Assembly (NCBI RefSeq): GCF_003018255.1
Contig: NZ_CP027440.1
DNA length: 64,000 nucleotides
Source of the DNA: Escherichia coli
Lineage (GTDB): Bacteria > Pseudomonadota > Gammaproteobacteria > Enterobacterales > Enterobacteriaceae
Direction: 5' to 3' (one strand)
Below the pieces are notes generated by a model. It was not told the origin of the DNA. It saw nothing but the letters and a program-made list of their open reading frames with translations, and searched no databases. This document shows positions 1-64,000 of this stretch, in pieces. Positions within the stretch are counted from its first letter, which is position 1, and the number at the start of each line of letters is the position of its first letter. Both the position numbers and the translations under genes were made by a program.

Positions 1-12
1 TTTACGGGGAAA

Positions 13-753
13 TTAGAACATTACCTTATGACCGTACTGCTCAAGAATGCCTTTCACGCGTTCCATGGTCTCTTTCTTCGGTGGTTTAACACCATCAAGT
101 TTGTATTCTTCACCCATCGCCACCCATTTGTGTTTGCCCAGTTCGTGGTAGGGGAGAAGCTCGATTTTCTCAACGTTGCCCATATCACGGGTAAATTCAC
201 CGAGGCGATGCGCTGAATCGTCATCGTCAGACCAGCCTGGGACAACAACGTAGCGGATCCACACCTTCACATTTTTGTTCGCCAGATATTTGGCGAACTC
301 CAGCGTGCGGTGGTTGGAAACTCCAACCAGATTTTGGTGGATCTCGTCGTTCATCTGTTTGAGATCGAGCATTACCAGGTCGGTTACTTCCAGCAGTTCA
401 TCAATCACCGGATCGTAACGACGAACAAAACCGTTGGTGTCCAGACAGGTATGAATGCCTTCTTTTTTGCAGGCGCGGAACCAGTCACGAACAAACTCAG
501 CTTGCAGGATTGCTTCACCGCCGGATGCGGTAACGCCGCCGCCGGAAGCGTTCATAAAGTGGCGATAGGTCACCACCTCTCTCATTAAATCTTCAACGGT
601 AACTTCTTTACCGCCATGCGTGTCCCAGGTGTCGCGGTTATGACAATACAGGCAGCGCATCAGGCAGCCCTGGAAAAAGGTGATAAAGCGAATACCCGGA
701 CCGTCTACGGTTCCACAGGATTCAAAGGAGTGAATGCGACCAATAACTGACAT
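13..753 (-). CDS. pflA: pyruvate formate-lyase activating enzyme (radical SAM glycyl-radical activase)
   Basis: ORF 13..780 (-); translation matches PflA with radical-SAM Cys cluster (CLMRCLYC); start moved to internal ATG (MSVIGRIH...) at 751-753, giving 246 aa; stop TAA at 13-15. Confidence 0.93.
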
Positions 754-875
754 TGCGGTGTTTCTCCAGATGTGGCCCATCTGAGGCCGTGTTGGTGCGC
801 AGCTCGAAGGCTACGTCGAGTCTGTTTTGGCAGTCACCTTAAAGTATAGATAGCTGACAAAAAAGGCTCTCGTGC

Positions 876-902
876 TAAAAAAGGCCCCACTTTCGTGGAG
901 CC
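876..902 (-). terminator. putative Rho-independent terminator downstream of pflB
   Basis: On the minus strand a GC-rich imperfect hairpin (ggctccacgaaagtggggcc) is followed by a run of six U; lies ~45 nt after the pflB stop. Confidence 0.55.
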
Positions 903-944
903 TTTATTGTACGCTTTTTACTGTACGATTTCAGTCAAATCTAA

Positions 945-3227
945 TTACATAGATTGAGTGAAGGTACGAGTAATAACGTCCTGCTGCTGTTCTTTAGTCA
1001 GCGAGTTGAAACGTACTGCGTAGCCAGATACACGGATGGTCAGCTGCGGATATTTTTCCGGGTTTTCCATCGCGTCGAGCAGCATTTCACGGTTCATCAC
1101 GTTAACGTTCAGGTGCTGACCACCTTCGATGGACGCTTCGTGGTGGAAGTAACCATCCATCAGACCAGCCAGGTTGGTCTTACGAACTTCGTCGTCTTTA
1201 CCCAGTGCGTTCGGAACGATAGAGAAGGTGTAGGAGATACCATCTTTAGCGTAAGCAAATGGCAGTTTAGCAACGGAAGTCAGAGAGGCTACTGCACCTT
1301 TCTGGTCACGACCGTGCATCGGGTTAGCACCCGGTCCGAACGGCGCGCCAGCACGACGACCGTCTGGGGTGTTACCAGTTTTCTTACCATACACAACGTT
1401 AGAAGTGATGGTCAGAACAGACTGAGTCGGGATAGCGTCACGGTAGGTGTGCAGTTTCTGAATTTTCTTCATGAAACGTTCTACCAGGTCAACAGCCAGG
1501 TCATCTACACGCGGATCGTTGTTACCAAACTGCGGGTATTCGCCTTCGATTTCGAAGTCGATAGCCAGACCGTCTTCGTCACGAATCGGTTTAACTTTCG
1601 CATATTTGATTGCAGACAGGGAGTCAGCAGCAACGGACAGACCAGCGATACCACACGCCATGGTGCGGATAACGTCACGGTCGTGCAGCGCCATCAGAGA
1701 GGCTTCGTAGCTGTACTTGTCGTGCATGTAGTGGATGATGTTCAGTGCAGTGATGTACTGTTTAGCCAGCCAGTCCATGAAGTGATCCATGCGCTCCATC
1801 ACTTCATCGTAGTTCAGGAGATCGCCTTTGATCGGCTCAGACTTCGGACCAACCTGCATTTTCAGTTTTTCGTCAACGCCGCCGTTGATTGCGTACAGCA
1901 TGGTTTTCGCCAGGTTTGCACGCGCACCGAAGAACTGCATTTGTTTACCAACGATCATCGGGCTTACGCAGCAAGCGATAGCGTAGTCATCGTTGTTGAA
2001 GTCCGGACGCATCAGGTCATCGTTCTCATACTGCAGAGAAGAGGTGTCGATGGACACTTTAGCAGCGAATTTCTTGAAGTTCAGCGGCAGTTTTTCGGAC
2101 CACAGAATGGTCATGTTCGGTTCCGGAGACGGACCCATGGTGTACAGGGTGTTCAGGAAACGGAAGCTGTTTTTGGTAACCAGGGTACGACCGTCGAGGC
2201 CCATACCACCGATAGATTCGGTTGCCCAGATCGGGTCGCCAGAGAACAGTTCATCGTATTCCGGAGTACGCAGGAAGCGAACCATACGCAGTTTCATGAC
2301 CAGGTGGTCAACCATTTCCTGCGCTTCTTGTTCGGTGATCTTGCCAGCTTTCAGGTCACGTTCGATGTACACATCCAGGAAGGTGGAGGTACGACCGAAG
2401 GACATTGCAGCACCGTTCTGAGACTTAACAGCAGCCAGGTAGCCGAAGTAAGTCCACTGGATAGCTTCCTGAGCGTTGGTAGCCGGACCAGAGATGTCGT
2501 AGCCGTATTTCGCAGCCATTTCTTTCATCTGACCCAGAGCGCGGTGCTGTTCAGCGATTTCTTCGCGCAGACGGATAGTCTGTTCCAGGTTTACGCCGTT
2601 TTCCAGATCAGCCTGCAGAGAGGTGAACTGAGCGTATTTGTCTTTCATCAGATAGTCGATACCGTACAGCGCAACGCGACGGTAGTCACCGATGATACGA
2701 CCACGGCCATAAGCATCTGGCAGACCGGTCAGAACACCGGATTTACGGCAACGCAGGATGTCCGGAGTGTAAACGTCGAACACGCCCTGGTTGTGAGTTT
2801 TACGGTATTCAGTGAAGATTTTTTTGATCATCGGGTCCAGTTCGCGGTTGTACGCTTTGCAGGAACCTTCGATCATTTTGATACCACCGAACGGGATAAG
2901 AGCACGTTTCAGCGGAGCTTCAGTCTGCAGACCAACAACTTTTTCCAACGCTTTGTTGATGTAGCCAGCGTCGTGAGAGGTGATGGTGGAAGCAACAGCG
3001 GTGTCAAAGTCAACTGGCGCGTGAGTGCGGTTTTCCAGTTTAACGCCTTCCATTACTTTGTCCCACAGGGTGGTGGTCGCTTCAGTAGCGCCAGCCAGGA
3101 AGGACTCGTCACCCTCGTACGGAGTGTAGTTTTTCTGAATGAAGTCACGGACGTTTACTTCATTCTGCCAGTCACCTTTGGTAAAACCTTCCCAGGCTGT
3201 GGCTAACTTTTCATTAAGCTCGGACAT
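945..3227 (-). CDS. pflB: pyruvate formate-lyase (formate C-acetyltransferase 1)
   Basis: 760-aa ORF; translation matches PflB over full length including the C-terminal glycyl-radical region. Confidence 0.97.
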
Positions 3228-3281
3228 GTAACACCTACCTTCTTAAGTGGATTTTTTATTTACTGCGTACTTCGACAACCA

Positions 3282-4139
3282 TTAATGGTGATCGTTTTCA
3301 CGCAGATAAATGACCCAGTATGTCAACCCAACCAACAAACCACCGCCGATAATATTACCGATCGTAACCGGAATCAGGTTATCAGTGATGAAGTTCATCA
3401 CGGTCAGGTGAGAAAAATTTTCCGGTGCAGAACCGACAGCGGTCCAGAATTCCGGAGATGCGAAGTCGCGGATTACAATACCCATCGGGATCATAAACAT
3501 GTTTGCGATACTGTGCTCAAAACCGCTGGCAACAAACATCGCGACCGGCAGCACCATAATGAACGCTTTATCCATCAGGCTGCGGCCAGAATAACTCATC
3601 CATACTGCCAGACATACCATCAGGTTTGCCAGGATACCAAGACAGACGGCCTCAATAAAAGTATGGTGCACTTTGTGGTCGGCGGTTTGTAGGACGTTTA
3701 GTCCCCATTGACCATTCGCGGTCATATACTCGCCGGAAAGCCACATTAAAAGTACAAACAGCAGTGCGCCGACCAGGTTGCCAAAATAGACATTTAGCCA
3801 GTTTTTCGCTAACTGACCCCAGGTGATGCGCCCACTCGCCTTAGCAACAACAATCAACACTGTGGAAGTAAAGAGATCGGCTCCGCAGACAACACAAAGA
3901 ATCAGCCCCAGAGAGAAGCAAATGCCGCCAACCAGTTTTGCCATGCCGAAGGGCATTGTTCCTGTGCCAGTGGTTGCTGTGATATAGAAGACGAATGCGA
4001 TTGAGATGAAAACACCGGCGGTAATCGCCAGATAGAAAGTCTTAAGCGGATGTTTCGTTGCTTTATAGACACCTGCCTCTTCGGCCACTTTGGCCATTGC
4101 TGCAGGAAGTAAAAGATCAAAAGGGTTGTCAGCTTTCAC
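3282..4139 (-). CDS. focA: formate channel FocA (formate/nitrite transporter family)
   Basis: ORF 3282..4478 extends upstream into AT-rich promoter DNA; known FocA N-terminus (MKADNPFDLL...) corresponds to the GTG codon at 4137-4139, giving 285 aa. Confidence 0.9.
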   Translation of the reverse strand: MKADNPFDLLLPAAMAKVAEEAGVYKATKHPLKTFYLAITAGVFISIAFVFYITATTGTGTMPFGMAKLVGGICFSLGLILCVVCGADLFTSTVLIVVAKASGRITWGQLAKNWLNVYFGNLVGALLFVLLMWLSGEYMTANGQWGLNVLQTADHKVHHTFIEAVCLGILANLMVCLAVWMSYSGRSLMDKAFIMVLPVAMFVASGFEHSIANMFMIPMGIVIRDFASPEFWTAVGSAPENFSHLTVMNFITDNLIPVTIGNIIGGGLLVGLTYWVIYLRENDHH

Positions 4140-4198
4140 ACTAACTCTCTCTTTATTAAGTCGGCGACGAGATACTAACAAAGCATTATAGATGAGAA

Positions 4199-4212
4199 AT
4201 TGATATAGATCA
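4199..4212 (-). promoter_or_regulatory. FNR-type operator in the focA-pflB promoter region
   Basis: Sequence TTGATATAGATCAT fits the FNR consensus TTGAT-N4-ATCAA; ~60 nt upstream of the focA start in a 400-bp AT-rich regulatory region. Confidence 0.5.
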
Positions 4213-4544
4213 TATCTCGCCTGGCTTATAGGCCCGTAACTCGCATGGTTTTTATGCAAATACGGAGTAAATATTTGATTATCCAAATAAAAATAAATTT
4301 TAAAAATTAACAAATGAGTTGAATTTTTTCCGCATCCTCCGCTAAAACAGTTAATTAAAAGGGAGCACCAGGCGAATAAAGTAACAATATCGATCGTATT
4401 TATTAAATACAAATTACCGATATTTAACTTTATAATTACAATTATTTTATTAATGCAAATATATGTAAAGCGGGGCATTAAAAAAACGCCCCGTAATATA
4501 ACTCAGACGAATCATTAAGCCTACATTGCGTAGGCTATTTGATT

Positions 4545-6305
4545 TTATTTTGCCCAGAATGCTGCTTTGGCGCGCTGCAGCTTTTCGTAGGCCTTCAACA
4601 ACGACTGATGTGCAGCAAACGCGTGCAGATCGCTATCTACTGGTTGCAAACCATAAAACGCCGCTTCGCCGCTCATTGCCGCACTGGCGGCTTCCACGGC
4701 ATCTGCGCCGTACATGCGAACAAACGCATTCAGATATTGCAGCGGCTGGCGATCTTCTTCCTGCGCCAGTAATAACAACGTTTGCAGGCAGCGATAATAG
4801 TTGGCGCGTTCCGGGCTGAATACCGATGAGTTAAACTCCATCGTCCATTCGGTCCAGACCAGAGCCTGTTCCAGATCGCCACCAGCCAGCGCCAGCATGG
4901 CTTTTAATTCACCGATACGCAGGGTGTACCAACCGTTATCCGACCCGGTCGCCAGACCCAACAGCTCACGCACGCGGGTAAAGTCATCAAAACCTTCTTC
5001 ATCCAGTTGCTCGATGAGGTTCAGGTAATCTTCTTTTTCCCACTCGCTGCCTGGTAACGAAAGAATCGTTTCACGTAAATGGCTGCCCATACTGTTATTC
5101 GCCAGCCACAGATCTTCAGCCGGATAAATATCGGACATGCCAGGCACGATAATTCGGCAAGCATAAACGCCCAGATGCTCGTAATCGGCAATATAAACTT
5201 CTTTATCTTCTTTGTTGAAGATAGCCATCAGCGTAGCAAACTCTTCTTCCGTAGTGCCGGAGAAATTCCAGTCCACAAACGGATAATCGGCATCCTGCTT
5301 GAACAGGTCCCAGGAGATTAAACCGCTGGAATCGATAAAGTGCGTTTCGAGGTTGGTATGTTCAGCAACTTCTTCATCATCGAAGGTTGGCGGAGTAAAC
5401 ACATCCAAATCTTTCAGGCCACGACCTTGCAGCAGCTCGGTCACGGTACGTTCCAGTGCTACGCCAAAATCAGGATGCGCACCGAAAGAGGCAAAGCAGG
5501 TACCGTTAGCAGGATTGAACAGTACCACGCAAATCACCGGATACTGGCCGCCAAGCGAACCATCATAAGCAAAGATTGGGAAACCTTCTGCTTCCAGCGT
5601 TTCGATGGCTTCAACCACCGCTGGGTAACGCGCCAGCACGTCTGCCGGGATTTCCGGCAAGCTGATGCTTTCAGCAATAATGCGGTTTTTCACGTAGCGT
5701 TCGAAAACTTCGGACAACCCCTGAACGCGTGCTTCGTTACGGGTATTGCCAGCGGACATACCGTTAGAAACATACAGGTTACCAATGATATTCATCGGAA
5801 TATAAACGGTCTGATTATCAGACTGACGCGTAAACGGCAGACCGCAAATACCACGATCTTCGTTACCGGATTGCAGGTCAATCAGCATACTGCCGGCCAG
5901 TTCATTCTCCGGATCGTAAAATGCGCGCAGACGGTCATCGAGCAGCCCTTCTGGCACATCGTCATTTTCGCTCAGTGGGAACCATTTTTCGTTGGGATAA
6001 TGCACGAACGGACCGTTGGCGATGGTTTCGCCCAGCCAGAAATCAGCAAAAAAGTAGTTGGTTGAGAGACGCTCGAAATATTCACCGAGTGCAGAAGCCA
6101 GCGCCGCTTTTTTGGTTGCGCCTTTACCGTTGGTAAAACACAGTGCGCACTCTTTGTCGCGAATATGTACAGACCAGACGTTAGGCACCGGATTCAGCCA
6201 GGAGGCCTCTTCAATCTGAAAGCCGAGGTCTGAAAGTTTTTGCTGGAAGCGAGCGATGGAATCTTCCAGTGCGGCATCTTTGCCGGGGATAAATGTTTGC
6301 GTCAT
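4545..6305 (-). CDS. ycaO: YcaO-domain protein (ATP-dependent, ribosomal protein S12 methylthiolation accessory factor)
   Basis: ORF 4545..6338; known YcaO N-terminus MTQTFIPGKD at internal ATG 6303-6305, giving 586 aa. Confidence 0.93.
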   Translation of the reverse strand: MTQTFIPGKDAALEDSIARFQQKLSDLGFQIEEASWLNPVPNVWSVHIRDKECALCFTNGKGATKKAALASALGEYFERLSTNYFFADFWLGETIANGPFVHYPNEKWFPLSENDDVPEGLLDDRLRAFYDPENELAGSMLIDLQSGNEDRGICGLPFTRQSDNQTVYIPMNIIGNLYVSNGMSAGNTRNEARVQGLSEVFERYVKNRIIAESISLPEIPADVLARYPAVVEAIETLEAEGFPIFAYDGSLGGQYPVICVVLFNPANGTCFASFGAHPDFGVALERTVTELLQGRGLKDLDVFTPPTFDDEEVAEHTNLETHFIDSSGLISWDLFKQDADYPFVDWNFSGTTEEEFATLMAIFNKEDKEVYIADYEHLGVYACRIIVPGMSDIYPAEDLWLANNSMGSHLRETILSLPGSEWEKEDYLNLIEQLDEEGFDDFTRVRELLGLATGSDNGWYTLRIGELKAMLALAGGDLEQALVWTEWTMEFNSSVFSPERANYYRCLQTLLLLAQEEDRQPLQYLNAFVRMYGADAVEAASAAMSGEAAFYGLQPVDSDLHAFAAHQSLLKAYEKLQRAKAAFWAK

Positions 6306-6434
6306 GAAAATCACTTTAGTCGTACGGAAAGCGCGCAATAATACGGGTTTTATCTCAAAGGCGCTATCACCGCCGCCATGCCGATGATCTGTTGACTATG
6401 CTTTTAGCGGATAAACCACGATAAGAGCATATAA

Positions 6435-7127
6435 ATGAAGGCGTTCGATCTCCACCGTATGGCATTTGATAAAGTGCCTTTTGATTTCCTTGGCGAAGTG
6501 GCACTACGTAGTCTTTATACCTTTGTACTGGTTTTTTTGTTCCTCAAAATGACCGGAAGACGCGGTGTGCGGCAGATGTCGCTTTTTGAAGTGTTAATCA
6601 TTCTGACGCTGGGATCAGCGGCGGGAGATGTGGCGTTTTATGATGATGTGCCGATGGTCCCGGTACTTATCGTCTTTATTATTCTGGCGTTGTTATACCG
6701 CCTGGTAATGTGGTTGATGGCGCACAGTGAAAAACTGGAAGATCTTCTGGAAGGCAAGCCGGTTGTCATTATTGAAGATGGCGAGCTGGCCTGGTCGAAA
6801 CTCAATAACTCCAACATGACGGAATTTGAGTTCTTTATGGAGCTACGATTGCGCGGTGTAGAGCAGTTGGGGCAAGTACGTCTGGCGATTCTCGAAACCA
6901 ACGGGCAAATCAGTGTCTATTTCTTTGAAGATGACAAGGTGAAACCGGGCTTACTTATTTTACCCAGTGACTGTACTCAGCGTTACAAAGTGGTACCCGA
7001 GTCGGCGGACTATGCCTGCATTCGTTGCAGTGAAATCATTCATATGAACGCGGGGGAAAAACAATTATGTCCGCGCTGTGCAAATCCAGAATGGACGAAG
7101 GCAAGTCGGGCAAAACGGGTGACGTGA
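6435..7127 (+). CDS. ycaP: DUF421 inner-membrane protein YcaP
   Basis: 230-aa ORF with hydrophobic N-terminal segments; matches YcaP. Confidence 0.88.
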   Translation: MKAFDLHRMAFDKVPFDFLGEVALRSLYTFVLVFLFLKMTGRRGVRQMSLFEVLIILTLGSAAGDVAFYDDVPMVPVLIVFIILALLYRLVMWLMAHSEKLEDLLEGKPVVIIEDGELAWSKLNNSNMTEFEFFMELRLRGVEQLGQVRLAILETNGQISVYFFEDDKVKPGLLILPSDCTQRYKVVPESADYACIRCSEIIHMNAGEKQLCPRCANPEWTKASRAKRVT

Positions 7128-7325
7128 CAGTAAAAACATCGGCTTTTTGCTAATAATCCGAGAGATTCTTTTGTGTGATGCAAGCCACATTTTTGCCCTC
7201 AACGGTTTTACTCATTGCGATGTGTGTCACTGAATGATAAAACCGATAGCCACAGGAATAATGTATTACCTGTGGTCGCAATCGATTGACCGCGGGTTAA
7301 TAGCAACGCAACGTGGTGAGGGGAA

Positions 7326-8414
7326 ATGGCTCAAATCTTCAATTTTAGTTCTGGTCCGGCAATGCTACCGGCAGAGGTGCTTAAACAGGCTCAACAGGAA
7401 CTGCGCGACTGGAACGGTCTTGGTACGTCGGTGATGGAAGTGAGTCACCGTGGCAAAGAGTTCATTCAGGTTGCAGAGGAAGCCGAGAAGGATTTTCGCG
7501 ATCTTCTTAATGTCCCCTCCAACTACAAGGTATTGTTCTGCCATGGCGGCGGTCGCGGTCAGTTTGCTGCTGTTCCGCTGAATATTCTCGGTGATAAAAC
7601 CACCGCAGATTATGTTGATGCCGGTTACTGGGCGGCAAGTGCCATTAAAGAAGCGAAAAAATACTGCACGCCTAATGTCTTTGACGCCAAAGTGACTGTT
7701 GATGGTCTGCGCGCGGTTAAGCCAATGCGCGAATGGCAACTCTCTGATAATGCTGCTTATATGCATTACTGCCCGAATGAAACCATCGACGGTATCGCTA
7801 TCGACGAAACGCCAGACTTCGGCAAAGATGTGGTGGTCGCCGCCGACTTCTCTTCAACCATTCTTTCCCGTCCGATTGACGTCAGCCGTTATGGCGTGAT
7901 TTACGCTGGCGCGCAGAAAAATATCGGCCCGGCTGGCCTGACAATCGTCATCGTTCGTGAAGATTTGCTGGGCAAAGCGAATATCGCGTGTCCGTCGATT
8001 CTGGATTATTCCATTCTCAACGATAACGACTCCATGTTTAACACGCCGCCGACATTTGCCTGGTATCTGTCTGGTCTGGTCTTTAAATGGCTGAAAGCGA
8101 ACGGCGGTGTAGCTGCAATGGATAAAATCAATCAGCAAAAAGCAGAACTGCTGTATGGGGTGATTGATAACAGCAATTTCTACCGCAATGACGTGGCGAA
8201 AGCTAACCGTTCGCGGATGAACGTGCCGTTCCAGTTGGCGGACAGTGCGCTTGACAAATTGTTCCTTGAAGAGTCTTTTGCTGCTGGCCTTCATGCGCTG
8301 AAAGGTCACCGTGTGGTCGGCGGAATGCGCGCGTCTATTTATAACGCCATGCCGCTGGAAGGCGTTAAAGCCCTGACAGACTTCATGGTTGAGTTCGAAC
8401 GCCGTCACGGCTAA
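7326..8414 (+). CDS. serC: phosphoserine/phosphohydroxythreonine aminotransferase
   Basis: 362-aa ORF; translation matches SerC (PLP-dependent class V aminotransferase). Confidence 0.97.
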
Positions 8415-8433
8415 TGCCGAAATTTTGCTTAAT

Positions 8434-8463
8434 CCCCACAGCCAGCCTGTGGGGTTTTTATTT
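8434..8463 (+). terminator. intra-operon Rho-independent terminator/attenuator between serC and aroA
   Basis: Perfect hairpin ccccacaggc...gcctgtgggg (8434-8454) followed by TTTTTATTT. Confidence 0.6.
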
Positions 8464-8484
8464 CTGTTGTAGAGAGTTGAGTTC

Positions 8485-9768
8485 ATGGAATCCCTGACGT
8501 TACAACCCATCGCTCGTGTCGATGGCACTATTAATCTGCCTGGTTCCAAGAGCGTTTCTAACCGCGCTTTATTGCTGGCGGCATTAGCACACGGCAAAAC
8601 AGTATTAACCAATCTGCTGGATAGCGATGACGTGCGCCATATGCTGAATGCATTAACAGCGTTAGGGGTAAGCTATACGCTTTCAGCCGATCGTACGCGT
8701 TGCGAAATTATCGGTAACGGCGGTCCATTACACGCAGAAGGTGCCCTGGAGTTGTTCCTCGGAAACGCCGGAACGGCAATGCGCCCGCTGGCGGCAGCTC
8801 TTTGTCTGGGTAGCAATGATATTGTGCTGACTGGTGAGCCGCGTATGAAAGAGCGCCCGATTGGTCATCTGGTGGATGCGCTGCGCCTGGGCGGGGCGAA
8901 GATCACTTACCTGGAACAAGACAATTATCCGCCATTGCGTTTACAGGGCGGCTTTACTGGCGGCAACGTTGACGTTGATGGCTCCGTTTCCAGCCAGTTC
9001 CTCACCGCACTATTAATGACTGCGCCTCTTGCACCGGAAGATACGGTGATTCGTATTAAAGGCGATCTGGTTTCTAAACCTTATATCGACATCACACTCA
9101 ATATGATGAAGACGTTTGGTGTTGAAATTGAAAATCAGCACTATCAACAATTTGTCGTAAAAGGCGGGCAGTCTTATCAGTCTCCGGGTACTTATTTGGT
9201 CGAAGGCGATGCATCTTCGGCTTCTTACTTCCTGGCAGCAGCAGCAATCAAAGGCGGCACTGTAAAAGTGACCGGCATTGGACGCAACAGTATGCAGGGT
9301 GATATTCGCTTTGCTGATGTGCTGGAAAAAATGGGCGCGACCATTTGCTGGGGCGATGATTATATTTCCTGCACGCGGGGTGAACTGAACGCTATTGATA
9401 TGGATATGAACCATATTCCCGATGCGGCGATGACCATTGCCACGGCGGCGTTATTTGCAAAAGGCACCACCACGCTGCGCAATATCTATAACTGGCGTGT
9501 TAAAGAGACCGATCGCCTGTTTGCGATGGCAACAGAACTGCGTAAAGTTGGTGCGGAAGTAGAAGAGGGGCACGATTACATTCGTATCACTCCACCGGAA
9601 AAGCTGAACTTTGCCGAGATCGCGACATACAATGATCACCGGATAGCGATGTGTTTCTCGCTGGTGGCGTTGTCAGATACACCAGTGACGATTCTTGATC
9701 CCAAATGCACGGCCAAAACATTTCCGAATTATTTCGAGCAGCTGGCGCGGATTAGCCAGGCAGCCTGA
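8485..9768 (+). CDS. aroA: 3-phosphoshikimate 1-carboxyvinyltransferase (EPSP synthase)
   Basis: 427-aa ORF; translation matches AroA. Confidence 0.97.
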
Positions 9769-9811
9769 ATGAACAACGTGCAATAAATAGCCAAATCTTT
9801 CTTTATCAAAA

Positions 9812-9839
9812 CGTCGGCACATTGCCGGCGTTTTTTTTT
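9812..9839 (+). terminator. Rho-independent terminator of serC-aroA
   Basis: Hairpin cgtcggca-cat-tgccggcg followed by nine T. Confidence 0.7.
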
Positions 9840-9937
9840 CGGACCTTGTGAGTCATTTTGATTAATGGTAGCGTCGCTTGTCAATGTAAGTTATTGATAC
9901 ATAATATTTATATATGATTAATCAACGGATGATTCAC

Positions 9938-10702
9938 ATGAAGAATACTAAATTACTGCTGGCGATTGCGGCCTCTGCAGCATTACTGACAGGGTGTCAA
10001 AATACCCACGGTATTGATACCAATATGGCTATCAGCTCAGGTTTAAATGCCTATAAAGCAGCAACGTTAAGCGATGCTGATGCAAAAGCGATTGCCAATC
10101 AGGGCTGTGCCGAAATGGACAGCGGCAATCAAGTCGCAAGCAAATCCAGCAAGTACGGGAAACGTCTGGCAAAAATCGCCAAAGCATTGGGTAACAATAT
10201 TAATGGCACGCCGGTCAACTATAAGGTTTATATGACCAGCGACGTCAACGCATGGGCGATGGCGAACGGTTGTGTTCGTGTCTACAGTGGCCTGATGGAC
10301 ATGATGAACGACAACGAAATTGAAGGCGTTCTGGGTCATGAACTGGGCCACGTCGCGTTGGGTCACTCGCTGGCTGAAATGAAAGCTTCTTATGCGATCG
10401 TTGCCGCACGTGATGCGATTTCCGCTACCAGCGGTGTGGCTTCCCAGCTTTCTCGCTCACAATTAGGTGATATCGCAGAAGGCGCGATCAATGCTAAATA
10501 CTCCCGCGATAAAGAGTCCGAAGCAGATGATTTCTCCTTTGATCTGTTGAAGAAACGTGGCATCAGCACCCAGGGGCTGGTTGGCAGCTTTGAAAAATTG
10601 GCCAGCCTGGATGGCGGTCGTACCCAGTCCATGTTTGATTCTCACCCACCATCAACAGAGCGTGCGCAACACATCCGTGATCGTATCGCCTCTGGTAAGT
10701 AA
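9938..10702 (+). CDS. ycaL: M48-family metalloprotease lipoprotein YcaL
   Basis: ORF 9914..10702; start moved to ATG 9938 (MKNTKLL...); lipobox LLTGC and HExxH zinc motif (HELGH); 254 aa. Confidence 0.9.
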   Translation: MKNTKLLLAIAASAALLTGCQNTHGIDTNMAISSGLNAYKAATLSDADAKAIANQGCAEMDSGNQVASKSSKYGKRLAKIAKALGNNINGTPVNYKVYMTSDVNAWAMANGCVRVYSGLMDMMNDNEIEGVLGHELGHVALGHSLAEMKASYAIVAARDAISATSGVASQLSRSQLGDIAEGAINAKYSRDKESEADDFSFDLLKKRGISTQGLVGSFEKLASLDGGRTQSMFDSHPPSTERAQHIRDRIASGK

Positions 10703-10874
10703 ATCATTGTCATCTTTCGGGCTGGTCTTCTGCCAGCCCGCTATAATTGCGCAATAAATCCCCATCTGAATACAGACAAAACTGGTTTTTGCACACAACG
10801 TTAACGATTTGTGGCGTCGGCGCGTATAATGCGCGCGGTTATGTTAACGGTACGCCTGTTTTAAGGAGATAAAG

Positions 10875-11558
10875 ATGACGGCAATTGCCCCGGTTATTAC
10901 CATTGATGGCCCAAGCGGTGCAGGGAAAGGCACCTTGTGTAAGGCTATGGCGGAAGCGTTGCAATGGCATCTGCTGGACTCGGGTGCAATTTATCGCGTA
11001 CTGGCACTGGCGGCATTACATCACCATGTTGATGTTGCATCGGAAGATGCGCTGGTGCCGCTGGCATCCCATCTGGATGTACGTTTTGTGTCGACCAATG
11101 GCAATCTGGAAGTGATCCTCGAAGGGGAAGATGTCAGTGGCGAAATTCGTACTCAGGAAGTGGCGAATGCAGCTTCACAAGTCGCGGCATTCCCACGCGT
11201 TCGTGAAGCATTATTGCGTCGCCAACGCGCGTTTCGCGAATTACCAGGCCTGATTGCCGATGGCCGTGACATGGGAACGGTGGTATTCCCTGATGCGCCA
11301 GTGAAAATTTTCCTTGACGCCTCCTCGGAAGAACGTGCGCATCGCCGCATGCTACAGTTGCAGGAGAAGGGCTTTAGTGTTAACTTTGAGCGCCTTTTGG
11401 CTGAGATCAAAGAACGCGACGACCGCGATCGTAACCGAGCGGTAGCGCCACTGGTTCCGGCAGCCGATGCTTTAGTGTTGGATTCCACCACCTTAAGCAT
11501 TGAGCAAGTGATTGAAAAAGCGCTACAATACGCGCGCCAGAAATTGGCTCTCGCATAA
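10875..11558 (+). CDS. cmk: cytidylate kinase
   Basis: 227-aa ORF; P-loop GPSGAGKGT; matches Cmk. Confidence 0.96.
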
Positions 11559-11668
11559 GCGACCGAATTTGCAGTACCCCCGTTGCAATGGAATGACAGC
11601 GGGTATGTTAAACAACCCCATCCGGCATGGAGCCAGGTGGACGTTAAATATAAACCTGAAGATTAAAC

Positions 11669-13342
11669 ATGACTGAATCTTTTGCTCAACTCTTTGAAGA
11701 GTCCTTAAAAGAAATCGAAACCCGCCCGGGTTCTATCGTTCGTGGCGTTGTTGTTGCTATCGACAAAGACGTAGTACTGGTTGACGCTGGTCTGAAATCT
11801 GAGTCCGCCATCCCGGCTGAGCAGTTCAAAAACGCCCAGGGCGAGCTGGAAATCCAGGTAGGTGACGAAGTTGACGTTGCTCTGGACGCAGTAGAAGACG
11901 GCTTCGGTGAAACTCTGCTGTCCCGTGAGAAAGCTAAACGTCACGAAGCCTGGATCACGCTGGAAAAAGCTTACGAAGATGCTGAAACTGTTACCGGTGT
12001 TATCAACGGCAAAGTTAAGGGCGGCTTCACTGTTGAGCTGAACGGTATTCGTGCGTTCCTGCCAGGTTCTCTGGTAGACGTTCGTCCGGTGCGTGACACT
12101 CTGCACCTGGAAGGCAAAGAGCTTGAATTCAAAGTAATCAAGCTGGATCAGAAGCGCAACAACGTTGTTGTTTCTCGTCGTGCCGTTATCGAATCCGAAA
12201 ACAGCGCAGAGCGCGATCAGCTGCTGGAAAACCTGCAGGAAGGCATGGAAGTTAAAGGTATCGTTAAGAACCTCACTGACTACGGTGCATTCGTTGATCT
12301 GGGCGGCGTTGACGGCCTGCTGCACATCACTGACATGGCCTGGAAACGCGTTAAGCATCCGAGCGAAATCGTCAACGTGGGCGACGAAATCACTGTTAAA
12401 GTGCTGAAGTTCGACCGCGAACGTACCCGTGTATCCCTGGGCCTGAAACAGCTGGGCGAAGATCCGTGGGTAGCTATCGCTAAACGTTATCCGGAAGGTA
12501 CCAAACTGACTGGTCGCGTGACCAACCTGACCGACTACGGCTGCTTCGTTGAAATCGAAGAAGGCGTTGAAGGCCTGGTACACGTTTCCGAAATGGATTG
12601 GACCAACAAAAACATCCACCCGTCCAAAGTTGTTAACGTTGGCGATGTAGTGGAAGTTATGGTTCTGGATATCGACGAAGAACGTCGTCGTATCTCCCTG
12701 GGTCTGAAACAGTGCAAAGCTAACCCGTGGCAGCAGTTCGCGGAAACCCACAACAAGGGCGACCGTGTTGAAGGTAAAATCAAGTCTATCACTGACTTCG
12801 GTATCTTCATCGGCCTGGACGGCGGCATCGACGGCCTGGTTCACCTGTCTGACATCTCCTGGAACGTTGCAGGCGAAGAAGCAGTTCGTGAATACAAAAA
12901 AGGCGACGAAATCGCTGCAGTTGTTCTGCAGGTTGACGCAGAACGTGAACGTATCTCCCTGGGCGTTAAACAGCTCGCAGAAGATCCGTTCAACAACTGG
13001 GTTGCTCTGAACAAGAAAGGCGCTATCGTAACCGGTAAAGTAACTGCAGTTGACGCTAAAGGCGCAACCGTAGAACTGGCTGACGGCGTTGAAGGTTACC
13101 TGCGTGCTTCTGAAGCATCCCGTGACCGCGTTGAAGACGCTACCCTGGTTCTGAGCGTTGGCGACGAAGTTGAAGCTAAATTCACCGGCGTTGATCGTAA
13201 AAACCGCGCAATCAGCCTGTCTGTTCGTGCGAAAGACGAAGCTGACGAGAAAGATGCAATCGCAACTGTTAACAAACAGGAAGATGCAAACTTCTCCAAC
13301 AACGCAATGGCTGAAGCTTTCAAAGCAGCTAAAGGCGAGTAA
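11669..13342 (+). CDS. rpsA: 30S ribosomal protein S1
   Basis: 557-aa ORF with repeated S1 domains; matches RpsA; no strong Shine-Dalgarno upstream, as known for rpsA. Confidence 0.97.
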
Positions 13343-13352
13343 TTCTCTGACT

Positions 13353-13380
13353 CTTCGGGATTTTTATTCCGAAGTTTGTT
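13353..13380 (+). terminator. putative partial terminator after rpsA
   Basis: Hairpin cttcgg...ccgaag (13353-13374) followed by TTTGTT; weak U-tract, consistent with read-through into ihfB. Confidence 0.4.
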
Positions 13381-13388
13381 GAGTTTAC

Positions 13389-13417
13389 TTGACAGATTGC
13401 AGGTTTCGTCCTGTAAT
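13389..13417 (+). promoter_or_regulatory. candidate sigma70 promoter for ihfB
   Basis: TTGACA (13389-13394), 17-bp spacer, TGTAAT (13412-13417); read from sequence only. Confidence 0.4.
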
Positions 13418-13425
13418 CAAGCACT

Positions 13426-13447
13426 AAGGGCGGCTACGGCCGCCCTT
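13426..13447 (+). other. perfect 9-bp GC-rich stem-loop in the ihfB leader
   Basis: aagggcggc-tacg-gccgccctt; no U-tract follows, so not a classic terminator. Confidence 0.5.
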
Positions 13448-13501
13448 AATCAATGCAGCAACAGCAGCCGCTAAATTTGCCTTTAAGGAACCGGAGGAAT
13501 C

Positions 13502-13786
13502 ATGACCAAGTCAGAATTGATAGAAAGACTTGCCACCCAGCAATCGCACATTCCCGCCAAGACGGTTGAAGATGCAGTAAAAGAGATGCTGGAGCATATG
13601 GCCTCGACTCTTGCGCAGGGCGAGCGTATTGAAATCCGCGGTTTCGGCAGTTTCTCTTTGCACTACCGCGCACCACGTACCGGACGTAATCCGAAGACTG
13701 GCGATAAAGTAGAACTGGAAGGAAAATACGTTCCTCACTTTAAACCAGGTAAAGAACTGCGCGATCGCGCCAATATTTACGGTTAA
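13502..13786 (+). CDS. ihfB: integration host factor beta subunit
   Basis: 94-aa ORF; matches IhfB (HimD). Confidence 0.97.
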
Positions 13787-13815
13787 GTTTTTACTCAAAC
13801 TTGAACGCGAGAAAA

Positions 13816-13836
13816 GCACCTGTCGGGTGCTTTTTT
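13816..13836 (+). terminator. Rho-independent terminator of ihfB
   Basis: Hairpin gcacc-tgtcg-ggtgc followed by TTTTTT. Confidence 0.7.
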
Positions 13837-13992
13837 CATTTCTCTAATCTGGAACTGGAAGCAGCCTCGCAGAGTTTTGAACAGTTTTCACCCTCTCGTT
13901 AAATTCTTCTGAACGTGCCTCGGGGAACGCAAAACTCCCACCAGACAACCGCTCAACAAAGTTGCACACTTTCCATAAACAGGGAGGGGTGC

Positions 13993-16257
13993 ATGAAAAT
14001 AACGACAGTCGGCGTATGCATAATTTGCGGAATTTTTCCGTTGCTGATTTTGCCCCAATTGCCTGGGACATTAACCCTTGCGTCTCTGACCGTCTTCGCC
14101 TGCGTACTGGTATTTATCCCTTTTAAAACTGTCCGTTATATCGCGCTGACGTTGCTGTTTTTCGTTTGGGGCATATTAGCAGCAAAGCAAATTTTGTGGG
14201 CAGGAGAAACCTTAACTGGCGCGACGCAGGATGCAATTGTTGAGATCACTGCTACTGACGGTATGACCACTCATTACGGTCAAATTACTCATCTACAAGG
14301 TCGACGTATATTCCCTGCGCCAGGCCTCGTGCTGTATGGCGAATATCTTCCGCAAGCGGTTTGTGCTGGACAACTGTGGTCAATGAAACTCAAAGTTCGT
14401 GCAGTTCATGGTCAACTTAATGATGGCGGCTTTGATAGCCAGCGTTATGCCATTGCCCAGCATCAGCCGCTCACCGGCCGCTTTCTGCAGGCAAGTGTCA
14501 TTGAACCGAATTGTAGCCTGCGTGCACAGTATCTGGCGTCACTACAAACAACGCTGCAACCCTATATGTGGAACGCGGTTATTCTTGGTTTAGGTATGGG
14601 GGAACGGTTATCCGTTCCCAAAGAAATCAAAAATATCATGCGCGATACTGGAACGGCGCATTTAATGGCGATATCGGGATTGCATATCGCTTTTGCGGCG
14701 TTGCTGGCTGCCGGACTCATTCGCGGTGGGCAAGTTTTTCTGCCTGGGCGCTGGATCCACTGGCAAATGCCATTAATTGGCGGAATCTGCTGTGCTGCTT
14801 TTTATGCCTGGCTGACTGGGATGCAACCTCCTGCATTGCGTACCGTGGTGGCGCTTGCCATGTGGGGAATGCTTAAGTTAAGTGGGCGACAATGGAGTGG
14901 CTGGGATGTATGGATATGTTGTCTGGCGGCAATTTTGCTGATGGATCCTGTTGCCATTCTCTCGCAAAGTTTATGGCTCTCTGCCGCTGCGGTCGCGGCA
15001 CTGATTTTTTGGTACCAGTGGTTTCCCTGTCCGGAGTGGCAACTGCCGCCGGTATTGCGTGCAGTTGTTTCCCTCATTCATTTACAACTGGGAATCACAC
15101 TCCTGCTTATGCCCGTGCAAATCGTCATATTTCATGGCATTAGTCTGACCTCGTTTATTGCAAATCTATTTGCAATTCCCCTGGTGACATTTATCACGGT
15201 TCCGTTGATCCTCGCCGCGATGGTTGCGCATTTAAGCGGGCCGTTTATTCTGGAACAAGGGTTATGGTTTCTTGCCGACCGGTCTTTGGCTTTACTTTTC
15301 TGGGGGTTAAAGAGTTTGCCGGAAGGGTGGATCAACATTGCTGAACGTTGGCAATGGCTAACATTTTCCCCATGGTTCTTACTGGTGGTATGGCGATTAA
15401 ACGCCTGGCGAACGTTGCCAGCAATGTGTGTGGCTGTAGGCTTGCTGATGTGCTTGCCGCTGTGGCAAAAACCTCGACCTGACGAGTGGCAAGTGTACAT
15501 GCTTGATGTCGGGCAAGGGCTGGCAATGGTCATTGCGCGAAACGGCAAAGCGATTCTCTATGACACGGGACTGGCCTGGCCCGAAGGGGATAGTGGGCAA
15601 CAACTGATTATCCCCTGGCTCCACTGGCATAATCTTGAACCGGAAGGCGTTATTTTGAGTCATGAACATCTGGATCACCGGGGAGGGCTGGACTCAATAT
15701 TGCACACATGGCCGATGTTATGGATCCGAAGTCAGTTAAACTGGGAACATCATCAGCCCTGTGTGCGTGGCGAAGCGTGGCAATGGCAAGGATTGCGTTT
15801 CAGCGCGCACTGGCCTTTACAAGGTAGCAACGATAAAGGAAATAACCATTCCTGTGTGGTTAAGATTGATGACGGGACGAATAGCATTCTTCTAACCGGT
15901 GATATTGAAGCCCCCGCTGAACAAAAGATGCTAAGCCGTTACTGGCAGCAAATGCAGGCAACATTACTTCAGGTACCTCACCATGGCAGTAATACCTCAT
16001 CATCGTTGCCATTAATTCAGCGAGTGAATGGAAAAGTGGCACTCGCATCGGCATCGCGCTATAACGCATGGCGACTGCCCTCAAGCAAAGTTAAACATCG
16101 CTATCAACAACAGGGTTATAAGTGGCTTGATACTCCACATCAGGGTCAAATAACGGTCAATTTTTCAGCGCAAGGCTGGCGGATTAGCAGCCTCAGAGAG
16201 CAAATTTTACCTCGTTGGTATCATCAGTGGTTTGGCGTGCCAGTGGATAACGGGTAG
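13993..16257 (+). CDS. ycaI: ComEC/Rec2-family inner-membrane protein with metallo-beta-lactamase-like domain
   Basis: ORF 13915..16257; start moved to ATG 13993 (MKITTVGV...) preceded by GGGAGGGG; 754 aa; multi-pass membrane N-half and HxHxDH-type C-terminal domain. Confidence 0.9.
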   Translation: MKITTVGVCIICGIFPLLILPQLPGTLTLASLTVFACVLVFIPFKTVRYIALTLLFFVWGILAAKQILWAGETLTGATQDAIVEITATDGMTTHYGQITHLQGRRIFPAPGLVLYGEYLPQAVCAGQLWSMKLKVRAVHGQLNDGGFDSQRYAIAQHQPLTGRFLQASVIEPNCSLRAQYLASLQTTLQPYMWNAVILGLGMGERLSVPKEIKNIMRDTGTAHLMAISGLHIAFAALLAAGLIRGGQVFLPGRWIHWQMPLIGGICCAAFYAWLTGMQPPALRTVVALAMWGMLKLSGRQWSGWDVWICCLAAILLMDPVAILSQSLWLSAAAVAALIFWYQWFPCPEWQLPPVLRAVVSLIHLQLGITLLLMPVQIVIFHGISLTSFIANLFAIPLVTFITVPLILAAMVAHLSGPFILEQGLWFLADRSLALLFWGLKSLPEGWINIAERWQWLTFSPWFLLVVWRLNAWRTLPAMCVAVGLLMCLPLWQKPRPDEWQVYMLDVGQGLAMVIARNGKAILYDTGLAWPEGDSGQQLIIPWLHWHNLEPEGVILSHEHLDHRGGLDSILHTWPMLWIRSQLNWEHHQPCVRGEAWQWQGLRFSAHWPLQGSNDKGNNHSCVVKIDDGTNSILLTGDIEAPAEQKMLSRYWQQMQATLLQVPHHGSNTSSSLPLIQRVNGKVALASASRYNAWRLPSSKVKHRYQQQGYKWLDTPHQGQITVNFSAQGWRISSLREQILPRWYHQWFGVPVDNG

Positions 16258-16293
16258 AATATGCGGCTATTTCAACAAATGCTGGTTTTTTGA

Positions 16294-18042
16294 ATGCATA
16301 ACGACAAAGATCTCTCTACGTGGCAGACATTCCGCCGACTGTGGCCAACCATTGCGCCTTTTAAAGCGGGTCTGATCGTGGCGGGCGTAGCGTTAATCCT
16401 CAACGCAGCCAGCGATACCTTCATGTTATCGCTCCTTAAGCCACTTCTTGATGATGGCTTTGGTAAAACAGATCGCTCCGTGCTGATGTGGATGCCGCTG
16501 GTGGTGATCGGGCTGATGATTTTACGTGGTATCACCAGCTATATCTCCAGCTACTGTATCTCCTGGGTATCAGGAAAGGTGGTAATGACTATGCGTCGCC
16601 GCCTGTTTGGTCACATGATGGGAATGCCGGTTTCATTCTTTGACAAACAGTCAACGGGTACGCTGTTGTCACGTATCACCTACGATTCCGAACAGGTCGC
16701 TTCTTCTTCTTCCGGCGCACTGATTACTGTTGTACGTGAAGGTGCGTCGATCATCGGCCTGTTCATCATGATGTTCTATTACAGTTGGCAACTGTCGATC
16801 ATTTTGATTGTGCTGGCACCGATTGTTTCGATTGCGATTCGCGTTGTATCGAAGCGTTTTCGCAACATCAGTAAAAACATGCAGAACACCATGGGGCAGG
16901 TGACCACCAGCGCCGAACAAATGCTGAAAGGCCATAAAGAAGTATTGATTTTCGGTGGTCAGGAAGTGGAAACGAAACGCTTCGATAAAGTCAGCAACCG
17001 AATGCGTCTTCAGGGGATGAAAATGGTTTCAGCCTCTTCCATCTCTGATCCGATCATTCAGCTGATCGCCTCTTTGGCGCTGGCGTTTGTTCTGTATGCG
17101 GCAAGCTTCCCAAGTGTCATGGATAGCCTGACTGCCGGTACGATTACCGTTGTTTTCTCTTCAATGATTGCACTTATGCGTCCGCTGAAATCGCTGACCA
17201 ACGTTAACGCCCAGTTCCAGCGCGGTATGGCGGCTTGTCAGACGCTGTTTACCATTCTGGACAGTGAGCAGGAGAAAGACGAAGGTAAGCGCGTGATCGA
17301 GCGTGCGACTGGCGACGTGGAATTCCGCAATGTCACCTTTACTTATCCGGGACGTGATGTGCCCGCATTGCGTAACATCAACCTGAAAATTCCGGCAGGG
17401 AAGACGGTTGCTCTGGTTGGACGCTCTGGTTCAGGTAAATCAACCATCGCCAGCCTGATCACGCGTTTTTACGATATTGATGAAGGCGAAATCCTGATGG
17501 ATGGTCACGATCTGCGCGAGTATACCCTGGCGTCGTTACGTAACCAGGTTGCTCTGGTGTCGCAGAATGTCCATCTGTTTAACGATACGGTTGCTAACAA
17601 CATTGCTTACGCACGGACTGAACAGTACAGCCGTGAGCAAATTGAAGAAGCGGCGCGTATGGCCTACGCCATGGACTTCATCAATAAGATGGATAACGGT
17701 CTCGATACAGTGATTGGTGAAAACGGCGTGCTGCTCTCTGGCGGTCAGCGTCAGCGTATTGCTATCGCTCGAGCCTTGTTGCGTGATAGCCCGATACTGA
17801 TTCTGGACGAAGCTACCTCGGCGTTGGATACCGAATCCGAACGTGCGATTCAGGCGGCACTGGATGAGTTGCAGAAAAACCGTACCTCTCTGGTGATTGC
17901 CCACCGCTTGTCTACCATTGAAAAGGCAGACGAAATCGTGGTTGTCGAGGATGGTGTCATTGTGGAACGCGGTACGCATAACGATTTGCTTGAGCACCGT
18001 GGCGTTTACGCGCAACTTCACAAAATGCAGTTTGGCCAATGA
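16294..18042 (+). CDS. msbA: lipid A / LPS flippase ABC transporter (fused permease-ATPase)
   Basis: 582-aa ORF; Walker [10 protein letters not shown], signature LSGGQRQR; matches MsbA. Confidence 0.97.
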
Positions 18043-19025
18043 TCGAAAAAATCTGGTCTGGTGAATCCCCTTTATGGCGGCTATTGCTGCCACTCTCCTG
18101 GTTGTATGGCCTGGTGAGTGGCGCGATCCGTCTTTGCTATAAACTAAAACTGAAGCGCGCCTGGCGTGCCCCCGTACCGGTTGTCGTGGTTGGTAATCTC
18201 ACCGCAGGCGGCAACGGAAAAACCCCGGTCGTTGTCTGGCTGGTGGAACAGCTGCAACAGCGCGGTATTCGCGTGGGGGTTGTATCGCGGGGATATGGTG
18301 GTAAGGCTGAATCTTATCCGCTGTTATTGTCGGCAGATACCACCACAGCACAGGCGGGTGATGAACCTGTGTTGATTTATCAACGCACTGGCGCGCCTGT
18401 TGCGGTTTCTCCCGTGCGTTCTGACGCGGTAAAAGCCATTCTGGCGCAACACCCTGATGTGCAGATCATCGTAACCGACGATGGTTTACAGCATTATCGT
18501 CTGGCGCGTGATGTGGAAATTGTCGTTATTGATGGTGTGCGTCGCTTTGGCAATGGCTGGTGGTTGCCGGCGGGGCCAATGCGTGAGCGAGCGGGGCGCT
18601 TAAAGTCGGTTGATGCGGTAATCGTCAACGGCGGTGTCCCCCGCAGCGGTGAAATCCCCATGCATCTGCTGCCGGGTCAGGCGGTGAATTTACGTACCGG
18701 TACGCGTTGTGACGTTGCTCAGCTTGAACATGTAGTGGCGATGGCGGGGATTGGACATCCGCCGCGCTTTTTTGCCACGCTGAAGATGTGCGGCGTACAA
18801 CCGGAAAAATGTGTACCGCTGGCCGATCATCAGTCTTTGAACCATGCGGATGTCAGCGCGTTGGTAAACGCCGGGCAAACGCTGGTAATGACTGAAAAAG
18901 ATGCGGTGAAATGCCGGGCCTTTGCCGAAGGAAATTGGTGGTATTTGCCTGTTGACGCACAGCTTTCAGGTGATGAACCAGCGAAACTACTTGCGCAACT
19001 AACCTCGCTGGCTTCTGGCAACTAG
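18039..19025 (+). CDS. lpxK: tetraacyldisaccharide 4'-kinase
   Basis: 328-aa ORF overlapping the msbA stop by 4 nt (ATGA); matches LpxK. Confidence 0.96.
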
Positions 19026-19061
19026 TTACGCCGCGGCAGCGTTCGATTGATGGAGTCATGA

Positions 19062-20294
19062 ATGTCGCTGCCGCACCTCTCTCTTGCTGATGCGCGTAAT
19101 CTTCACCTCGCCGCGCAAGGCCTGTTAAACAAACCCCGCCGTCGAGCGTCGTTGGGGGATATTCCGGCAACGATCTCCCGCATGTCCTTGCTGCAAATCG
19201 ATACCATCAATATTGTTGCCCGTAGTCCATATCTGGTGCTTTTCAGTCGTCTGGGAAATTATCCTGCCCAGTGGCTGGATGAGTCTCTGGCGCGTGGCGA
19301 ATTAATGGAATACTGGGCGCATGAAGCCTGCTTTATGCCGCGTAGCGATTTTCGTCTTATTCGCCACCGCATGCTGGCACCTGAAAAAATGGGCTGGAAA
19401 TATAAAGACGCCTGGATGCAGGAACATGCGGCGGAAATTGCACAGTTAATTCAGCATATTCATGATAAGGGGCCAGTACGTTCAGCCGATTTTGAGCATC
19501 CTCGTAAAGGGGCGAGCGGCTGGTGGGAGTGGAAGCCGCATAAACGACATCTGGAAGGTTTATTTACTGCCGGAAAGGTGATGGTGATTGAACGGCGCAA
19601 CTTCCAGCGCGTTTATGATTTAACTCACCGTGTCATGCCTGAGTGGAATGATGAGCGCGATCTCGTTTCGCAAGCAGAAGCAGAAATCATCATGCTGGAT
19701 AACAGTGCGCGTAGCCTGGGTATATTTCGCGAACAGTGGCTGGCAGATTACTACCGGCTAAAACGTCCGGCACTGGCGGCGTGGCGTGAAGCGAGGGCTG
19801 AACAGCAGCAAATCATTGCTGTGCATGTTGAAAAATTGGGCAATCTTTGGCTGCATGCTGATTTGCTGCCGCTACTCGAGCGTGCGCTGGCCGGAAAGCT
19901 CACTGCAACGCACAGCGCGGTACTTTCGCCTTTTGATCCTGTTGTCTGGGATCGCAAACGCGCAGAGCAGCTTTTTGATTTTAGCTACCGGCTGGAGTGC
20001 TATACCCCAGTGCCGAAACGCCAGTATGGCTATTTTGTTCTGCCGTTATTACATCGTGGGCAATTAGTTGGGCGAATGGATGCCAAAATGCATCGCCAGA
20101 CAGGCATCCTTGAAGTTATCTCTCTGTGGTTACAAGAAGGCATTAAACCAACGACAACGCTGCAAAAAGGGTTACGTCAGGCGATTACTGATTTCGCTAA
20201 CTGGCAGCAGGCAACGCGGGTGACATTAGGACGCTGCCCGCAAGGCCTCTTTACTGATTGCCGCGCCGGCTGGGAAATAGACCCCGTCGCATAA
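19062..20294 (+). CDS. ycaQ: winged-helix DNA glycosylase YcaQ (interstrand-crosslink unhooking, AlkZ-like)
   Basis: 410-aa ORF; matches YcaQ. Confidence 0.9.
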   Translation: MSLPHLSLADARNLHLAAQGLLNKPRRRASLGDIPATISRMSLLQIDTINIVARSPYLVLFSRLGNYPAQWLDESLARGELMEYWAHEACFMPRSDFRLIRHRMLAPEKMGWKYKDAWMQEHAAEIAQLIQHIHDKGPVRSADFEHPRKGASGWWEWKPHKRHLEGLFTAGKVMVIERRNFQRVYDLTHRVMPEWNDERDLVSQAEAEIIMLDNSARSLGIFREQWLADYYRLKRPALAAWREARAEQQQIIAVHVEKLGNLWLHADLLPLLERALAGKLTATHSAVLSPFDPVVWDRKRAEQLFDFSYRLECYTPVPKRQYGYFVLPLLHRGQLVGRMDAKMHRQTGILEVISLWLQEGIKPTTTLQKGLRQAITDFANWQQATRVTLGRCPQGLFTDCRAGWEIDPVA

Positions 20295-20345
20295 ATGATT
20301 ATGATAAGATTTATGCATTCATAACCCGATCCATCTGGAGGAACT

Positions 20346-21271
<926 letters not shown>

Positions 21272-21424
21272 TTTCACTTCACGACACTCCAGCCAATTTT
21301 GGGAGGAGTGTCGTACCGTTACGATTTTCCTCAATTTTTCTTTTCAACAATTGATCTCATTCAGGTGACATCTTTTATATTGGCGCTCATTATGAAAGCA
21401 GTAGCTTTTATGAGGGTAATCTGA

Positions 21425-22318
21425 ATGGAACAGCTGCGTGCCGAATTAAGCCATTTACTGGGCGAAAAACTCAGTCGTATTGAGTGCGTCAATGAAAAAG
21501 CGGATACGGCGTTGTGGGCTTTGTATGACAGCCAGGGAAACCCAATGCCGTTAATGGCAAGAAGCTTTAGTACGCCCGGAAAAGCCCGACAACTGGCATG
21601 GAAAACCACCATGCTGGCAAGAAGTGGGACTGTCCGTATGCCGACTATTTATGGTGTGATGACGCATGAAGAACACCCCGGCCCCGATGTCCTGCTACTG
21701 GAGCGGATGCGTGGTGTTTCGGTGGAGGCACCAGCCCGAACACCAGAACGCTGGGAACAACTCAAAGATCAAATCGTTGAAGCCTTACTGGCCTGGCACC
21801 GTCAGGACAGTCGCGGTTGCGTCGGCGCGGTCGACAATACTCAGGAAAATTTCTGGCCCTCATGGTACCGGCAACATGTTGAAGTGCTATGGACCACGCT
21901 CAATCAGTTCAATAACACCGGTCTAACGATGCAGGATAAGCGGATCCTGTTTCGTACTCGCGAATGTCTCCCGGCATTATTTGAAGGCTTTAACGACAAT
22001 TGTGTGCTGATTCACGGTAACTTCTGTTTACGCAGCATGCTGAAAGATTCGCGCAGCGATCAGTTACTGGCGATGGTCGGGCCGGGACTAATGCTTTGGG
22101 CACCGCGGGAATACGAACTGTTCCGACTAATGGATACTTCTCTGGCGGAAGATTTGCTCTGGAGTTACCTGCAACGCGCGCCAGTGGCGGAGTCGTTCAT
22201 CTGGCGGCGTTGGTTGTATGTGTTATGGGATGAAGTTGCGCAACTGGTTAATACCGGACGATTTAGTCGGCGCAACTTCGATCTGGCATCAAAATCACTC
22301 TTGCCGTGGCTCGCCTGA
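21425..22318 (+). CDS. ycbJ: uncharacterized kinase-like protein YcbJ
   Basis: 297-aa ORF; matches YcbJ; 3' end overlaps elyC on the opposite strand. Confidence 0.88.
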   Translation: MEQLRAELSHLLGEKLSRIECVNEKADTALWALYDSQGNPMPLMARSFSTPGKARQLAWKTTMLARSGTVRMPTIYGVMTHEEHPGPDVLLLERMRGVSVEAPARTPERWEQLKDQIVEALLAWHRQDSRGCVGAVDNTQENFWPSWYRQHVEVLWTTLNQFNNTGLTMQDKRILFRTRECLPALFEGFNDNCVLIHGNFCLRSMLKDSRSDQLLAMVGPGLMLWAPREYELFRLMDTSLAEDLLWSYLQRAPVAESFIWRRWLYVLWDEVAQLVNTGRFSRRNFDLASKSLLPWLA

Positions 22319-23074
22319 CGAACTTTTTAGCCACTGCCAGATACGGCCAAGCGTTTCATAGCCAACACGATCGCTATGCATCAACCAGACCGGAGAAGGG
22401 ATTGCCCGTTCCCACGGGTTAAGCGGCGAGTCGATGGCCAACTGATTCGCCGGGGCTGGCAGCGGATTTAACCCTTCCTGCTGAAAAAAGATCATCGCCC
22501 GCGGCAAATGAGACGCGGATGTCACCAGCAGGAAAGGGGCGTCACCAATCGCCTGTTTCACTGCCGCAGCTTCTTCTTCGGTATCTTTTGGCAAATCCAG
22601 AGTGATAATTTGCTCGCGCGGCACGCCCAGCGATTGCGCAACTCGGGCACCTACTTCGGCTGTACTCACCGTATTGGTTTTTGCTACGCCTCCCGTGAAG
22701 ATCAGTTTTGATCCCGGATTTTCGCGCCATAAGCGAATACCTTCATTCAGGCGGGGCAGACTGTTATTGATTAAATTCGAGCTTGGTGCCCACTGCGGGT
22801 TCCAGGTATAACCACCTCCGAGCACCACGATATAGTCCACTTTTTGCGAATTATTCCATGTCGGATAGGTGCTTTCGATGGGACGCAGCAGGCGGTCGGC
22901 TACCGGTTGCAAACTCAATAACAAGAGCGCCAGCCACCCAATGCTAATAAAAATCTTCCCGGTTTTTTGAAAACGGCTAAACCACAGCAGCGCCAGGCCA
23001 GCGCCAATAATCAACAACATTAGCGGAAGTGGCAGCAACATATTGCCAATCACTTTTTTCAGTGTAAAAAGCAT
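22295..23074 (-). CDS. elyC: envelope biogenesis factor ElyC (DUF218)
   Basis: 259-aa ORF with N-terminal transmembrane helices; matches ElyC (YcbC). Confidence 0.9.
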   Translation of the reverse strand: MLFTLKKVIGNMLLPLPLMLLIIGAGLALLWFSRFQKTGKIFISIGWLALLLLSLQPVADRLLRPIESTYPTWNNSQKVDYIVVLGGGYTWNPQWAPSSNLINNSLPRLNEGIRLWRENPGSKLIFTGGVAKTNTVSTAEVGARVAQSLGVPREQIITLDLPKDTEEEAAAVKQAIGDAPFLLVTSASHLPRAMIFFQQEGLNPLPAPANQLAIDSPLNPWERAIPSPVWLMHSDRVGYETLGRIWQWLKSSSGEPRQE

Positions 23075-23209
23075 CCTTTCTGGTTCCTTTTTTAACCATA
23101 TAGCAAGGGATCGCCAGCGATATTACACCAGACGGGTTCATTCTCGCCGTGGCTGTGACAAAATAGCGTCTTTATCAGAAAACGTCTTAGCCAACCGGTG
23201 GAGAAAGCA

Positions 23210-23995
23210 ATGCAGGATCGCAATTTTGATGATATTGCGGAAAAGTTTTCCCGTAACATTTACGGCACCACCAAAGGGCAGCTTCGACAGGCTATTCTGT
23301 GGCAGGATCTCGATCGCGTGCTGGCGGAAATGGGCCCGCAAAAACTGCGTGTGCTGGATGCTGGCGGTGGAGAAGGGCAGACCGCAATCAAAATGGCTGA
23401 GCGCGGGCATCAGGTCATTTTATGCGATCTTTCTGCGCAGATGATCGACCGCGCAAAACAGGCGGCAGAAGCAAAAGGTGTGAGCGACAACATGCAATTT
23501 ATACATTGCGCCGCTCAGGATGTTGCTTCACATTTGGAAACGCCCGTTGATCTGATATTGTTCCATGCGGTGCTCGAGTGGGTGGCCGATCCCCGCAGCG
23601 TATTACAGACCCTGTGGTCAGTGTTGCGTCCAGGCGGTGTGTTGTCGTTAATGTTCTACAATGCGCACGGCTTGCTGATGCATAACATGGTCGCCGGGAA
23701 TTTTGATTACGTGCAGGCGGGAATGCCGAAAAAGAAAAAACGGACGCTTTCGCCAGATTATCCACGCGACCCGGCGCAGGTTTATCTGTGGCTGGAAGAA
23801 GCTGGTTGGCAAATTATGGGTAAGACAGGCGTTCGCGTGTTTCATGATTATCTGCGCGAGAAGCACCAGCAGCGCGACTGCTATGAAGCATTACTTGAAT
23901 TAGAAACGCGTTATTGCCGTCAGGAACCGTATATTACCCTGGGGCGTTATATTCATGTCACCGCGCGCAAACCGCAGAGCAAGGATAAAGTATGA
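23210..23995 (+). CDS. cmoM: tRNA 5-carboxymethoxyuridine methyltransferase (SAM-dependent)
   Basis: ORF 23198..23995 begins at GTG; known N-terminus MQDRNFDD at ATG 23210; 261 aa; SAM-binding LDAGGGEG; first gene of the smtA-mukFEB operon. Confidence 0.92.
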
Positions 23996-25314
23996 GTGAA
24001 TTTTCCCAGACAGTCCCCGAACTGGTTGCCTGGGCCAGAAAAAATGACTTCTCCATCTCGCTGCCGGTAGACCGACTCTCTTTTCTGCTGGCGGTTGCCA
24101 CGCTGAACGGCGAGCGTCTGGATGGTGAGATGAGTGAAGGCGAGCTGGTGGATGCATTCCGCCATGTGAGTGATGCGTTTGAGCAAACCAGCGAAACCAT
24201 CGGCGTGCGCGCCAACAACGCGATCAACGACATGGTGCGTCAACGTCTGCTGAACCGCTTTACCAGCGAGCAGGCGGAAGGGAACGCAATTTACCGTCTG
24301 ACGCCGCTCGGCATCGGCATTACTGACTATTACATCCGTCAGCGCGAGTTTTCTACGCTGCGCCTTTCTATGCAGTTGTCGATTGTGGCGGGTGAGCTCA
24401 AACGCGCGGCAGATGCCGCCGAAGAGGGCGGTGATGAATTTCACTGGCACCGTAATGTTTATGCGCCACTGAAATATTCGGTAGCAGAAATTTTCGACAG
24501 TATCGACCTGACGCAACGTCTGATGGACGAACAGCAGCAGCAGGTGAAGGATGATATCGCCCAGTTGTTGAACAAAGACTGGCGGGCGGCGATTTCCAGC
24601 TGTGAATTGTTGCTTTCAGAAACTTCCGGAACGCTGCGTGAATTGCAGGATACGCTGGAAGCGGCAGGCGATAAATTGCAGGCTAATCTGTTGCGCATTC
24701 AGGATGCGACGATGACCCATGACGACCTGCATTTTGTCGATCGTCTGGTGTTCGATCTGCAGAGCAAACTCGACCGTATTATCAGTTGGGGCCAGCAATC
24801 CATAGACTTGTGGATTGGCTACGACCGCCACGTACACAAATTTATCCGTACTGCGATCGATATGGATAAAAACCGCGTCTTTGCTCAGCGGTTACGTCAG
24901 TCGGTACAAACCTATTTTGATGAGCCGTGGGCGCTAACTTATGCCAATGCCGATCGTCTGCTGGATATGCGTGACGAAGAGATGGTACTGCGCGATGAAG
25001 AAGTGACTGGGGAACTTCCTGAGGATCTGGAGTACGAAGAGTTTAACGAGATCCGCGAACAGCTGGCGGCGATCATCGAAGAACAACTTGCCGTGTACAA
25101 AACCAGACAAGTGCCGTTGGATCTTGGTCTGGTGGTACGCGAATATCTGTCACAGTATCCGCGTGCACGTCACTTTGACGTTGCGCGCATTGTTATTGAT
25201 CAGGCGGTACGTCTTGGCGTAGCGCAAGCAGATTTCACCGGACTGCCAGCGAAATGGCAGCCGATTAATGATTACGGAGCCAAGGTACAGGCGCATGTCA
25301 TCGACAAATATTGA
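23992..25314 (+). CDS. mukF: chromosome partition protein MukF (kleisin)
   Basis: 440-aa ORF; start overlaps the cmoM stop (ATGA); matches MukF. Confidence 0.97.
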
Positions 25315-25999
25315 ACAAGTGATGCCGGTTAAGCTGGCGCAGGCGCTGGCGAATCCGTTATTTCCGGCGCTGGATAGCGCCTTACGTTCAGGCCGTCATA
25401 TTGGCCTCGACGAACTGGATAATCATGCATTCCTGATGGATTTTCAGGAATATCTGGAAGAGTTTTACGCGCGTTATAACGTTGAGCTTATTCGTGCACC
25501 GGAAGGGTTCTTCTATCTACGCCCACGTTCCACCACGCTGATCCCTCGTTCCGTCTTGTCGGAACTGGATATGATGGTCGGGAAAATCCTCTGTTATCTC
25601 TATCTCAGCCCGGAACGGCTGGCGAATGAGGGGATTTTCACCCAGCAGGAACTGTACGACGAACTGCTCACCCTGGCCGATGAAGCGAAACTGCTGAAAC
25701 TGGTGAACAACCGTTCAACCGGTTCAGACGTTGACCGGCAGAAGTTGCAGGAGAAAGTACGTTCTTCGCTCAACCGTCTGCGTCGTTTGGGTATGGTGTG
25801 GTTTATGGGCCACGACAGCAGCAAGTTCCGCATTACCGAATCGGTGTTCCGCTTCGGAGCCGATGTGCGTGCTGGCGACGATCCCCGTGAAGCACAGCGT
25901 CGCCTGATTCGTGATGGCGAAGCAATGCCGATTGAAAATCATCTGCAACTCAACGATGAAACCGAAGAGAGTCAGCCAGATAGCGGAGAGGAAGAATAA
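25295..25999 (+). CDS. mukE: chromosome partition protein MukE
   Basis: ORF 25268..25999; start placed at ATG 25295 (MSSTNIEQV...) giving 234 aa; overlaps the mukF 3' end by 20 nt. Confidence 0.9.
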
Positions 26000-28900
26000 T
26001 GATTGAACGCGGTAAATTTCGCTCACTGACGCTGATTAACTGGAACGGCTTTTTTGCCCGAACTTTTGACCTTGACGAGCTGGTCACGACGCTTTCTGGC
26101 GGTAACGGGGCGGGTAAATCCACCACCATGGCAGCGTTCGTTACGGCGCTTATCCCCGACCTGACCCTGCTGCATTTCCGTAACACTACGGAAGCCGGGG
26201 CCACCAGCGGTTCGCGCGATAAAGGTCTGCACGGTAAGCTGAAAGCGGGTGTCTGTTATTCGATGCTCGACACCATTAACTCGCGCCACCAGCGTGTAGT
26301 GGTCGGTGTGCGTCTGCAACAGGTTGCCGGACGCGATCGTAAAGTGGATATCAAACCATTTGCCATTCAGGGCCTGCCGATGTCGGTGCAGCCGACACAA
26401 CTGGTGACCGAAACTCTGAACGAACGCCAGGCGCGCGTGCTGCCGCTTAACGAGCTGAAAGACAAGCTCGAGGCGATGGAAGGCGTGCAGTTTAAACAGT
26501 TCAACTCCATTACCGATTACCACTCGCTGATGTTCGATCTGGGCATCATCGCGCGTCGTCTGCGCTCAGCGTCTGACCGTAGTAAATTCTATCGTCTGAT
26601 CGAAGCCTCGCTGTATGGCGGGATCTCCAGCGCCATTACTCGTTCTCTGCGCGACTACCTGTTGCCGGAAAACAGTGGGGTGCGGAAAGCGTTCCAGGAC
26701 ATGGAAGCGGCGCTGCGTGAAAACCGCATGACGCTGGAAGCGATTCGTGTCACCCAGTCAGACCGTGACCTGTTTAAGCATCTGATCAGCGAAGCCACCA
26801 ACTACGTGGCGGCGGACTACATGCGTCACGCCAACGAGCGCCGTGTTCATCTCGATAAGGCCCTGGAGTTTCGTCGCGAGCTACATACTTCGCGTCAGCA
26901 ACTGGCGGCTGAGCAGTACAAACACGTCGACATGGCGCGAGAGCTGGCTGAGCACAACGGTGCCGAAGGCGATCTGGAAGCGGATTATCAGGCGGCCAGC
27001 GATCACCTGAACCTGGTGCAAACCGCACTGCGTCAGCAGGAGAAGATCGAACGCTACGAAGCGGATCTCGATGAGCTGCAGATCCGTCTGGAAGAGCAAA
27101 ACGAAGTGGTGGCAGAAGCCATCGAACGCCAGGAAGAGAACGAGGCTCGTGCGGAAGCTGCCGAACTGGAAGTGGACGAGCTGAAAAGCCAGCTTGCTGA
27201 CTACCAGCAGGCGCTGGACGTCCAGCAAACGCGCGCGATCCAGTATAACCAGGCGATTGCTGCGCTTAATCGTGCCAAAGAACTGTGCCATCTGCCGGAC
27301 TTAACCGCCGACAGCGCTGCCGAATGGCTGGAAACCTTCCAGGCGAAAGAGCTGGAAGCGACCGAAAAAATGCTCTCTCTTGAGCAGAAAATGAGCATGG
27401 CGCAAACCGCGCACAGCCAGTTTGAGCAGGCTTATCAGCTGGTGGTGGCAATCAACGGCCCGCTGGCGCGTAACGAGGCGTGGGATGTCGCTCGCGAACT
27501 ATTGCGCGAAGGGGTCGATCAGCGTCACCTGGCAGAGCAGGTTCAGCCGTTGCGGATGCGCTTAAGCGAACTGGAACAGCGTCTGCGTGAGCAGCAAGAA
27601 GCTGAGCGTCTGCTGGCAGATTTCTGCAAACGTCAGGGCAAGAATTTTGATATTGATGAACTGGAAGCTCTGCATCAGGAGCTGGAAGCACGCATTGCCT
27701 CTCTTTCCGATAGCGTCTCTAACGCCCGAGAAGAGCGGATGGCACTGCGCCAGGAACAGGAACAGCTGCAGTCTCGCATTCAGAGTTTGATGCAGCGTGC
27801 ACCGGTTTGGCTGGCAGCGCAAAACAGTCTCAACCAGTTGAGCGAACAGTGCGGCGAAGAGTTCACCTCCAGCCAGGACGTCACTGAATATCTGCAACAG
27901 TTGCTGGAGCGTGAGCGCGAAGCCATTGTTGAACGCGATGAAGTAGGCGCGCGCAAAAACGCCGTCGATGAAGAGATCGAACGTTTAAGCCAGCCAGGTG
28001 GTTCTGAAGACCAGCGTTTGAATGCGCTGGCGGAGCGTTTTGGCGGCGTGCTGCTGTCCGAAATTTATGACGACGTGAGTCTGGAAGATGCGCCGTACTT
28101 CTCGGCACTGTATGGCCCGTCACGCCACGCCATCGTGGTGCCAGATCTGTCACAGGTAACCGAACACCTGGAAGGCTTGACCGATTGCCCGGAAGATCTC
28201 TATCTGATCGAAGGGGATCCGCAGTCATTCGATGACAGCGTGTTCAGCGTTGATGAGCTGGAAAAAGCGGTAGTGGTGAAAATCGCCGATCGTCAGTGGC
28301 GTTACTCACGTTTTCCGGAAGTTCCGCTGTTTGGTCGTGCTGCGCGTGAAAGCCGTATTGAAAGCCTCCATGCCGAGCGTGAAGTGCTTTCCGAACGCTT
28401 CGCCACGCTCTCTTTTGATGTACAGAAAACCCAGCGTCTGCATCAGGCGTTCAGCCGCTTTATAGGTAGTCATCTGGCGGTGGCGTTTGAGTCTGATCCG
28501 GAAGCCGAAATCCGTCAACTGAACAGCCGTCGCGTCGAACTGGAGCGGGCGCTGAGTAATCATGAAAATGATAACCAGCAGCAGCGTATTCAATTTGAGC
28601 AGGCGAAAGAGGGCGTTACGGCGCTGAACCGCATTCTGCCGCGTCTCAACCTGTTGGCTGATGACAGCCTGGCGGATCGCGTCGATGAAATCCGCGAACG
28701 TCTGGATGAAGCCCAGGAAGCCGCGCGTTTTGTTCAGCAGTTTGGCAATCAACTGGCGAAACTGGAACCGATCGTTTCGGTATTGCAGAGCGACCCGGAA
28801 CAGTTCGAACAGTTAAAAGAAGATTACGCGTACTCTCAGCAGATGCAGCGCGATGCCCGTCAGCAGGCGTTTGCCCTGACGGAAGTGGTGCAGCGTCGTG

Positions 28901-30459
28901 CGCACTTTAGCTACTCTGACTCGGCAGAAATGCTGAGCGGTAACAGCGATCTCAACGAAAAACTGCGTGAACGTCTGGAACAGGCGGAAGCGGAGCGTAC
29001 CCGCGCGCGTGAAGCGTTGCGCGGACACGCAGCGCAGTTGAGTCAGTACAACCAGGTGCTGGCTTCGCTGAAAAGTTCTTACGACACCAAAAAAGAGCTA
29101 CTCAACGATCTGCAACGTGAATTGCAGGATATCGGCGTGCGTGCTGATAGCGGGGCAGAAGAGCGGGCGCGTATTCGCCGTGACGAGTTGCACGCGCAAC
29201 TGAGCAATAACCGTTCACGCCGCAATCAACTGGAAAAAGCGCTTACCTTCTGCGAAGCGGAGATGGACAACCTGACCCGCAAACTGCGCAAGCTGGAGCG
29301 TGATTACTTTGAGATGCGCGAGCAGGTAGTGACCGCGAAAGCGGGCTGGTGTGCAGTCATGCGCATGGTGAAAGATAACGGCGTTGAACGCCGCTTACAC
29401 CGTCGTGAGCTGGCTTATCTCTCCGCTGATGATTTGCGTTCCATGTCGGATAAGGCGTTAGGTGCGCTGCGTCTGGCGGTGGCGGATAACGAACATCTGC
29501 GCGACGTGCTGCGGATGTCGGAAGATCCAAAACGTCCGGAACGTAAAATTCAGTTCTTCGTGGCGGTTTATCAGCATCTGCGTGAACGTATTCGTCAGGA
29601 TATTATTCGTACCGATGATCCGGTGGAAGCTATCGAACAGATGGAGATCGAACTTAGCCGTCTGACCGAAGAGTTAACCTCCCGTGAACAGAAACTGGCG
29701 ATCAGTTCCCGCAGCGTGGCGAACATTATTCGCAAAACCATTCAGCGCGAACAGAACCGTATCCGTATGCTCAACCAGGGTTTGCAGAACGTATCGTTCG
29801 GTCAGGTAAACAGCGTACGTCTGAATGTGAACGTGCGTGAAACGCACGCCATGCTGCTGGATGTGCTCTCTGAACAGCACGAGCAGCATCAGGATCTGTT
29901 TAACAGCAACCGTCTGACCTTCTCGGAAGCGCTGGCGAAATTGTATCAGCGTCTTAATCCGCAGATTGATATGGGGCAGCGCACGCCGCAGACCATTGGC
30001 GAAGAACTGCTGGATTACCGCAACTATCTGGAAATGGAAGTTGAGGTTAACCGTGGTTCTGATGGCTGGCTGCGCGCAGAATCTGGCGCTCTGTCGACCG
30101 GTGAGGCGATTGGTACCGGTATGTCGATTCTGGTGATGGTGGTACAAAGCTGGGAAGATGAATCTCGCCGCCTGCGCGGTAAAGATATCTCTCCTTGCCG
30201 CCTGCTGTTCCTCGATGAAGCAGCGCGACTGGATGCTCGTTCTATCGCCACGCTGTTTGAATTGTGTGAACGTTTGCAAATGCAGCTCATCATCGCAGCG
30301 CCGGAAAATATCAGTCCGGAAAAAGGCACCACCTATAAACTGGTGCGTAAAGTCTTCCAGAATACCGAACACGTTCACGTCGTCGGCCTGCGAGGATTTG
30401 CGCCGCAACTCCCTGAAACGCTTCCAGGAAGTGACGAAGCGCCTTACCAAGCGAGTTAA
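25999..30459 (+). CDS. mukB: chromosome partition protein MukB (SMC-like condensin)
   Basis: 1486-aa ORF; N-terminal Walker [10 protein letters not shown], long coiled coils, C-terminal signature region; start overlaps the mukE stop (TAATG). Confidence 0.98.
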
Positions 30460-30463
30460 AATG

Positions 30464-30490
30464 AAGGCGGCAGCAATGCCGCCTTTTCTT
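30464..30490 (+). terminator. Rho-independent terminator of smtA-mukFEB
   Basis: Hairpin aaggcggca-gcaa-tgccgcctt followed by TTCTT, 5 nt after the mukB stop. Confidence 0.7.
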
Positions 30491-30502
30491 GTGCACAGAA
30501 AA

Positions 30503-30521
30503 CCCCCAGCTAGGCTGGGGG
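30503..30521 (+). repeat. IS200 left-end subterminal hairpin
   Basis: Perfect 8-bp GC stem cccccagc-tag-gctggggg. Confidence 0.6.
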
Positions 30522-30558
30522 TTCCGGAAAGCTTTCAGCTTTGAGCCAGTTATTAAAA

Positions 30559-30627
30559 CCCCTTTTGATTTGTTAAAACACCTTGCGGTCTGGCAACTGC
30601 AAGTGTCAAACAAGAAATCAAAAGGGG
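30559..30627 (+). promoter_or_regulatory. long-range stem sequestering the tnpA ribosome-binding site
   Basis: ccccttttgatt (30559-30570) is exactly complementary to aatcaaaagggg (30616-30627), which contains the Shine-Dalgarno immediately upstream of tnpA ATG 30634; matches the known translational occlusion in IS200. Confidence 0.55.
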
Positions 30628-30633
30628 GTCCCA

Positions 30634-31092
30634 ATGGGGAACGAAAAGAGCTTAGCGCACACCCGATGGAACTGTAAATATCACATAGTTTTTGCGCCAA
30701 AATACCGAAGACAAGTGTTCTACAGAGAGAAGCGTAGAGCAATAGGCAGTATTTTGAGAAAGCTGTGTGAGTGGAAAAGCGTACGGATTCTTGAAGCTGA
30801 ATGCTGTGCAGATCATATCCATATGCTTGTGGAGATCCCGCCCAAAATGAGTGTATCCGGCTTTATGGGATATCTGAAAGGGAAAAGCAGTCTGATGCTT
30901 TACGAGCAGTTTGGTGATTTGAAATTCAAATACAGGAACAGAGAGTTCTGGTGCAGAGGGTACTACGTCGATACGGTGGGTAAGAACACGGCGAAGATAC
31001 AGGATTACATAAAGCACCAGCTTGAAGAGGATAAAATGGGAGAGCAGTTATCGATTCCCTATCCGGGCAGCCCGTTTACGGGCCGTAAGTAA
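30634..31092 (+). CDS. tnpA: IS200/IS605-family transposase TnpA (HUH Y1 single-strand transposase)
   Basis: ORF 30583..31092; start moved to ATG 30634 (MGNEKSLAHTRWNCKYHIVFAPKYRR...) giving 152 aa; HUH motif within DHIHMLVEIP; near-identical to Salmonella IS200 TnpA as recalled. Confidence 0.95.
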   Translation: MGNEKSLAHTRWNCKYHIVFAPKYRRQVFYREKRRAIGSILRKLCEWKSVRILEAECCADHIHMLVEIPPKMSVSGFMGYLKGKSSLMLYEQFGDLKFKYRNREFWCRGYYVDTVGKNTAKIQDYIKHQLEEDKMGEQLSIPYPGSPFTGRK

Positions 31093-31173
31093 CGAAGTTG
31101 GATGCAAATGTCAGATCGTGTGCGCCTGTTAGGGCGCGGCTGGTAAGAGAGCCTTATAGGCGCATTTGAAAAA

Positions 31174-31192
31174 CCTCCGGCTATGCCGGAGG
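31174..31192 (+). repeat. IS200 right-end subterminal hairpin
   Basis: Perfect stem cctccggc-tat-gccggagg followed by ATATTTATTTT. Confidence 0.6.
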
Positions 31193-31429
31193 ATATTTAT
31201 TTTCCGAAAACTCCGTTTCTGCACTAAAAAAGTGGCACATTACGGCGCGCTTTTCTTTAAACTTCTTTACATTAGGTTATGTAAAAACGTATCGGCGTTT
31301 ATATACTGAAGATAAGCCTGATGAGTAACAGGCTTGCTCGTCATACTTTCGTGAGTATTGGCGTTGTACAGGCAAGTCGTAAAATAACAGCCTGGCTATT
31401 CAGAGTATGATAAAAACAGGGGGCAAGGG

Positions 31430-33277
31430 ATGTTGCTTAATATGATGTGTGGTCGTCGGCTGTCGGCAATCAGTTTGTGCCTGGCCGTAACATTCGCTCC
31501 ACTGTTCAATGCGCAGGCCGATGAGCCTGAAGTAATCCCTGGCGACAGCCCGGTGGCTGTCAGTGAACAGGGCGAGGCACTGCCGCAGGCGCAAGCCACG
31601 GCAATAATGGCGGGGATCCAGCCATTGCCTGAAGGTGCGGCTGAAAAAGCCCGCACGCAAATCGAATCTCAATTACCCGCAGGTTATAAGCCGGTTTATC
31701 TTAACCAGCTTCAATTGTTGTATGCCGCACGCGATATGCAACCCATGTGGGAAAACCGTGATGCTGTTAAAGCCTTCCAGCAACAGCTGGCAGAGGTGGC
31801 GATTGCCGGTTTCCAGCCGCAGTTTAATAAATGGGTAGAGTTACTGACCGATCCTGGTGTTAACGGGAGGGCACGCGACGTGGTGCTCTCTGATGCGATG
31901 ATGGGCTATCTCCATTTCATTGCAAATATTCCGGTCAAAGGCACTCGCTGGCTATATAGCAGTAAACCTTATGCGCTTTCAACGCCGCCGCTTTCGGTGA
32001 TTAACCAATGGCAGCTGGCGCTGGATAAAGGTCAATTGCCTACGTTTGTTGTAGGATTGGCACCGCAGCATCCGCAATATGCGGCGATGCATGAATCGTT
32101 ACTGGCCTTACTCAGTGACACCAAACCGTGGCCCCAACTGACCGGCAAAGCAACGTTGCGCCCAGGACAGTGGAGTAACGACGTACCGGCGTTGCGCGAA
32201 ATATTGCAACGTACAGGCATGTTGGACGGGGGACCGAAAATTACGCTACCTGGCGATGACACGCCAACTGACGCGGTAGTCAGCCCATCCGCTGTTACTA
32301 TTGAAACAGCAGAAACTAAGCCGATGGACAAGCAAACTACGTCTCGTAGTAAACCTGCGCCTGTCGTTCGTGCCGCCTACGATAATGAACTGGTGGAAGC
32401 CGTTAAACGTTTTCAGGCATGGCAAGGATTGGGGGCAGATGGTGCTATTGGCCCGGCAACGCGTGACTGGTTAAACGTAACGCCCGCCCAGCGTGCTGGC
32501 GTGTTGGCACTCAACATCCAGCGATTGCGCTTGCTGCCAACAGAGCTTTCTACCGGGATCATGGTTAACATTCCAGCCTATTCGCTGGTCTACTATCAGA
32601 ACGGCAATCAGGTGCTGGATTCGCGAGTCATTGTCGGTCGCCCCGATCGCAAAACGCCGATGATGAGCAGTGCACTTAACAACGTAGTGGTAAACCCGCC
32701 GTGGAACGTACCACCAACTCTGGCACGCAAAGATATTCTGCCGAAAGTGCGCAACGATCCGGGATATCTCGAAAGCCATGGCTATACGGTGATGCGCGGC
32801 TGGAACAGCAGAGAAGCGATTGACCCATGGCAGGTTGACTGGTCTACAATCACGGCCTCGAATTTACCGTTCCGCTTCCAGCAGGCTCCAGGCCCACGGA
32901 ACTCGCTGGGGCGCTATAAATTCAATATGCCGAGTTCAGAGGCCATTTATTTGCATGACACGCCGAACCACAATCTGTTCAAGCGTGATACACGCGCATT
33001 GAGCTCAGGCTGTGTACGAGTGAATAAAGCTTCCGATCTGGCGAATATGCTGTTGCAGGATGCAGGCTGGAATGACAAACGTATTTCTGATGCGCTGAAG
33101 CAGGGCGATACGCGTTACGTCAATATTCGGCAGTCGATTCCGGTGAATCTCTACTATCTGACGGCCTTTGTTGGTGCAGATGGTCGTACCCAGTATCGTA
33201 CAGATATTTACAATTATGATCTGCCTGCGCGATCCAGCTCGCAAATTGTATCGAAAGCGGAACAATTAATCAGGTAA
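31430..33277 (+). CDS. ldtD: L,D-transpeptidase LdtD (forms 3-3 peptidoglycan cross-links)
   Basis: 615-aa ORF; signal peptide; YkuD-type catalytic region (HxxxxxxxxSxGCxR context, ...LSSGCVRV); matches YcbB/LdtD. Confidence 0.95.
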
Positions 33278-33457
33278 ATGAAGCAGTTCGGGGAAATCAG
33301 TTGTCGTAATAATTAGCATGATTGGGGGCAATTCTCTGCAGCCCCCGTCACTGCTGGGGTTGAGTCATCTTGACGTCTGCTTTACGGGCGGTTAAGGTGC
33401 CTCTTGTGCGCCAGAAGTGCATATAAACGATAACATTGACCTGTAGACTTGATTATC

Positions 33458-34006
33458 ATGGACAAATTCGACGCTAATCGCCGCAAATTGCTGGCGCTTG
33501 GTGGCGTTGCACTCGGTGCCGCCATCCTGCCGACCCCTGCGTTTGCAACACTCTCTACCCCACGCCCGCGCATTTTGACACTCAATAATCTTCATACCGG
33601 AGAGTCAATCAAAGCGGAGTTTTTCGATGGCAGAGGCTATATTCAGGAAGAATTGGCAAAACTTAACCATTTTTTCCGCGATTACCGCGCGAACAAAATA
33701 AAGTCCATCGACCCAGGATTATTCGACCAGTTGTATCGCCTGCAAGGGTTGTTAGGTACCCGCAAACCGGTGCAACTCATTTCCGGTTATCGTTCCATTG
33801 ATACCAACAATGAACTACGCGCCCGCAGCCGTGGAGTAGCGAAGAAAAGCTATCACACGAAAGGGCAGGCGATGGATTTCCATATTGAAGGTATCGCGTT
33901 AAGCAATATTCGCAAAGCCGCGTTATCTATGCGCGCAGGTGGTGTAGGATATTACCCACGTAGTAACTTTGTGCATATTGATACCGGGCCAGCACGGCAC
34001 TGGTAG
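33458..34006 (+). CDS. mepK: M15-family peptidoglycan endopeptidase MepK (cleaves 3-3 cross-links)
   Basis: ORF 33449..34006 (TTG); start moved to ATG 33458 (MDKFDANRRKLL...); twin-arginine signal RRKLLALGG; 182 aa; matches YcbK. Confidence 0.9.
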   Translation: MDKFDANRRKLLALGGVALGAAILPTPAFATLSTPRPRILTLNNLHTGESIKAEFFDGRGYIQEELAKLNHFFRDYRANKIKSIDPGLFDQLYRLQGLLGTRKPVQLISGYRSIDTNNELRARSRGVAKKSYHTKGQAMDFHIEGIALSNIRKAALSMRAGGVGYYPRSNFVHIDTGPARHW

Positions 34007-34032
34007 CAATTGCTTAACGAAACAGGGGCAGT

Positions 34033-34680
34033 ATGAACTATCGTATTATTCCGGTCACCGCATTCTCCCAGAACTGTTCATTGATCTGGTGTGAACAAAC
34101 CCGCCTGGCCGCACTGGTCGATCCTGGCGGCGATGCGGAAAAAATCAAACAGGAAGTTGACGCCAGCGGCCTGACACTGATGCAGATCCTGCTGACGCAT
34201 GGTCATCTGGACCACGTTGGTGCAGCGGCGGAACTGGCGCAACATTACGGCGTGCCGGTTTTTGGCCCGGAAAAAGAAGATGAGTTCTGGCTGCAAGGCT
34301 TGCCTGCGCAAAGTCGTATGTTTGGTCTGGAAGAGTGCCAGCCGCTGACGCCGGATCGTTGGCTGAACGAAGGCGATACCATCAGCATAGGGAATGTGGC
34401 TTTACAGGTGTTACATTGCCCTGGGCATACGCCGGGTCATGTCGTGTTTTTTGATGATCGGGCAAAGCTGCTGATTTCTGGCGACGTTATTTTCAAAGGC
34501 GGAGTAGGGCGCAGTGACTTCCCGCGTGGCGATCATAATCAACTGATTTCTTCAATCAAAGATAAGTTGCTGCCACTGGGGGATGACGTGACATTTATTC
34601 CGGGTCACGGACCATTATCCACACTTGGTTATGAGCGCCTGCATAATCCCTTCCTGCAAGACGAAATGCCCGTCTGGTAA
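34033..34680 (+). CDS. gloC: metallo-beta-lactamase-fold hydroxyacylglutathione hydrolase (glyoxalase II-like)
   Basis: 215-aa ORF; THGHLDH metal-binding motif; matches YcbL/GloC. Confidence 0.92.
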
Positions 34681-34689
34681 AGGCGCATA

Positions 34690-34725
34690 AAAAAGCCCGC
34701 TTTTTAAGCGGGCTTCATTGTTTTT
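34690..34725. terminator. bidirectional Rho-independent terminator (gloC on +, aspC on -)
   Basis: Hairpin agcccgc-tttttaa-gcgggct flanked by an A-run upstream and a T-run downstream, between convergent genes. Confidence 0.7.
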
Positions 34726-34730
34726 AACGC

Positions 34731-35921
34731 TTACAGCACTGCCACAATCGCTTCGCACAGCGGAGCCATATTATCTGGTGTCATCCCGGCCACGTTTACG
34801 CGACCAGAAGCAACAGCATATACGCCAAACTCTTCGCGCAGACGCAGCACTTGTTCTTTTGTCAGGCCACTGAAGGAGAACATGCCGTTCTGTTTGATGA
34901 TAAAGCTGAAGTCGCGATTTGCGCCTTTTTCCTGCAGCGTATTGACGAACAACTGACGCATACGCTGAATACGCTGGCGCATATCAGTCAGTTCTTGTTC
35001 CCAAATCGCACGTAACGCATCGTTGCTCAGGATGGTGGCAACAACAGAAGCGCCGTGTGCTGGTGGGTTAGAGTAGTTAGCGCGAATCGCCGCTTTCATT
35101 TGGCTGAATGCGCGATCAATGGTTTCACTGTCAGCAGCAACCAGAGTACAAGCGCCAACACGCTCGTTGTACAGGCCAAAGTTTTTAGAGTAGGAACTGG
35201 CAACAATCAGCTCTTTATGCATAGCCGCGAAAGCGCGCAGTCCTTCAGCATCTTCTTCCAGACCACGGGCAAACCCCTGGTAAGCGAAGTCAAACAGCGG
35301 TAACCAGCCTTTCTCAACGGAAAGTTGTGCCAGTGTCTGCCATTGTTCCAGCGTAGGGTCGATACCGGTTGGGTTATGGCAGCAGCCATGGAACAGCACC
35401 ACGTCGCCAGCCTGAGCTTCGTTCAGGCTGTTAATCAGTGCATCGAAGTCAAGGGTGTGATTTTCCGCATCATAATAAGCGTATTCACGAACTTCCAGAC
35501 CTGCAGAGTTAAAGACGCTCTTATGGTTCGGCCAGCTTGGGTTGCTCACCCACACACGCTTAACGCTGGTATTTTTTGCCAGGAAATCGGCAGCCACGCG
35601 TAGTGCGCCAGTGCCACCCGGAGTCTGTGCCGTGCGAGCACGTTTGTCATTGATCAGGGCGCTACCTTTACCAAACAGCAGTTCCTGAGTGCAGCGACCA
35701 AATTCAGGGATGCCGTCAATGCCGAGGTAATTTTTGGTGGTTTCATTTTCGAGCAGATACTGTTCAGCCTTTTTCACACTGGTCAGTACCGGGGTTTTGC
35801 CCGTCTCATCTTTATAGACACCAATCCCGAGGTTAATTTTGCCGGGACGTTCATCGGCACGAAACAGATCGGCCAGGCCCAGAATCGGGTCGGCAGGAGC
35901 GGCGGTAATGTTCTCAAACAT
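34731..35921 (-). CDS. aspC: aspartate aminotransferase
   Basis: 396-aa ORF; matches AspC (PLP enzyme). Confidence 0.97.
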
Positions 35922-36050
35922 GACGAGGTTCCATTATGGTTACAGAAGGGAAGTCCGCTATCAGGGTAACGGGAGATTTACAAAATTCCAACTATTACTG
36001 ATGAAAACGCAGGCTGTTTTTGCAAGACGTGAGATTGCTCTGGAAGGCAT

Positions 36051-36080
36051 AAAAAAAACAGGACCAAAGTCCTGTTTTTT
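36051..36080 (-). terminator. Rho-independent terminator of ompF
   Basis: Hairpin acaggac-caaa-gtcctgt flanked by A8 and T6; 26 nt downstream of the ompF stop. Confidence 0.7.
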
Positions 36081-36105
36081 CGGCATTTAACAAAGAGGTG
36101 TGCTA

Positions 36106-37194
36106 TTAGAACTGGTAAACGATACCCACAGCAACGGTGTCGTCAGAACCTACGCCCAGTTTGTTGTCAGAATCGATCTGGTTGATGATGTAGTCAACAT
36201 AGGTGGACATGTTTTTGTTGAAGTAGTAGGTTGCGCCCACTTCAAAGTAGTTAACCAGATCAACATCACCGATACCTTCTACGTCTTTCGCTTTAGATTT
36301 GGTGTAAGCGATGGACGGACGCAGACCGAAATCGAACTGGTATTGCGCAACTAACAGAACGTCTTGCGTTTTGTTGGCGAAGCCGCTGATGTTTGTAAAT
36401 TTATTAGTGATCGGCGTAGCGTTACGGGTTTCACCGTAGTTCGCTGCCAGGTAGATGTTGTTCGCGTCATACTTCAGACCAGTAGCCCACTGTTCAGCTT
36501 TTTTACCGTTGCCAAGAGGTTGAGCTTCTTGCAGGTTGGTACGGTCAGCGGCGCCATAAGCACCAACGATACCAAAGCCTTCGTATTCGTAGCTGATAGA
36601 ACCGCCAACACCGTCGCCGTTAGAGCGGCGTGCAGTGTCACGCTCGTTTTTACCCAGGTACTGAACAGCGAAGTTCAGGCCATCAACCAGACCAAAGAAG
36701 TTGGAGTTACGATAGGTAGCAACGCCGCCAACACGACCAACGAAGAAGTCATCGCTGTATGCCGTGTCACCGCCAAACTCAGGCAGCATATCGGTGTAAC
36801 CCAGTGCATCATAAACCACACCGTAGTTACGGCCGTAATCGAAAGAACCAACGTCAGCGTATTTAAGACCCGCGAATGCCAGACGCGTTTTGTTACCAGT
36901 TTGAGCGTCAGCGCCTTCAGAGTTGTTACCCTGGAAGTTATATTCCCACTGACCATAACCGGTCAGATCGGAATTGATTTGAGTTTCCCCTTTAAAACCA
37001 AGACGGGCATAGGTCATGTCACCATTGCCACCGTAACTGTTTTCACCGTTACCCTTGGAGAAATAATGCAGACCGACAGCTTTACCGTACAGATCTACTT
37101 TGTTGCCATCTTTGTTATAGATTTCTGCAGCGTTTGCAGTACCTGCTACTAACAGAGCAGGGACGATCACTGCCAGAATATTGCGCTTCATCAT
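36106..37194 (-). CDS. ompF: outer membrane porin F
   Basis: 362-aa ORF; signal peptide and C-terminal ...VGIVYQF; matches OmpF. Confidence 0.98.
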
Positions 37195-37342
37195 TATTTA
37201 TTACCCTCATGGTTTTTTTATGACACCTGCCACTGCCGTCAATAAGTTCTGTCAATAAAAATTTACGGAACTATTGATGAGAGTTTGGTGTCTTTATGTG
37301 TCTGCAGGCATCTTTCCATTCAAACTAACGTTTCGCTACCGT

Positions 37343-37404
37343 GAAAGTGCTACAAAGATAAAGATTTGGTTTCAAAAAGAAAAAATATGTAACCAAAAGT
37401 AAAA
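37343..37404 (-). promoter_or_regulatory. OmpR-binding sites F1-F2-F3 of the ompF promoter
   Basis: Minus-strand sequence TTTACTTTTGGTTACATATTTTTTCTTTTTGAAACCAAATCTTTATCTTTGTAGCACTTTCACGG matches the classical ompF OmpR sites; ~110-nt 5' UTR follows. Confidence 0.65.
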
Positions 37405-37612
37405 TTTAAGGAACTTTGTGAACATCGTCATATTTCCATATAGGCGTGATGATATTTACAGCAATTTTTATCTATTTATATGATTTCCTTATATTTAAAT
37501 TAACTAAACGGAAATTTTGTTTCTGATGGAAACTTTATCGACCTGGCACAAAATCCTCTTTCAGACATCCAGAATGCCAAAAAATAGTATGAAAATTGTG
37601 CTATCAGCTAAG

Positions 37613-37650
37613 AAAAAACTAATCCGCAATAAGAATGCGGGTTATTTTTT
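37613..37650 (-). terminator. putative bidirectional terminator downstream of asnS
   Basis: Stem taatccgca-ataagaa-tgcgggtta (one G-U pair) flanked by A6 and T6. Confidence 0.5.
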
Positions 37651-37651
37651 G

Positions 37652-37683
37652 TGCGTAAATGTTGCAATGTAATATTCCGTAAC
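37652..37683 (-). promoter_or_regulatory. distal OmpR site F4 of ompF
   Basis: Minus-strand GTTACGGAATATTACATTGCAACATTTACG about 350-380 nt upstream of the inferred ompF transcription start. Confidence 0.5.
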
Positions 37684-37795
37684 AGGATGATCGTTATGGC
37701 GGGGTTGCAAATAGATTGCTTGACTTAACAAACAGATAACTTGACAGAAAGGATAAAAAAAGAGCCAGCGGGTGCTGGCTCTTGAAGACGCTAAA

Positions 37796-39196
37796 TTAGA
37801 AGCTGGCGTTACGCGGAGTACGTGGGAACGGAATCACATCACGCACGTTTTGCACACCAGTTACGTAAGCAATCAGGCGTTCAAAACCAAGACCGAAACC
37901 TGAATGCGGAACAGTACCGTAGCGACGCAGATCGCGATACCACCAGTAATCTTCTTTATTCAGGCCCATTTCCAGCATACGCTCGTCCAGCACGTCCAGA
38001 CGTTCTTCACGCTGGGAGCCACCAATGATCTCACCGATGCCCGGAGCCAGAACGTCCATAGCCGCAACGGTTTTACCGTCTTCGTTAAGGCGCATATAGA
38101 ACGCTTTAATATCTTTCGGATAGTTTTTAACCACTACCGGTGCTTTAAAGTGTTCTTCCGCCAGATAACGCTCATGCTCAGAAGAGAGATCGACGCCCCA
38201 GTAAACCGGGTTTTCAAACTTCCTGCCGCAGTTTTCGAGAATGGTCACTGCGTCGGTGTAATCCACCTGCGCGAAATCGGCCTCAATGAAGCGTTCCAGA
38301 CGTGAAACGGCATCTTTATCTACGCGTTCAGCGAAGAATTTCATGTCGTCAGCGCGTTCTTCGAGAACCGCTTTGAAGACATATTTCAGCATGGCTTCAG
38401 CCAGACCCGCGATATCGTTCAGGTTAGCAAACGCCACTTCCGGCTCCAGCATCCAGAATTCCGCCAGGTGACGGCTGGTGTTGGAGTTTTCAGCACGGAA
38501 AGTCGGGCCGAAGGTATAAATTTTGGACAATGCGCAAGCGTAGGTTTCGCCGTTCAACTGGCCAGATACGGTCAGGAAAGACTCTTTACCAAAGAAGTCT
38601 TTGTCGAAATCCACTTTGCCCTGATCGTTACGCGGCAGATTTTCCAGATCCAGCGTAGAAACACGGAACATTTCGCCTGCACCTTCGGTATCAGATGCGG
38701 TAATCAGTGGCGTTGAAACCCAGAAAAATCCCTGCTCGTTAAAGAAGCGATGCAGCGCCTGCGCCAGCGTATGGCGAACGCGCGCGACGGCACCAATCAG
38801 GTTTGTGCGCGGACGCAGGTGAGCGACTTCACGCAGATACTCAATGCTGTGGCGTTTTGCCGCCATCGGGTAAGTGTCTGGATCTTCAACCCAACCAGCA
38901 ACTTCAACCTTGCTGGCCTGAATTTCAAATTGTTGCCCCTGGCCCGGCGACGCCACGACTTTACCCGTCACAATGACCGAGCAGCCGGTGGTCAGACGCA
39001 AGACGTCTTCATTGTAATTGGGCAGAGAATTATTGATGACAGCCTGTACAGGATCAAAGCAGGAACCGTCATAAACGGCGAGGAAGGAGATGCCAGCTTT
39101 TGAATCTCGGCGGGTACGTACCCATCCGCGCACGGTGACTTCGCTGTCAACGGCTACGCGGCCCTGGAGTACGTCGGCTACAGGCACAACGCTCAT
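37796..39196 (-). CDS. asnS: asparaginyl-tRNA synthetase
   Basis: ORF 37796..39241 (GTG); start moved to ATG 39194-39196 ([10 protein letters not shown]...) giving 466 aa; class II aaRS motifs. Confidence 0.95.
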
Positions 39197-39331
39197 AATA
39201 TTCTCTCTGTTAATAGTCGGAAAAAATAAACACTTGTCCACCCGTAAATGGGGGGATACCTATGTTACCTGGCATCTGCAATCAGACAAGCAGAATTCGC
39301 AAATGCAGCGAAAGATTTCGGAATTAAAGGT

Positions 39332-39356
39332 AAAAAAAGGGAGCCGATTAGCTCCC
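39332..39356 (-). terminator. Rho-independent terminator of pncB
   Basis: On the minus strand hairpin gggagc-taatcg-gctccc followed by TTTTTTT, just downstream of the pncB stop. Confidence 0.7.
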
Positions 39357-39364
39357 TGATGATA

Positions 39365-40567
39365 TTAACTGGCTTTTTTAATATGCGGAAGGTCGAACGC
39401 TTTGCGTAGCGCCCGAACAAACGCTTTATCGTGGCAGATAGTTTTGCCTGGGCTGTCAGAAAGTTTCGCCACTGGTTTACCGTTACACTCTACCAACTTA
39501 ATGACAATATTCAGGGGTTTTACCTGGGGGATATCGCAGGTCAGGCGAGTCCCAATACCAAAACTTAATTGCACGCGGGAAGAGAAGTGGCGGTATAGCT
39601 CAACCGCTTTGCGTAAATCCAGATTGTCAGAGAAAACCAGCGTTTTACTCTGTGGATCAATTCCCAGCTTTTCATAATGTGCAATGGCTTTTTCACCCCA
39701 TTCAACCGGGTCACCAGAGTCATGGCGCAGGCCCTGATAGCGACTGGCGAACTCGACACCGAAATCTCGCAGGAAAGCATCCATAGTGATGCAGTCGGTT
39801 AACGCAATGCCAAGTTGGTCGGGATACTCTTCCAGCCAGGCAGCAAGTGCAGCTCGCTGGCTGTTGGCTAGATCCGGGCTGATTTGCTGATGCGCCTGGA
39901 ACCATTCGTGTGCCTGTGTTCCCATCGGCGTGAGGGAAAGCCGACGCGCCAGATCGTAGTTGCTGGTGCCCACGAACCAGGATTCCTGTTGCAGACGTTT
40001 CACGATGGTTTCTTGTACTTCACGAGAAAAACGTCGGCGGGTGCCAAAATCCATCAGATGGAAGCGCGACATATCAAGACCGGCGGTTAATGCCGAGAAG
40101 TCGGCTAATTTGCTTTCCAGCGTGTCGAGGGCTTGCGCAACGTCGGCCTGCGGTGAGCGATAGCGATGTACCATTTCACTGATAACCGCCAGCAAAGGAA
40201 CTTCCCAGAGGATGACTTCACGCCACGGGCCGCTTAAACGAATATCCAGCTTGCCATTATCGTTGGACACGGTGACTTGTTCCGGGTTAAAGCGGAACTC
40301 GCGTAGCCAGTTAAGATAGTCGGCCTTAAAGAAAGGCAGGGCAGAGAGCCACTGATATTCATCATCCTGCAGGCGCAGGTACTGCATCGCCTGAACCTGT
40401 TCACGAATAGCATCGGCATAAATACCCAGCAGATCGTCACCTCGGCAACGAAACTCCGCCGCGACATGCACATCGTAATAGTGATGAAACACGGCTTGCT
40501 GCATATGCAACTTATAAGCATCTGTATCCAGCAACGAGTGCAGAACAGGAGAAGCGAATTGTGTCAT
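39365..40567 (-). CDS. pncB: nicotinate phosphoribosyltransferase
   Basis: ORF 39365..40615; known N-terminus [10 protein letters not shown] at the 17th codon, giving 400 aa; start coordinate derived from the ORF track (see noticed_but_rejected). Confidence 0.93.
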
Positions 40568-40596
40568 AGGTGCGCAGTAGCGTCCTCGTACAGGAG

Positions 40597-40613
40597 CGTT
40601 TAGTACAATAAAC
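40597..40613 (-). promoter_or_regulatory. candidate NadR operator upstream of pncB
   Basis: Minus-strand TGTTTATTGTACTAAAC has imperfect dyad TGTTTA...TAAAC, 30-45 nt upstream of the pncB start; pncB is a known NadR target. Confidence 0.35.
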
Positions 40614-40832
40614 ATCTTCAGGAACTGCTGGAGTATACCTTGTTTCGCAATTTATTGAACCCCGATCACACCATATGCCACCTTTCTGGTCGATGGCATT
40701 ACGCGGTGTATGTTATAAAAATGTAGCAATAAAGGCGTTTGTACCTGAAAAGATGAAGATTCTGCATAGCGCGATTTACGCAACAGGAATAGACTGAACA
40801 CCAGACTCTATAAAAGATGCTAAAGGTTATTT

Positions 40833-43445
40833 ATGACTCAACAGCCACAAGCCAAATACCGTCACGATTATCGTGCGCCGGATTACCAGATTACTGATAT
40901 TGACTTGACCTTTGACCTGGACGCGCAAAAGACGGTCGTTACCGCGGTCAGCCAGGCTGTCCGTCATGGTGCATCAGATGTTCCGCTTCGTCTCAACGGC
41001 GAAGACCTCAAACTGGTTTCTGTTTATATTAATGATGAGCCGTGGACCGCCTGGAAAGAAGAAGAGGGCGCACTGGTCATCAGTAATTTGCCGGAGCGTT
41101 TTACGCTTAAGATCGTTAATGAAATTAGCCCGGCGGCGAATACTGCGCTGGAAGGGCTTTATCAGTCAGGCGATGCGCTTTGCACCCAGTGTGAAGCCGA
41201 AGGTTTCCGCCATATTACGTATTATCTCGACCGCCCGGATGTGCTGGCGCGTTTTACCACCAAAATTATTGCCGATAAAACCAAATATCCCTTCCTGCTT
41301 TCCAACGGTAACCGCGTTGCGCAAGGTGAACTGGAAAATGGACGTCATTGGGTACGGTGGCAGGACCCGTTCCCGAAACCGTGCTACCTGTTTGCGCTGG
41401 TGGCAGGCGACTTTGATGTGCTGCGCGACACTTTCACCACGCGTTCTGGTCGCGAAGTAGCGCTGGAGCTGTATGTCGATCGTGGCAACCTTGATCGTGC
41501 GCCGTGGGCAATGACCTCGCTGAAAAACTCCATGAAATGGGATGAAGAACGCTTCGGCCTGGAGTATGACCTCGACATCTATATGATCGTCGCGGTGGAT
41601 TTCTTCAATATGGGCGCAATGGAGAATAAGGGGCTGAATATCTTTAACTCCAAATATGTGCTGGCCCGCACCGACACCGCCACCGACAAAGATTACCTCG
41701 ATATTGAACGCGTTATCGGCCATGAATATTTCCATAACTGGACCGGCAACCGTGTCACCTGTCGCGACTGGTTCCAGCTCAGTCTGAAAGAAGGTTTAAC
41801 CGTCTTCCGCGATCAGGAATTCAGCTCTGACCTTGGTTCCCGCGCGGTAAACCGTATCAATAATGTGCGCACCATGCGCGGATTGCAGTTTGCAGAAGAC
41901 GCCAGCCCGATGGCGCACCCAATTCGCCCGGATATGGTCATTGAAATGAACAACTTCTACACCCTGACCGTTTACGAGAAGGGCGCGGAAGTGATTCGTA
42001 TGATCCACACTCTGCTTGGCGAAGAAAACTTCCAGAAAGGGATGCAGCTCTATTTCGAGCGTCATGATGGTAGCGCAGCGACCTGTGACGACTTTGTGCA
42101 GGCGATGGAAGATGCGTCGAATGTCGATCTTTCCCATTTCCGCCGTTGGTACAGCCAATCCGGCACGCCGGTTGTGACTGTCAAAGACGACTACAATCCG
42201 GAAACTGAGCAGTACACCCTGACCATCAGCCAGCGCACGCCAGCTACGCCGGATCAGGCAGAAAAACAGCCGCTGCATATTCCGTTTGCCATCGAACTGT
42301 ATGATAACGAAGGCAAAGTGATCCCGTTGCAGAAAGGCGGTCATCCGGTGAATTCGGTGCTGAACGTCACCCAGGCTGAACAGACCTTTGTTTTTGATAA
42401 TGTCTACTTCCAGCCGGTGCCTGCGCTGCTGTGCGAATTCTCTGCGCCAGTGAAACTGGAATATAAGTGGAGCGATCAGCAACTGACCTTCCTGATGCGT
42501 CATGCGCGTAATGATTTCTCCCGTTGGGATGCGGCGCAAAGCCTGCTGGCAACCTACATCAAGCTAAACGTCGCCCGTCATCAGCAAGGGCAGCTGCTGT
42601 CTCTGCCGGTGCATGTGGCTGACGCTTTCCGCGCGGTGCTGCTCGATGAGAAGATTGATCCAGCGCTGGCGGCAGAAATCCTGACGCTGCCTTCTGTCAA
42701 TGAAATGGCTGAACTGTTCGATATCATCGACCCGATTGCTATTGCCGAAGTACGCGAAGCACTCACTCGTACTCTGGCGACTGAACTGGCGGATGAGCTA
42801 CTGGCTATTTACAACGCGAATTACCAGAGCGAGTACCGTGTTGAGCATGAAGATATTGCAAAACGCACTCTGCGTAATGCCTGCCTGCGCTTCCTTGCTT
42901 TTGGTGAAACGCATCTGGCTGACGTGCTGGTGAGCAAGCAATACCATGAAGCAAACAATATGACCGATGCGCTGGCAGCGCTTTCTGCGGCGGTTGCTGC
43001 ACAGCTGCCTTGCCGTGACGCGCTGATGCAGGAGTACGACGACAAGTGGCATCAGGATGGTCTGGTGATGGATAAATGGTTTATCCTGCAAGCCACCAGC
43101 CCGGCGGCGAATGTGCTGGAGACGGTGCGTGGCCTGTTGCAGCATCGCTCATTTACCATGAGCAACCCGAACCGTATTCGTTCGTTGATTGGTGCGTTTG
43201 CGGGCAGCAACCCGGCAGCGTTCCATGCCGAAGATGGCAGCGGTTACCAGTTCCTGGTGGAAATGCTTACCGACCTCAACAGCCGTAACCCGCAGGTGGC
43301 TTCACGCCTGATTGAGCCGCTGATTCGCCTGAAACGTTACGATGCCAAACGTCAGGAGAAAATGCGCGCGGCGCTGGAGCAGTTGAAAGGGCTGGAAAAT
43401 CTCTCTGGCGATCTGTACGAGAAGATAACTAAAGCACTGGCTTGA
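40833..43445 (+). CDS. pepN: aminopeptidase N (M1 family)
   Basis: 870-aa ORF; HEYFHNW...E zinc motif and GAMEN; matches PepN. Confidence 0.97.
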   Translation: MTQQPQAKYRHDYRAPDYQITDIDLTFDLDAQKTVVTAVSQAVRHGASDVPLRLNGEDLKLVSVYINDEPWTAWKEEEGALVISNLPERFTLKIVNEISPAANTALEGLYQSGDALCTQCEAEGFRHITYYLDRPDVLARFTTKIIADKTKYPFLLSNGNRVAQGELENGRHWVRWQDPFPKPCYLFALVAGDFDVLRDTFTTRSGREVALELYVDRGNLDRAPWAMTSLKNSMKWDEERFGLEYDLDIYMIVAVDFFNMGAMENKGLNIFNSKYVLARTDTATDKDYLDIERVIGHEYFHNWTGNRVTCRDWFQLSLKEGLTVFRDQEFSSDLGSRAVNRINNVRTMRGLQFAEDASPMAHPIRPDMVIEMNNFYTLTVYEKGAEVIRMIHTLLGEENFQKGMQLYFERHDGSAATCDDFVQAMEDASNVDLSHFRRWYSQSGTPVVTVKDDYNPETEQYTLTISQRTPATPDQAEKQPLHIPFAIELYDNEGKVIPLQKGGHPVNSVLNVTQAEQTFVFDNVYFQPVPALLCEFSAPVKLEYKWSDQQLTFLMRHARNDFSRWDAAQSLLATYIKLNVARHQQGQLLSLPVHVADAFRAVLLDEKIDPALAAEILTLPSVNEMAELFDIIDPIAIAEVREALTRTLATELADELLAIYNANYQSEYRVEHEDIAKRTLRNACLRFLAFGETHLADVLVSKQYHEANNMTDALAALSAAVAAQLPCRDALMQEYDDKWHQDGLVMDKWFILQATSPAANVLETVRGLLQHRSFTMSNPNRIRSLIGAFAGSNPAAFHAEDGSGYQFLVEMLTDLNSRNPQVASRLIEPLIRLKRYDAKRQEKMRAALEQLKGLENLSGDLYEKITKALA

Positions 43446-43462
43446 TACTTTTGAGCCAAAAT

Positions 43463-43609
43463 GCCGGATGCGACGCTTGACGCGTCTTATCAGGCCTACA
43501 AGTCCGTTGAAAATGCTGGTTTTGTAGGCTGGATAAGGCGTTCACGCCGCATCCGGCAGCCGTGCCCAAATGCCTGATGCGACGCTTGACGCGTCTTATC
43601 AGGCCTACA
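43463..43609. repeat. REP elements forming a BIME (three copies in alternating orientation)
   Basis: gccggatgcgacgcttgacgcgtcttatcaggcctaca (43463-43500), inverted copy 43524-43560, near-identical copy 43571-43609; a partial fourth copy follows at 43631-43648; lies between convergent pepN and ssuB. Confidence 0.85.
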
Positions 43610-43650
43610 ATCCGTTGAAACTGCTGGTTTTGTGTGCCACATCCGGCATA

Positions 43651-44418
43651 TTAACCATGACGCCGAATCGGTTGTTCAGAGTGCCCACGCTGCATCACCC
43701 GTTGCAAAACTTCCGCTTCCAGCTCCGCTAATCGCACCGACCCTAACCGGCGCGGACGGGGGATATCCACCGTCAAATCCAGACCAATTTTTCCCTCTTC
43801 AATTAACAATACCCGGTCAGCCATTGCTACCGCTTCGCTCACATCATGCGTCACCAACAGTACGGTAAAGCCGTGCTCCTGCCAAAGTGACACAATCAAA
43901 TCCTGCATCTCGAGCCGAGTCAGGGCGTCCAGCGCCCCGAGCGGTTCATCAAGCAATAATAAACCCGGTCGATGAATTAACGCTCTTGCCAGCGCCACAC
44001 GCTGTTTCTGCCCGCCAGAAAGTGCGGCAGGCCATTCCCCTGCGCGGTTCTCCAGTCCTACTGCAGCCAACGCCCGACGCGCGGCATCGCGCCACTGGCC
44101 TTTAAGGCCTAACCCAACGTTATCAATCACCGATTTCCACGGTAGCAGACGCGCATCCTGAAACATCATTCGCGTGTCTTCCTGAATCTCAGCCAGCGGT
44201 GTGGTGCCCGCTAACACGTCGCCTGCGGTTGGCGTTTCCAGACCTGCCAGCAGGCGCAGCAGGGTACTTTTGCCACCACCGCTGCGGCCCACCACCGCCA
44301 CAAACTGACCTGCCGGAATATGTAAATCCAGTTGGTTCAGGACGATATTTTCCGCGTATTGTTTGCTTACTGCATTGAGCAACAATGGTGTGCCCTGGTT
44401 CAGACGAGCAGTATTCAT
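43651..44418 (-). CDS. ssuB: aliphatic sulfonate ABC transporter ATP-binding protein
   Basis: 255-aa ORF; Walker [18 protein letters not shown]; matches SsuB. Confidence 0.96.
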
Positions 44419-45206
44419 ACCGTGGCCTCCTTCAAATGATAAGCCGGGTTCCAGCGCAACCAGAGACGCTCTAACAGCTGCGCGCTGACGTCAGCAAGTT
44501 TGCCGAGCAGGGCGTAAAGAATAATAGCGACTACCACCACGTCCGTTTGCAGAAACTCCCGCGCATTCATCGCCAGATAACCAATGCCGGAATTGGCAGA
44601 AATAGTTTCGGCAACGATCAGCGTCAGCCACATCAGGCCCAAAGCAAAACGCACGCCGACCATAATTGAGGGCAGGGCGCCAGGCAGGATCACATGGATA
44701 AACAGCGGTATGCCGGATAATCCATAGCTACGCGCCATTTCCACCAGACCGCGATCGATATTACGGATGCCGTGCCAGGTGTTGATATAAATGGGGAATA
44801 GCGTGCCGAGCGCCACCAGAAAGATTTTTGCGGATTCATCAATGCCAAACCACAAAATCACCAGCGGGATCAGCGCCAGATGCGGCACGTTACGCAACAT
44901 CTGAATGGAGGTATCCAGCAGTCGTTCTCCCCAGCGAGATAGCCCGCTAATCAGTCCCAAAATCAACCCCAGCGATCCGCCAATTGAAAAGCCAATGAGC
45001 GCCCGCCAGGAGCTGATCGCCAGATGCTGCCACAATTCGCCGCTGGCGGAGAGCGTCCAGAACGCCATCACCACTCCTTCCGGTGAGGGCAAAATACGCG
45101 TTGACAGCCAGCCAACTGAGGAGGCCAGTTGCCACACCGCCACGATGCCCACCGGTAAAAACCAGGGGGCAACGCGCAATAACCACTTTTTCACTGGCGT
45201 TGCCAT
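44415..45206 (-). CDS. ssuC: aliphatic sulfonate ABC transporter permease
   Basis: 263-aa ORF; multi-pass membrane protein; overlaps ssuB start by 4 nt. Confidence 0.95.
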
Positions 45207-45217
45207 TATCGTATTCC

Positions 45218-46363
45218 TTAGCTTTGCGCGACGTTACGGGGGATAAAATCATTTGCCACCGCTTCGCCTTGCGGATTCAGCGGCTGCGGCTGGGGAATTT
45301 CCGGGATGGCGACATCCAGATGCGGGAACAGCAACTCGCCAACCCGATACGCTTCTTCCAGATGCGGGTAGCCCGAAAGCACAAAGCTGTCGATGCCAAG
45401 CGCGGCGTATTCGTTGATTCGCGCAGCGACCGTCGGACCATCGCCCACCAGTGCCGTCCCGGCACCGCCGCGCACTAAGCCAACGCCCGCCCATAAATTG
45501 GGGCTGATCTCCAGATTGTCGCGCTTGCCGTTATGTAGCGCCGCCATTCGCTGTTGTCCTACGGAATCCGTCCGGGCGAATGCGGCTTGTGCTTTGGCGA
45601 TAGTCTCATCATCAAGATGCGAGATTAACCGCTCGGCGGCCTGCCACGCTTCGTCGTTGGTTTCACGAACAATCACATGCAGACGAATACCGAAACGAAT
45701 TTTGCGTCCATGCGCGGCAGCTTTCGCCCGCACTTGTTCGATTTTCTCTTTAACCAGTTCCGGCGGTTCGCCCCAGGTGAGGTAGAGATCAACTTGTTCT
45801 GCCGCCAGCTCCTGGGCGACATCTGACGATCCGCCAAAGTAAAGCGGAGGATACGGCTGTTGAATCGGCGGGAAGAGCAGTTTGGCTCCGCGCACATGAA
45901 TATGTTTACCGTTGAAATTGACGGTTTCCCCCAGCAATAAGCGCCGCCAGACCTGGGTAAATTCCGCCGAGGCTTCGTAGCGCTCGCTATGATCAAGGAA
46001 CACGCCGTCGCCTGCCAGCTCTTGTGGATCGCTGCCTGTGACCAGATTAAACAACGCACGACCATTCGAGAGACGGTCAAGCGTGGCGGCCTGGCGGGCG
46101 GCAACGGTAGGTGAGGTTACGCTGGGACGCAGGGCGACAAGAAACTTCAGCCGTTGCGTCACCGGGATCATCGACGCGGCAACCAGCCACGCATCTTCAC
46201 ACGATCGTCCTGTTGGGATCAGCACACCGGTATAACCCAGACGATCCGCCGCTTGCGCAATTTGTTGCAGATAACCGTGATCAACCGGACGTGAACCTTC
46301 TTCCGTTCCCAGATAGTGCCCGTCACCATGGGTCGGTAAAAACCAGAACATATTCAGACTCAT
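45218..46363 (-). CDS. ssuD: FMNH2-dependent alkanesulfonate monooxygenase
   Basis: 381-aa ORF; matches SsuD. Confidence 0.96.
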
Positions 46364-47319
46364 AATTGTTTTCCTTCCAGTTGAGTGGGCTGCCAGATGC
46401 GCTGGCGAATATCGACTTTTTTCGGCACCAGACGGTTTTCATAAAACAGATCTGCCGTTTGCTGCTGTAAGGCGGCAACTTCAGCGCTCAACGGTTTGAT
46501 GGTGGTGGGAGGACGATGATCCAGATATGAGGCAATAACCGGTGCCGGTAAGCCCATCGTTTTTGCCAGTAAAGCGATGCTTTGTTCGCGCTGGCTGCGG
46601 GTTAACGCATCGGCCTCACTAAAGGTTGTCAGCACACCCTGAATAAAAGCGCCGTTTTTTTCTGCATACGGACGAGCTGCCAGATAAAACGATCCAGTTT
46701 GATTGAGATCGGTGCCGTCTTTCAGCACCCGCACGCCGCCCTGTAATAATGCAGCGGAGTAGTAGGGATCCCAGATAGCCCAGGCGTCAACGTTACCTTG
46801 CTGGAACGCGGCGCGGGCATCGGCAGGCGTCAGGTAAGTGGGCTGAATATCCGTGAATTTAAGCCCGGCCTGGCGAAGGGCTCGCAGTAAAAGATTGTGC
46901 GAACTGGAACCTTTCTGAAAGGCAACTTTGTGACCTTTAAGATCGGCTACGGTTTTGATCGGGCTGTTTTCTGCCACCAGAATCACTTCGGCTTTGGGTT
47001 TCGGTGGCTCGACGCCCACGTATACCAAATCAGCCCCGGCAGCCTGGGCAAAGATTGGCGGAATATCCCCGGTACTGCCGAGATCGATACTGCCAACGTT
47101 TAACGCCTCCAGCATCTGTGGGCCAGCGGGGAACTCCACCCAGGAGATTTTTGTTTGCGGATAGCGTTTTTCCAGTAACTGGTGGCTTTTTGCCAGCACC
47201 ATACCAATACTGCCTTTTTGATAGCCTATACGTAACGCCTCTGGCGAAGACTCCGCGGCAACAGCAAGTGTAGAGACGCTAAGTAAACCCGCCAGCGCCA
47301 GTTTAATGATCTTACGCAT
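46360..47319 (-). CDS. ssuA: aliphatic sulfonate periplasmic binding protein
   Basis: ORF 46360..47361; start moved to ATG 47317-47319 ([12 protein letters not shown]...) giving 319 aa with signal peptide; overlaps ssuE 3' end by 8 nt. Confidence 0.93.
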
Positions 47320-47887
47320 GGGCATTACCTCGCAGAGACAGAAGGTCAGGAACCTGAACATCGCGGCGGTGCAACGCCTGCCAGAAAGTTTCTAGCGCGG
47401 TATCAAGACGAGTTTGCAGATTTGGCGTGAACTGGGGTTTGTGTTGGTAATCAATTACTTGCGAGTCATCGGCAAACACGCCGTGCAGGATCTCCTGGGC
47501 TTTCAGCGTACTTAAAACTGGCTTAAGGGCATAATCGACCGCCAGCAGATGGGCCACGGTGCCGCCTGTCGCCAGCGGCAGCACCACTTTGCCTTGCAAC
47601 GCACGTTCTGGCAGCAGGTCGAGCAGGGTTTTCAGCGCGCCGGAATAGGCGGCTTTATACACAGGCGTGGCGACAATCAGCCCATCGGCCTGTTGCAGCT
47701 GTTCGGTGAAGGTCTTGAGTGCCGGACTATCGAAACGAGCATAAAGCAGATCTTCCGGGACGAAGTTTTGCAAATTCCAGTGATAAACCTCTACATCCAG
47801 GCCATTTAGTTTTTCCCGCGCATATTCCAGCAAGGAGCTGGAGCGAGAAGGAAAGCGAGGACTACCCGCCAGGGTGATGACACGCAT
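47312..47887 (-). CDS. ssuE: NADPH-dependent FMN reductase
   Basis: 191-aa ORF; matches SsuE. Confidence 0.96.
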   Translation of the reverse strand: MRVITLAGSPRFPSRSSSLLEYAREKLNGLDVEVYHWNLQNFVPEDLLYARFDSPALKTFTEQLQQADGLIVATPVYKAAYSGALKTLLDLLPERALQGKVVLPLATGGTVAHLLAVDYALKPVLSTLKAQEILHGVFADDSQVIDYQHKPQFTPNLQTRLDTALETFWQALHRRDVQVPDLLSLRGNAHA

Positions 47888-48123
47888 ACTCTCTCCTTAT
47901 AACCAATTGTTCTTGTTTTGTTAACATTGATAACAATTCGGTCAGTCTGACAGAGGGCGTCCGCGAGTCGAAATGATTTATCTGAGGAAGAAAAGCCAAA
48001 AAAAGCATAAAAAAAGCGCAATAAGAAAACGTTTGCTATTTATTGCCGCAGGTCAATTCCCTTTTGGTCCGAACTCGCACATAATACGCCCCCGGTTTGC
48101 ACACCGGGAATCCAGGAGAGTTC
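47888..48123. promoter_or_regulatory. divergent ssuE / pyrD promoter region
   Basis: 236-bp spacer between divergently transcribed ssuE and pyrD; individual operators not resolved by eye. Confidence 0.4.
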
Positions 48124-49134
48124 ATGTACTACCCCTTCGTTCGTAAAGCCCTTTTCCAGCTCGATCCAGAGCGCGCTCATGAGTTTACTTTTCAGCAATT
48201 ACGCCGTATTACCGGAACGCCGTTTGAAGCACTGGTGCGGCAGAAAGTGCCTGCGAAACCTGTTAACTGCATGGGCCTGACGTTTAAAAATCCGCTTGGT
48301 CTGGCAGCCGGTCTTGATAAAGACGGGGAGTGCATTGACGCGTTAGGCGCGATGGGATTTGGATCGATCGAGATCGGTACCGTCACGCCACGTCCCCAGC
48401 CAGGTAATGACAAGCCGCGTCTCTTTCGTCTGGTAGATGCCGAAGGTTTGATCAACCGTATGGGCTTTAATAATCTTGGCGTTGATAACCTCGTAGAGAA
48501 CGTAAAAAAAGCCCATTATGACGGCGTTCTGGGTATTAACATCGGCAAAAATAAAGATACGCCGGTGGAGCAGGGTAAAGATGACTATCTGATTTGTATG
48601 GAAAAAATCTATGCCTATGCGGGATATATCGCCATCAATATTTCATCGCCAAATACCCCAGGATTACGCACACTGCAATATGGCGAAGCGCTGGATGATC
48701 TCTTAACCGCGATTAAAAATAAGCAAAATGATTTGCAAGCGATGCACCATAAATATGTGCCGATCGCAGTGAAGATCGCGCCGGATCTTTCTGAAGAAGA
48801 ATTGATCCAGGTTGCCGATAGTTTAGTTCGCCATAATATTGATGGCGTGATTGCAACCAATACCACGCTCGATCGTTCTCTGGTTCAGGGAATGAAAAAT
48901 TGTGATCAAACCGGTGGCTTAAGTGGTCGTCCGCTTCAGTTAAAAAGCACAGAAATTATTCGCCGCTTGTCACAGGAATTAAACGGTCGCTTACCGATCA
49001 TCGGTGTTGGCGGCATTGATTCGGTTATCGCTGCGCGTGAAAAGATTGCTGCGGGGGCCTCACTGGTGCAAATTTATTCTGGTTTTATTTTTAAAGGTCC
49101 GCCGCTGATTAAAGAAATCGTTACCCATATCTAA
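48124..49134 (+). CDS. pyrD: dihydroorotate dehydrogenase (quinone)
   Basis: ORF 48097..49134; start moved to ATG 48124 ([10 protein letters not shown]...) preceded by CAGGAGAG; 336 aa. Confidence 0.96.
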
Positions 49135-49166
49135 TTATTTCTTCGAATTCCTCTTTATAAGATAAT

Positions 49167-49196
49167 CAGGGCTTTATTTTAAGCCCTGGTTGTTTT
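49167..49196 (+). terminator. Rho-independent terminator of pyrD
   Basis: Hairpin cagggctt-tatttt-aagccctg followed by GTTGTTTTAT. Confidence 0.6.
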
Positions 49197-49307
49197 ATAT
49201 TCATCGCTGTTGCTTATTTAGACATTTTGTACTTTTATTGTTGAGGTTATTAAGCGAAGCGACAATGGATTGTGTTGCTGCGGTTTTATAGGGTAGGGGA
49301 GAGGCAG

Positions 49308-49850
49308 ATGCGAATTAAACCAGACGATAACTGGCGTTGGTATTACGATGAAGAGCACGATCGAATGATGCTCGATTTAGCCAATGGTATGCTATTTCGC
49401 TCACGTTTTGCGCGCAAAATGTTGACTCCAGATGCCTTTTCTCCCGCAGGCTTTTGCGTTGACGACGCCGCGCTCTATTTCTCATTTGAAGAAAAATGCC
49501 GCGATTTTAATTTATCTAAAGAACAAAAAGCCGAACTGGTGCTTAATGCGCTGGTAGCAATTCGTTATCTCAAACCGCAAATGCCGAAAAGCTGGCATTT
49601 TGTTTCCCATGGTGAAATGTGGGTGCCCATGCCGGGCGATGCGGCCTGCGTTTGGTTGAGCGACACTCACGAGCAAGTCAATTTGCTGGTCGTTGAATCT
49701 GGCGAAAATGCCGCACTATGCCTGCTGGCACAACCCTGCGTTGTTATTGCGGGTCGCGCGATGCAGCTGGGCGACGCCATCAAAATCATGAACGACAGGC
49801 TGAAACCGCAGGTTAATGTTGACAGCTTCAACCTCGAACAGGCAGTCTAA
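49308..49850 (+). CDS. zapC: cell division protein ZapC (FtsZ-ring stabiliser)
   Basis: ORF 49272..49850; start moved to ATG 49308 ([19 protein letters not shown]...) preceded by AGGGGAGAGG; 180 aa. Confidence 0.9.
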
Positions 49851-50956
49851 CGCGTCAGCTTAAGCGCAGTCTTCGGTACACAGCTACAGCAAAGAATGGT
49901 GCCATCATCGCCCATTGCTGATTTTTTCAGCGGCGTGACTTCGCCTTCTAAAAGCTGAACACGGCAACTTCCACAAATGCCCGCGCGGCAAGAATAAGGG
50001 ATACGAATTCCCTGATTTTCTAATTGCTCCAGCAACACCTGCTGGTTATTTCCACGAAATGCCTGTCCCTGCCAGTCAATATCTACATTTGCGTCCGGTT
50101 GTTGCGTGATGTTGACGGTATCATCAGCGGCGGCTGCGCCGTAAATTTTAGCCGGAGCCGTTGCCAGAACTTCCACCTCATCGCCAACGCGAATTACGCC
50201 GCTATTACGGGCAATTAAATTCTGACCAAAATCGACATCGCCGTTATCCTGGGCAGTGCGGAAAGATTGCAATGTTTTTAATGGTTCGCCTGCCGGATGT
50301 TTTTGCCCTTTTTCTGGACTGACGGTGGTGAAAATACAGCGGCTACAAGGTTTAACCACATCAAACACCACATCACCAATGCGAATCACTTTCCAGCTAT
50401 CTTCTTCCCAGGCTGACGCGCCGGAAACCACCAGATTGGGGCGGAATTGCTCCATTTTTACACTGGCCGGACAACGTTGTTGGAGATCACGTAACGAGGC
50501 TTCGTTAGCAAGAAGGTAAGGATAGCCATCAGCAAATGACAGGGGTACAGTGTTGTGGCGTTTCACGCGCCGCGTCATTTGTGGCCCCACCCAGCGCAAC
50601 TGCACTTCGCGGGAGAAAAATCCACTTAGCCATTTGTTGATCGCGTCTGGTGCAATTCGCGCGGTAAAATGTGTGCCCCAAACTTCGGTTGGTGCGTCTT
50701 GTGTGGCGAAATCAGCAAAACGAACATATGCGCTACTGCCATCTGGTGCGGTGAGATGCAAGCCATCATGCACAGGTGAAGGAGTAAACCGTACCATCTG
50801 GGGAAACTGGCGAGCGGTAATAAACGTACCGTCAGGTTCCGTGATCATAAAGATGCGATCGAAGGCCAGACCACTGACATCTGCCAGGGCATGTGTAAGA
50901 CCAATGCCGCGCATCGATTTAACAGGATGAATAAAAAGCCGGGTTAATGTCGCCAC
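49847..50956 (-). CDS. ycbX: MOSC-domain molybdoenzyme with C-terminal 2Fe-2S ferredoxin domain
   Basis: 369-aa ORF; C-terminal CRAGICGSC ferredoxin motif; matches YcbX; stop codon overlaps the zapC stop. Confidence 0.92.
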
Positions 50957-50992
50957 GGTGCGGTCCTCAAATGAAAATAAGCCCTCAACTTT

Positions 50993-51020
50993 ATGACATG
51001 ACGCGCTTATTAGCTATAAT
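50993..51020 (+). promoter_or_regulatory. candidate sigma70 promoter upstream of rlmL
   Basis: ATGACA, 16-bp spacer, TATAAT (51015-51020); by eye only. Confidence 0.25.
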
Positions 51021-51199
51021 GCGCAACAATTTTCTTAGCGCCTGTCCCATTAGGCTATTTTATTTGTCAGTTTGGCCCAGGGAAGTGCTCGAAATCCTCA
51101 CGTACTTGTGTACGCTCCGGTTTCTCCGCGCTGTCCATGTCCAGACTGACTGCAACAATTACGCCTACTGCGGTAGGCTCTTAGAGTAAAAGTGACGAT

Positions 51200-53308
51200 A
51201 TGAATTCTCTGTTTGCCAGTACGGCCCGTGGGCTGGAAGAGCTGTTAAAAACTGAACTGGAAAACCTGGGGGCCGTTGAATGCCAGGTGGTTCAGGGTGG
51301 GGTCCATTTCAAGGGCGACACACGGCTTGTTTACCAGAGCCTGATGTGGAGCCGCCTGGCCTCGCGTATTATGTTGCCGCTGGGCGAGTGTAAGGTTTAC
51401 AGCGATTTAGACCTCTATCTCGGTGTTCAGGCGATCAACTGGACAGAGATGTTTAATCCTGGCGCGACCTTCGCTGTCCACTTCAGTGGTTTGAATGACA
51501 CCATCCGCAACAGTCAGTACGGCGCGATGAAAGTGAAAGACGCGATCGTCGATGCTTTCACGCGGAAAAATCTGCCGCGTCCAAATGTTGATCGCGATGC
51601 GCCGGATATCCGCGTTAACGTCTGGCTGCATAAAGAAACCGCCAGTATTGCCCTTGATCTCAGTGGTGATGGTTTACATCTGCGTGGCTATCGCGATCGT
51701 GCTGGTATTGCGCCGATCAAAGAAACCCTGGCAGCCGCGATTGTTATGCGATCCGGCTGGCAGCCAGGAACACCGCTGCTCGATCCGATGTGTGGTTCCG
51801 GTACGTTGTTGATTGAAGCGGCGATGCTGGCGACCGATCGCGCACCAGGCTTGCACCGTGGACGTTGGGGCTTTAGCGGCTGGGCACAGCATGATGAAGC
51901 CATCTGGCAGGAAGTGAAAGCAGAAGCGCAAACCCGCGCCCGTAAAGGCCTGGCTGAGTATAGCTCTCATTTTTACGGTTCGGACAGCGACGCACGGGTG
52001 ATTCAACGTGCGCGCACTAACGCCCGTCTTGCGGGGATTGGTGAACTGATCACCTTTGAAGTGAAAGATGTCGCGCAACTGACCAATCCGCTGCCGAAAG
52101 GGCCGTACGGTACAGTGTTGAGCAACCCGCCATACGGTGAACGTCTGGACAGCGAACCGGCGCTGATTGCGCTGCATAGTCTGCTGGGCCGAATCATGAA
52201 AAACCAGTTCAGCGGCTGGAATCTCTCTTTATTCAGTGCCTCGCCGGATCTGTTAAGTTGCCTGCAGTTGCGTGCAGACAAACAGTACAAAGCGAAAAAC
52301 GGTCCATTAGACTGCGTGCAGAAAAATTACCACGTTGCCGAAAGCACACCAGACAGCAAACCGGTAATGGCAGCGGAAGACTACGCCAACCGTCTGCGTA
52401 AGAACCTCAAAAAATTCGAGAAGTGGGCGCGTCAGGAAGGCATTGAATGCTACCGCCTGTACGACGCCGATCTACCGGAATACAACGTTGCAGTTGACCG
52501 CTACGCCGATTGGGTGGTGGTGCAGGAGTATGCGCCGCCAAAAACTATTGATGCGCACAAAGCGCGTCAGCGTCTGTTCGATATTATCGCTGCAACCATT
52601 TCGGTATTGGGGATTGCGCCAAACAAACTGGTGCTGAAAACCCGTGAACGCCAGAAGGGCAAAAATCAGTACCAGAAACTGGGCGAGAAGGGCGAGTTTC
52701 TCGAAGTTACCGAATATAACGCTCACTTGTGGGTGAACCTGACGGATTACCTCGATACCGGTCTGTTCCTCGATCACCGTATCGCCCGTCGTATGCTCGG
52801 TCAGATGAGCAAAGGCAAAGATTTCCTCAACCTGTTCTCTTATACCGGCAGCGCCACCGTGCACGCGGGATTAGGCGGTGCACGCAGCACTACCACCGTG
52901 GATATGTCGCGTACTTATCTGGAGTGGGCAGAACGCAACCTGCGTCTGAATGGCCTAACCGGGCGTGCGCATCGCCTGATTCAGGCCGATTGCCTGGCGT
53001 GGCTGCGTGAGGCAAATGAACAGTTCGATCTGATTTTTATCGATCCGCCAACCTTCTCTAACTCAAAACGAATGGAAGATGCGTTTGATGTTCAGCGCGA
53101 TCATCTGGCGCTGATGAAAGATTTGAAACGTCTGCTGCGTGCTGGTGGGACGATCATGTTCTCGAACAACAAACGTGGCTTCCGTATGGATCTTGACGGA
53201 CTGGCAAAACTGGGACTGAAAGCACAAGAAATTACGCAAAAAACGCTCTCCCAGGATTTCGCCCGTAACCGCCAGATCCACAACTGCTGGCTGATTACCG
53301 CAGCCTGA
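51200..53308 (+). CDS. rlmL: bifunctional 23S rRNA m2G2445 / m7G2069 methyltransferase
   Basis: 702-aa ORF; matches RlmKL (YcbY). Confidence 0.96.
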
Positions 53309-53319
53309 AAGGAATAGTA

Positions 53320-55227
53320 ATGTCATTAATCAGTATGCATGGCGCATGGCTGTCGTTCAGCGACGCGCCGCTTCTCGATAACGCAGAACTGCATATCGAA
53401 GATAACGAACGTGTTTGTCTGGTGGGCCGCAACGGCGCAGGCAAATCGACGTTAATGAAAATCCTCAACCGTGAACAAGGGCTGGATGACGGTCGCATTA
53501 TTTACGAGCAAGATTTGATTGTAGCTCGTCTGCAACAGGATCCGCCGCGTAACGTTGAGGGGAGTGTTTATGATTTCGTTGCCGAAGGCATTGAAGAACA
53601 AGCGGAATACCTGAAACGCTATCACGATATTTCGCGCCTGGTGATGAACGACCCGAGCGAGAAAAATCTCAACGAACTGGCGAAGGTTCAGGAACAGTTG
53701 GATCACCACAACCTGTGGCAGCTGGAAAACCGCATTAACGAAGTGCTGGCGCAACTGGGGTTAGATCCTAACGTTGCGCTGTCGTCGCTTTCCGGCGGTT
53801 GGTTGCGTAAAGCGGCATTAGGACGCGCGCTGGTGAGCAATCCGCGCGTATTGCTGCTCGACGAACCGACTAACCACCTGGATATCGAAACCATCGACTG
53901 GCTGGAAGGATTCCTTAAAACCTTCAATGGGACGATTATTTTCATCTCCCACGACCGTTCGTTTATCCGCAATATGGCGACGCGTATTGTTGATCTCGAT
54001 CGCGGCAAACTTGTGACCTATCCAGGGAATTACGACCAGTACCTGCTGGAAAAAGAAGAAGCCCTGCGCGTGGAGGAGCTGCAAAATGCCGAGTTCGATC
54101 GCAAACTGGCGCAGGAAGAAGTGTGGATCCGTCAGGGGATCAAAGCACGCCGTACCCGTAATGAAGGCCGCGTACGCGCCCTGAAAGCAATGCGTCGCGA
54201 GCGTGGCGAACGTCGCGAAGTGATGGGTACCGCAAAAATGCAGGTGGAAGAAGCCAGCCGCTCCGGTAAGATCGTTTTCGAAATGGAAGACGTTTGCTAC
54301 CAGGTTGACGGTAAGCAACTGGTGAAAGATTTTTCTGCCCAGGTTCTACGTGGCGACAAAATTGCCCTGATTGGTCCGAATGGATGCGGCAAAACCACGC
54401 TGCTGAAACTGATGCTCGGTCAGCTTCAGGCGGACAGCGGGCGTATTCACGTTGGCACCAAACTGGAAGTGGCTTATTTCGATCAGCACCGTGCGGAACT
54501 GGATCCCGATAAAACGGTGATGGATAACCTTGCTGAAGGTAAGCAAGAGGTGATGGTTAACGGCAAGCCACGTCATGTTTTGGGCTATTTGCAGGACTTC
54601 CTGTTCCATCCGAAACGGGCGATGACGCCGGTACGTGCGCTTTCTGGCGGTGAGCGTAACCGCTTGCTGTTGGCGCGTTTGTTCCTCAAACCAAGCAACT
54701 TATTGATTCTTGACGAACCGACCAACGATCTTGATGTTGAAACGCTGGAACTGCTGGAAGAACTGATCGACAGCTACCAGGGCACGGTATTGCTGGTGAG
54801 CCACGATCGTCAGTTTGTCGATAACACCGTTACAGAATGCTGGATCTTCGAAGGCGGCGGTAAAATTGGTCGTTATGTCGGCGGTTATCATGATGCCCGT
54901 GGTCAGCAAGAACAGTATGTGGCGCTCAAACAGCCTGCGGTGAAAAAAATCGAAGAAGCCGCCGCGCCAAAAGCAGAAACTGTAAAACGCAGCAGTAGCA
55001 AACTAAGCTATAAATTGCAGCGCGAACTGGAGCAGCTACCGCAATTGCTCGAAGATCTGGAGGCGAAGCTGGAAGCCCTACAGACGCAGGTGGCGGATGC
55101 TTCCTTCTTCAGTCAGCCGCATGAGCAGACGCAAAAAGTGCTCGCCGATATGGCTGCTGCAGAGCAGGAGCTGGAGCAAGCCTTTGAACGCTGGGAGTAT
55201 CTTGAAGCGTTAAAAAATGGTGGCTGA
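53320..55227 (+). CDS. uup: ABC-F family ATPase Uup
   Basis: 635-aa ORF with two ABC domains (GRNGAGKST and GPNGCGKTT) and C-terminal coiled-coil; matches Uup. Confidence 0.96.
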   Translation: MSLISMHGAWLSFSDAPLLDNAELHIEDNERVCLVGRNGAGKSTLMKILNREQGLDDGRIIYEQDLIVARLQQDPPRNVEGSVYDFVAEGIEEQAEYLKRYHDISRLVMNDPSEKNLNELAKVQEQLDHHNLWQLENRINEVLAQLGLDPNVALSSLSGGWLRKAALGRALVSNPRVLLLDEPTNHLDIETIDWLEGFLKTFNGTIIFISHDRSFIRNMATRIVDLDRGKLVTYPGNYDQYLLEKEEALRVEELQNAEFDRKLAQEEVWIRQGIKARRTRNEGRVRALKAMRRERGERREVMGTAKMQVEEASRSGKIVFEMEDVCYQVDGKQLVKDFSAQVLRGDKIALIGPNGCGKTTLLKLMLGQLQADSGRIHVGTKLEVAYFDQHRAELDPDKTVMDNLAEGKQEVMVNGKPRHVLGYLQDFLFHPKRAMTPVRALSGGERNRLLLARLFLKPSNLLILDEPTNDLDVETLELLEELIDSYQGTVLLVSHDRQFVDNTVTECWIFEGGGKIGRYVGGYHDARGQQEQYVALKQPAVKKIEEAAAPKAETVKRSSSKLSYKLQRELEQLPQLLEDLEAKLEALQTQVADASFFSQPHEQTQKVLADMAAAEQELEQAFERWEYLEALKNGG

Positions 55228-55356
55228 TCGCAAAATAGTCGATTTAAACAGAGACAGCTGACAACGGTAAAATTGCCTGATGAACTGGGTTTATCAGGCA
55301 TGAAAACCAACACTTTGTTAGTCATCTGTAAAATAGCGCATCATTAAGGAGTACCA

Positions 55357-56610
55357 ATGTGCGAACATCATCATGCCGCGAAGCACATCCTGTGCTCGCA
55401 GTGTGACATGCTGGTGGCGTTACCGCGCCTTGAGCATGGTCAGAAAGCGGCATGTCCCCGGTGTGGCACAACGTTAACCGTGGCGTGGGATGCCCCTCGG
55501 CAGCGTCCCACCGCCTATGCGTTGGCTGCACTGTTCATGCTGTTGCTGTCCAACTTGTTTCCTTTTGTGAATATGAACGTTGCGGGAGTCACCAGTGAAA
55601 TTACATTACTGGAAATTCCCGGCGTGCTTTTTTCTGAGGACTACGCCAGCCTCGGCACCTTTTTCCTGTTGTTTGTGCAACTGGTTCCCGCGTTTTGTCT
55701 GATAACCATTCTGTTACTGGTGAATCGCGCAGAATTACCGGTCCGTTTAAAAGAGCAACTGGCACGGGTGCTTTTTCAACTCAAAACCTGGGGAATGGCG
55801 GAGATTTTCCTCGCGGGTGTGCTGGTCAGTTTCGTTAAACTGATGGCTTACGGCAGCATTGGCGTAGGCAGCAGCTTTCTCCCCTGGTGTTTATTTTGTG
55901 TCCTGCAACTGCGTGCTTTTCAGTGCGTTGATCGTCGCTGGTTATGGGACGACATCGCCCCGATGCCAGAACTGCGCCAGCCGCTAAAACCTGGCGTCAC
56001 GGGGATACGCCAGGGGTTACGTTCGTGCTCCTGTTGTACAGCAATTCTTCCAGCTGATGATCCGGTGTGTCCGCGCTGTGGTACTAAAGGGTACGTTCGT
56101 CGTAGAAACAGCCTGCAATGGACACTCGCGCTGCTTGTTACGTCCATCATGCTGTATCTTCCGGCTAATATTTTGCCCATCATGGTGACGGATTTATTAG
56201 GCTCGAAGATGCCATCGACGATTCTCGCTGGGGTCATCCTGTTATGGAGCGAAGGATCTTATCCCGTCGCTGCGGTTATCTTTCTGGCCAGTATTATGGT
56301 GCCAACGTTAAAGATGATCGCCATAGCGTGGTTGTGTTGGGATGCCAAAGGGCATGGCAAGCGCGACAGTGAAAGAATGCATTTGATTTATGAAGTTGTT
56401 GAGTTTGTAGGCCGCTGGTCGATGATTGACGTTTTCGTTATCGCGGTGCTCTCGGCGCTGGTGCGTATGGGAGGTTTAATGAGTATTTATCCGGCAATGG
56501 GTGCATTAATGTTTGCTTTAGTCGTCATAATGACAATGTTTTCTGCTATGACGTTTGACCCGCGTTTGTCGTGGGATCGTCAACCTGAATCAGAGCATGA
56601 GGAGTCCTGA
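55357..56610 (+). CDS. pqiA: paraquat-inducible protein A (inner-membrane component of the Pqi system)
   Basis: 417-aa ORF; zinc-ribbon-like CxxC pairs and transmembrane segments; matches PqiA. Confidence 0.95.
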   Translation: MCEHHHAAKHILCSQCDMLVALPRLEHGQKAACPRCGTTLTVAWDAPRQRPTAYALAALFMLLLSNLFPFVNMNVAGVTSEITLLEIPGVLFSEDYASLGTFFLLFVQLVPAFCLITILLLVNRAELPVRLKEQLARVLFQLKTWGMAEIFLAGVLVSFVKLMAYGSIGVGSSFLPWCLFCVLQLRAFQCVDRRWLWDDIAPMPELRQPLKPGVTGIRQGLRSCSCCTAILPADDPVCPRCGTKGYVRRRNSLQWTLALLVTSIMLYLPANILPIMVTDLLGSKMPSTILAGVILLWSEGSYPVAAVIFLASIMVPTLKMIAIAWLCWDAKGHGKRDSERMHLIYEVVEFVGRWSMIDVFVIAVLSALVRMGGLMSIYPAMGALMFALVVIMTMFSAMTFDPRLSWDRQPESEHEES

Positions 56611-56614
56611 CAGT

Positions 56615-58255
56615 ATGGAATCTAATAATGGGGAAGCCAAAATCCAGAAAGTGAAGAACTGGTCTCCCGTGTGGATATTTCCTATCGTCACGGCGCTCAT
56701 TGGGGCCTGGGTTCTTTTTTATCATTACAGCCATCAGGGGCCGGAAGTGACCCTGATCACCGCGAATGCGGAAGGAATAGAAGGTGGTAAAACCACCATT
56801 AAAAGCCGTAGCGTTGACGTCGGCGTGGTTGAAAGCGCCACACTGGCTGATGATTTGACGCACGTTGAAATCAAAGCGCGGCTGAATTCCGGTATGGAAA
56901 AATTGCTGCATAAAGATACCGTCTTTTGGGTGGTGAAACCGCAGATTGGTCGAGAAGGGATTAGCGGCCTGGGAACGCTGCTGTCTGGTGTTTATATCGA
57001 ACTGCAGCCAGGCGCGAAAGGCAGCAAAATGGATAAATACGATTTGCTGGACTCACCACCGTTGGCCCCGCCTGATGCGAAAGGTATCCGTGTGATTCTC
57101 GATAGCAAAAAAGCCGGGCAGCTCTCGCCAGGAGATCCCGTGCTGTTCCGTGGCTATCGGGTAGGTTCGGTTGAAACCAGCACCTTTGATACGCAAAAAC
57201 GCAATATCAGCTATCAACTGTTCATCAATGCACCTTATGACCGACTGGTGACCAGCAATGTTCGCTTCTGGAAAGATAGTGGCATTGCGGTTGATTTGAC
57301 GTCAGCGGGAATGCGTGTGGAGATGGGTTCATTGACAACGCTGCTTAGTGGCGGTGTCAGCTTTGATGTGCCGGAAGGTCTGGATTTAGGGCAGCCAGTG
57401 GCACCGAAAACAGCTTTCGTTTTGTATGATGATCAGAAGAGCATTCAGGATTCGTTGTACACCGATCACATTGATTATCTGATGTTCTTTAAAGATTCGG
57501 TACGCGGTCTGCAACCGGGAGCTCCGGTAGAATTCCGGGGTATTCGCCTGGGTACCGTAAGCAAAGTGCCATTCTTTGCGCCGAATATGCGTCAGACATT
57601 TAACGATGATTACCGTATTCCGGTACTGATTCGTATCGAGCCAGAGCGGCTGAAAATGCAGCTTGGCGAAAATGCGGATGTTGTTGAGCACCTTGGCGAA
57701 TTGTTGAAACGTGGTTTACGCGGATCGCTGAAAACCGGAAACCTGGTCACTGGCGCACTGTATGTTGATCTCGATTTCTATCCAAATACGCCTGCAATAA
57801 CCGGTATTCGTGAATTTAATGGTTATCAGATTATCCCGACCGTTAGCGGCGGTCTGGCGCAAATCCAGCAACGACTGATGGAAGCGTTGGATAAGATCAA
57901 CAAACTGCCATTGAATCCGATGATTGAACAGGCAACCAGTACGCTTTCTGAAAGTCAGCGCACAATGAAAAACCTGCAAACGACGCTGGATAGCATGAAC
58001 AAGATCCTCGCCAGCCAGTCGATGCAGCAGCTGCCGACGGATATGCAGTCAACGTTGCGTGAATTGAATCGCAGCATGCAGGGCTTCCAGCCTGGCTCCG
58101 CAGCCTACAACAAGATGGTGGCGGATATGCAGCGCCTTGATCAGGTGTTGCGAGAACTGCAACCGGTGCTGAAAACGCTCAATGAGAAGAGTAACGCGCT
58201 GGTATTTGAAGCGAAGGACAAAAAAGATCCAGAGCCGAAGAGGGCGAAACAATGA
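56615..58255 (+). CDS. pqiB: MCE-domain periplasm-spanning protein PqiB
   Basis: ORF 56555..58255; start moved to ATG 56615 (MESNNGEAKI...) 5 nt after the pqiA stop; 546 aa. Confidence 0.93.
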   Translation: MESNNGEAKIQKVKNWSPVWIFPIVTALIGAWVLFYHYSHQGPEVTLITANAEGIEGGKTTIKSRSVDVGVVESATLADDLTHVEIKARLNSGMEKLLHKDTVFWVVKPQIGREGISGLGTLLSGVYIELQPGAKGSKMDKYDLLDSPPLAPPDAKGIRVILDSKKAGQLSPGDPVLFRGYRVGSVETSTFDTQKRNISYQLFINAPYDRLVTSNVRFWKDSGIAVDLTSAGMRVEMGSLTTLLSGGVSFDVPEGLDLGQPVAPKTAFVLYDDQKSIQDSLYTDHIDYLMFFKDSVRGLQPGAPVEFRGIRLGTVSKVPFFAPNMRQTFNDDYRIPVLIRIEPERLKMQLGENADVVEHLGELLKRGLRGSLKTGNLVTGALYVDLDFYPNTPAITGIREFNGYQIIPTVSGGLAQIQQRLMEALDKINKLPLNPMIEQATSTLSESQRTMKNLQTTLDSMNKILASQSMQQLPTDMQSTLRELNRSMQGFQPGSAAYNKMVADMQRLDQVLRELQPVLKTLNEKSNALVFEAKDKKDPEPKRAKQ

Positions 58256-58815
58256 AAAAGTGGCTAGTGACGATTGCGGCACTGTGGCTGGCCGGATGCA
58301 GCTCCGGCGAAATTAATAAAAACTATTACCAGTTACCTGTGGTGCAGAGCGGTACACAAAGCACCGCCAGCCAGGGTAATCGCCTGTTATGGGTTGAGCA
58401 GGTCGCTGTTCCTGACTATCTGGCGGGGAATGGTGTGGTTTATCAAACCAGTGATGTGAAGTATGTGATTGCCAACAACAACCTGTGGGCCAGCCCGTTG
58501 GATCAACAGTTGCGCAACACTCTGGTTGCCAACCTGAGCACGCAACTGCCCGGCTGGGTGGTTGCCTCCCAGCCTCTGGGAAGCGCCCAGGATACGCTCA
58601 ATGTTACCGTAACGGAGTTTAACGGGCGATATGATGGCAAGGTCATTGTCAGTGGTGAGTGGCTGTTGAACCACCAGGGACAACTGATCAAACGTCCGTT
58701 CCGTCTGGAAGGGGTGCAAACTCAGGATGGTTACGATGAAATGGTTAAAGTGCTGGCCAGTGTCTGGAGTCAGGAAGCCGCTTCTATTGCGCAAGAGATA
58801 AAGCGTCTACCGTAA
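58252..58815 (+). CDS. pqiC: outer-membrane lipoprotein PqiC
   Basis: 187-aa ORF; lipobox LAGCSS; overlaps the pqiB stop by 4 nt; matches YmbA/PqiC. Confidence 0.94.
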   Translation: MKKWLVTIAALWLAGCSSGEINKNYYQLPVVQSGTQSTASQGNRLLWVEQVAVPDYLAGNGVVYQTSDVKYVIANNNLWASPLDQQLRNTLVANLSTQLPGWVVASQPLGSAQDTLNVTVTEFNGRYDGKVIVSGEWLLNHQGQLIKRPFRLEGVQTQDGYDEMVKVLASVWSQEAASIAQEIKRLP

Positions 58816-58837
58816 TCATAAAGATTTGTAAATATAA

Positions 58838-58871
58838 CCGTCTCCGGTATGTTGCCTGAGGCGGTTTTTTT
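58838..58871 (+). terminator. putative Rho-independent terminator of pqiABC
   Basis: Imperfect hairpin ccgtctccgg-tatgttg-cctgaggcgg followed by TTTTTTT. Confidence 0.5.
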
Positions 58872-59070
58872 GTTTCTAAGGTGCGGAAAAAGTTGTTCCT
58901 CTTCACATTTTTTGTACAACTGACATGCCCGTGTAGCTCACAAATATGACAGTGGCGTGAATTTTGCGCATTGACGGCAGTTATGATTCGCGGTATTGCT
59001 TAACTGTGATTGCACATTTAGTAATCACTGTTTTCTTTTCCACCAGAAACCAGTATGAGGGAAACGAGGC

Positions 59071-59238
59071 ATGAAGAGACAAAAACGAGATCGCCTGGAA
59101 CGGGCACATCAACGTGGTTATCAGGCCGGCATCGCCGGACGCTCAAAAGAAATGTGTCCCTATCAGACGCTGAATCAAAGGTCACAATGGCTGGGAGGCT
59201 GGCGAGAAGCCATGGCGGACAGGGTAGTAATGGCCTGA
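59071..59238 (+). CDS. rmf: ribosome modulation factor
   Basis: 55-aa ORF absent from the supplied track (too short); hand translation from ATG 59071 gives MKRQKRDRLERAHQRGYQAGIAGRSKEMCPYQTLNQRSQWLGGWREAMADRVVMA, matching Rmf; stop TGA at 59236-59238. Confidence 0.88.
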   Translation: MKRQKRDRLERAHQRGYQAGIAGRSKEMCPYQTLNQRSQWLGGWREAMADRVVMA

Positions 59239-59257
59239 TTCTGTCTCTTTAAAAAGA

Positions 59258-59285
59258 AACCTCCGCATTGCGGAGGTTTCGCCTT
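59258..59285. terminator. bidirectional terminator between rmf (+) and fabA (-)
   Basis: Perfect 9-bp stem aacctccgc-att-gcggaggtt with U-runs on both strands. Confidence 0.7.
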
Positions 59286-59307
59286 TTGATACTCTGTCTG
59301 ATTATAA

Positions 59308-59826
59308 TCAGAAGGCAGACGTATCCTGGAACAGACCGACTTTCAGGTCGCTGGCGGTATAGATCAGACGACCATCAACCAGCACTTCGCCATCTGCCAG
59401 ACCCATAATCAGACGTCGATTAACAATGCGTTTAAAGTGAATACGGTAGGTCACTTTTTTCGCTGTCGGCAGTACCTGACCGGTGAATTTCACTTCGCCA
59501 ACGCCCAGCGCGCGGCCTTTACCTTCGCCGCCCAGCCAGCCGAGGTAGAACCCTACCAGCTGCCACATTGCGTCCAGGCCCAGGCATCCCGGCATAACCG
59601 GATCGCCAATGAAGTGGCATCCGAAGAACCACAGATCCGGATTGATATCCAGTTCTGCTTCAACATACCCTTTGTCGAAGTTACCACCCGTTTCGGTCAT
59701 TTTGACCACACGGTCCATCATCAGCATGTTCGGTGCTGGCAATTGCGGGCCTTTAGCGCCAAACAGTTCACCGCGACCAGAGGCAAGAAGGTCTTCTTTT
59801 GTATAGGATTCGCGTTTATCTACCAT
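59308..59826 (-). CDS. fabA: 3-hydroxydecanoyl-ACP dehydratase/isomerase
   Basis: ORF 59308..60024 runs upstream into ycbZ; known N-terminus [14 protein letters not shown] at ATG 59824-59826 gives 172 aa. Confidence 0.96.
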
Positions 59827-59864
59827 GTTCTCTGTAAGCCTTATTTTATTGAAGCACGCAGGAT

Positions 59865-59900
59865 AGCTAACACGTGTACGCTGAACAAGTCCGATCAGTT
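59865..59900 (-). promoter_or_regulatory. fabA operator region: FabR palindrome and FadR site
   Basis: Minus-strand AGCGTACACGTGTTAGCT (FabR-type palindrome, plus 59865-59882) adjacent to AACTGATCGGACTTGTT (FadR-like, plus 59884-59900); the FadR site overlaps the last codons of ycbZ. Confidence 0.6.
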
Positions 59901-61655
59901 CGGAATAAACCAGTTCAGCCAACGCAATGGCCATGGAAAACGGTGACGTCCTTCCTGTTGCGATGCTTGCGCGATACGTTCCTGGATGGTTTGCATCAGC
60001 GTCGTTTGGCCTTCGCCATCCCACACCAGATTTAATAATAACGGCAGTGCGTCAGTCACATCGTCTACTGCCCAGATGGTGAATTTGCCTTCTTCTACCG
60101 CTTTCACCAGTTCACTGTGAAGACTTAAATGGCGAATGTTAGCAGTGGGGATAATGACACCTTGTTTCCCGGTTAACTCACGTTGCTGGCAAATAGCAAA
60201 GAAGCCTTCGATTTTCTCATTTAAACCACCGACCGGCTGGGCACGACCGAACTGATCGACTGAACCTGTGATAGCGATACTCTGATTCACCGGCACATCG
60301 GCGAGGGCGCTTATCAGGGCGCAGAGTTCAGCCATCGAGGCACTATCGCCATCCACTTCACTGTATGACTGCTCAAATGTCAGCGATGCTGAGAAGGGGA
60401 TCTGTTGCTCAAGCTGTAGTTCCGACATCAGGAACGCCTGCATGATCATCATCCCTTTCGCATGGATATTGCCGCCAAGCTCCGCTTTGCGTTCGATGTC
60501 GGTGAACTCACCATCGCCAATATGCACAACGCAGCTAATGCGAGAAGGTTCGCCAAAAGCGCGTGGATGACCCGGAAATTCAATGACCGAAAGGGCGTTA
60601 ATTTGCCCGATGCGTTCGCCTTCGGTTTCAATCAGGATTTGCTCCTGAAGAATCTCATCCTGCATGCGTTCAGCGAGGAAACCTTCACGCCATTCACGCT
60701 GCTGCAGCATTAAGTTTAGCTGCTCGCCGGAGAAGGTGTCGCCATCGCACAGGGAGGCGACCTCTTTACACTGGCGGAGGATCCACTGCGGGCTAAGCGG
60801 AAGTGTTTCTTGTTCACCGGTGTAGCGGGCTGCTTCGCGGATAAGTACCGGCCAGGCATCCGCTCCCGGTGCAGGTAAGTGATTATGTCTTGCGGTCAAT
60901 GTTACCCAGCGACACCACTGGCTTACTGACTCCGCATCGACAATCTGCAGAGTATCTTCAAATTCGCTATAAATAGCCTGCTCTGAAAGCTCTGGTTCCA
61001 TCTCCTGGAAATCAGCCAATGATTCGCGTTCGCCTACCAGAATGACTTTCAGCTTCAATGGCATCGAAGGCACAGAGACGGGGAGAGGGCGCGACTCATC
61101 AAACGCAACCCAGTCAAAACGCTCGCGGTTAACGATATTTTTCAGCCGCATCCACAGCAGAGGTTGCGCCAGCAGTGTACGCAAAGAGATGATGAGAATA
61201 CCGCCATTTGCCTGATGCACCAGACCTGGCTGCAGGGTAATGTCGCCATTAAACTGGCGCAGGCAGCCAAAGAGTTGTTCCGCTTCTACCCAGTCGGCAG
61301 CGACAACTTGCGTTAAAGTCGCAAAATTATCATCTGCACTCACTGCGTTACGTAAGCGGATGGTGTGCCCGGAAACCTCATAGTGACCGCCCACCAGTTG
61401 GCCTGCATCGCTTTGTAGCGCACGCGCGGCATCGGCAATAAGATTCAGATACTCAGACTCTTCCGGGGCCTTCGCCAGCATAAAAGAGGAGGATGCTCGC
61501 GTATGCAGCAACTGCTCCAGCGCAAATTGCAGTCGCGGTTGAGTATCACTGAATAAAGGATCGTTTTCGTCAATCAAATGTGGCTGAGCAAATATTTCCT
61601 GATAGCTATCGGTATCAGGAACCAGGTCACGCCATGCAAGTTTCGTAATGGTCAA
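59895..61655 (-). CDS. ycbZ: Lon-like protease (LonH family)
   Basis: 586-aa ORF; matches YcbZ. Confidence 0.92.
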
Positions 61656-61840
61656 AGTTGATGTTTTTTAGTCTGTTGTCAAAGCCGCGATTATACCGTA
61701 ACCGGCACTACAGCACACGTAGAAAGCACCGACAATACTCCTGGCATGGGCGTTAAAGCTCACAGGATGGAGATTCTTTTCTTCACTGGCCCAAAAAGCT
61801 GATATTCTGTAAAGAGTTACACGGTAACATTGAGATCGCT

Positions 61841-62293
61841 ATGAAATATCAACAACTTGAAAATCTTGAAAGCGGTTGGAAATGGAAGTATCTGGTGAAG
61901 AAGCACCGCGAAGGGGAGTTAATCACCCGTTACATAGAAGCCAGTGCCGCCCAGGAAGCCGTCGATGTGTTGCTCTCGCTGGAAAATGAACCCGTGCTGG
62001 TAAATGGCTGGATTGACAAGCATATGAATCCGGAACTGGTCAATCGCATGAAGCAAACCATTCGGGCCAGACGGAAGCGCCATTTTAATGCGGAACATCA
62101 GCATACGCGCAAAAAATCGATCGATCTGGAATTTATTGTCTGGCAACGTCTGGCTGGTCTTGCGCAGCGTCGCGGTAAAACGCTTTCTGAAACGATTGTT
62201 CAGCTGATTGAAGATGCGGAAAACAAAGAGAAATACGCGAATAAAATGTCTTCTTTGAAGCAGGATCTGCAGGCATTGCTGGGTAAGGAATAA
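61841..62293 (+). CDS. matP: macrodomain Ter organiser MatP
   Basis: 150-aa ORF; matches MatP (YcbG). Confidence 0.95.
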
Positions 62294-62325
62294 CTGACGA
62301 AAGTCAGTTCAATTTTCTAAAGACG

Positions 62326-62355
62326 AAAAAAAACCCCGCAGCAGCGGGGTTTTTT
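62326..62355. terminator. bidirectional Rho-independent terminator (matP on +, ompA on -)
   Basis: Hairpin ccccgc-agca-gcgggg flanked by A8 and T6. Confidence 0.8.
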
Positions 62356-62368
62356 ACCAGACGAGAAC

Positions 62369-63421
62369 TTAAGCCTGCGGCTGAGTTACAACGTCTTTGA
62401 TGCCTTTAACTTCGATCTCTACGCGACGATCCGGAGCCAGGCAATCGATCAGTGCAGCACGCTGTTTCACGTTGTCACAGGTGTTGCCAGTAACCGGGTT
62501 GGATTCGCCCATACCACGTGCGGAGATTTTGTCTGCCGGGATACCTTTAGAGATCAGGTAATCAACAACGGACTGAGCACGACGCTCGGACAGAGCCTGG
62601 TTATAAGCGTCAGAACCGATGCGGTCAGTGTAACCCAGAACAACTACGGAACCGTCTTTCGGATCCAGGTTGCTCAGCTGGCTGTACAGCTGATCCAGAG
62701 CAGCCTGACCTTCCGGTTTCAGGGTTGCTTTGTTGAAGGTGAACAGAACGTCAGACTTCAGAGTGAAGTGCTTGGTCTGTACTTCCGGTGCCGGAGCTGG
62801 AGCCGGAGCAACTACTGGAGCTGCTTCGCCCTGACCGAAACGGTAGGAAACACCCAGGCTCAGCATGCCGTTGTCCGGACGAGTGCCGATGGTGTGTGCA
62901 TCACCGATGTTGTTGGTCCACTGGTATTCCAGACGGGTAGCGATTTCAGGAGTGATCGCATACTCAACACCGCCAGCGAAGACCGGAGAAACGCCGGTGT
63001 CGTGGTCTTTAAAGGATGCGCCACCAGGTACGTTAGCCTTGGTGTCTGCACGCCATACCATACCACCCAGACGAGTGTAGATGTCCAGATCGTCAGTGAT
63101 TGGGTAACCCAGTTTAGCGGTCAGCTGAACGCCCTGAGCTTTGTATGCGCCGTTGATGTTGTCGCCTTTGTACGGCATACGACCTAACCAGTCGTAACCC
63201 ATTTCAAAGCCAACATACGGGTTAACCTGGTAACCACCAAAAGCACCTGCACCCAGTTGGTTTTCGTGGGTCGGACCATTGTTAGGAATAAAACCAGTGT
63301 CATGGTACTGGGACCAGCCCAGTTTAGCACCAGTGTACCAGGTGTTATCTTTCGGAGCGGCCTGCGCTACGGTAGCGAAACCAGCCAGTGCCACTGCAAT
63401 CGCGATAGCTGTCTTTTTCAT
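62369..63421 (-). CDS. ompA: outer membrane protein A (variant allele, 350 aa)
   Basis: ORF 62369..63508; known N-terminus [21 protein letters not shown] at ATG 63419-63421; beta-barrel plus C-terminal OmpA-like domain; 4 aa longer than the K-12 protein as recalled. Confidence 0.96.
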
Positions 63422-63553
63422 TTTTTGCGCCTCGTTATCATCCAAAATACGCCATGAATATCTCCAACGAGATAACACGGTTAAATCCTTCACCGGGGAT
63501 CTGCTCAATATTAACTCTACCGATATCTTCGGCTTATGCCGAGCACCCCTGGC
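63422..63553 (-). promoter_or_regulatory. ompA long 5' UTR (inferred P2 start near 63553)
   Basis: Minus-strand sequence beginning GCCAGGGGTGCTCGGCATAAGCCGAAGATATCGG matches the recalled 5' end of the ~133-nt ompA leader, a known MicA target region. Confidence 0.5.
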
Positions 63554-63776
63554 GATGTAAAGTCTACAACGTAGTTGAAAACTTACAAGTGTGAACTCCG
63601 TCAGGCATATGAAAAAAAAGTCTTGTATAAGGTACGTTTAATCTTTTTTGTCAGCGACAATTTACAGAAGAAAATCGCGGAAACCGCTTCAGACAAGCCT
63701 CCGCAAGGAAAATTAGTCACGACTGAAAGCATTGGCTGGGCGACAAAAAAAGTTCCAGGATTAATCCTAAATTTAC

Positions 63777-64000
63777 TTAATGATACAAATTAGAGTGAAT
63801 TTTTAGCCCGGAAAGTTGTCTCGTTGCGTGAGAGGATGCGCTTACCGGACGCATAATAAACCCCATAGCGTTACCTTCATTTGCCGCATCAACAAGTTCA
63901 GCATGCTCTTCTGCAGTCAAATCATCTGCCAACCAACCGATCACCACGCTGTAATTGCCCGTGCGTAAAGCGCGAACCATTGACTCCACGGTGTGGCAAG
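63777..64000 (-). CDS. sulA: SOS cell-division inhibitor SulA (3' portion only; 5' end beyond window edge)
   Basis: ORF 63777..63989 encodes ...[24 protein letters not shown]...KIHSNLYH, the SulA C-terminus; reading frame continues to the window edge. Confidence 0.85.

Follow-up and report, generated by a model that had tools for sequence, protein, structure and literature searches.

The locus analyzed here raises the question of what a YcaO protein modifies when neither a substrate nor a partner enzyme is encoded beside its gene. The azoline-forming (TOMM) cyclodehydratases, such as SagD, McbD, and BalhD, share with the E. coli protein the YcaO ATP-grasp-like fold and the amide-activation mechanism, but they modify Cys/Ser/Thr-rich precursors encoded beside them and are accompanied by E1-like/RRE and dehydrogenase partners, all of which are absent at ycaO. 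We examined a 64,000-nucleotide stretch of the Escherichia coli contig NZ_CP027440.1 (the window), in which ycaO and its surroundings comprise the following features.

3282..4139, minus strand: focA, formate channel, the downstream neighbor (Pfam Form_Nir_trans; NCBIfam FocA equivalog, 634 bits)
4140..4544, minus strand: ycaO-focA intergenic region, 405 bp and AT-rich (from sequence), containing the focA-pfl regulatory region and the focA 5' leader
4471..4536, minus strand: two stable hairpins (4518-4536 and 4471-4493) just 3' of the ycaO stop codon, from RNA folding
4545..6305, minus strand: ycaO coding sequence (ORF list, RefSeq, Pfam, NCBIfam, identity to PDB 4Q84, pI, and ATP/Mg residues)
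6306..6434, no strand assigned: divergent ycaO-ycaP intergenic region, 129 bp (from sequence)
6435..7127, plus strand: ycaP, membrane protein of the DUF421/YetF family, the divergent upstream neighbor (Pfam DUF421, YetF_N)

Crystal structures of E. coli YcaO have been available since 2014, and the protein encoded in the window is identical at 584 of 586 positions to the K-12 protein of PDB entry 4Q84. It agrees with K-12 YcaO (UniProt P75838; PDB 4Q84/4Q85/4Q86) in gene, chromosomal position, domains, ATP/Mg residues, and acidic pI, and differs from it in two conservative substitutions, T112S and T137A. Residues S71, E75, E78, E199, E202, R203, and R286 are all present and are invariant in the 78 orthologues compared (79 of 79 in the alignment); six of these (S71, E75, E78, E199, R203, and R286) we take to be the ATP/Mg ligands of the 4Q85 structure. 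Both substitutions fall outside the ATP/Mg residues checked and outside the twelve interface positions mutated in a recent functional study (PMC13063428). The ORF encodes 586 amino acids from an ATG at position 6305, the biologically used start, whereas the longer version of the ORF reaching to a TTG at 6338 is a mechanical extension only. RefSeq has ycaO at the same coordinates in genome NZ_AP045067.1, which is 100% identical to the window over 3500-7500, and the preliminary description of this stretch had thus placed the gene exactly.

Pfam assigns residues 59-391 to the YcaO domain (PF02624, 1.9e-75) and residues 407-581 to the YcaO_C domain, a TPR-like dimerization domain (PF18381, 2.5e-65), and it detects no further domain in the protein, neither RRE nor E1-like. 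The match of the product to the NCBIfam equivalog NF040716 ('YcaO_for_S12') spans profile positions 1-570 of 571 and scores 916.4 bits, where the cut-off is 700. Together with the near identity to 4Q84, this match bears out the earlier naming of the product as the housekeeping E. coli YcaO. The protein is strongly acidic, with 92 Asp and Glu against 42 Lys and Arg residues and a pI of 4.38, the range among 78 orthologues being 4.33-4.89. In a megablast search of 5,426 complete E. coli genomes with the 4-kb segment 3500-7500 as the query, the segment was found in 5,425 genomes, at least 80% of it was covered in 5,419, and two genomes were 100% identical. The gene is therefore a core gene of E. 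coli, and the region holds an ordinary, intact, and canonical ycaO that is already known.

Domain searches of the flanking proteins, which the preliminary description had proposed, identified a formate/nitrite transporter on one side and a DUF421/YetF protein on the other, and the RefSeq annotation, Pfam, and NCBIfam all confirm that the immediate neighbors are focA and ycaP, as it had stated. Farther out lie pflB and pflA past focA, and serC and aroA past ycaP. Among the proteins encoded within 3 kb of ycaO, Pfam and NCBIfam revealed no E1-like protein, dehydrogenase, RRE, or TfuA, and the gene annotation of the whole window likewise contains no TfuA. The flanks thus consist of FocA, PflB, PflA, YcaP, SerC, and AroA, and the reported lack of a dehydrogenase or E1-like partner holds.

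The possibility of an overlooked precursor peptide was examined by collecting all ORFs of 15-120 amino acids within 1545-9305, that is, 3 kb on each side of the gene, and scoring each by its 12-residue segment richest in Cys, Ser, and Thr. Only 15 of the 114 short ORFs lie mostly outside genes; the best Cys/Ser/Thr fraction among them does not exceed 0.42, and none is precursor-like. Two ORFs that reach 0.67 are antisense frames within ycaO. The mean score of the local ORFs (0.323) is close to that of the whole-window background (0.330), and the two distributions match. The absence of an adjacent precursor, noted previously from the sequence, is thereby upheld over 3 kb in both directions, and the reading of ycaO as a stand-alone housekeeping gene is supported.

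An explanation for this isolation is provided by the substrate of the enzyme, since the biochemical function of ycaO was already published in 2026 (PMC13063428). In ribosomal protein uL16, a thioamide linking Met82 to Gly83 in the backbone was first seen by cryo-EM, in a 2-Å map of the ribosome, and by mass spectrometry by Watson et al. 2020, who put forward YcaO as the candidate thioamidating enzyme (PMC7550191). Rice et al. 2026 then demonstrated that E. coli YcaO (EcYcaO) installs this thioamide: it is missing from ribosomes of a ΔycaO strain, co-expression of YcaO makes the modification of uL16 complete, and variants of the ATP site, such as E202A, impair it (PMC13063428). With purified MBP-EcYcaO, thioamidation of full-length uL16 depends on the joint presence of ATP, MgCl2, and Na2S; folded uL16 is bound with a Kd of 9.8 nM, and short peptides of the loop are neither bound nor modified (PMC13063428). 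The orthologues from Klebsiella and Pseudomonas likewise thioamidate uL16, and an acidic pI of about 4.4, complementary to the basic uL16, has been published as a marker of uL16-type YcaO proteins (PMC13063428). The ΔycaO strain alone has no growth defect.

The window itself does not contain rplP, the gene of uL16. In NZ_AP045067.1, the rplP translation (...KPLAVRMGKGKGNVEYW...) includes the Arg81-Met82-Gly83 loop, ...AVR81-M82-G83-KGKG..., and the gene is located at 4,070,998-4,071,408 of the same 4.76-Mb circle that carries ycaO at 1,581,389-1,583,149, so that the two genes are separated by approximately 2.3-2.5 Mb. The features of a uL16-type YcaO are thus found together: the NF040716 assignment, the YcaO and YcaO_C domains, the ATP/Mg residues, the pI, and a cognate uL16 loop in the genome with the identical segment. 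Experimental proof of the activity comes from the K-12 and BL21 enzymes (PMC13063428). Nothing in the window sequence contradicts the same role there, and, judged from sequence, we assign a probability of roughly 0.93 to the reading that the product of ycaO in the window would be a stand-alone ATP-dependent thioamidase of uL16 Met82, with its substrate encoded in trans. No precursor is found beside ycaO because the substrate comes from rplP, a gene of the S10 operon that lies more than 2 Mb from ycaO. The preliminary description had read the gene as stand-alone and without a neighboring partner, which holds; what it lacked was the 2026 finding of a defined substrate, uL16, encoded elsewhere (PMC13063428).

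In the proposed reaction, the acidic surface of YcaO would dock on the basic uL16, and loop residues 70-93 of uL16 would enter the active site, where ATP and Mg2+ would activate the Met82-Gly83 amide. By analogy with other YcaO proteins, an O-phosphorylated hemiorthoamide may form as the intermediate, and the Met82-Gly83 carbonyl oxygen would then be exchanged for sulfur, leaving a thioamide beside the peptidyl-transferase center. The locus can thus serve as a worked example of a YcaO gene without a neighboring precursor, the substrate being a ribosomal protein encoded elsewhere. Since the substrate is supplied in trans, acidic, YcaO_C-bearing stand-alone YcaO proteins should not be flagged as orphan RiPP enzymes in genome mining.

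Comparison with the other YcaO families is consistent with this assignment. The methanogen enzymes that thioamidate a glycine of McrA (TIGR03266; MJ1094, PDB 6PE3) belong to the same YcaO superfamily; they likewise use ATP to exchange a backbone carbonyl oxygen for sulfur, and their target, too, is a folded protein. However, they are usually paired with TfuA, which is missing from E. coli (PMC13063428) and from the vicinity of the orthologues; they lack the C-terminal YcaO_C/TPR-like domain and accept short peptides, whereas EcYcaO requires full-length uL16. The window protein scores only 39 bits with TIGR03266 against a cut-off of 365, and its similarity to 6PE3 is distant (E = 7.6e-4). Its score with the SagD family of TOMM cyclodehydratases, TIGR03604, is similarly low (43.7 bits, cut-off 219.25). 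With the profile of the OsmC/YcaO fusion proteins, TIGR03549, it reaches 681.8 bits where 900 are required; the match covers profile positions 148-722 only and, unlike the fusions, the window protein has no OsmC domain according to Pfam.

Three other readings of the gene were weighed against the thioamidase assignment. The first regards YcaO mainly as an accessory factor for the methylthiolation of Asp88 of uS12 by RimO, and it survives in the product name used by RefSeq and NCBIfam, 'S12 methylthiotransferase accessory factor'. As recounted in PMC13063428, Strader et al. 2011 found that YcaO co-purified with tagged uS12 and that deleting ycaO lowered S12 modification from 99% to 84%, which may reflect a secondary role of YcaO. 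On the other hand, RimO on its own is able to modify an S12 peptide in vitro, and deletion of rimO abolishes the S12 modification fully (PMC13063428). The AlphaFold3 interface scores are 0.31 for YcaO with uS12 and 0.16 for YcaO with RimO, versus 0.8 with uL16 (PMC13063428), and the effect of the ycaO deletion on S12 may be indirect, via ribosome assembly. We consider a principal role in uS12 modification quite improbable, and the product name is best regarded as outdated, a historical label and not the statement of a demonstrated mechanism.

The second reading couples ycaO functionally to the adjacent anaerobic formate genes focA-pflBA, for instance through modification of PflB or through anaerobic metabolism, and it can be judged by the conservation of the gene neighborhood. 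Orthologues were sought in a representative library clustered at 50% identity, and 20 acidic full-length orthologues were aligned; this alignment was used in one scan of species-representative genomes and yielded 80 loci from Enterobacterales, Aeromonas, Pasteurellaceae, Orbaceae, Vibrionaceae, Shewanella, Alteromonadales, Methylophaga, and Bacteriovoracaceae. Clustering of the 848 neighboring ORFs from these loci and the window demonstrated that the recurrent neighbors (focA/pflB/pflA, serC/aroA/cmk, and ycaP) are confined to Enterobacterales and close relatives. In particular, 45 of 78 loci have focA directly 3' of ycaO, with pflB and pflA next in line, and this order, which had been remarked on earlier (PMC7550191), is kept only in Enterobacterales, Aeromonas, and one genome of the Vibrionaceae (Grimontia). 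The linkage is absent from Pasteurellaceae, Orbaceae, Shewanella, Alteromonadales, Methylophaga, and Bacteriovoracaceae, where YcaO itself is still highly conserved.

The upstream neighbor is even less constant. The ycaP gene adjoins ycaO in just 17 of 78 loci; in several other genera it is missing or an asparaginase gene takes its place, the latter arrangement upstream of ycaO being seen in Yersiniaceae, Hafniaceae, Morganellaceae, and Budviciaceae. In the remaining lineages, the neighbors of ycaO are housekeeping genes unrelated to it, which encode GloB, HemA, a methyltransferase, a DUF1508 protein, an RRM protein, a GNAT or TetR protein, an AroE-like protein, or TsaD, and four distant representatives proved to have unrelated neighborhoods. 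None of these proteins, the asparaginase included, is plausible as a YcaO partner; ycaP is not a conserved partner either, and focA is tied to ycaO through synteny only and is no partner of YcaO. Across all 80 loci, no E1-like, dehydrogenase, RRE, or TfuA gene recurs beside a ycaO orthologue.

The DNA between ycaO and focA also argues against coupling. Folding of the minus-strand RNA from 4440-4550 gave -31 kcal/mol with z = -4.0, and none of 200 shuffled sequences was as stable. The hairpin at 4471-4493 is G+C-rich and is followed by a U-rich tract, and that at 4518-4536 was also detected by a terminator scan, on the plus strand. The two hairpins together likely constitute a predicted terminator of ycaO that parts it from the focA promoters, and their stability 3' of the stop codon is consistent with a monocistronic ycaO insulated from these promoters. 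Likewise, transcription of focA-pfl is reported as independent of ycaO in the account that PMC7550191 gives of Sawers 2005. On the other side of the gene, the 129-bp divergent region presumably holds the promoters of both ycaO and ycaP; a promoter consensus scan, which overall gave fewer promoter-like sites than shuffled controls, called none in 6306-6434. An Rfam scan of the whole window produced no match near ycaO.

Two further observations bear on the link with anaerobic metabolism. The uL16 thioamide is present in cells grown aerobically (PMC7550191), and a proteome-wide interaction screen for YcaO returned only uL16, uL29, and YcaO itself (PMC13063428). A functional tie to the formate genes is therefore highly improbable, despite the synteny.

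The last reading supposes a cryptic RiPP system, in which the target of YcaO would be a short, overlooked peptide from the intergenic DNA on either side of the gene. Short ORFs do occur in the 405-bp gap between ycaO and focA and in the gap between ycaP and serC, and when 952 short ORFs lying between the genes of 78 orthologous loci were clustered, some of them proved to recur, the largest cluster comprising 18 loci. All the clusters are confined to Enterobacterales. Their members occupy overlapping frames of either strand, vary in ends and length, and are poor in Cys/Ser/Thr (fractions of 0.05-0.3). They coincide with the promoter and 5' leader of focA and with the region upstream of serC, a pattern characteristic of conserved regulatory DNA and not of a precursor peptide; they were accordingly rejected as coding sequences, and the interval 4140-4544 is without a real precursor gene. 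As these ORFs disappear outside Enterobacterales whereas ycaO persists, the protein falls far below the SagD cut-off, and E1-like, dehydrogenase, and RRE proteins are lacking nearby, a hidden RiPP system has hardly any likelihood. The preliminary description had held that a conserved precursor-like ORF or partner next to ycaO would contradict its interpretation, and none emerged across the 80 loci.

Within the thioamidase assignment, the source of the sulfur deserves separate consideration. Thioamidation of uL16 in vitro required 1 mM sulfide, a non-physiological concentration (PMC13063428), and thus a factor delivering sulfur to YcaO was probably missing from the reaction. A protein family that could fill this role is suggested by the OsmC-YcaO fusions of Halobacteriovorax and other Bacteriovoracaceae, because in these proteins an OsmC domain is joined to the enzyme. 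In a fusion protein of 729 amino acids, the YcaO/YcaO_C part is 54% identical to the window YcaO over its full length, with a pI of about 4.75. The additional N-terminal OsmC domain of approximately 147 residues has three cysteines that are kept without exception (117 of 117 sequences), and in the same 117 sequences the YcaO part is acidic. The fused domain could bear a persulfide or pass sulfide to the YcaO active site in some other way, but it may just as well be a peroxidase without connection to sulfur delivery, and the step from the fusion to a sulfur-relay function is weak.

By extension from the fusions, an OsmC-family thiol protein acting in trans, for example OsmC or YhfA in E. coli, might be the sulfur-delivery partner of the stand-alone uL16-type YcaO proteins, which we consider unlikely. 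When the OsmC domain of the fusions was compared by BLAST with every ORF of the 80 loci, only noise resulted (E >= 2), so that no OsmC protein neighbors an unfused ycaO. The same domain matches E. coli YhfA weakly (23% identity, E = 7e-4), with the two canonical cysteine positions aligned; coming from a single comparison, this match gives too little support for naming YhfA as the YcaO partner. Neither OsmC nor the OsmC-YcaO fusion is mentioned in PMC13063428, and the five searchable papers that name both YcaO and OsmC have neither term in title or abstract. The fusions of the predatory Bacteriovoracales offer one cheap and testable candidate for the sulfur donor. The named entries among the best 120 homologues of the fusion protein belong to Halobacteriovorax, Bacteriovorax, and other Bacteriovoracales/Bdellovibrionales.

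Two unfused orthologues of the E. coli YcaO protein were identified in Bacteriovoracaceae:

L085:6001-7743, unfused YcaO orthologue, Bacteriovoracaceae
L090:6001-7746, unfused YcaO orthologue, Bacteriovoracaceae

Both proteins have a pI of 4.8, show 55-57% identity, and retain the complete set of ATP-site residues. Since the Bacteriovoracaceae belong to the phylum Bdellovibrionota in the NCBI taxonomy, the range of the uL16-type YcaO, as judged from these sequences, exceeds Pseudomonadota as now defined. The RefSeq/NCBIfam product name attached to ycaO at 4545-6305 of the window, "S12 methylthiotransferase accessory factor", misleads annotation transfer.

The protein P0123, encoded at locus L091:5001-7190, and its homologues P0271-P0389 represent the OsmC-YcaO fusions of about 725 aa (TIGR03549), with 54% identity to E. 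coli YcaO. All organism-named entries among the best 120 homologues are from Halobacteriovorax/Bacteriovoracaceae. The YcaO portion of the fusions is acidic, and in 117 of 117 sequences the OsmC domain carries three invariant cysteines. These fusions, absent from the text of PMC13063428 (Rice et al. 2026), may provide a clue to sulfur delivery.

The gene of the YcaO substrate uL16, rplP, belongs to the S10 operon, the first gene of which is rpsJ. In the E. coli genome NZ_AP045067.1, the stretch just past rpsJ (L092) contains rpsL together with two further loci:

L092:21927-22967, sulfur-relay genes tusBCD
L092:32663-33067, yhfA, OsmC-family

The occurrence of tusBCD and yhfA in the same stretch as the S10 operon is probably a coincidence; these rpsJ-side genes are candidates in the search for the sulfur donor. 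Despite 100% identity to NZ_AP045067.1 over positions 3500-7500, coordinates in the window are shifted by +1 for ycaL and later genes, thus indicating a 1-bp indel in the aroA-ycaL gap (approximately 9769-9937), and therefore the window does not represent exactly the strain of NZ_AP045067.1.

In YcaP (6435-7127), Pfam DUF421/YetF covers residues 22-170, and the C-terminal ~40 residues past this region, with no Pfam match, contain a CxxC...CxxC motif (YACIRCSEIIHMNAGEKQLCPRCANPEW) whose sequence resembles a small zinc ribbon. The ycaP-serC intergenic region (7128-7325) includes a nucleotide block conserved in 18 Enterobacterales genomes. Each strand of this block shows pseudo-ORFs that overlap one another, 'RRVSLNDKTDIHRNN' being an example, and the block most likely represents serC regulatory DNA.

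Further elements were found in the window:

30501-31092, IS200C-family transposase gene tnpA, between mukB and ldtD
43527-43605, naRNA4 (nucleoid-associated ncRNA 4, CssrE), pepN-ssuB gap
48056-48129, PyrD leader, immediately 5' of pyrD

The latter two are Rfam gathering-score matches. An Rfam STnc490 match (146 bits) ahead of tnpA is presumably the 5' structured RNA of the IS200C-family element.

Follow-up and report, generated by a model that had tools for sequence, protein, structure and literature searches.

A single hairpin lies at the 3′ end of rpsA mRNA and at the 5′ end of ihfB mRNA in Escherichia coli

In the 64,000-nucleotide stretch of Escherichia coli DNA analysed here (the window), a hairpin between rpsA and ihfB is both the 3′-terminal structure of the rpsA mRNA and the 5′-terminal structure of the monocistronic ihfB mRNA, as shown by published transcript maps, and rpsA–ihfB read-through RNA contains the same hairpin internally. 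We consider it probable that this single RNA structure serves the two overlapping transcription units, as a leaky terminator or exonuclease block for the first and as a 5′ cap for the second. The proteins concerned, IHF and S1, both act globally, and the linkage of their genes has been known since the 1980s.

A perfect hairpin in the rpsA–ihfB spacer

Window coordinates equal NC_000913.3 coordinates minus 950326, and the older v2 coordinates equal v3 minus 777, as checked on the gene coordinates of Kim 2012. The region 13300–13520 is found once in 5425 of 5426 complete E. coli genomes, and the window differs from MG1655 across it by one base, at 13473. The features of the locus are as follows.

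11669–13342, plus strand: coding sequence of rpsA (ribosomal protein S1), from the open reading frame list and the RefSeq annotation of matching E. coli genomes
13353–13374, plus strand: first hairpin after rpsA, CTTCGGGAT-TTTT-ATTCCGAAG and then TTTGTT, a terminator-like site (−10.3 kcal/mol)
13389–13394, plus strand: −35 hexamer TTGACA of ihfBp, read from the sequence and invariant in 10 Enterobacteriaceae genera
13395–13418, plus strand: inverted repeat GATTGCAGG-TTTCGT-CCTGTAATC, spanning the ihfBp spacer and −10 hexamer
13412–13417, plus strand: −10 hexamer TGTAAT of ihfBp, read from the sequence, with CTGTAATC invariant in 10 genera
13425–13426, plus strand: start of the monocistronic ihfB mRNA in three datasets, giving a 5′ UTR of 76–77 nt
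13425–13448, plus strand: hairpin with a 10-bp stem and UACG loop, the end structure at the 3′ side of rpsA mRNA and the 5′ side of ihfB mRNA
13451, plus strand: RNA 3′ end at the C of ...CCCUUAAUC, from Term-seq and SMRT-Cappable-seq (963777)
13473, plus strand: second 5′ end, 29 nt before the ihfB ATG, from Cappable-seq only (v2 963022, relative read score (RRS) 111.7)
13493–13497, plus strand: Shine-Dalgarno sequence GGAGG of ihfB, read from the sequence, with CCGGAGGAA invariant in the Enterobacteriaceae alignment
13502–13786, plus strand: coding sequence of ihfB (IHF beta subunit), from the open reading frame list and RefSeq annotation
13809–13837, plus strand: canonical intrinsic terminator of ihfB with a T tract (−16.3 kcal/mol), 3′ end at ~13839

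The original prediction, made from the sequence alone, described a perfect stem-loop without a U tract, aagggcggc-tacg-gccgccctt, and it is read directly at 13426–13447; an extra closing pair, T13425–A13448, makes the stem 10 bp, one pair longer than had been noted. The full helix at 13425–13448 is therefore the perfect stem TAAGGGCGGC-UACG-GCCGCCCTTA, with 7 G–C pairs and the UACG tetraloop at 13435–13438. Folded alone it reaches −20.1 kcal/mol (z = −5.1), a stability equalled by 0 of 200 dinucleotide shuffles, and it is present in the minimum free energy and centroid folds of both of its contexts, the rpsA 3′ UTR and the ihfB 5′ UTR.

Its G+C-rich stem (within ~5–14 bp) and short loop are those of an intrinsic terminator. 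The 7–8-nt U-rich tract of such terminators is missing from the E. coli hairpin, which is followed directly by AATCAATGC, and TTAATCAA, counted from the end of the G+C core, holds 3 T in 8 nt; a terminator scan made no call there. The sole terminator-like site that the scanner found in the spacer is the first hairpin after rpsA (13353–13380 with its TTTGTT), at which no RNA 3′ end is seen by Term-seq (961969 to 963777) or in the SMRT-Cappable-seq table. In other Enterobacteriaceae a different hairpin occupies the position of this first hairpin, immediately before the −35 hexamer.

Counted over the whole window, there are 9 distinct perfect hairpins with stems of 9 bp or longer (20 entries including nested ones), against ~1.9 expected from shuffles. 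The others are mostly T-tailed terminators, and the rpsA–ihfB hairpin is unusual among them only by its missing T tail. A chance origin of the hairpin was rejected on the evidence. An Rfam 15 scan at a permissive threshold gave only sub-threshold terminator-like fragments and no family at its gathering score; the highest-scoring overlap, with part of the PhrS terminator region, reached 16.8 bits (E = 0.15), short of the gathering score of 37.

The ihfB transcript begins on the hairpin

Upstream of the hairpin, the original prediction had pointed to a promoter-like TTGACA-N17-TGTAAT element. This is a working promoter with primary 5′ ends at 13425/13426 in three datasets; it is the curated ihfBp, already known and not a new find. 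Its −35 and −10 hexamers are separated by 17 nt, the −10 hexamer carries a G at the usually invariant position 2, and the mapped starts lie 7–8 nt downstream. A consensus promoter scan found nothing in the rpsA–ihfB spacer, as it demanded an A at −10 position 2; given the mapped starts, this miss was discarded as an argument against ihfBp. The RegulonDB promoter ihfBp has been cited as belonging to a pair of sigma-38 promoters, the only ones in which a −35 can be recognised, and a published sigma-38 holoenzyme genomic-SELEX peak lies at ~13385, in the spacer from rpsA to ihfB.

5′-end mapping across the region had been proposed together with the prediction, and three published maps do place a transcript 5′ end on the stem. 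Kim 2012 gives the ihfB start as v2 962974, which is 13425, with a printed upstream sequence ending in ...TGTAATCAAGCACT. In Cappable-seq the start is v2 962975, or 13426, with an RRS of 364.9 and an enrichment score of 7.6, as strong as the main rpsA start (364.9 vs 318.6). SMRT-Cappable-seq lists a transcript 963751→964164, that is, one starting at 13425. The ihfB transcript thus begins at the first or second base of the stem, so that a primary transcript opens directly with a hairpin, as in a 5′-terminal protective stem-loop of the ompA type. In the predicted fold of 13425–13540 the hairpin is retained and the Shine-Dalgarno region is mostly open in the centroid.

Neither Kim 2012 nor SMRT-Cappable-seq lists the second 5′ end at 13473, which Cappable-seq gives as a strong primary end. 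It has no TAnnnT −10 element upstream, and a −10-like CTAAATT overlies the site instead of preceding it; of the sigma-70, sigma-S, sigma-28 and sigma-54 readings tried by eye for a promoter, none fits. Position 13473 is also the one place in the spacer where the window has an A and MG1655, like most E. coli, has a T. One preprint names a sigma-38 'ihfBp2'.

Several further sequence elements surround the start site. The inverted repeat at 13395–13418 (−13.3 kcal/mol, z = −7.6) is kept in 10 genera, with 84% of cells paired in the Enterobacteriaceae alignment and with changes from A-U to G-U; the Citrobacter version is a perfect 10-bp palindrome. Judged from its sequence, it could form a hairpin only in rpsA read-through RNA, or it could be a DNA operator across the −10 hexamer. 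The hairpin at 13425–13448 is flanked on both sides by AATCAA (13415–13420 and 13448–13453), which is the opening half of the IHF consensus WATCAANNNNTTR. Of the two copies, the upstream one runs into GCACTAA, with one mismatch to the full IHF consensus, and overlaps the −10 hexamer and the start site; the two copies may be relevant to the reported IHF autoregulation. In the ihfB 5′ UTR of Escherichia, a triplet-like run GCAGCAACAGCAGCC at 13455–13469 appears in the alignment as a ~7–9-nt insertion relative to other Enterobacteriaceae.

The rpsA transcript ends just past the hairpin

The original prediction missed that the rpsA mRNA ends at the hairpin. In the Term-seq data of Adams et al. 2021, an RNA 3′ end lies at 963777(+), with 9925 reads in LB at OD 0.4 and 5221 on the second condition tab; on the third tab it is unlisted, though the adjacent ihfB terminator end is listed. 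This adjacent end maps to 964165 by Term-seq and to 964164 by SMRT-Cappable-seq. The 963777 end, labelled 'orphan' and placed 51 nt before the ihfB ATG, has a bicyclomycin-based Rho score of 1.34, which is not significant, and an intrinsic-terminator score of 14.4 against a threshold of 3. It is the sole 3′ end that Term-seq calls from the rpsA leader up to the terminator of ihfB.

SMRT-Cappable-seq, which captures whole primary transcripts, contains rpsA-only RNAs running 961720→963777 and 961861→963777, the latter coordinate being listed as 'novelTTS'. From the start at 961720, 109 reads stop at 963777, 67 pass through and 9 stop within the next 50 bp; from 961861, 38 stop and 15 pass through. 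Some 60–70% of full-length rpsA transcripts thus stop 3 nt after the hairpin and the remainder run toward ihfB, with a median read-through length of 149–192 nt. The end is therefore found by two methods with the precision of an intrinsic terminator's in vivo 3′ end, 3 nt past the full stem and 6 nt past its G+C core. The hairpin also has the makings of a U-poor protective 3′ stem-loop, being a stable stem-loop of low U content with a 3′ end directly downstream.

The 3′ end at 13451 was already listed in the two published tables, under the labels 'novelTTS' and 'orphan'. In the literature that we searched there was no discussion of the hairpin itself or of its double use, and no ihfB half-life or mutant data were found. 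Other leads were set aside: the rpsA 3′ terminus of the TRS paper is a premature stationary-phase end distinct from 13451, ProQ papers that name ihfB are irrelevant to the hairpin, and the 'ihfBp' matches in PMC4210603 are primer names.

Conservation and origin of the hairpin

We scanned for IhfB in one genome per species, giving 80 loci from Enterobacterales, Vibrionales, Aeromonas, Alteromonadales and Pseudomonas. Every spacer with rpsA upstream contains a strong hairpin (−11 to −29 kcal/mol by RNAfold). In 53 of 73 gammaproteobacterial rpsA–ihfB spacers, a perfect Watson-Crick stem beats dinucleotide shuffles at p ≤ 0.05; this metric leaves out G-U pairs and bulges and serves as an independent control for the alignment that follows. 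MAFFT placed 8 of 30 hairpins out of register, and these were dropped. The 22 kept, all with 4-nt loops, align without gaps and show 96.4% standard pairs with double changes at 10 of 10 pairs, a degree of pairing reached by 0 of 500 shuffles and falling to 33–57% when the partner is slid, although the set consists of the best hairpin per spacer and is hence partly circular.

The stem arms differ by genus: GGGCGGC/GCCGCCC in E. coli, GGGTGGC/GCCACCC in Pantoea, GAGCAAC/GTTGCTC in Pectobacterium, GATAACAC/GTGTTATC in Photorhabdus and AGGAGCC/GGCTCCT in Vibrio. Conservation of the stem, which had been proposed as a check on the prediction, holds at deep distance, where pairing is kept despite sequence change; as a 5′ end is mapped in the region too, the outcome named as refuting the prediction did not arise. 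The 8 core pairs are invariant inside Enterobacteriaceae, which leaves no covariation to be seen among these genera, an outcome that is neutral either way. At the scale of the species, 4763 of 5425 E. coli genomes share the same 76 nt at 13385–13460, and the SNPs of E. albertii and of two sampled variant E. coli strains fall outside the stem.

What follows the stem differs between lineages. In Vibrio, Aeromonas and some Pseudoalteromonas there are 6–8 T in the 8 nt past the G+C core, with 7–8 in Vibrio and Aeromonas, making a canonical terminator, and in most Enterobacterales, Shewanella and Photobacterium there are 1–5, with 3 in E. coli. The Aeromonas stem is that of E. coli, AAGGGCGGC/GCCGCCCTT, and TTTTTTAT comes after it. 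From its place in the spacer, the E. coli hairpin is the positional counterpart of the Vibrio and Aeromonas rpsA terminator.

These orthologues bear on how the end at 13451 arises. A tenable but doubtful alternative holds that there is no termination at all: every polymerase would enter ihfB, and the 13451 end would be left when a longer RNA is cut, with RNase E acting in the A/U-rich AAUCAAUG immediately past the hairpin as one example, or is terminated farther on, and is then trimmed back to the stem by PNPase or RNase II. The absence of a U tract, a 3′ end just 3 nt past the full stem, the fit to the U-poor protective stem-loops of Dar and Sorek (PMC6061677) and a median read-through of 149–192 nt, which suggests unstable downstream RNA, all speak for such trimming. 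However, the Rho score is not significant and the intrinsic-terminator model gives 14.4, the ihfB start codon 51 nt downstream leaves little untranslated RNA for Rho, and the orthologous hairpins of Vibrio and Aeromonas are canonical intrinsic terminators. From the lack of a Rho signal, the high terminator-model score, the T-tailed orthologues and the mere 51 nt of untranslated RNA before ihfB, we infer termination, rather than trimming, as the source of the end. Because the U tract is poor (3 of 8 T), stopping at 60–70% is high for a pure intrinsic terminator, and some or all of the 13451 ends could come from trimming or cleavage of a longer RNA.

The relation between hairpin and promoter also varies. 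In taxa with short spacers (60–100 nt) the hairpin lies 0–25 nt past the rpsA stop codon, and in Yersinia, Erwinia, Pantoea, Shewanella and others it stands right after the stop without TTGACA-N17-TGTAAT. In Escherichia, Citrobacter, Kluyvera, Pseudocitrobacter, Pseudescherichia, Superficieibacter and relatives, an extra block separates the rpsA stop from the hairpin and contains an upstream hairpin, CTTGACAG, the inverted repeat and CTGTAATC; the distance from the −10 hexamer to the stem is constant in 10 Enterobacteriaceae genera. The simplest history suggested by these comparisons is that an ancestral rpsA terminator lost its U tract and that one lineage then gained a promoter in front of it. 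Since short-spacer Enterobacterales have the hairpin without the TTGACA/TGTAAT block, the 5′-end role would be a later addition at best.

This order of events makes very unlikely the main reading of the original prediction, in which the hairpin is solely a 5′ stabiliser of ihfB RNA and the rpsA 3′ end is incidental. Such a reading accounts well for a transcription start on the first base of the stem and for the fixed spacing from −10 to stem in Enterobacteriaceae, but the hairpin predates the promoter block (Yersinia, Erwinia, Pantoea and Shewanella lack it), has a T-tailed terminator as its counterpart in Vibrio and Aeromonas, and carries the sole mapped E. coli rpsA 3′ end.

The pattern of change in the stem speaks to a further alternative, that the palindrome acts in DNA as an operator for a dimeric protein regulating ihfBp, for example by autoregulation, which we hold to be extremely unlikely. 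The ihfB promoter is reportedly autoregulated, a finding said to go back to Aviv et al. 1994. A perfect inverted repeat beginning at +1 of such a promoter, with AATCAA half-motifs on both flanks, would suit an operator, but the stem sequences are wholly different between genera while pairing is retained, and the RNA ends map exactly to the structure. The hairpin loops across taxa are UNCG or GNRA tetraloops (UACG, UUCG, GNRA), and the G-U pairs of Hafnia and Erwinia would be C-A on the opposite strand. Such G-U-compatible changes are sensible only in plus-strand RNA, and the loops are stable RNA tetraloops; both observations point to plus-strand RNA and away from a DNA operator.

Least credible of all is the idea, also raised in the original prediction, that RNase III or another endonuclease cuts here to split rpsA read-through from ihfB RNA and makes the ihfB 5′ end: there is a stable helix between two cistrons, and bicistronic and monocistronic RNAs both exist, but RNase III requires some two turns of helix, ~20 bp or more of continuous or nearly continuous double-stranded RNA, of which the 10-bp helix offers about half, the 5′ end is primary because it is enriched by Cappable-seq for triphosphates (enrichment score 7.6) and is properly spaced from a conserved promoter, and no 5′ end is reported inside the helix save a trace at v2 962984.

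The spacers of other taxa contain elements of their own. CGGTAG(TTT) is conserved ~2–8 nt past the hairpin in Yersinia, Rahnella, Hafnia, Edwardsiella, Photorhabdus, Proteus, Budvicia and Arsenophonus; Photobacterium has CGGTTATACT after the hairpin and Grimontia the related AGTTATACT. Conserved post-hairpin motifs are found in loci L016, L021–L026, L030–L032 and L041 (~2–8 nt after the hairpin) and in L035–L039. Going by sequence, these motifs, with CGGTAGTTT and CGGTTATACT as candidate −10 elements in other genera, may be the −10 of an ihfB promoter sited after, not before, the hairpin. The rpsA–ihfB spacer of Rosenbergiella (L027, L029) has two serial hairpins, the first U-less (GAGGGATGGTGACATCCCTC) and the second a canonical T-tailed terminator, AGCCAAGGGTG...CACTCTTGGCTTTTTTT. 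At the Pseudomonas and Halopseudomonas loci a conserved TATCAGGCTGTTCAAA...GTCAAGCATGGTAAAAC block precedes ihfB in place of the rpsA hairpin, and Pseudomonas neustonica (L059) carries tandem GCAGCTT repeats (GCTTGCAGCTTGCAGCTT...) ~110–150 nt upstream of ihfB.

A model for two overlapping transcription units

In the model that we favour, polymerases coming from rpsA would first cross the weak hairpin and the embedded ihfB promoter, after which a stable rpsA 3′ end would form 3 nt past the very stable, UNCG-looped stem. The hairpin would most likely act as a leaky intrinsic terminator with a decayed U tract (UUAAUCAAU) that also blocks 3′-to-5′ exonucleases, and about one third of polymerases would continue, giving rpsA–ihfB mRNA. 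The known promoter ihfBp fires at base 1 or 2 of the same stem, giving an ihfB mRNA with a fully paired triphosphate end.

If it behaves like ompA, papA and engineered leaders, the paired 5′ end should impede RppH and 5′-end-dependent RNase E, and we infer a stabilising effect of the hairpin at the ihfB 5′ end on this basis. Base pairing at the 5′ end is known to guard against RppH and RNase E, and RppH inactivation alters only ~10% of E. coli mRNAs, some mRNAs being indifferent to 5′ sequestration (PMC3997798); as only this fraction responds to RppH loss, and some do not heed sequestration, the 5′ role may be nil. For the 3′ end, U-poor stem-loops have been described as setting and shielding steady-state 3′ ends, and switching between terminator types via U content has been proposed (PMC6061677). 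As a corollary of the favoured model, if the hairpin terminates, polymerases from ihfBp should also stop, at +26, releasing a 26–27-nt RNA, which looks wasteful.

A stronger version, which we think rather unlikely, is that the arrangement has been selected as a unit. The hairpin would then set the S1:IHF-beta transcript ratio by halting the majority of rpsA polymerases, give ihfBp RNA a nuclease-resistant cap and attenuate ihfBp at +26, with release of a 26–27-nt hairpin RNA (13425/6–13451); this 'promoter inside a terminator' module would stem from the Escherichia–Citrobacter–Kluyvera lineage, in which the promoter block was inserted between the rpsA stop and the ancestral, U-decayed terminator.

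A hairpin shared by the end of rpsA and the start of ihfB explains the mix of mono- and bicistronic RNAs, and mutations in the stem and U tract would offer a handle on the S1:IHF-beta ratio or on the growth-phase switch of ihfB. The series from T-tailed (Vibrio, Aeromonas) to U-less (most Enterobacterales) to U-less with an embedded promoter (Escherichia and relatives) is a clean natural case of terminators drifting between types and getting re-used. This is an ordinary gene arrangement with no new type of element, and current understanding is not overturned by it; with the promoter and the 3′ end already published, the shared-hairpin arrangement and its evolutionary series are the modestly interesting part.

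Comparison with known systems

By analogy, the hairpin resembles three known things: an intercistronic attenuator or terminator, a 3′ protective stem-loop and a 5′-terminal stabilising stem-loop. Leaky intercistronic terminators are familiar from ribosomal-protein operons, as in T1 between rpsU and dnaG and the rplL–rpoB attenuator. The rpsA–ihfB hairpin shares with them a G+C-rich stem-loop after a highly expressed gene, precise ends and partial read-through into a less abundant downstream gene, and its published Rho score would agree with Rho independence. Unlike in those cases, its U tract is degenerate (UUAAUCAAU) and the promoter of the downstream gene lies upstream of the terminator, starting transcription on the first base of the stem.

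The U-poor stem-loops of Dar and Sorek (PMC6061677) are similarly stable and low in uridine, with a precise 3′ end immediately after them, and the switch in U content that those authors proposed is visible here between Aeromonas or Vibrio and Enterobacterales. Their class was, however, defined on Rho-dependent transcripts, whereas at rpsA–ihfB the Rho score falls short of significance and hardly any untranslated RNA follows on which Rho could act. REP and BIME elements are also G+C-rich intergenic palindromes able to stop exonucleases, but the rpsA–ihfB hairpin is a single-copy, perfect tetraloop hairpin; a REP element was rejected, since the hairpin has no REP consensus and, across 5425 E. 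coli genomes, occurs at a median of one place in each.

The 5′ stabilisers ompA hp1, papA and engineered bla leaders (Emory, Bouvet and Belasco 1992, in PMC3997798) have, like the ihfB mRNA, no unpaired 5′ nucleotides. Their geometry blocks RppH and the 5′ sensor of RNase E, and the hairpin, having the same position, may by analogy do likewise. Unlike them, the ihfB hairpin also forms the 3′ end of the preceding gene's mRNA, and in evolution it came before the promoter that places it at a 5′ end.

Follow-up and report, generated by a model that had tools for sequence, protein, structure and literature searches.

The window is the whole stretch of 64,000 nt analysed, from Escherichia coli (assembly GCF_003018255.1, contig NZ_CP027440.1). 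Its gene order is pflB ... msbA-lpxK-ycaQ-ycaR-kdsB-ycbJ, then elyC on the opposite strand, then cmoM-mukFEB. ycbJ (21425–22318, plus strand) encodes 297 aa, ending ...KSLLPWLA. elyC, formerly ycbC (22295–23074, minus strand), encodes 259 aa, ending ...SSGEPRQE. Both coding sequences are given by the ORF listing, RefSeq, Pfam and NCBIfam. YcbJ is a YcbJ family/APH-type phosphotransferase of unknown function, with a Pfam APH match and a match to NCBIfam PRK10593 over its full length (1–297 of 297). ElyC is a DUF218 envelope biogenesis factor, with Pfam DUF218 at residues 80–231 and a match to the NCBIfam ElyC equivalog over its full length (1–259 of 259). The same gene ends are found in the RefSeq/PGAP annotation of a genome 100% identical over the locus. 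In the RefSeq annotation of K-12 MG1655 (ycbJ 971752–972645, elyC 972622–973401) the overlap is the same 24 nt. A sigma-70-like promoter match (GTGACA-17-CATTAT) lies upstream of ycbJ at 21365–21393 on the plus strand; it is a consensus match only, and is weak taken alone, the scan giving 2 matches against 2.9 expected in shuffles.

The coding sequences of ycbJ and elyC share 24 nt at 22295–22318, read directly from the window as tcactcttgccgtggctcgcctga. The frames lie antisense to each other and are codon-aligned. The plus strand reads S-L-L-P-W-L-A-stop (YcbJ), the minus strand S-G-E-P-R-Q-E-stop (ElyC). Read on the opposite strand, each TGA stop is a TCA serine codon of the partner gene: the elyC stop (22295–22297) is antisense to Ser290 of ycbJ, the ycbJ stop (22316–22318) to a serine codon of ElyC. 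The first-pass annotation had described a convergent overlap of 24 bp at this position, and its coordinates are exact, the ORF listing and RefSeq being in agreement. Start or stop reassignment, which it had named as a way for the overlap to disappear, leaves the overlap in place: neither stop is open to reassignment, because both proteins match NCBIfam equivalog models end to end. Its further statement that each mRNA enters the coding region of the other holds logically for full-length messages. Because each stop sits inside the partner gene, a full-length ycbJ or elyC mRNA runs at least 21–24 nt into the partner coding sequence; the full-length mRNAs are complementary over at least 24 nt, and the premise of that annotation is therefore correct.

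Codon usage within the shared segment was counted in 74 overlapping sequences; these statistics ignore phylogeny and are therefore indicative, not formal tests. Ser290 is TCA in 71 of 74, against 7.5% of the serine codons elsewhere in ycbJ, and is antisense to the TGA stop of elyC. The three remaining loci carry TTA or CTA at Leu291; there a substitute antisense stop arises, and the overlap is 21 nt. Ala296 is GCC in all 54 sequences with alanine (29% elsewhere in ycbJ; antisense GGC, Gly). Pro293 is CCC in 66 of 74 (24% elsewhere in ycbJ; antisense GGG, Gly, where CCG would give Arg). Leu291 and Leu295 are CTC in 59–68% (14.5% elsewhere in ycbJ; antisense GAG, Glu). Leu292 varies freely among four codons, none dominant, and no elyC constraint is visible there. 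Of the 74 overlapping loci, 71 have TGA as the ycbJ stop. Among members of the Citrobacter freundii group, in which elyC does not reach Ser290, that serine codon drifts among TCA, TCT and TCG. Loss of the elyC stop would add 34–124 codons to ElyC in the four other species tested, and 2 in the E. coli of the window. On this codon evidence the 24 nt are held by the YcbJ protein sequence, by the elyC stop and by a mild S-G-x-P-G-x-x preference in the ElyC tail. Despite this preference, the tail is replaced or shortened in some lineages.

Conservation was surveyed with one genome per species in the best 80 of 289 related loci. All are Enterobacteriaceae with YcbJ identity of at least 81%; Klebsiella, Yersinia, Serratia and similar genera fall outside this set. 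Set aside were L067 (Leclercia NCTC13032, with an apparent elyC frameshift and a truncated locus), L081 (truncated) and the elyC body of L003 (truncated). Among these best 80, 79 loci were evaluable. An overlap of 21–36 nt is present in 73 of the 79 species loci, in about 20 genera. It is exactly 24 nt in 66, 21 nt in 5, and 36 nt in 2, where ycbJ reads through to GSTF and stops. The genes do not overlap and are separated by a 35–117-nt spacer in 4 loci (C. freundii group). In 1 locus, of an Escherichia sp. with ElyC ending in WLKG, the stops abut with an overlap of 0, and in 1 the junction is unresolved. Taken together, the frequency of the overlap in these best 80 of 289 loci and the visibly constrained synonymous sites point to an overlap in excess of chance. 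The pair is a convergent overlapping coding pair: both genes are real and conserved, they share 3' nucleotides, and the constraint on these goes beyond the expectation for a single gene.

YcbJ is a narrow family with hundreds of homologues of 297 aa. The C-terminal ...LLPWLA persists in homologues with as little as 33% identity; L292, P294 and W295 do not vary. Seven other E. coli/Escherichia sequences were aligned with the window: the 24 nt are invariant in five typical E. coli strains, and two divergent strains differ at ycbJ-synonymous sites alone, one of them changing PRQE of ElyC to PGKE.

Exact-protein look-ups gave four more distant lineages. In a Dryocola/Cedecea/Buttiauxella-type locus the genes overlap by 21 nt. 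A Plesiomonas-type locus keeps the convergent DUF218 gene with no overlap, the genes being separated by a 30-nt spacer with a strong hairpin. One further lineage has the convergent pair with a 107-nt spacer. In the remaining one (L084, 2501–4287; YcbJ 44% identical) ycbJ is followed directly by cmoM, without elyC; the msbA-lpxK-ycaR-kdsB-ycbJ block can therefore exist without elyC. The convergent pairing is older than the overlap, because distant lineages keep the pair with a spacer, and from this distribution the overlap would be a derived state of Enterobacteriaceae. In the Plesiomonas-type locus (L086, 2030–2060) the hairpin is perfect over 11 bp (GGAATAACCGC...GCGGTTATTCC) and spans the ycbJ stop and the spacer; it may serve as a bidirectional 3'-end element in the absence of overlap.

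In the C. freundii group ElyC is intact, with 254 aa and the ending ...WLKGSEH. The spacer at the junction presumably belongs to the REP/BIME type, the consensus of which it resembles. This REP-like sequence (L006, about 1364–1480; L017, L018 and L031, just after 3394) separates the genes by 35–117 nt, and the ElyC tail becomes SEH (AEH or REH in L018 and L031). The overlap thus appears to have been lost in this group through a REP-like insertion, a natural uncoupling of the two genes. No obvious loss was seen in the lineages without the overlap.

A perfect 10-bp inverted repeat, GAAGTTGCGC (22232–22241) and GCGCAACTTC (22270–22279), with 28 nt between the arms, lies within ycbJ codons 270–285, 15 nt from the elyC stop. 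Compared with dinucleotide shuffles, the minus-strand fold scores z = -3.28. With synonymous recodings as the reference (peptide unchanged), z is -3.6 (plus) and -2.6 (minus) in the window; the mean over 80 loci (best 80 of 289) is about -1.2, and values are about 0 in Citrobacter and Salmonella. The hairpin is more stable than its synonymous recodings in Escherichia, Enterobacter and Leclercia; inner-stem pairing in the Enterobacter type is offset by one base. Pair counts indicate an outer stem largely fixed by conserved codons (DEV/NFD), with few two-sided or compensatory changes. The hairpin is followed by GAUCUGGC (plus) or AUCCCAUA (minus), in neither case a U-tract. It was rejected as the terminator of ycbJ because it precedes the ycbJ stop; it may stabilise the 3' end of elyC mRNA. 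No intrinsic terminator (G+C-rich hairpin with U-tract) was found at the junction on either strand of 22232–22420, and no Rfam match on either strand of 21000–23600 at E up to 1.

A second inverted repeat, ATCTGGCA (22281–22288) and TGCCAGAT (22335–22342), flanks the overlap and was rejected as a chance occurrence. By an arithmetic estimate, about 0.5 such 8-mers are expected in the 401-nt scan. One arm coincides with the conserved DLA codons of YcbJ, the other with the conserved IWQ codons of ElyC; folding of the plus strand here is unremarkable (z = -0.65).

Published transcript ends for MG1655 were mapped to the window by an offset of 950327. The primary Term-seq 3' end of kdsB, seen in two conditions, lies at 21317 on the plus strand (MG1655 971644; Adams et al. 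2021, PMC7815308), and the upstream operon therefore ends before ycbJ. A Rho-dependent termination region on the plus strand peaks at 21793 (MG1655 972120), nt 369 of the 894 of ycbJ (PMC7815308). Reads number 135 upstream and 18 downstream of it without bicyclomycin, a fall of about 7-fold, and 192 and 140 with bicyclomycin (Rho score 5.47; p = 5e-12); these data, from one sampled condition ('LB 0.5'), have a coarse resolution of 800-nt windows and do not show where transcripts end. The same study's curated Term-seq list gives no 3' end for ycbJ or elyC or at MG1655 9722xx–9727xx, where low expression could hide one. The position of the peak within the gene points to early termination of ycbJ, or to its poor translation, in LB. 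Because plus-strand coverage falls about 7-fold across the Rho region, the overlap seems to be reached by little ycbJ-sense RNA in LB/standard conditions. ElyC reportedly matters at low temperature, and the 3'-end data used here cover other conditions.

The overlap is annotated and already published; it is real, conserved and ordinary. The dual-coding constraint and the conservation survey are new here. According to a preprint of 2025, the two genes overlap in opposite orientation, and deletion of ycbJ therefore inactivates elyC (10.1101/2025.02.11.637708). ExcludonFinder (NAR 2025) lists ycbJ-elyC among 165 convergent "excludons" seen in half or more of 58 MG1655 RNA-seq samples (PMC12288877). 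Convergent overlaps account for 75 of 663 overlapping adjacent pairs in E. coli K-12 (Huvet & Stumpf 2014, PMC4161906). The first 50 kb of the window contain 4 convergent junctions, 2 of them overlapping (ycbJ/elyC, 24 nt; zapC/ycbX, 4 nt). Bacterial convergent overlapping pairs share with the present one conserved genes on opposite strands, a short overlap at the stop positions and reduced synonymous variation. Nothing essential sets ycbJ/elyC apart from them; its overlap is longer than that of zapC/ycbX, and its length is unusually stable (24 nt in 66/79 loci, best 80 of 289).

The locus is probably best explained as an ordinary, ancient tail-to-tail coding overlap, a conserved structural by-product whose 3' ends are formed mainly by Rho; this reading is favoured, with some reserve. 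Two real genes converge, and neither an intergenic spacer nor an intrinsic terminator separates them. The short tail that follows the conserved ...GRIWQWLKG of ElyC, its final 7 codons, is antisense to the final 7 of YcbJ, where the conserved SLLPWLA is encoded. Protein-level selection keeps the YcbJ residues; the elyC stop and a preference for Gly over Arg in the ElyC tail keep the synonymous positions. Dual coding suffices to explain why the 24 nt are conserved in sequence. The overlap probably arose in the ancestor of Enterobacteriaceae, by loss of the spacer and/or by movement of the elyC stop downstream, since Plesiomonas-type and more distant relatives keep the pair with a spacer of 30–107 nt. 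It would persist because any change must satisfy both genes. Each transcript would pass its own stop into the antisense strand of the partner, remain untranslated there and be ended mainly by Rho; that of elyC is possibly trimmed back to the hairpin at 22232–22279. Since both genes are natively expressed at a low level, the effect of complementarity on protein output is judged to be small and not that of a dedicated regulatory device.

Suppression of antisense and read-through RNA by Rho (PMC7815308) offers a comparison for such ends. RNA past each stop is untranslated antisense, the usual substrate of Rho, and a significant plus-strand Rho region is called at the ycbJ locus. The peak, however, lies inside ycbJ and not past its stop, and no minus-strand region is called downstream of elyC. 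Two further observations may be set against the by-product reading. Deep convergent conservation and the excludon listing would also be expected from selected regulatory coupling; higher synteny is reported for excludon pairs in general (PMC12288877). The advantage of the hairpin over synonymous recodings in Escherichia, Enterobacter and Leclercia hints at selection at the RNA level.

Ranked second is a functional excludon, in which ycbJ and elyC would antagonise each other's expression through their complementary 3' regions, by RNase III cleavage of the duplex and/or head-on interference of polymerases. It is considered unlikely, but less so than the alternatives below. The pair belongs to the MG1655 'excludome' on the published sample threshold, overlap of the full-length mRNAs is unavoidable, and convergence is conserved out to Plesiomonas-type genomes and overlap across Enterobacteriaceae. 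The listing, however, is close to automatic for overlapping coding sequences, because all that the tool requires is overlap between the transcription units, as defined by coverage, of convergent neighbours. Capture of dsRNA with p19 failed to validate convergent excludons, according to the ExcludonFinder authors (PMC12288877), and reciprocal expression data for ycbJ and elyC were not found in the literature searched. Rho already cuts plus-strand RNA short within ycbJ; members of the C. freundii group, like distant lineages, get by without the overlap, whose sequence conservation dual coding accounts for well enough. Excludons of the Listeria model (PMC12288877) are likewise opposite-strand neighbours with overlapping transcripts. 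The transcript overlap of ycbJ and elyC differs in stemming from the coding overlap and not from a long antisense-acting UTR; the class is defined by mutually exclusive expression (interference or RNase III), and ycbJ/elyC is listed from RNA-seq coverage. Antisense interference between the two genes, as proposed by the first-pass annotation, is plausible and probably weak; for pairs of this kind it has been suggested in general terms. A functional excludon, if true, would tie envelope homeostasis (ECA/peptidoglycan precursor) to an uncharacterised kinase-like protein.

Ranked third, and improbable, is a hairpin-based, collision-type bidirectional terminator, in which 22232–22279 pauses polymerases travelling in both directions and sets both 3' ends. 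The repeat is perfect over 10 bp and close to the elyC stop, and folds better than both shuffles and synonymous recodings. Bidirectional terminators at convergent E. coli genes need not resemble intrinsic ones (10.1101/2022.10.23.513370), and the Plesiomonas-type spacer bears a strong hairpin. A plus-strand end just past the hairpin would, however, leave ycbJ mRNA without a stop codon, so that elyC would be served at most. Citrobacter and Salmonella retain the overlap with a weak hairpin or none at all; the outer stem of the hairpin is largely codon-fixed, with few two-sided changes; and no Term-seq 3' ends are called at the junction. Overlapping bidirectional terminators (Ju et al. 2019; 10.1101/2022.10.23.513370) share with this locus a convergent pair, an inverted repeat near the junction and the absence of a canonical U-tract. 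They differ in that the ycbJ hairpin is upstream of the ycbJ stop, not between two 3' ends, and is not flanked by mapped ends. No element lies between the coding ends here, there being no spacer, and the only significant repeat is inside ycbJ, at least 16 nt upstream of the overlap. Such terminators are moreover described as Rho-independent (10.1101/2022.10.23.513370), whereas the plus-strand drop in ycbJ is Rho-dependent.

A bolder form of regulatory coupling is doubtful to a similar degree. The overlap, the hairpin and the old synteny would together form a selected cis-coupling device that makes production of YcbJ and ElyC mutually exclusive, for example under changes of temperature or envelope stress. 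If true, it would place the YcbJ phosphotransferase in the ElyC pathway (undecaprenyl-phosphate/ECA/peptidoglycan precursors). An annotation artefact, in which one ORF end is miscalled and the genes do not truly overlap, can be dismissed: no support was found for it beyond an ElyC tail that is short, variable at three positions and missing in some lineages, and against it stand stop codons fixed by the sequence, full-length matches of both proteins to curated NCBIfam equivalog models, clear purifying selection on the elyC stop position and the deeply conserved YcbJ C-terminus.

As an ordinary coding overlap, ycbJ/elyC matters mostly in practice, for genetics; it is a textbook example of dual-coding constraint and opens no new question. 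Since the stop codon of each gene falls within its neighbour, a deletion aimed at one may also impair the other. In the Keio design the last six codons and the stop (21 nt) of the deleted ORF are reportedly retained. By this rule, deletion of ycbJ would remove 22295–22297, the elyC stop, and deletion of elyC would remove 22316–22318, the ycbJ stop. Such a stop loss fits the remark of the 2025 preprint on ycbJ deletion, in which the overlap is blamed for an elyC-like phenotype (10.1101/2025.02.11.637708). Phenotypes bearing on YcbJ function therefore need clean alleles.

Several minor features were recorded. The ElyC allele of the window (...WLKSSS..., 22319–22345) is rare, the common alleles being WLKGSS or WLKGPS; over 22260–22350 only 3 of 5425 E. 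coli genomes are at least 99% identical to the window. In E. coli R9 (NZ_CP107164.1; L094, 1–1514) prophage genes (tail fibre, recombinase) replace all sequence upstream of a junction situated some 14 nt beyond the elyC stop; the 3' end of ycbJ is gone there and elyC is intact. An IS200C transposase gene at 9271–9729, between aroA and ycaL, is probably a strain-specific insertion. The zapC (plus)/ycbX (minus) overlap of 4 nt lies at 49138–49141 and is also in the ExcludonFinder list.

Follow-up and report, generated by a model that had tools for sequence, protein, structure and literature searches.

The window, that is, the whole stretch of 64,000 nucleotides of Escherichia coli DNA that was analysed, contains the genes of the MukBEF condensin in the order mukF-mukE-mukB, as seen in both the open reading frames and RefSeq, and the same order was observed in related loci. 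With cmoM placed ahead of them, they form the series cmoM-mukF-mukE-mukB, in which overlap is found at all three junctions (4, 20 and 1 nt, respectively). At the first of these, four nucleotides, ATGA, are common to the mukF start and the cmoM stop. The features of the region are as follows.

23992-25314 (+): mukF, encoding the kleisin, 440 aa; ORF list, RefSeq and Pfam KicB/MukF_M/MukF_C
25268-25270 (+): upstream in-frame ATG that would open a 243-aa reading (ORF 25268-25999); a by-product of the mukF codons AAT-GAT, judged not to be a start
25270-25326 (+): near-invariant nucleotide block by per-site entropies, corresponding to the mukE translation initiation region and partly dual-coding
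25276-25286 (+): Shine-Dalgarno region GGAGCCAAGG, within the mukF codons G-A-K
25295-25297 (+): functional mukE start ATG, 20 nt inside mukF; invariant in 76/76 junctions, TetRP 20/14/11
25295-25999 (+): mukE coding sequence, 234 aa, TAA stop at 25997-25999; RefSeq, PDB 3EUH, Pfam MukE (4.6e-127), K-12 TetRP, N-terminal peptide, Ribo-RET and INRI-seq
25312-25314 (+): mukF stop TGA, inside mukE codons 6-7; TGA in 76/76 Enterobacteriaceae
25322-25324 (+): Met10 codon ATG (225-aa reading), 7 nt past the mukF stop; the start in the 2006 annotation
25999-30459 (+): mukB, which begins on the last base of the mukE TAA (TAATG); its Shine-Dalgarno sequence GGAGAGGAAG lies in the mukE acidic tail

The product of mukE is assigned to the KITE subunit of MukBEF condensin by family match and operon context: it matches Pfam PF04288 with E = 4.6e-127 and 422 bits (cut-off 25), and the MksE family PF21980 with 173 bits. 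Overlap between mukE and mukF amounts to 47 nt if counted from ATG 25268 and to 20 nt from ATG 25295; the mukF TGA sits 17 nt downstream of the latter, and the two reading frames differ. The 801 nt around the mukF-mukE junction are 100% identical to those of strain 104 and have a match in 5425 of 5426 complete E. coli genomes. The same query also gave four matches on plasmid-labelled records and at least one genome with two copies, and a single genome among the 5426 was devoid of a match.

An earlier sequence-only reading of this DNA had described the mukE start as ambiguous, the open frame beginning at ATG 25268 (243 aa, 47-nt overlap) and the known protein corresponding to ATG 25295 (234 aa, 20-nt overlap). 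These coordinates and overlaps agree with the ORF list, and RefSeq/PGAP and PDB 3EUH/9GMB likewise have the known protein beginning at ATG 25295. A third in-frame ATG, at 25322, was absent from that reading. The term ambiguous is out of date, as experiments on the K-12 gene have been published.

The ribosome-binding signals ahead of the three ATGs were scored as duplex energies with the 3' end of 16S rRNA and compared with those of all 1088 ATGs in the window. The motif GGAG (25276-25279), 15 nt before ATG 25295, reached -5.8 kcal/mol. Closer to this ATG, AAGG (25283-25286) stands 8 nt before it with the spacer 25287-25294, and among duplexes that end 4-10 nt ahead of the ATG the strongest reached -3.9 kcal/mol. 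For comparison, values elsewhere in the operon were -5.2 kcal/mol for mukF and -6.6 kcal/mol for mukB. By the same measure, ATG 25268 gave -1.8 kcal/mol, which is about the median of the 1088 window ATGs, and ATG 25322 gave 0 kcal/mol, so that among the three candidates ATG 25295 alone is preceded by a Shine-Dalgarno sequence (GGAG/AAGG). Folding revealed no RNA structure masking the mukE start, with z = -1.45 for 25235-25345 (111 nt) and z = +1.01 for 25265-25330 (66 nt) against shuffled sequences. No internal promoter-like or terminator-like site was found in 24900-25700.

No Rfam family was matched at the mukF/mukE junction, the three matches in the window being located elsewhere. The Hfq-binding sRNA STnc490 gave a full-length match at 30501-30624 (+; 146 bits, E = 6e-30), about 40 nt past the mukB stop at 30459, which suggests an sRNA that is derived from the 3'-UTR or lies immediately downstream. 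A PyrD leader was found at 48056-48129 (+; 98 bits), as well as naRNA4/CssrE, a nucleoid-associated REP-derived RNA, at 43527-43605 (+; 82 bits).

The start of mukE has been mapped in K-12, from which the profiling data come and whose junction DNA is identical to that of the present strain. By TetRP, in which ribosomes are arrested with tetracycline (Nakahigashi et al. 2016, PMC4909307, Table S2 entry 10), the mukE ATG was placed 27 nt upstream of the start in the 2006 record U00096.2, where it equals the start in the 2014 record; the respective coordinates are 975622-976326 in 2014 vs 974872-975549 in 2006, the latter being 678 nt and 225 aa (PMC4909307, Table S3). In the three samples, the TetRP signal was 20.1, 14.1 and 10.6 at the 234-aa ATG vs 0, 0 and 0 at the 225-aa ATG (PMC4909307). 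The N'-peptide column for mukE reads 'new annotation' and not 'multiple' (PMC4909307, Table S2), and the COFRADIC N-terminal peptide starts at Ser2 of the 234-aa MukE with the methionine removed (PMC4909307, Table S4). In parallel, INRI-seq in vitro (Hör et al. 2022, PMC9825163, Table S2) yielded 5.8, 7.0, 0, 10.3 and 11.1 CPM at site 975622, that is, above the threshold of 5 in four of five replicates, and Ribo-RET, which uses retapamulin, detected the same site in vivo at 9.1 (PMC9825163). The INRI-seq peaks are called 12-18 nt inside the coding sequence, so a start 27 nt away is resolvable (PMC9825163), and Table S3 of that study lists no in-frame alternative mukE site, including one at +27. 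Moreover, the INRI-seq oligo confirms the annotated start ATG TCA TCG, its DNA being the same as that of the window (PMC9825163). The mukE signals are modest in TetRP (about 10-20 units) and in Ribo-RET (9 units).

[quoted passage not shown] Published TetRP, Ribo-RET and INRI-seq data all point to the equivalent of ATG 25295 (PMC4909307, PMC9825163), and the COFRADIC peptide is that of the 234-aa form, a peptide from another start being absent from the same data set (PMC4909307). A second N-terminal proteoform of MukE is not supported either, considering the null TetRP signal at the 225-aa start, the one peptide form and the lack of an INRI-seq alternative. The supplements of the TRAINSPOTTER N-terminomics and of the mBio 2024 riboproteogenomics studies contain no mukE entry, and a literature search found no paper on N-terminal sequencing of MukE or MukF.

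Another start within the same operon is also ambiguous, that of cmoM/smtA (23198-23212, +), which makes it the second such case besides mukE. Its ORF opens at GTG 23198, against a RefSeq start at about 23210, a difference of 12 nt. For smtA, INRI-seq Table S3 gives an in-frame GTG at -12, detected in two in-vitro replicates and not in vivo (PMC9825163).

Conservation was followed by scanning species-representative genomes, which provided 80 Enterobacteriaceae loci (91-99% identity), of which 76 junctions could be parsed and 73 complete mukF genes were used for codon entropy. ATG 25295, ATG 25322, the GGAG motif and the mukF TGA were invariant in all 76 junctions; AAGG was present in 73 and replaced by AGGG in three. 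The 14 mukF codons at 25270-25311 had a mean third-position entropy of 0.099, compared with a gene mean of 0.91 (sd 0.24), and formed the lowest window in mukF across the 73 genes. The second lowest consisted of the first 14 codons, 23992-24033 (entropy 0.123, 73 species), which constitute the initiation region overlapping the cmoM stop. As the near-invariant block spans about -25 to +31 around ATG 25295, it is centred on this ATG and not on ATG 25268 or ATG 25322.

Translation from ATG 25268 would yield a 243-aa MukE carrying the extension MITEPRYRR and overlapping mukF by 47 nt, a reading to which we give practically no credence. It has on its side that the open frame contains no ATG before 25268 and that 25270-25294 is invariant, as dual coding predicts. 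However, this ATG lacks a Shine-Dalgarno sequence (-1.8 kcal/mol) and is ACG in 16 of the 76 species through the mukF-synonymous change AAT>AAC, which excludes the 243-aa form as the conserved product; in the more distant locus L088, the upstream ATG is located at -21. The recorded N-terminal peptide has Ser2 of the 234-aa MukE as its first residue, and the 243-aa form is absent from the databases and structures checked (RefSeq, PDB). Non-conserved, without a Shine-Dalgarno sequence and contradicted by the peptide, it was rejected.

Every substitution found within the overlap is silent in mukF and replaces a residue of MukE (S3L, T4I, N5S), and just downstream MukE codons 8-9 vary non-synonymously (Q/K/H/N and V/M/A/F). 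The N-terminal tail of MukE tolerates change, and the invariance of the junction is mainly that of the MukF C-terminus and the ribosome-binding site. Since the overlap substitutions are silent in one frame and replacing in the other, conservation alone is no proof that the tail is translated; it is the peptide and the profiling data that carry this point.

Beyond Enterobacteriaceae, junctions were taken singly from cluster representatives. Equivalents of both ATG 25295 and ATG 25322 are kept in Yersinia and Erwinia, with the 20-nt overlap. In L088, whose MukE is 61% identical, the start ATG, the 20-nt overlap and AAGG are retained, position 10 is proline, and the N-terminal region has the same length, the conserved FPALD motif being reached after 27 residues; its upstream ATG is placed differently, at the -21 position given above. 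In the Vibrio-like L083, mukF and mukE are 34 nt apart, mukE is directly preceded by an in-frame stop, and the MukE tail, 11 residues long, has no internal methionine. In other lineages, the two genes are either separated (by 85 or 7 nt) or overlapping (by 8 or 32 nt). A tail of about 5-15 residues before the first helix is thus shared by the MukE family, and Met10 is not. Some homologues among the relatives P0127, P0129, P0130, P0133 and P0136 reach 380-570 aa; the extra length in P0127 and P0129 is made of a C-terminal extension that is very long, low in complexity and strongly acidic, the acidic tail of the E. coli protein being short.

These comparisons bear on a start at ATG 25322, from which MukE, or a minor isoform of it, of 225 aa would be made by re-initiation 7 nt past the mukF TGA, a process that does not need a Shine-Dalgarno sequence. 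This ATG is invariant in the 76 Enterobacteriaceae junctions as well as in Yersinia and Erwinia, its distance from the mukF stop fits the geometry of termination-reinitiation, and codons 8-9 just upstream vary as a spacer would. The 225-aa protein, which was the 2006 annotation, is structurally competent (PDB 3RPU, 7V8P). On the contrary, TetRP was 0/0/0 at this site, the longer N-terminal peptide is the sole one recorded, INRI-seq shows no site at +27 and the duplex energy is 0 kcal/mol. In addition, Met10 is replaced by proline in L088 and is absent from farther MukE proteins, in which the tail (about 5-15 residues) has no internal start. We consider this start very unlikely.

A further point in its favour comes from recoded strains. 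A 2026 recoding study reported that changes of gene coordinates left 'forbidden' codons in the essential mukE of Syn61 (PMC13287592). Codons 2-3 of the 234-aa mukE are TCA TCG, two serine codons left unassigned in Syn61Δ3, and they are not serine codons in the mukF frame. We infer that the forbidden mukE codons of Syn61 are these TCA/TCG at codons 2-3 and that the genome design was based on an annotation with the shorter start. Syn61 thus keeps unassigned codons at the beginning of the 234-aa form, and Syn61Δ3 is alive. A minor 225-aa isoform produced by re-initiation at ATG 25322, possibly the main functional product in Syn61Δ3-like recoded strains, is a thought that we entertain with little expectation. 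If it existed, the in-vitro assay could not show it and its signal would be below the reach of TetRP; it would explain why an essential gene tolerates forbidden codons and why Met10 is strictly conserved in the lineages examined that have the E. coli-type junction, L088 with its 20-nt overlap and Pro10 set apart. The TetRP values of 0/0/0 at the 225-aa ATG speak against Met10 as a back-up start in wild-type cells.

The history of the annotation follows the same line. In RefSeq/PGAP, two strains, one identical and the other 97% identical, have mukE annotated as 705 nt with a start that corresponds to 25295. Both lengths are found in structures, the 234-aa MukE in PDB 3EUH and 9GMB and the 225-aa MukE, beginning MPVKLAQ, in 3RPU and 7V8P. 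The 225-aa start thus appears in the 2006 annotation, in Pfam and in some PDB entries, and therefore the real historical ambiguity is between 234 and 225 aa, not between 243 and 234 aa. The first position of the Pfam model PF04288 is exactly Met10 of the 234-aa MukE, apparently because the family seed still carries the old 225-aa annotation. For annotation, the consequence was that the 225-aa start lingered in older records. The true N-terminus adds a 9-residue, substitution-tolerant tail to MukE and leaves the understanding of the MukBEF complex unchanged; the mukE start inside mukF is already known, an ordinary and resolved annotation detail.

Taken together, we are highly confident that MukE is translated from ATG 25295 as a 234-aa protein with its Shine-Dalgarno sequence embedded in mukF. 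The initiator methionine is removed, leaving Ser2 as the mature N-terminus, and ATG 25268 and ATG 25322 are unused as starts. The start and its Shine-Dalgarno sequence (GGAG…AAGG, 25276-25286) both lie within the last 13 mukF codons. This stretch of mukF has three roles, encoding the MukF C-terminus, providing the mukE ribosome-binding site and encoding the MukE N-terminal tail, and this triple role accounts for its near-invariance across Enterobacteriaceae. In vivo, ribosomes terminating mukF translation 17 nt downstream of the start probably contribute to mukE initiation, either by re-initiating locally or by preventing the site from folding.

How far mukE translation is coupled to that of mukF is a separate matter. 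The sequence-only reading had taken the overlap to imply coupling, and the overlap was its whole basis for doing so. The mukE initiation region has its own Shine-Dalgarno sequence and no masking structure, and it initiates in vitro with only 30 nt of mukF on the transcript (PMC9825163). The complex has a 4:4:2 B:E:F stoichiometry (PMC8602292), and MukE is accordingly needed at twice the amount of MukF. Ribo-RET peaks were 75 for mukF, 9 for mukE and 17 for mukB, although peak heights under antibiotic arrest are not quantitative, and the INRI-seq signal per transcript was about 14-fold lower for mukE than for mukF (PMC9825163). The isolated mukE site therefore looks weak, yet MukE is required 2:1 over MukF, which is suggestive of coupling, as is the overlap at all three junctions of the operon. 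With regard to geometry, a ribosome terminating at 25312-25314 would have its trailing edge on the mukE ATG and the Shine-Dalgarno sequence just behind; by analogy with established termination-reinitiation behaviour, this would make local recapture geometrically plausible. Given that intensities under antibiotic arrest are non-quantitative, coupling of mukE to mukF translation is rated as plausible, with roughly even odds. A literature search found no paper on translational coupling in mukFEB.

The 20-nt overlap could instead be the result of genome compaction only, mukE being initiated de novo at its own Shine-Dalgarno sequence, independently of mukF translation; to this we attach a somewhat smaller likelihood, a little short of an even chance. 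The region taken by itself (30 nt upstream plus 153 nt) supports initiation in vitro in the absence of mukF translation and is unstructured, and the architecture of the junction is not conserved outside Enterobacterales, where gaps of 85, 34 and 7 nt and overlaps of 8 and 32 nt occur. Compaction alone fits less well with the weakness of the isolated site relative to mukF, seen per transcript in INRI-seq in vitro and also in Ribo-RET in vivo, when MukE is needed 2:1 over MukF. Nor does it fit well with the overlap at all junctions of the operon or with the exact 20-nt geometry, which is fixed across Enterobacterales.

Known coupled junctions of the ATGA/TAATG type likewise have a stop near a start and join genes for subunits of one complex. 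The neighbouring cmoM/mukF and mukE/mukB junctions are of this classic kind, with 4-nt and 1-nt overlaps. Unlike them, the mukE start is located 17 nt upstream of the mukF stop and has its own Shine-Dalgarno sequence, and re-initiation there would need backward movement of the ribosome. The closest known system is mukE of E. coli K-12 itself (b0923, ECK0914, P22524, 3EUH chain C), the same gene in the same operon context cmoM-mukF-mukE-mukB and with the same junction DNA. All 234 residues of K-12 MukE (3EUH) match those of the protein encoded in the window save one, an N/S difference near the C-terminus, and the K-12 start in U00096.3/NC_000913.3, 975622, is the same start as 25295 here. Finally, the revision from U00096.2 (2006) to U00096.3 (2014) brought a set of start re-annotations validated by TetRP, and mukE is such a case, its start having been moved by -27 nt to an ATG.

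Follow-up and report, generated by a model that had tools for sequence, protein, structure and literature searches.

An IS200C copy in the T-run of the mukB terminator of an Escherichia coli lineage, and the hairpin-plus-T-run sequences that precede its relatives

In the window analysed here (the whole stretch of 64,000 nucleotides from Escherichia coli contig NZ_CP027440.1), 970 bp of spacer lie between the end of mukB at 30459 and the start of ldtD at 31430, two genes that, by their annotations, are separated by 260 bp in both the K-12 derivative MFDpir and strain BH100. What are the additional 710 bp, how did they come to lie there, and do they matter to the genes on either side? A preliminary description of this DNA had set a spacer of 970 bp against one of about 260 bp in K-12 and ascribed the difference to an IS200-family insertion; alignment with the K-12 spacer bears this out, in that K-12 has a 260-bp empty site and not the same 0.97-kb spacer. 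Judged by its sequence, the extra 0.71 kb is one intact copy of IS200C, which belongs to the IS200 group of the IS200/IS605 family and occurs once within the window. IS200C, which ISfinder and NCBI PGAP use as the name of the E. coli isoform of IS200, is a known element, and it is already annotated at this site in public genomes. We place high confidence in the explanation as a whole, namely that IS200C lies in the T-run of the mukB terminator, is clonally inherited, targets T-runs by a peel-and-paste route, is repressed in its expression and has little effect on its neighbours. The locus comprises the following features:

30464..30485, + strand: mukB (mukFEB) terminator hairpin, AAGGCGGC-AGCAAT-GCCGCCTT, with its GC core at 30466-30483
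30484..30490, + strand: remaining terminator T-run TTTTCTT, the target adjoining the left end, from the empty-site comparison
30491..31201, + strand: complete IS200C element, from the sequence common to independent copies and from full-length matches of 98-100%
30634..31092, + strand: tnpA, encoding a 152-aa Y1 HUH transposase that contains DHIHMLVEIP, from Pfam and NCBIfam matches and homology to solved structures
31202..31429, + strand: ldtD upstream region, unaltered and outside the element, identical to K-12 and BH100

The element has full-length DNA matches of 98-100% nucleotide identity in hundreds of E. coli genomes, where they are annotated as "IS200/IS605-like element IS200C family transposase"; strain 104 carries DNA identical to the window copy at the same site, under the PGAP name IS200C and with the protein WP_000526135.1. 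This identical TnpA is encoded at 10 of 12 independent loci, the other two having WP_000526115.1 and WP_001531805.1. The tnpA open reading frame is listed as 169 aa from a TTG start and gives 152 aa from the ATG at 30634, and its product, correctly described beforehand as an HUH transposase of that length, matches Pfam Y1_Tnp (PF01797; 4.4e-38, positions 2-121 of 121) and NCBIfam transpos_IS200 (NF033573; 1.9e-43, 147.7 bits with a cut-off of 55). The HUH motif is H61-I-H63, and the RGYYVDTVG motif with the catalytic tyrosine starts at residue 108; H61-I-H63 and W-C-R-G-Y-Y-V-D-T-V-G align with dhih and w-t-r-s-y-f-v of the solved structures 2ec2 and 2f4f. Together with 2a6m (IS608) and 2xm3, these structures are matched at E = 4e-23 to 2e-16, and the solved homologues belong to Sulfolobus, IS608 and ISDra2. 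Neither tnpB nor iscB is present in the element: tnpA is the sole ORF with a transposase match, and the other listed ORFs are overlapping frames without matches. A repeat search returned no inverted repeat that pairs both termini, in agreement with the preliminary description, and the only pair at the right edge lies in the flank. A RAYT identity of TnpA was considered and rejected, NCBIfam REP_Tyr_transpos scoring 32 bits against a cut-off of 80.

The junctions can be read from the empty site, GCCGCC TTTTC TTTTT CCG (also given as TTTTCTTTTT), and the filled site of the window, which consists of GCCGCC TTTTC TT, the insert GTGCACAG...GGAGGATATTTA (starting GTGCAC) and then TTTT CCG. The gap position in a MAFFT alignment of the window with the empty site is arbitrary, and the junctions were set by eye and by pairwise alignment. 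Because one junction T is ambiguous, the net insert of 710 bp can be placed at 30491..31200 or equally at 30490..31199, and the sequence common to 13 independent IS200C copies, GTGCACAG...GGAGGATATTTATT, corresponds to 711 bp of the window (30491..31201). The element itself shows nothing that sets it apart from the annotated IS200C copies. Its left junction has one T fewer than in at least 58 sister genomes: these are otherwise 100% identical over 4 kb and have an extra T there (CTTT directly followed by GTGCAC), with an insert of 711 bp. TT is present at both junctions, and "no duplication" and a 2-bp TT duplication yield identical sequence. The segment had previously been delimited as 30491-31205, of which the start is exact, and the end, which falls at 31200/31201, had been drawn 4-5 nt too far, into the flank TTCCG.

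How widespread are the element and this particular insertion? Matches covering at least 80% of IS200C occur in 2063 of 5426 complete E. coli genomes (38%) and matches of any length in 3096 (57%), with 35 places in one genome, a distribution that contradicts the earlier view of IS200 as uncommon in E. coli. The filled mukB-ldtD site is found in 97 of the 5426 complete genomes, so that calling the insertion site strain-specific was too strong; the 5425 genomes matched mostly have the empty 260-bp site, as do K-12 and BH100. K-12 derivatives show the empty mukB-ldtD site only and have the element in no other place, in line with the suggestion that the insertion marks a non-K-12 lineage. The best 60 of the 97 filled-site genomes are all filled and 99.9-100% identical to the window over 4 kb, at least 58 of these 60 listed genomes being 100% identical over that distance, and sister genomes among those listed have 5-13 IS200C places each. 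Many of the filled-site genomes come from chicken, turkey or "avian/APEC" sources and include O78:H4, an APEC type that we take to be usually ST117 / phylogroup G. Going by these flanks, the mukB-ldtD insertion marks a lineage rather than one strain and is clonally inherited in one E. coli lineage, and its identical junctions point to a single origin of the filled site.

Within the spacer, IS200C entered the T-run of the mukB intrinsic terminator and is oriented like mukB. The terminator hairpin folds at -11.8 kcal/mol (z = -3.9, ssDNA fold), and the left end of the element lies 7 nt past the GC stem in the window, directly after the mukFEB terminator as had been claimed, and 8 nt past it in the sister genomes. 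A ctRNA_p42d match at 30462-30494 (E = 0.43) was rejected as being just the mukB terminator.

The position of IS200C after a terminator looks like a rule, not a coincidence. Across the window site and twelve other independent E. coli IS200C sites, a GC-rich hairpin and a T-run precede the left end GTGCAC in 13 of 13 cases, TT being the last two letters of the left flank at all 13. Usually the hairpin is the terminator of an upstream gene in the same orientation (htpX, yfdV, arcA, ycfJ, deoD, sgrT, uhpT, plaP and others). The MFE of the upstream 45 nt at these sites ranges from -12.4 to -28.8 kcal/mol; in the background, -12.4 is reached by 15% of TTTT sites when all those of the window are taken and by 28% when the intergenic ones of a 50-kb E. 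coli stretch are taken, and the chance of finding hairpins at 13 of 13 sites is P about 6e-8. Plasmid copies of Salmonella IS200F and Y. pestis IS1541A likewise follow a hairpin and T-run (the Salmonella copy was drawn from a plasmid collection and the E. coli copies from an E. coli collection). Wider flanks were obtained by scanning for the left-end hairpin core in one genome per species, and are those among the matches listed, whose taxa include Y. pestis, Vibrio ruber, V. penaeicida, Brenneria, Edwardsiella, Pluralibacter and Budvicia as well as Oxalobacter, Sutterella, Mailhella, Desulfovibrio, Peptococcaceae and a Bacillota MAG. Among these listed matches, 88 of 89 distinct flanks have an MFE of <= -10 kcal/mol and 84 of 89 one of <= -12.4, the single weak-hairpin flank of the 89 being L048. 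Over all 103 sites taken together, those from the scan being among the matches listed, 84 have their insertion point 5-9 nt beyond the final G/C pair of the stem, and the tails are 91% T, their last four letters being TTTT in 64 and NNTT in 102.

Internally, the element has the following parts:

30497..30502, + strand: A-rich tract AGAAAA, proposed as the left guide from TTTCTTGTGCA / TGCACAGAAAA complementarity with the flanking T-run and by analogy with IS608
30501..30523, + strand: left-end subterminal hairpin AACCCCCAGC-TAG-GCTGGGGGTT, a perfect 10-bp stem at element nt 11-33
30501..30624, + strand: Rfam RF01405 STnc490, left-end/5'UTR RNA structure, 146.4 bits against a gathering threshold of 56, full model 1-124
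30553..30642, - strand: putative antisense sRNA art200, approximate position, by homology only
30559..30627, + strand: long 5'UTR stem-loop burying the Shine-Dalgarno, RNA fold -40.4 kcal/mol, z = -3.9
31121..31164, + strand: inner right-end inverted repeat TGCGCCTGTTAGG / CCTTATAGGCGCA, 85% complementary
31174..31192, + strand: right-end subterminal hairpin CCTCCGGC-TAT-GCCGGAGG, terminator-like on both strands in a terminator scan
31193..31201, + strand: right-end tail ATATTTATT, the 9 nt between hairpin foot and element end, unchanged in 13 of 13 E. coli copies

The subterminal hairpins reported earlier at both ends are recovered by ssDNA folding, the left one at -11.7 kcal/mol (z = -4.0) with arms that are 100% complementary and the right one, with an 8-bp stem, at -12.9 kcal/mol (z = -4.9). 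The base directly after the right-end tail varies among the 13 E. coli copies; the end of the element, TATT, resembles the T-run target, and GAAAAA lies 5' of the right-end hairpin. A match to Ysr202, a Yersinia sRNA, on the minus strand at 31169-31284 was rejected (30.5 bits against a gathering threshold of 315), the right-end hairpin being what drives it.

The left half of this anatomy has close counterparts in Salmonella IS200, in which the left-end hairpin is a bidirectional terminator at nt 12-34 that blocks incoming transcription, and in which art200, of about 90 nt, is complementary to the 5'UTR of tnpA together with its three initial codons (Ellis et al. 2015, PMC4513863). The 5'UTR stem-loop of the window occupies element nt 69-137, the corresponding Salmonella structure nt 69-138 (PMC4513863), and the STnc490 match is on the sense strand, art200, whose sequence is conserved here, being described as antisense. 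By analogy, three features would together hold IS200C expression very low: the terminator hairpin of the left end, the stem-loop in the 5'UTR, by which the RBS is hidden, and antisense art200. IS200 is notoriously inactive (PMC4513863), and the window copy may not have moved since the ancestral insertion event.

How, then, would such an element reach a terminator? By analogy with better-studied relatives, TnpA, as a Y1 HUH enzyme, would mobilise the top strand in the form of a single-stranded circle ("peel and paste"), and the circle would re-insert 3' of a short T-rich target on ssDNA, preferentially on the lagging-strand template. The T-run would provide both the cleavage and the target sequence, and the AGAAAA tract beside the left-end hairpin may read it by pairing. 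In the family paradigm, insertion always places the left end 3' of a short sequence specific to the element, and a guide tetranucleotide located 5' of the foot of the left-end hairpin reads this sequence; in IS608 the guide is AAAG and the target TTAC (PMC5027513). The A-run and the T-run are the same in all subfamilies, leaving no guide-target covariation to compare. As to the strand, GC skew is +0.09 around the insertion site and positive over most of the window. Of the 75 related loci among the matches listed that have 3 kb or more of flank, 61 carry the top strand of the element on the G-rich strand (p = 4e-8), a bias confounded by the enrichment of co-oriented genes and of terminators themselves on the G-rich strand. 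Such a top-strand bias fits the family preference for the lagging-strand template (PMC5027513).

Terminators may be preferred as landing sites because their hairpin-plus-T-run shape resembles the right end of the element: on ssDNA, a terminator (hairpin and 5-9-nt T-rich tail) would mimic the right end (hairpin and 9-nt ATATTTATT tail). We propose tentatively, as a possibility that we hold to be real though short of probable, that the IS200 group (IS200, IS200C, IS1541 and relatives in Vibrio, Desulfovibrionaceae and Bacillota) would consist of structure-directed, "terminator-homing" transposons that integrate 5-9 nt past the stem. If true, terminator homing would be a target rule unlike the plain tetra-/pentanucleotide rule of IS608 and ISDra2. 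The role of the target hairpin is not obvious, because dsDNA beside the IS608 target gave no integration stimulus and even hampered integration (PMC5027513). Tandem right-end/left-end junctions in Y. pestis (L121, L122 and L124) fit either insertion beside a right end or tandem duplication.

The same distribution would arise if IS200C inserted at any T-rich site and only the copies just past terminators escaped purifying selection, which we consider unlikely. In a compact genome, few sites are less harmful than those right after terminators, one of the 89 listed flanks has only a weak hairpin (L048), and IS200 insertions inside genes have been reported, in Salmonella hisD and Yersinia inv, which counts toward selective survival. 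Such survival predicts, however, that other neutral intergenic T-runs should be occupied, yet 13 of 13 E. coli sites and 84 of the 89 flanks listed are hairpin sites, when just 28% of intergenic TTTT sites match even the weakest of the 13 hairpins. Also at odds with it are the narrow distance from the stem (5-9 nt in 84 of 103 sites among the matches listed) and the fact that the end adjoining the T-run is always the left one. Part of the terminator association could come from the survival of harmless insertions rather than from target choice.

Two further alternatives concern this insertion itself. The element might be kept for a benefit to the host, through a stronger two-way block to transcription between mukFEB and ldtD or through IS200-derived sRNAs (art200, tnpA 5'UTR fragments): terminator-like hairpins stand at both ends of the element, the Salmonella tnpA 5'UTR yields sRNAs that affect gene expression (PMC5435999), and at least 97 genomes have retained the insertion stably. 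We find this quite improbable, given that more than 5300 genomes are without the element at the mukB-ldtD site, that IS200C copy number and location differ widely among strains, and that 100% identity over 4 kb suggests recent clonal descent, not long-term selection. We give almost no credence to an ancestral 970-bp spacer from which K-12 and most strains would have lost 0.71 kb through precise excision. The filled site occurs in just 97 of 5426 genomes, the best 60 of which are 99.9-100% identical over 4 kb, and the empty site spans flank haplotypes that are 96.9-99.4% identical to the window; the idea draws what appeal it has from the ability of IS200/IS605 elements to excise precisely and leave the target intact, so that an empty site fits "never inserted" and "excised" alike (PMC5027513).

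We return to the preferred reading, an insertion of IS200C into the mukB terminator T-run that was then clonally inherited, and to the genes on either side. A simple terminator scan calls the mukB terminator on the + strand in the K-12 site and not in the window, where its T tail is shortened. The window retains the stem and TTTTCTT (7 nt), with the left-end terminator hairpin of the element 10 nt further on, and K-12 and the window agree throughout the 228 bp upstream of ldtD, where both have the same two promoter-like sites. Little effect on the neighbours is expected, because the mukB stem and a 7-nt T-run remain, both element ends are terminator-like and the region upstream of ldtD is intact; as far as can be judged from the DNA, the insertion is probably neutral, without effect on mukB or ldtD.

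Among the closest known systems is Salmonella IS200 (IS200F), the founding member, which is of the same length class with a single tnpA and shares the left-end terminator hairpin, the RBS-hiding 5'UTR stem-loop and the STnc490/art200 region. Its TnpA is identical at 145 of 152 residues (95%), the near-identity that the preliminary description had noticed, and its DNA is 92.5% identical, but at the left end its initial 10 nt are different, with GTCTATGGAA against GTGCACAGAA. Yersinia IS1541A has a TnpA identical at 143 of 152 residues (94%), DNA that is 87.5% identical and the same hairpins at both ends; every non-tandem IS1541 copy recovered from Y. pestis NCTC5923 follows a hairpin and T-run. 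IS1541 has a much higher copy number in Yersinia (PMC4513863), and in Y. pestis shows tandem right-end/left-end junctions, which the window does not have. The mechanistic paradigm of IS200/IS605 "peel and paste" transposition is provided by IS608 of Helicobacter pylori and ISDra2, whose TnpA is a homologous Y1 HUH enzyme (2a6m, 3.9e-19; 2xm3, 1.9e-16) and which resemble the window element in having subterminal hairpins, no inverted repeats, a left end that adjoins a specific short target and a strand bias that fits the lagging-strand template. They differ from it in carrying tnpB and in their targets, TTAC and TTGAT, where the window element is without tnpB and has a T-run as its target; moreover, a GC hairpin nearly always precedes a target of the window type, and the IS608 target has no such feature. 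REP elements and their RAYT/TnpA-REP proteins combine related Y1 enzymes with extragenic hairpins and a short guide at the hairpin foot (PMC6006769), but the window element, unlike REP, is a mobile, multi-copy one with a gene of its own.

A literature search for an explicit statement that IS200/IS1541 targets terminators returned only a 2025/26 preprint on enrichment, key reviews lying outside its coverage, and one paper mentions in passing an IS1541 that lies between pheL and pheA in Yersinia (PMC3082878). The terminator-homing rule is the only part of this analysis with some potential for novelty; older reviews may state it already, and an earlier description is likely.

For the window itself, the insertion is a catalogued IS of small consequence, already annotated at the mukB-ldtD site in 97 RefSeq genomes. 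Presence or absence of the filled site cleanly marks one E. coli lineage, which is associated largely with poultry and includes O78:H4 APEC. Beyond that lineage, the mukB-ldtD site exemplifies what looks like a rule, that IS200-type elements of many phyla lie 5-9 nt after a terminator hairpin. Such a rule would explain both the harmlessness and the persistence of IS200-type elements, and it supplies a concrete target model that can be tested in the branch of the IS200/IS605 family that has been studied least.

The window was compared over positions ~1-50,000 with strain 104, an E. coli that carries an identical mukB-ldtD copy of the element; there, with the insertion sequence excepted, the genes between pflA and ycbX follow one another as is standard for the E. 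coli core. No tRNA genes were found in the window. Its Rfam matches include STnc490 (RF01405) and, away from the element, two ordinary ones:

43527-43605, naRNA4 (82 bits)
48056-48129, PyrD leader (98 bits)
30501-30624, plus strand, STnc490, on the sense (tnpA) strand of the IS200-group element IS200C and including its left-end terminator hairpin

According to PMC4513863, art200, the characterised sRNA once named STnc490, runs antisense to the tnpA 5'UTR; the Rfam model and the transcript reported there seem to lie on opposite strands.

Two small differences lie close to the left end of the element. At the junction (30489-30490) the window reads CTT directly before the terminal GTGCAC, versus CTTT in no fewer than 58 genomes whose sequence over 4 kb matches it at 100% in every other position. 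The difference amounts to one base within a T homopolymer, and either it arose by true slippage or it is an error of sequencing or assembly. Just upstream, MukB ends in ...EAPYQAS, as opposed to ...EAPSQAS in the empty-site strains K-12 and BH100, and within 30445-30450 the window has TAC (Tyr) where these strains have TCT/TCC (Ser), together with a synonymous change (CAA versus CAG). The Ser-to-Tyr change, five codons ahead of the stop, is a lineage-specific substitution.

Sequences related to IS200C also occur well beyond this site. Truncated pieces recur on E. coli plasmids: a fragment of nt 1-337 (97-98% identity) is present on numerous large plasmids of this species as well as on one from Klebsiella, and an unannotated fragment of nt 571-710 (92% identity) is present on pO157-type plasmids of O157:H7. 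In a contig scan with one genome per species, the 17-nt left-end hairpin core, CCCCAGCTAGGCTGGGG, was exactly common to IS200-like elements of very distant bacteria, the matches listed (L016-L119) including Bacillota, Peptococcaceae and Saccharibacteria MAGs, Mailhella, Desulfovibrio, Oxalobacter and Vibrio. Among these matches the core was frequently located at contig ends, and some genomes (Vibrio ruber and one Bacillota MAG) held more than ten copies. Other matches (L021, L035-L036, L077, L096 and L099-L106) form a separate group, in which the core has other surroundings (...GGGGGTATTTCTT or GGGGGATGTTTATT) and looks like the right end of a different element.

At three loci of Yersinia pestis NCTC5923 (L121, L122 and L124), a copy of IS1541, the Yersinia relative of IS200C, has the right end of another copy directly 5' of it (...CCGGAGGATATTTA-TT-GTGCCCAG...). 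These are either head-to-tail tandem copies or insertions precisely at a right end; the IS1541 right end resembles a hairpin followed by a T-rich target. The minus strand of the window at 31169-31284 bears a weak, sub-threshold similarity to the Yersinia sRNA Ysr202, anchored on the right-end hairpin of IS200C in its minus-strand reading, which suggests that Ysr202 terminates in an IS1541 right end.

Follow-up and report, generated by a model that had tools for sequence, protein, structure and literature searches.

What do a GC-rich hairpin and a long pairing over a ribosome-binding site do immediately downstream of mukB in Escherichia coli, and to what kind of sequence do they belong? In the 64,000-nucleotide stretch of DNA analysed here (the window), the initial annotation had read positions 30503-30627 as the 5' region of an IS200 insertion sequence, with a terminator-like hairpin and a pairing that occludes the Shine-Dalgarno (SD) sequence of the transposase gene tnpA. 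We find that 30490-31199 is an intact copy of IS200C lying just 3' of mukB, and that the interval in question is its left end. Very probably, this left end, set into the T-tract of the mukB terminator, carries the multilayer brake on transposase expression known from IS200. The reading draws on the sequence, its predicted folding, covariation among relatives, the intactness of the copy and a match to published coordinates, all observed for this element or its relatives; the figures for termination efficiency and fold-repression, and the expression of the antisense RNA art200, are those of the Salmonella element, and to these we add by inference a role in binding the transposase.

The boundaries of the element follow from comparison with an empty site. 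Joining window position 30489 to 31200 recreates the mukB-ldtD intergenic sequence of K-12 exactly (GCCGCCTTTTCTTTTTCCGAAAAC; at the terminator, GCCGCCTTTTCTTTTTCC). Because the flanks rejoin to this empty site without a difference, the element measures 710 bp, has produced no target duplication and sits inside the T-tract of the mukB terminator, which reaches 30489/90 and was shortened by the insertion. Its length falls in the range of about 707-711 bp that is used to delimit the IS200 group, and a terminal inverted-repeat pair was absent among the repeats found in a repeat search. RefSeq labels an identical copy IS200C, and the order mukB-IS-ldtD also occurs in complete E. coli genomes, where the annotation reads "IS200/IS605-like element IS200C family transposase". 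The exact junction was found in 126 of 5,426 genomes, while an 821-nt query consisting mostly of the IS gave near-full-length matches in 1,949 genomes.

Aligned with E. coli strain 104, the locus differs solely by one T fewer in the T-run at the junction (30489/90). In this run (30486-30490) the window is one T shorter than both strain 104 and the best junction match of the 126 genomes (98.9% identity). It is the version in the window, not the longer one, that rejoins to the exact K-12 empty site, and the one-T difference could be either a real polymorphism or a homopolymer sequencing difference. The features of the locus are collected in Table 1.

Table 1. Features of the IS200C copy and its upstream flank, in window coordinates (nt numbers count from the left end of IS200, with nt 1 = 30490).
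Feature	Position	Strand	Description and basis
mukB CDS (upstream host gene)	25999-30459	+	1486-aa ORF; annotated mukB in identical E. coli loci
mukB native intrinsic terminator	30464-30490	+	Hairpin AAGGCGGCA-GCAA-TGCCGCCTT (30464-30485) and T-tract
IS200C	30490-31199	+	710 bp; equally 30491-31200 (one ambiguous T); no target duplication, no terminal inverted repeats
A-run	30497-30502	+	Adjoins 5' side of left hairpin core; candidate guide, by analogy with IS608 GL
Left-end hairpin (published terminator inverted repeat)	30501-30523	+	IS200 nt 12-34; 10-bp perfect stem, loop TAG; coordinates agree with PMC4513863
Small hairpin AAAGCU-UUC-AGCUUU	30528-30542	+	Predicted fold; helix 2 of the covariance model, 77% paired, double changes in 4 of 6 pairs
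tnpA transcription start	~30529		~nt 40; transferred position
art200 (STnc490) antisense sRNA equivalent	30553-30643	-	IS200 nt 154 to ~64; position transferred from PMC4513863; predicted fold -35.5 kcal/mol
art200 5' ends	30642/43	-	nt 153/154; transferred position
SD stem-loop	30558-30627		nt 69-138; transferred position
Anti-SD arm (5' arm, lower stem)	30559-30571	+	Exact 13-nt complement of 30615-30627
Upper stem with 6-nt apical loop CUGGCA (30590-30595)	30578-30606	+	Predicted fold; kissing-loop region with art200 (role: PMC4513863)
3' arm of lower stem with SD AAGGGGGU (30622-30629)	30615-30629	+	Predicted pairing probability and opening cost
Small hairpin UCCC-AAUG-GGGA around start codon	30629-30640	+	Predicted fold
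tnpA	30634-31092	+	Intact 152-aa Y1 (HUH) transposase; Pfam PF01797, motif residues
Candidate art200 promoter	30649-30678	-	-35 TTTACA (30678->30673); weak -10 TAAGCT (30654->30649)
Internal inverted repeat TGCGCCTGTTAGG / CCTTATAGGCGCA	31121-31164	+	Between tnpA stop and right-end hairpin
Right end	31170-31199	+	AAAA foot, hairpin CCTCCGGC-TAT-GCCGGAGG (31174-31192), then ATATTTA

The transposase gene has kept its coding capacity. Its product matches the Pfam Y1_Tnp profile (PF01797) at 3.8e-38 over profile positions 2-121 of 121, and the catalytic residues are present, with the HUH motif (HIH) at residue 61 and the tyrosine at residue 125, which is the residue mutated to obtain a catalytically dead IS200 TnpA (PMC4513863). 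Together with the IS200C annotation and a full-length match to Rfam RF01405 at 146 bits, this profile match bears out the assignment of the element to IS200. The suggestion that the copy is structurally intact is upheld as well: the 152-aa ORF, the HUH motif, Tyr125 and both end hairpins are all in place, and the left end is near-identical to those of Salmonella IS200 and Yersinia pestis IS1541. Divergence of the hairpin and pairing segments from other IS200 copies, named in the initial annotation as an observation that would speak against it, was not seen, the core of the left hairpin and the SD and anti-SD arms being identical in Salmonella IS200 and IS1541.

At the extreme left, direct reading of the sequence gives the hairpin CCCCCAGC-TAG-GCTGGGGG at 30503-30521, which had been described as a perfect 8-bp GC hairpin; its stem is perfect and even reaches 10 bp (AACCCCCAGC/GCTGGGGGTT, 30501-30523), closed by the 3-nt loop TAG. 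Its core lies about 13 nt after the mukB terminator, as had been stated, the terminator hairpin occupying 30464-30485 and the T-tract running to 30489/90. Folded as single-stranded DNA, the terminator hairpin has an energy of -11.8 kcal/mol (z = -5.6). The further proposal of two tandem stop structures stands as far as the arrangement goes, a host terminator and then the IS hairpin, and needs amending for the IS hairpin itself, which is not a textbook terminator by sequence. Downstream of it, the + strand reads UUCCGGAA, with only UU where a canonical Rho-independent terminator, a GC-rich hairpin and then a U-tract, would have its run of U; on the - strand it is followed by UUUUCUGU, and a consensus terminator scan called it on neither the + nor the - strand.

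Experimental work on IS200 is the source for a terminating role. According to PMC5435999 (citing Beuzón 1999) and PMC4513863, the IS200 left-end hairpin is a strong bidirectional Rho-independent terminator, and the former, from the same 1999 study, gives about 85% of upstream transcripts as stopped by the hairpin of the Salmonella element. By analogy with these published experiments, we infer that the left hairpin of the E. coli copy would terminate read-through from mukB. The start of tnpA transcription has been mapped in Salmonella to about nt 40 (PMC4513863), which transfers to about 30529, the 5' edge of the small hairpin at 30528-30542.

Further into the element, 30559-30570 (CCCCTTTTGATT) and 30616-30627 (AATCAAAAGGGG) are exact reverse complements. 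The 12-bp pairing given in the initial annotation is thus exact, and its full length is 13 bp (30559-30571 with 30615-30627), extending to 16 nt at 94% with a single mismatch. Under a chance model in which dinucleotide shuffles are scanned for exact 12-nt inverted repeats whose arms lie 3-100 nt apart, 0.47 such repeats are expected per shuffled 64 kb, and shuffling the local 150 nt yielded one in 22 of 5000 cases. Folding of 30491-30640, the check that had been proposed for this pairing, supports it, with an energy of -59.9 kcal/mol (z = -4.59) that none of 200 shuffles matched. In the predicted fold of the native transcript (30529-30700), each of the SD bases 30620-30627 has a probability of at least 0.99 of pairing with its anti-SD partner, and opening the SD is predicted to cost 15.6 kcal/mol; with a scrambled anti-SD arm the cost is 5.5 kcal/mol. 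The ATG at 30634 lies 5 nt past the last G of the SD, a distance that agrees with the 6 nt reported earlier to within counting convention.

In the published IS200 stem-loop at nt 69-138, the 12-bp pairing forms the lower stem, so that its reading as the IS200 design for low transposase translation was sound. This stem-loop, found here at 30558/9-30627, sequesters the SD and represses tnpA about 20-fold (PMC4513863, PMC5435999); when the lower stem is disrupted, tnpA expression goes up about 20-fold and transposition becomes more frequent (PMC4513863), and Hfq acts as a further block on IS200 tnpA (PMC5435999). As a separate observation on the start codon, a hairpin spanning it is present in 30 of 36 distinct relatives, compared with 39% of shuffles, and its sequence differs between groups, being GTCCC...GGGAC in Gammaproteobacteria and GTCATTC...GAATGAC in Firmicutes.

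The antisense RNA art200, formerly STnc490, has its 5' ends at nt 153/154, is about 90 nt long (PMC4513863) and represses tnpA about 15-fold (PMC5435999). Its promoter has been described as having a good -35 and an "almost unrecognizable" -10 (PMC4513863). The candidate promoter in the window fits that description, places its -35 and -10 at the expected distance from nt 153/154 and lies in a region identical in Y. pestis IS1541. The Rfam model RF01405 (STnc490) matches 30501-30624 on the + strand over its whole length (model 1-124 of 124) at 146.4 bits, compared with a gathering threshold of 56. This match is to the sense strand of tnpA and takes in the left-end terminator hairpin, whereas the STnc490/art200 of the literature is antisense and runs from nt 154 to about 64; since strand and extent both differ from the characterised RNA, the match is a reliable marker of the locus rather than a match to the RNA as characterised. 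Elsewhere in the window, gathering-level Rfam matches were obtained for naRNA4, a nucleoid-associated, REP-derived RNA (43527-43605, + strand, 82 bits), and for the PyrD leader (48056-48129, + strand, 98 bits).

The apical stem-loop of the tnpA leader, GCGGTCTG(G/C)CAACTGC (30584-30603), keeps its sequence between Enterobacteria and Clostridia, a distance over which TnpA identity falls to only about 70%. Judged from the aligned copies, the conservation of the apical loop exceeds what pairing needs, and in Salmonella this region is the contact at which art200 and tnpA form their kissing loop.

When positions are transferred from PMC4513863 with nt 1 set at 30490, the features of the window coincide exactly with the published IS200 coordinates. 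The published SD of IS200 is likewise AAGGGGGU (PMC4513863), and the 6-nt apical loop CUGGCA agrees with the "six unpaired residues" of the published tnpA terminal loop. The regulatory design of this left end is a rediscovery, already known from earlier work (Beuzón 1999; Ellis 2015 and 2017). In the E. coli copy, such a design would operate at several levels. The 10-bp GC-rich hairpin (nt 12-34) would stop both transcription entering from mukB and antisense transcription leaving the element. A weak internal tnpA transcript would begin just 3' of this hairpin and fold into the long stem-loop, whose lower 13-bp stem would pair the SD with the upstream anti-SD arm and so exclude 30S subunits, while the apical loop would offer the entry point for art200, made from the opposite strand. 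At the DNA level, the left hairpin and the matching hairpin on the same strand near the right end would be the single-stranded hairpins recognised by the Y1 transposase.

The set of relatives compared came from one representative-genome scan (80 loci, TnpA 66-94% identical) and includes Gammaproteobacteria (Dickeya, Vibrio, Erwinia, Edwardsiella, Budvicia, Brenneria, Tatumella and others) together with many Firmicutes. The geometry of the left hairpin is fixed in about 65 of 69 non-redundant sequences, in that the outer pairs AACC...GGTT are invariant, the six inner pairs vary and the loop is 3 nt long. When the sequences were aligned by MAFFT without structural information, each inner pair of this hairpin had 23-41 double-sided changes and none was broken. 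Applied to 67 upstream regions, MAFFT with RNAalifold detected no helices beyond the left hairpin and the apical stem; the lower stem was missed because indels had misaligned it.

A covariance model built from a 12-sequence seed aligned 69 sequences, taken at E <= 1e-7. Over all helices, 90.9% of cells were paired, compared with 71.6% in shuffles (0 of 500 as high) and 34-48% in slid controls; an alignment fitted to the structure inflates such percentages, which is mitigated by the slid-partner control and, for helix 1, by the MAFFT result. On the same footing, helix 1 (the left hairpin) is 98.6% paired with double changes in 6 of 10 pairs, helix 3 (the SD/anti-SD stem) is 97.9% paired with compensatory changes in all 13 of its 13 pairs, and helix 4 (the upper stem) is 83% paired with double changes in 10 of 11 pairs. 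As read from these alignments, the substitution patterns show a left hairpin and an SD-occluding stem maintained by compensatory evolution from Enterobacteria to Clostridia. In three relatives, from Citrobacter youngae (L005), an Enterobacter sp. (L010) and Erwinia psidii (L063), the 3' arm of the left hairpin is kept and the 5' arm has diverged or been lost; to go by their sequences, these copies may lack the left-end recognition structure and may be immobile.

The left hairpin has a counterpart on the same strand at the right end, AAAACCTCCGGCTATGCCGGAGG (31170-31192), about 80 nt past the tnpA stop, which is a 78% identical direct repeat of it with compensatory differences. Both hairpins are stable as single-stranded DNA; the right-end hairpin folds in this form at -10 kcal/mol (z = -4.45), and the terminator scan finds it terminator-like on both the + and the - strand. 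A right-end hairpin with the foot AAAACC and a loop of 3 nt, and with ATATTTATT after it, occurs in most relatives; the AAAACC foot is invariant at both ends, and in four relatives (L071, L077, L027 and L043) the stems of the two ends are identical or nearly so. Between tnpA and this hairpin, the inverted repeat at 31121-31164 is kept in Y. pestis IS1541; in a copy on a Salmonella plasmid (L084), about 75 inserted nt interrupt it. A match to the Yersinia RNA Ysr202 at 31169-31284 (- strand) was rejected, as it scored 30 bits against a gathering threshold of 315 and aligned only the right-end hairpin (- strand) and the T-run.

Such paired ends bring up the alternative that the left hairpin is primarily a transposition signal, a single-stranded DNA hairpin for TnpA, and that termination is a by-product of a stable GC hairpin; we regard the chances of this as evenly balanced. 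The fixed geometry of about 65 of the 69 relatives (AACC-N6, 3-nt loop, N6-GGTT) is unneeded for a terminator, and it recurs at the right end on the same strand in the AAAACC foot and 3-nt loop, in some elements with nearly the same stem. The weak U-tract on the + strand points the same way, as does the family rule by which the TnpA of IS200/IS605 elements binds subterminal hairpins of 20-25 nt at both ends, with a guide tetranucleotide 5' of each foot (PMC6006769, PMC3201880). The roughly 85% termination given for the Salmonella element in PMC5435999 (citing Beuzón 1999) speaks for the terminator as a function in its own right.

By analogy with that family rule, the left hairpin is probably also the left-end structure that TnpA recognises in single-stranded DNA, and if both hairpins have this role, it would explain their invariant geometry. 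Binding data for the IS200 TnpA were absent from the literature searched; the palindromes bound by IS608-type TnpA are imperfect, with an extrahelical T (PMC3201880), and those of IS200C are perfect, which counts against the analogy. The A-run 5' of each hairpin could serve as the guide for the T-run cleavage or target site, in the manner of GL and CL in IS608, on the guide-sequence concept of PMC3201880 and PMC6006769. Signal and terminator are compatible roles for one hairpin, and the former refines the explanation of the left end as a brake on transposase expression more than it competes with it.

On the K-12 map, mukB (+ strand, 976-981 kb) falls in the clockwise replichore. The + strand GC skew is positive across the window, which places the top strand of the element on the lagging-strand template, in agreement with the family rule for the active (top) strand (PMC5027513).

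A different emphasis, which we consider improbable, would have the 5' stem-loop mainly yield RNAs that regulate the host, namely a processed 5'tnpA sRNA and art200, with SD occlusion secondary in an element that rarely transposes. In Salmonella, processing of the tnpA 5' UTR does yield RNAs of about 110 and 90 nt, and these regulate invF and over 70 genes (PMC5435999; bioRxiv 10.1101/2024.06.26.600842), and the apical stem-loop is kept across phyla beyond the needs of pairing. Host-regulatory roles have been shown in Salmonella only, however, and the arm with 13 of 13 covarying pairs is the one that holds the SD, also in Vibrio and Clostridia, hosts without common target genes; the effect of lower-stem disruption on tnpA (up about 20-fold) and on transposition (PMC4513863) likewise argues for occlusion as a primary function. 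That the pairings are chance palindromes or the copy a decayed relic is practically out of the question, for although E. coli IS200 copies are seldom seen moving and some relatives (L005, L010, L063) have decayed left hairpins, both readings are ruled out by the chance expectation (0.47 per 64 kb), the fold z of -4.59, the shuffles, the strong covariation, the intact ORF and catalytic residues, the presence of both ends and the precise insertion.

A further question is whether the position of the element, directly after a host terminator, is peculiar to mukB. Of the 62 relatives whose left flank was long enough for a strict test, 39 sit immediately 3' of a different host hairpin and T-run, an arrangement found at 18 of 5000 random positions and at 81 of 2000 and 20 of 2000 T-rich positions used as controls. 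Many of the remaining relatives have visibly imperfect hairpins upstream, and the Salmonella and Y. pestis copies (L084 and L085) also come right after a host hairpin and T-run. Terminator-like sequences have been reported as over-represented just upstream of insertion sequences, most strongly for IS200/IS605 (bioRxiv 10.1101/2025.07.22.666184), so terminator adjacency is not new at the level of the family. The tandem terminators downstream of mukB probably reflect where IS200-type elements are found, rather than coincidence, and the cause may be either targeting, through the A-run guide and the T-run, or the survival of harmless insertions.

More tentatively, and with some doubt on our part, IS200-type elements might actively target the T-tracts of host terminators. 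The A-run guide 5' of the left hairpin would then pair with the T-run, the junction of double and single strand at the host hairpin might favour integration, and the left hairpin would have a triple role as TnpA site, terminator and targeting module.

Set beside known systems, the copy is closest to the IS200 of Salmonella enterica (Lam & Roth 1983; Beuzón, Marqués & Casadesús 1999; Ellis, Trussler & Haniford 2015), with which it shares the architecture at equal coordinates, the SD AAGGGGGU and a 152-aa TnpA with Y125; in the aligned Salmonella copy the left-hairpin core and the SD and anti-SD arms are identical and overall identity is about 92%. It differs in length, the Salmonella element being quoted at 707 bp and this one measuring 710 bp, and in a few substitutions beside the upper stem (30581-82, 30608-12). 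Y. pestis IS1541 is about 87% identical over the whole element, with the left hairpin, SD stem, art200 promoter region and right-end hairpin identical, and differs in host, copy number and small linker differences.

IS608 and ISDra2, the paradigms of single-strand "peel and paste" transposition, have in common with IS200C a Y1 HUH transposase, subterminal hairpins on the same strand, the lack of inverted repeats and target duplication, insertion 3' of a short target and a top strand on the lagging-strand template. IS608 differs in its imperfect hairpins with extrahelical T, cleavage 19 nt and 10 nt from the hairpins, target TTAC and tnpB, whereas IS200C has perfect hairpins, at about 11 nt and 7 nt from its ends, and a T-run as the flanking target. 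In the RNA-IN/RNA-OUT system of IS10/Tn10 and its protection from outside transcription, as in IS200, an antisense RNA covers the start of transposase translation and mRNA structure keeps read-through transcripts from being translated; the IS10 transposase is an unrelated DDE enzyme, the RNA structures are others, and IS10 pairing needs Hfq while that of art200 with tnpA does not (PMC4513863).

For annotation, the locus provides an E. coli copy of IS200C that has kept the full regulatory anatomy published for IS200. In its place after mukB the element is probably silent, and mukB and ldtD are undisrupted. If the adjacency to terminators reflects target choice, it would explain how so small an element stays transcriptionally insulated; and should active targeting of terminator T-tracts be true, the tandem terminators would amount to a built-in self-insulation.
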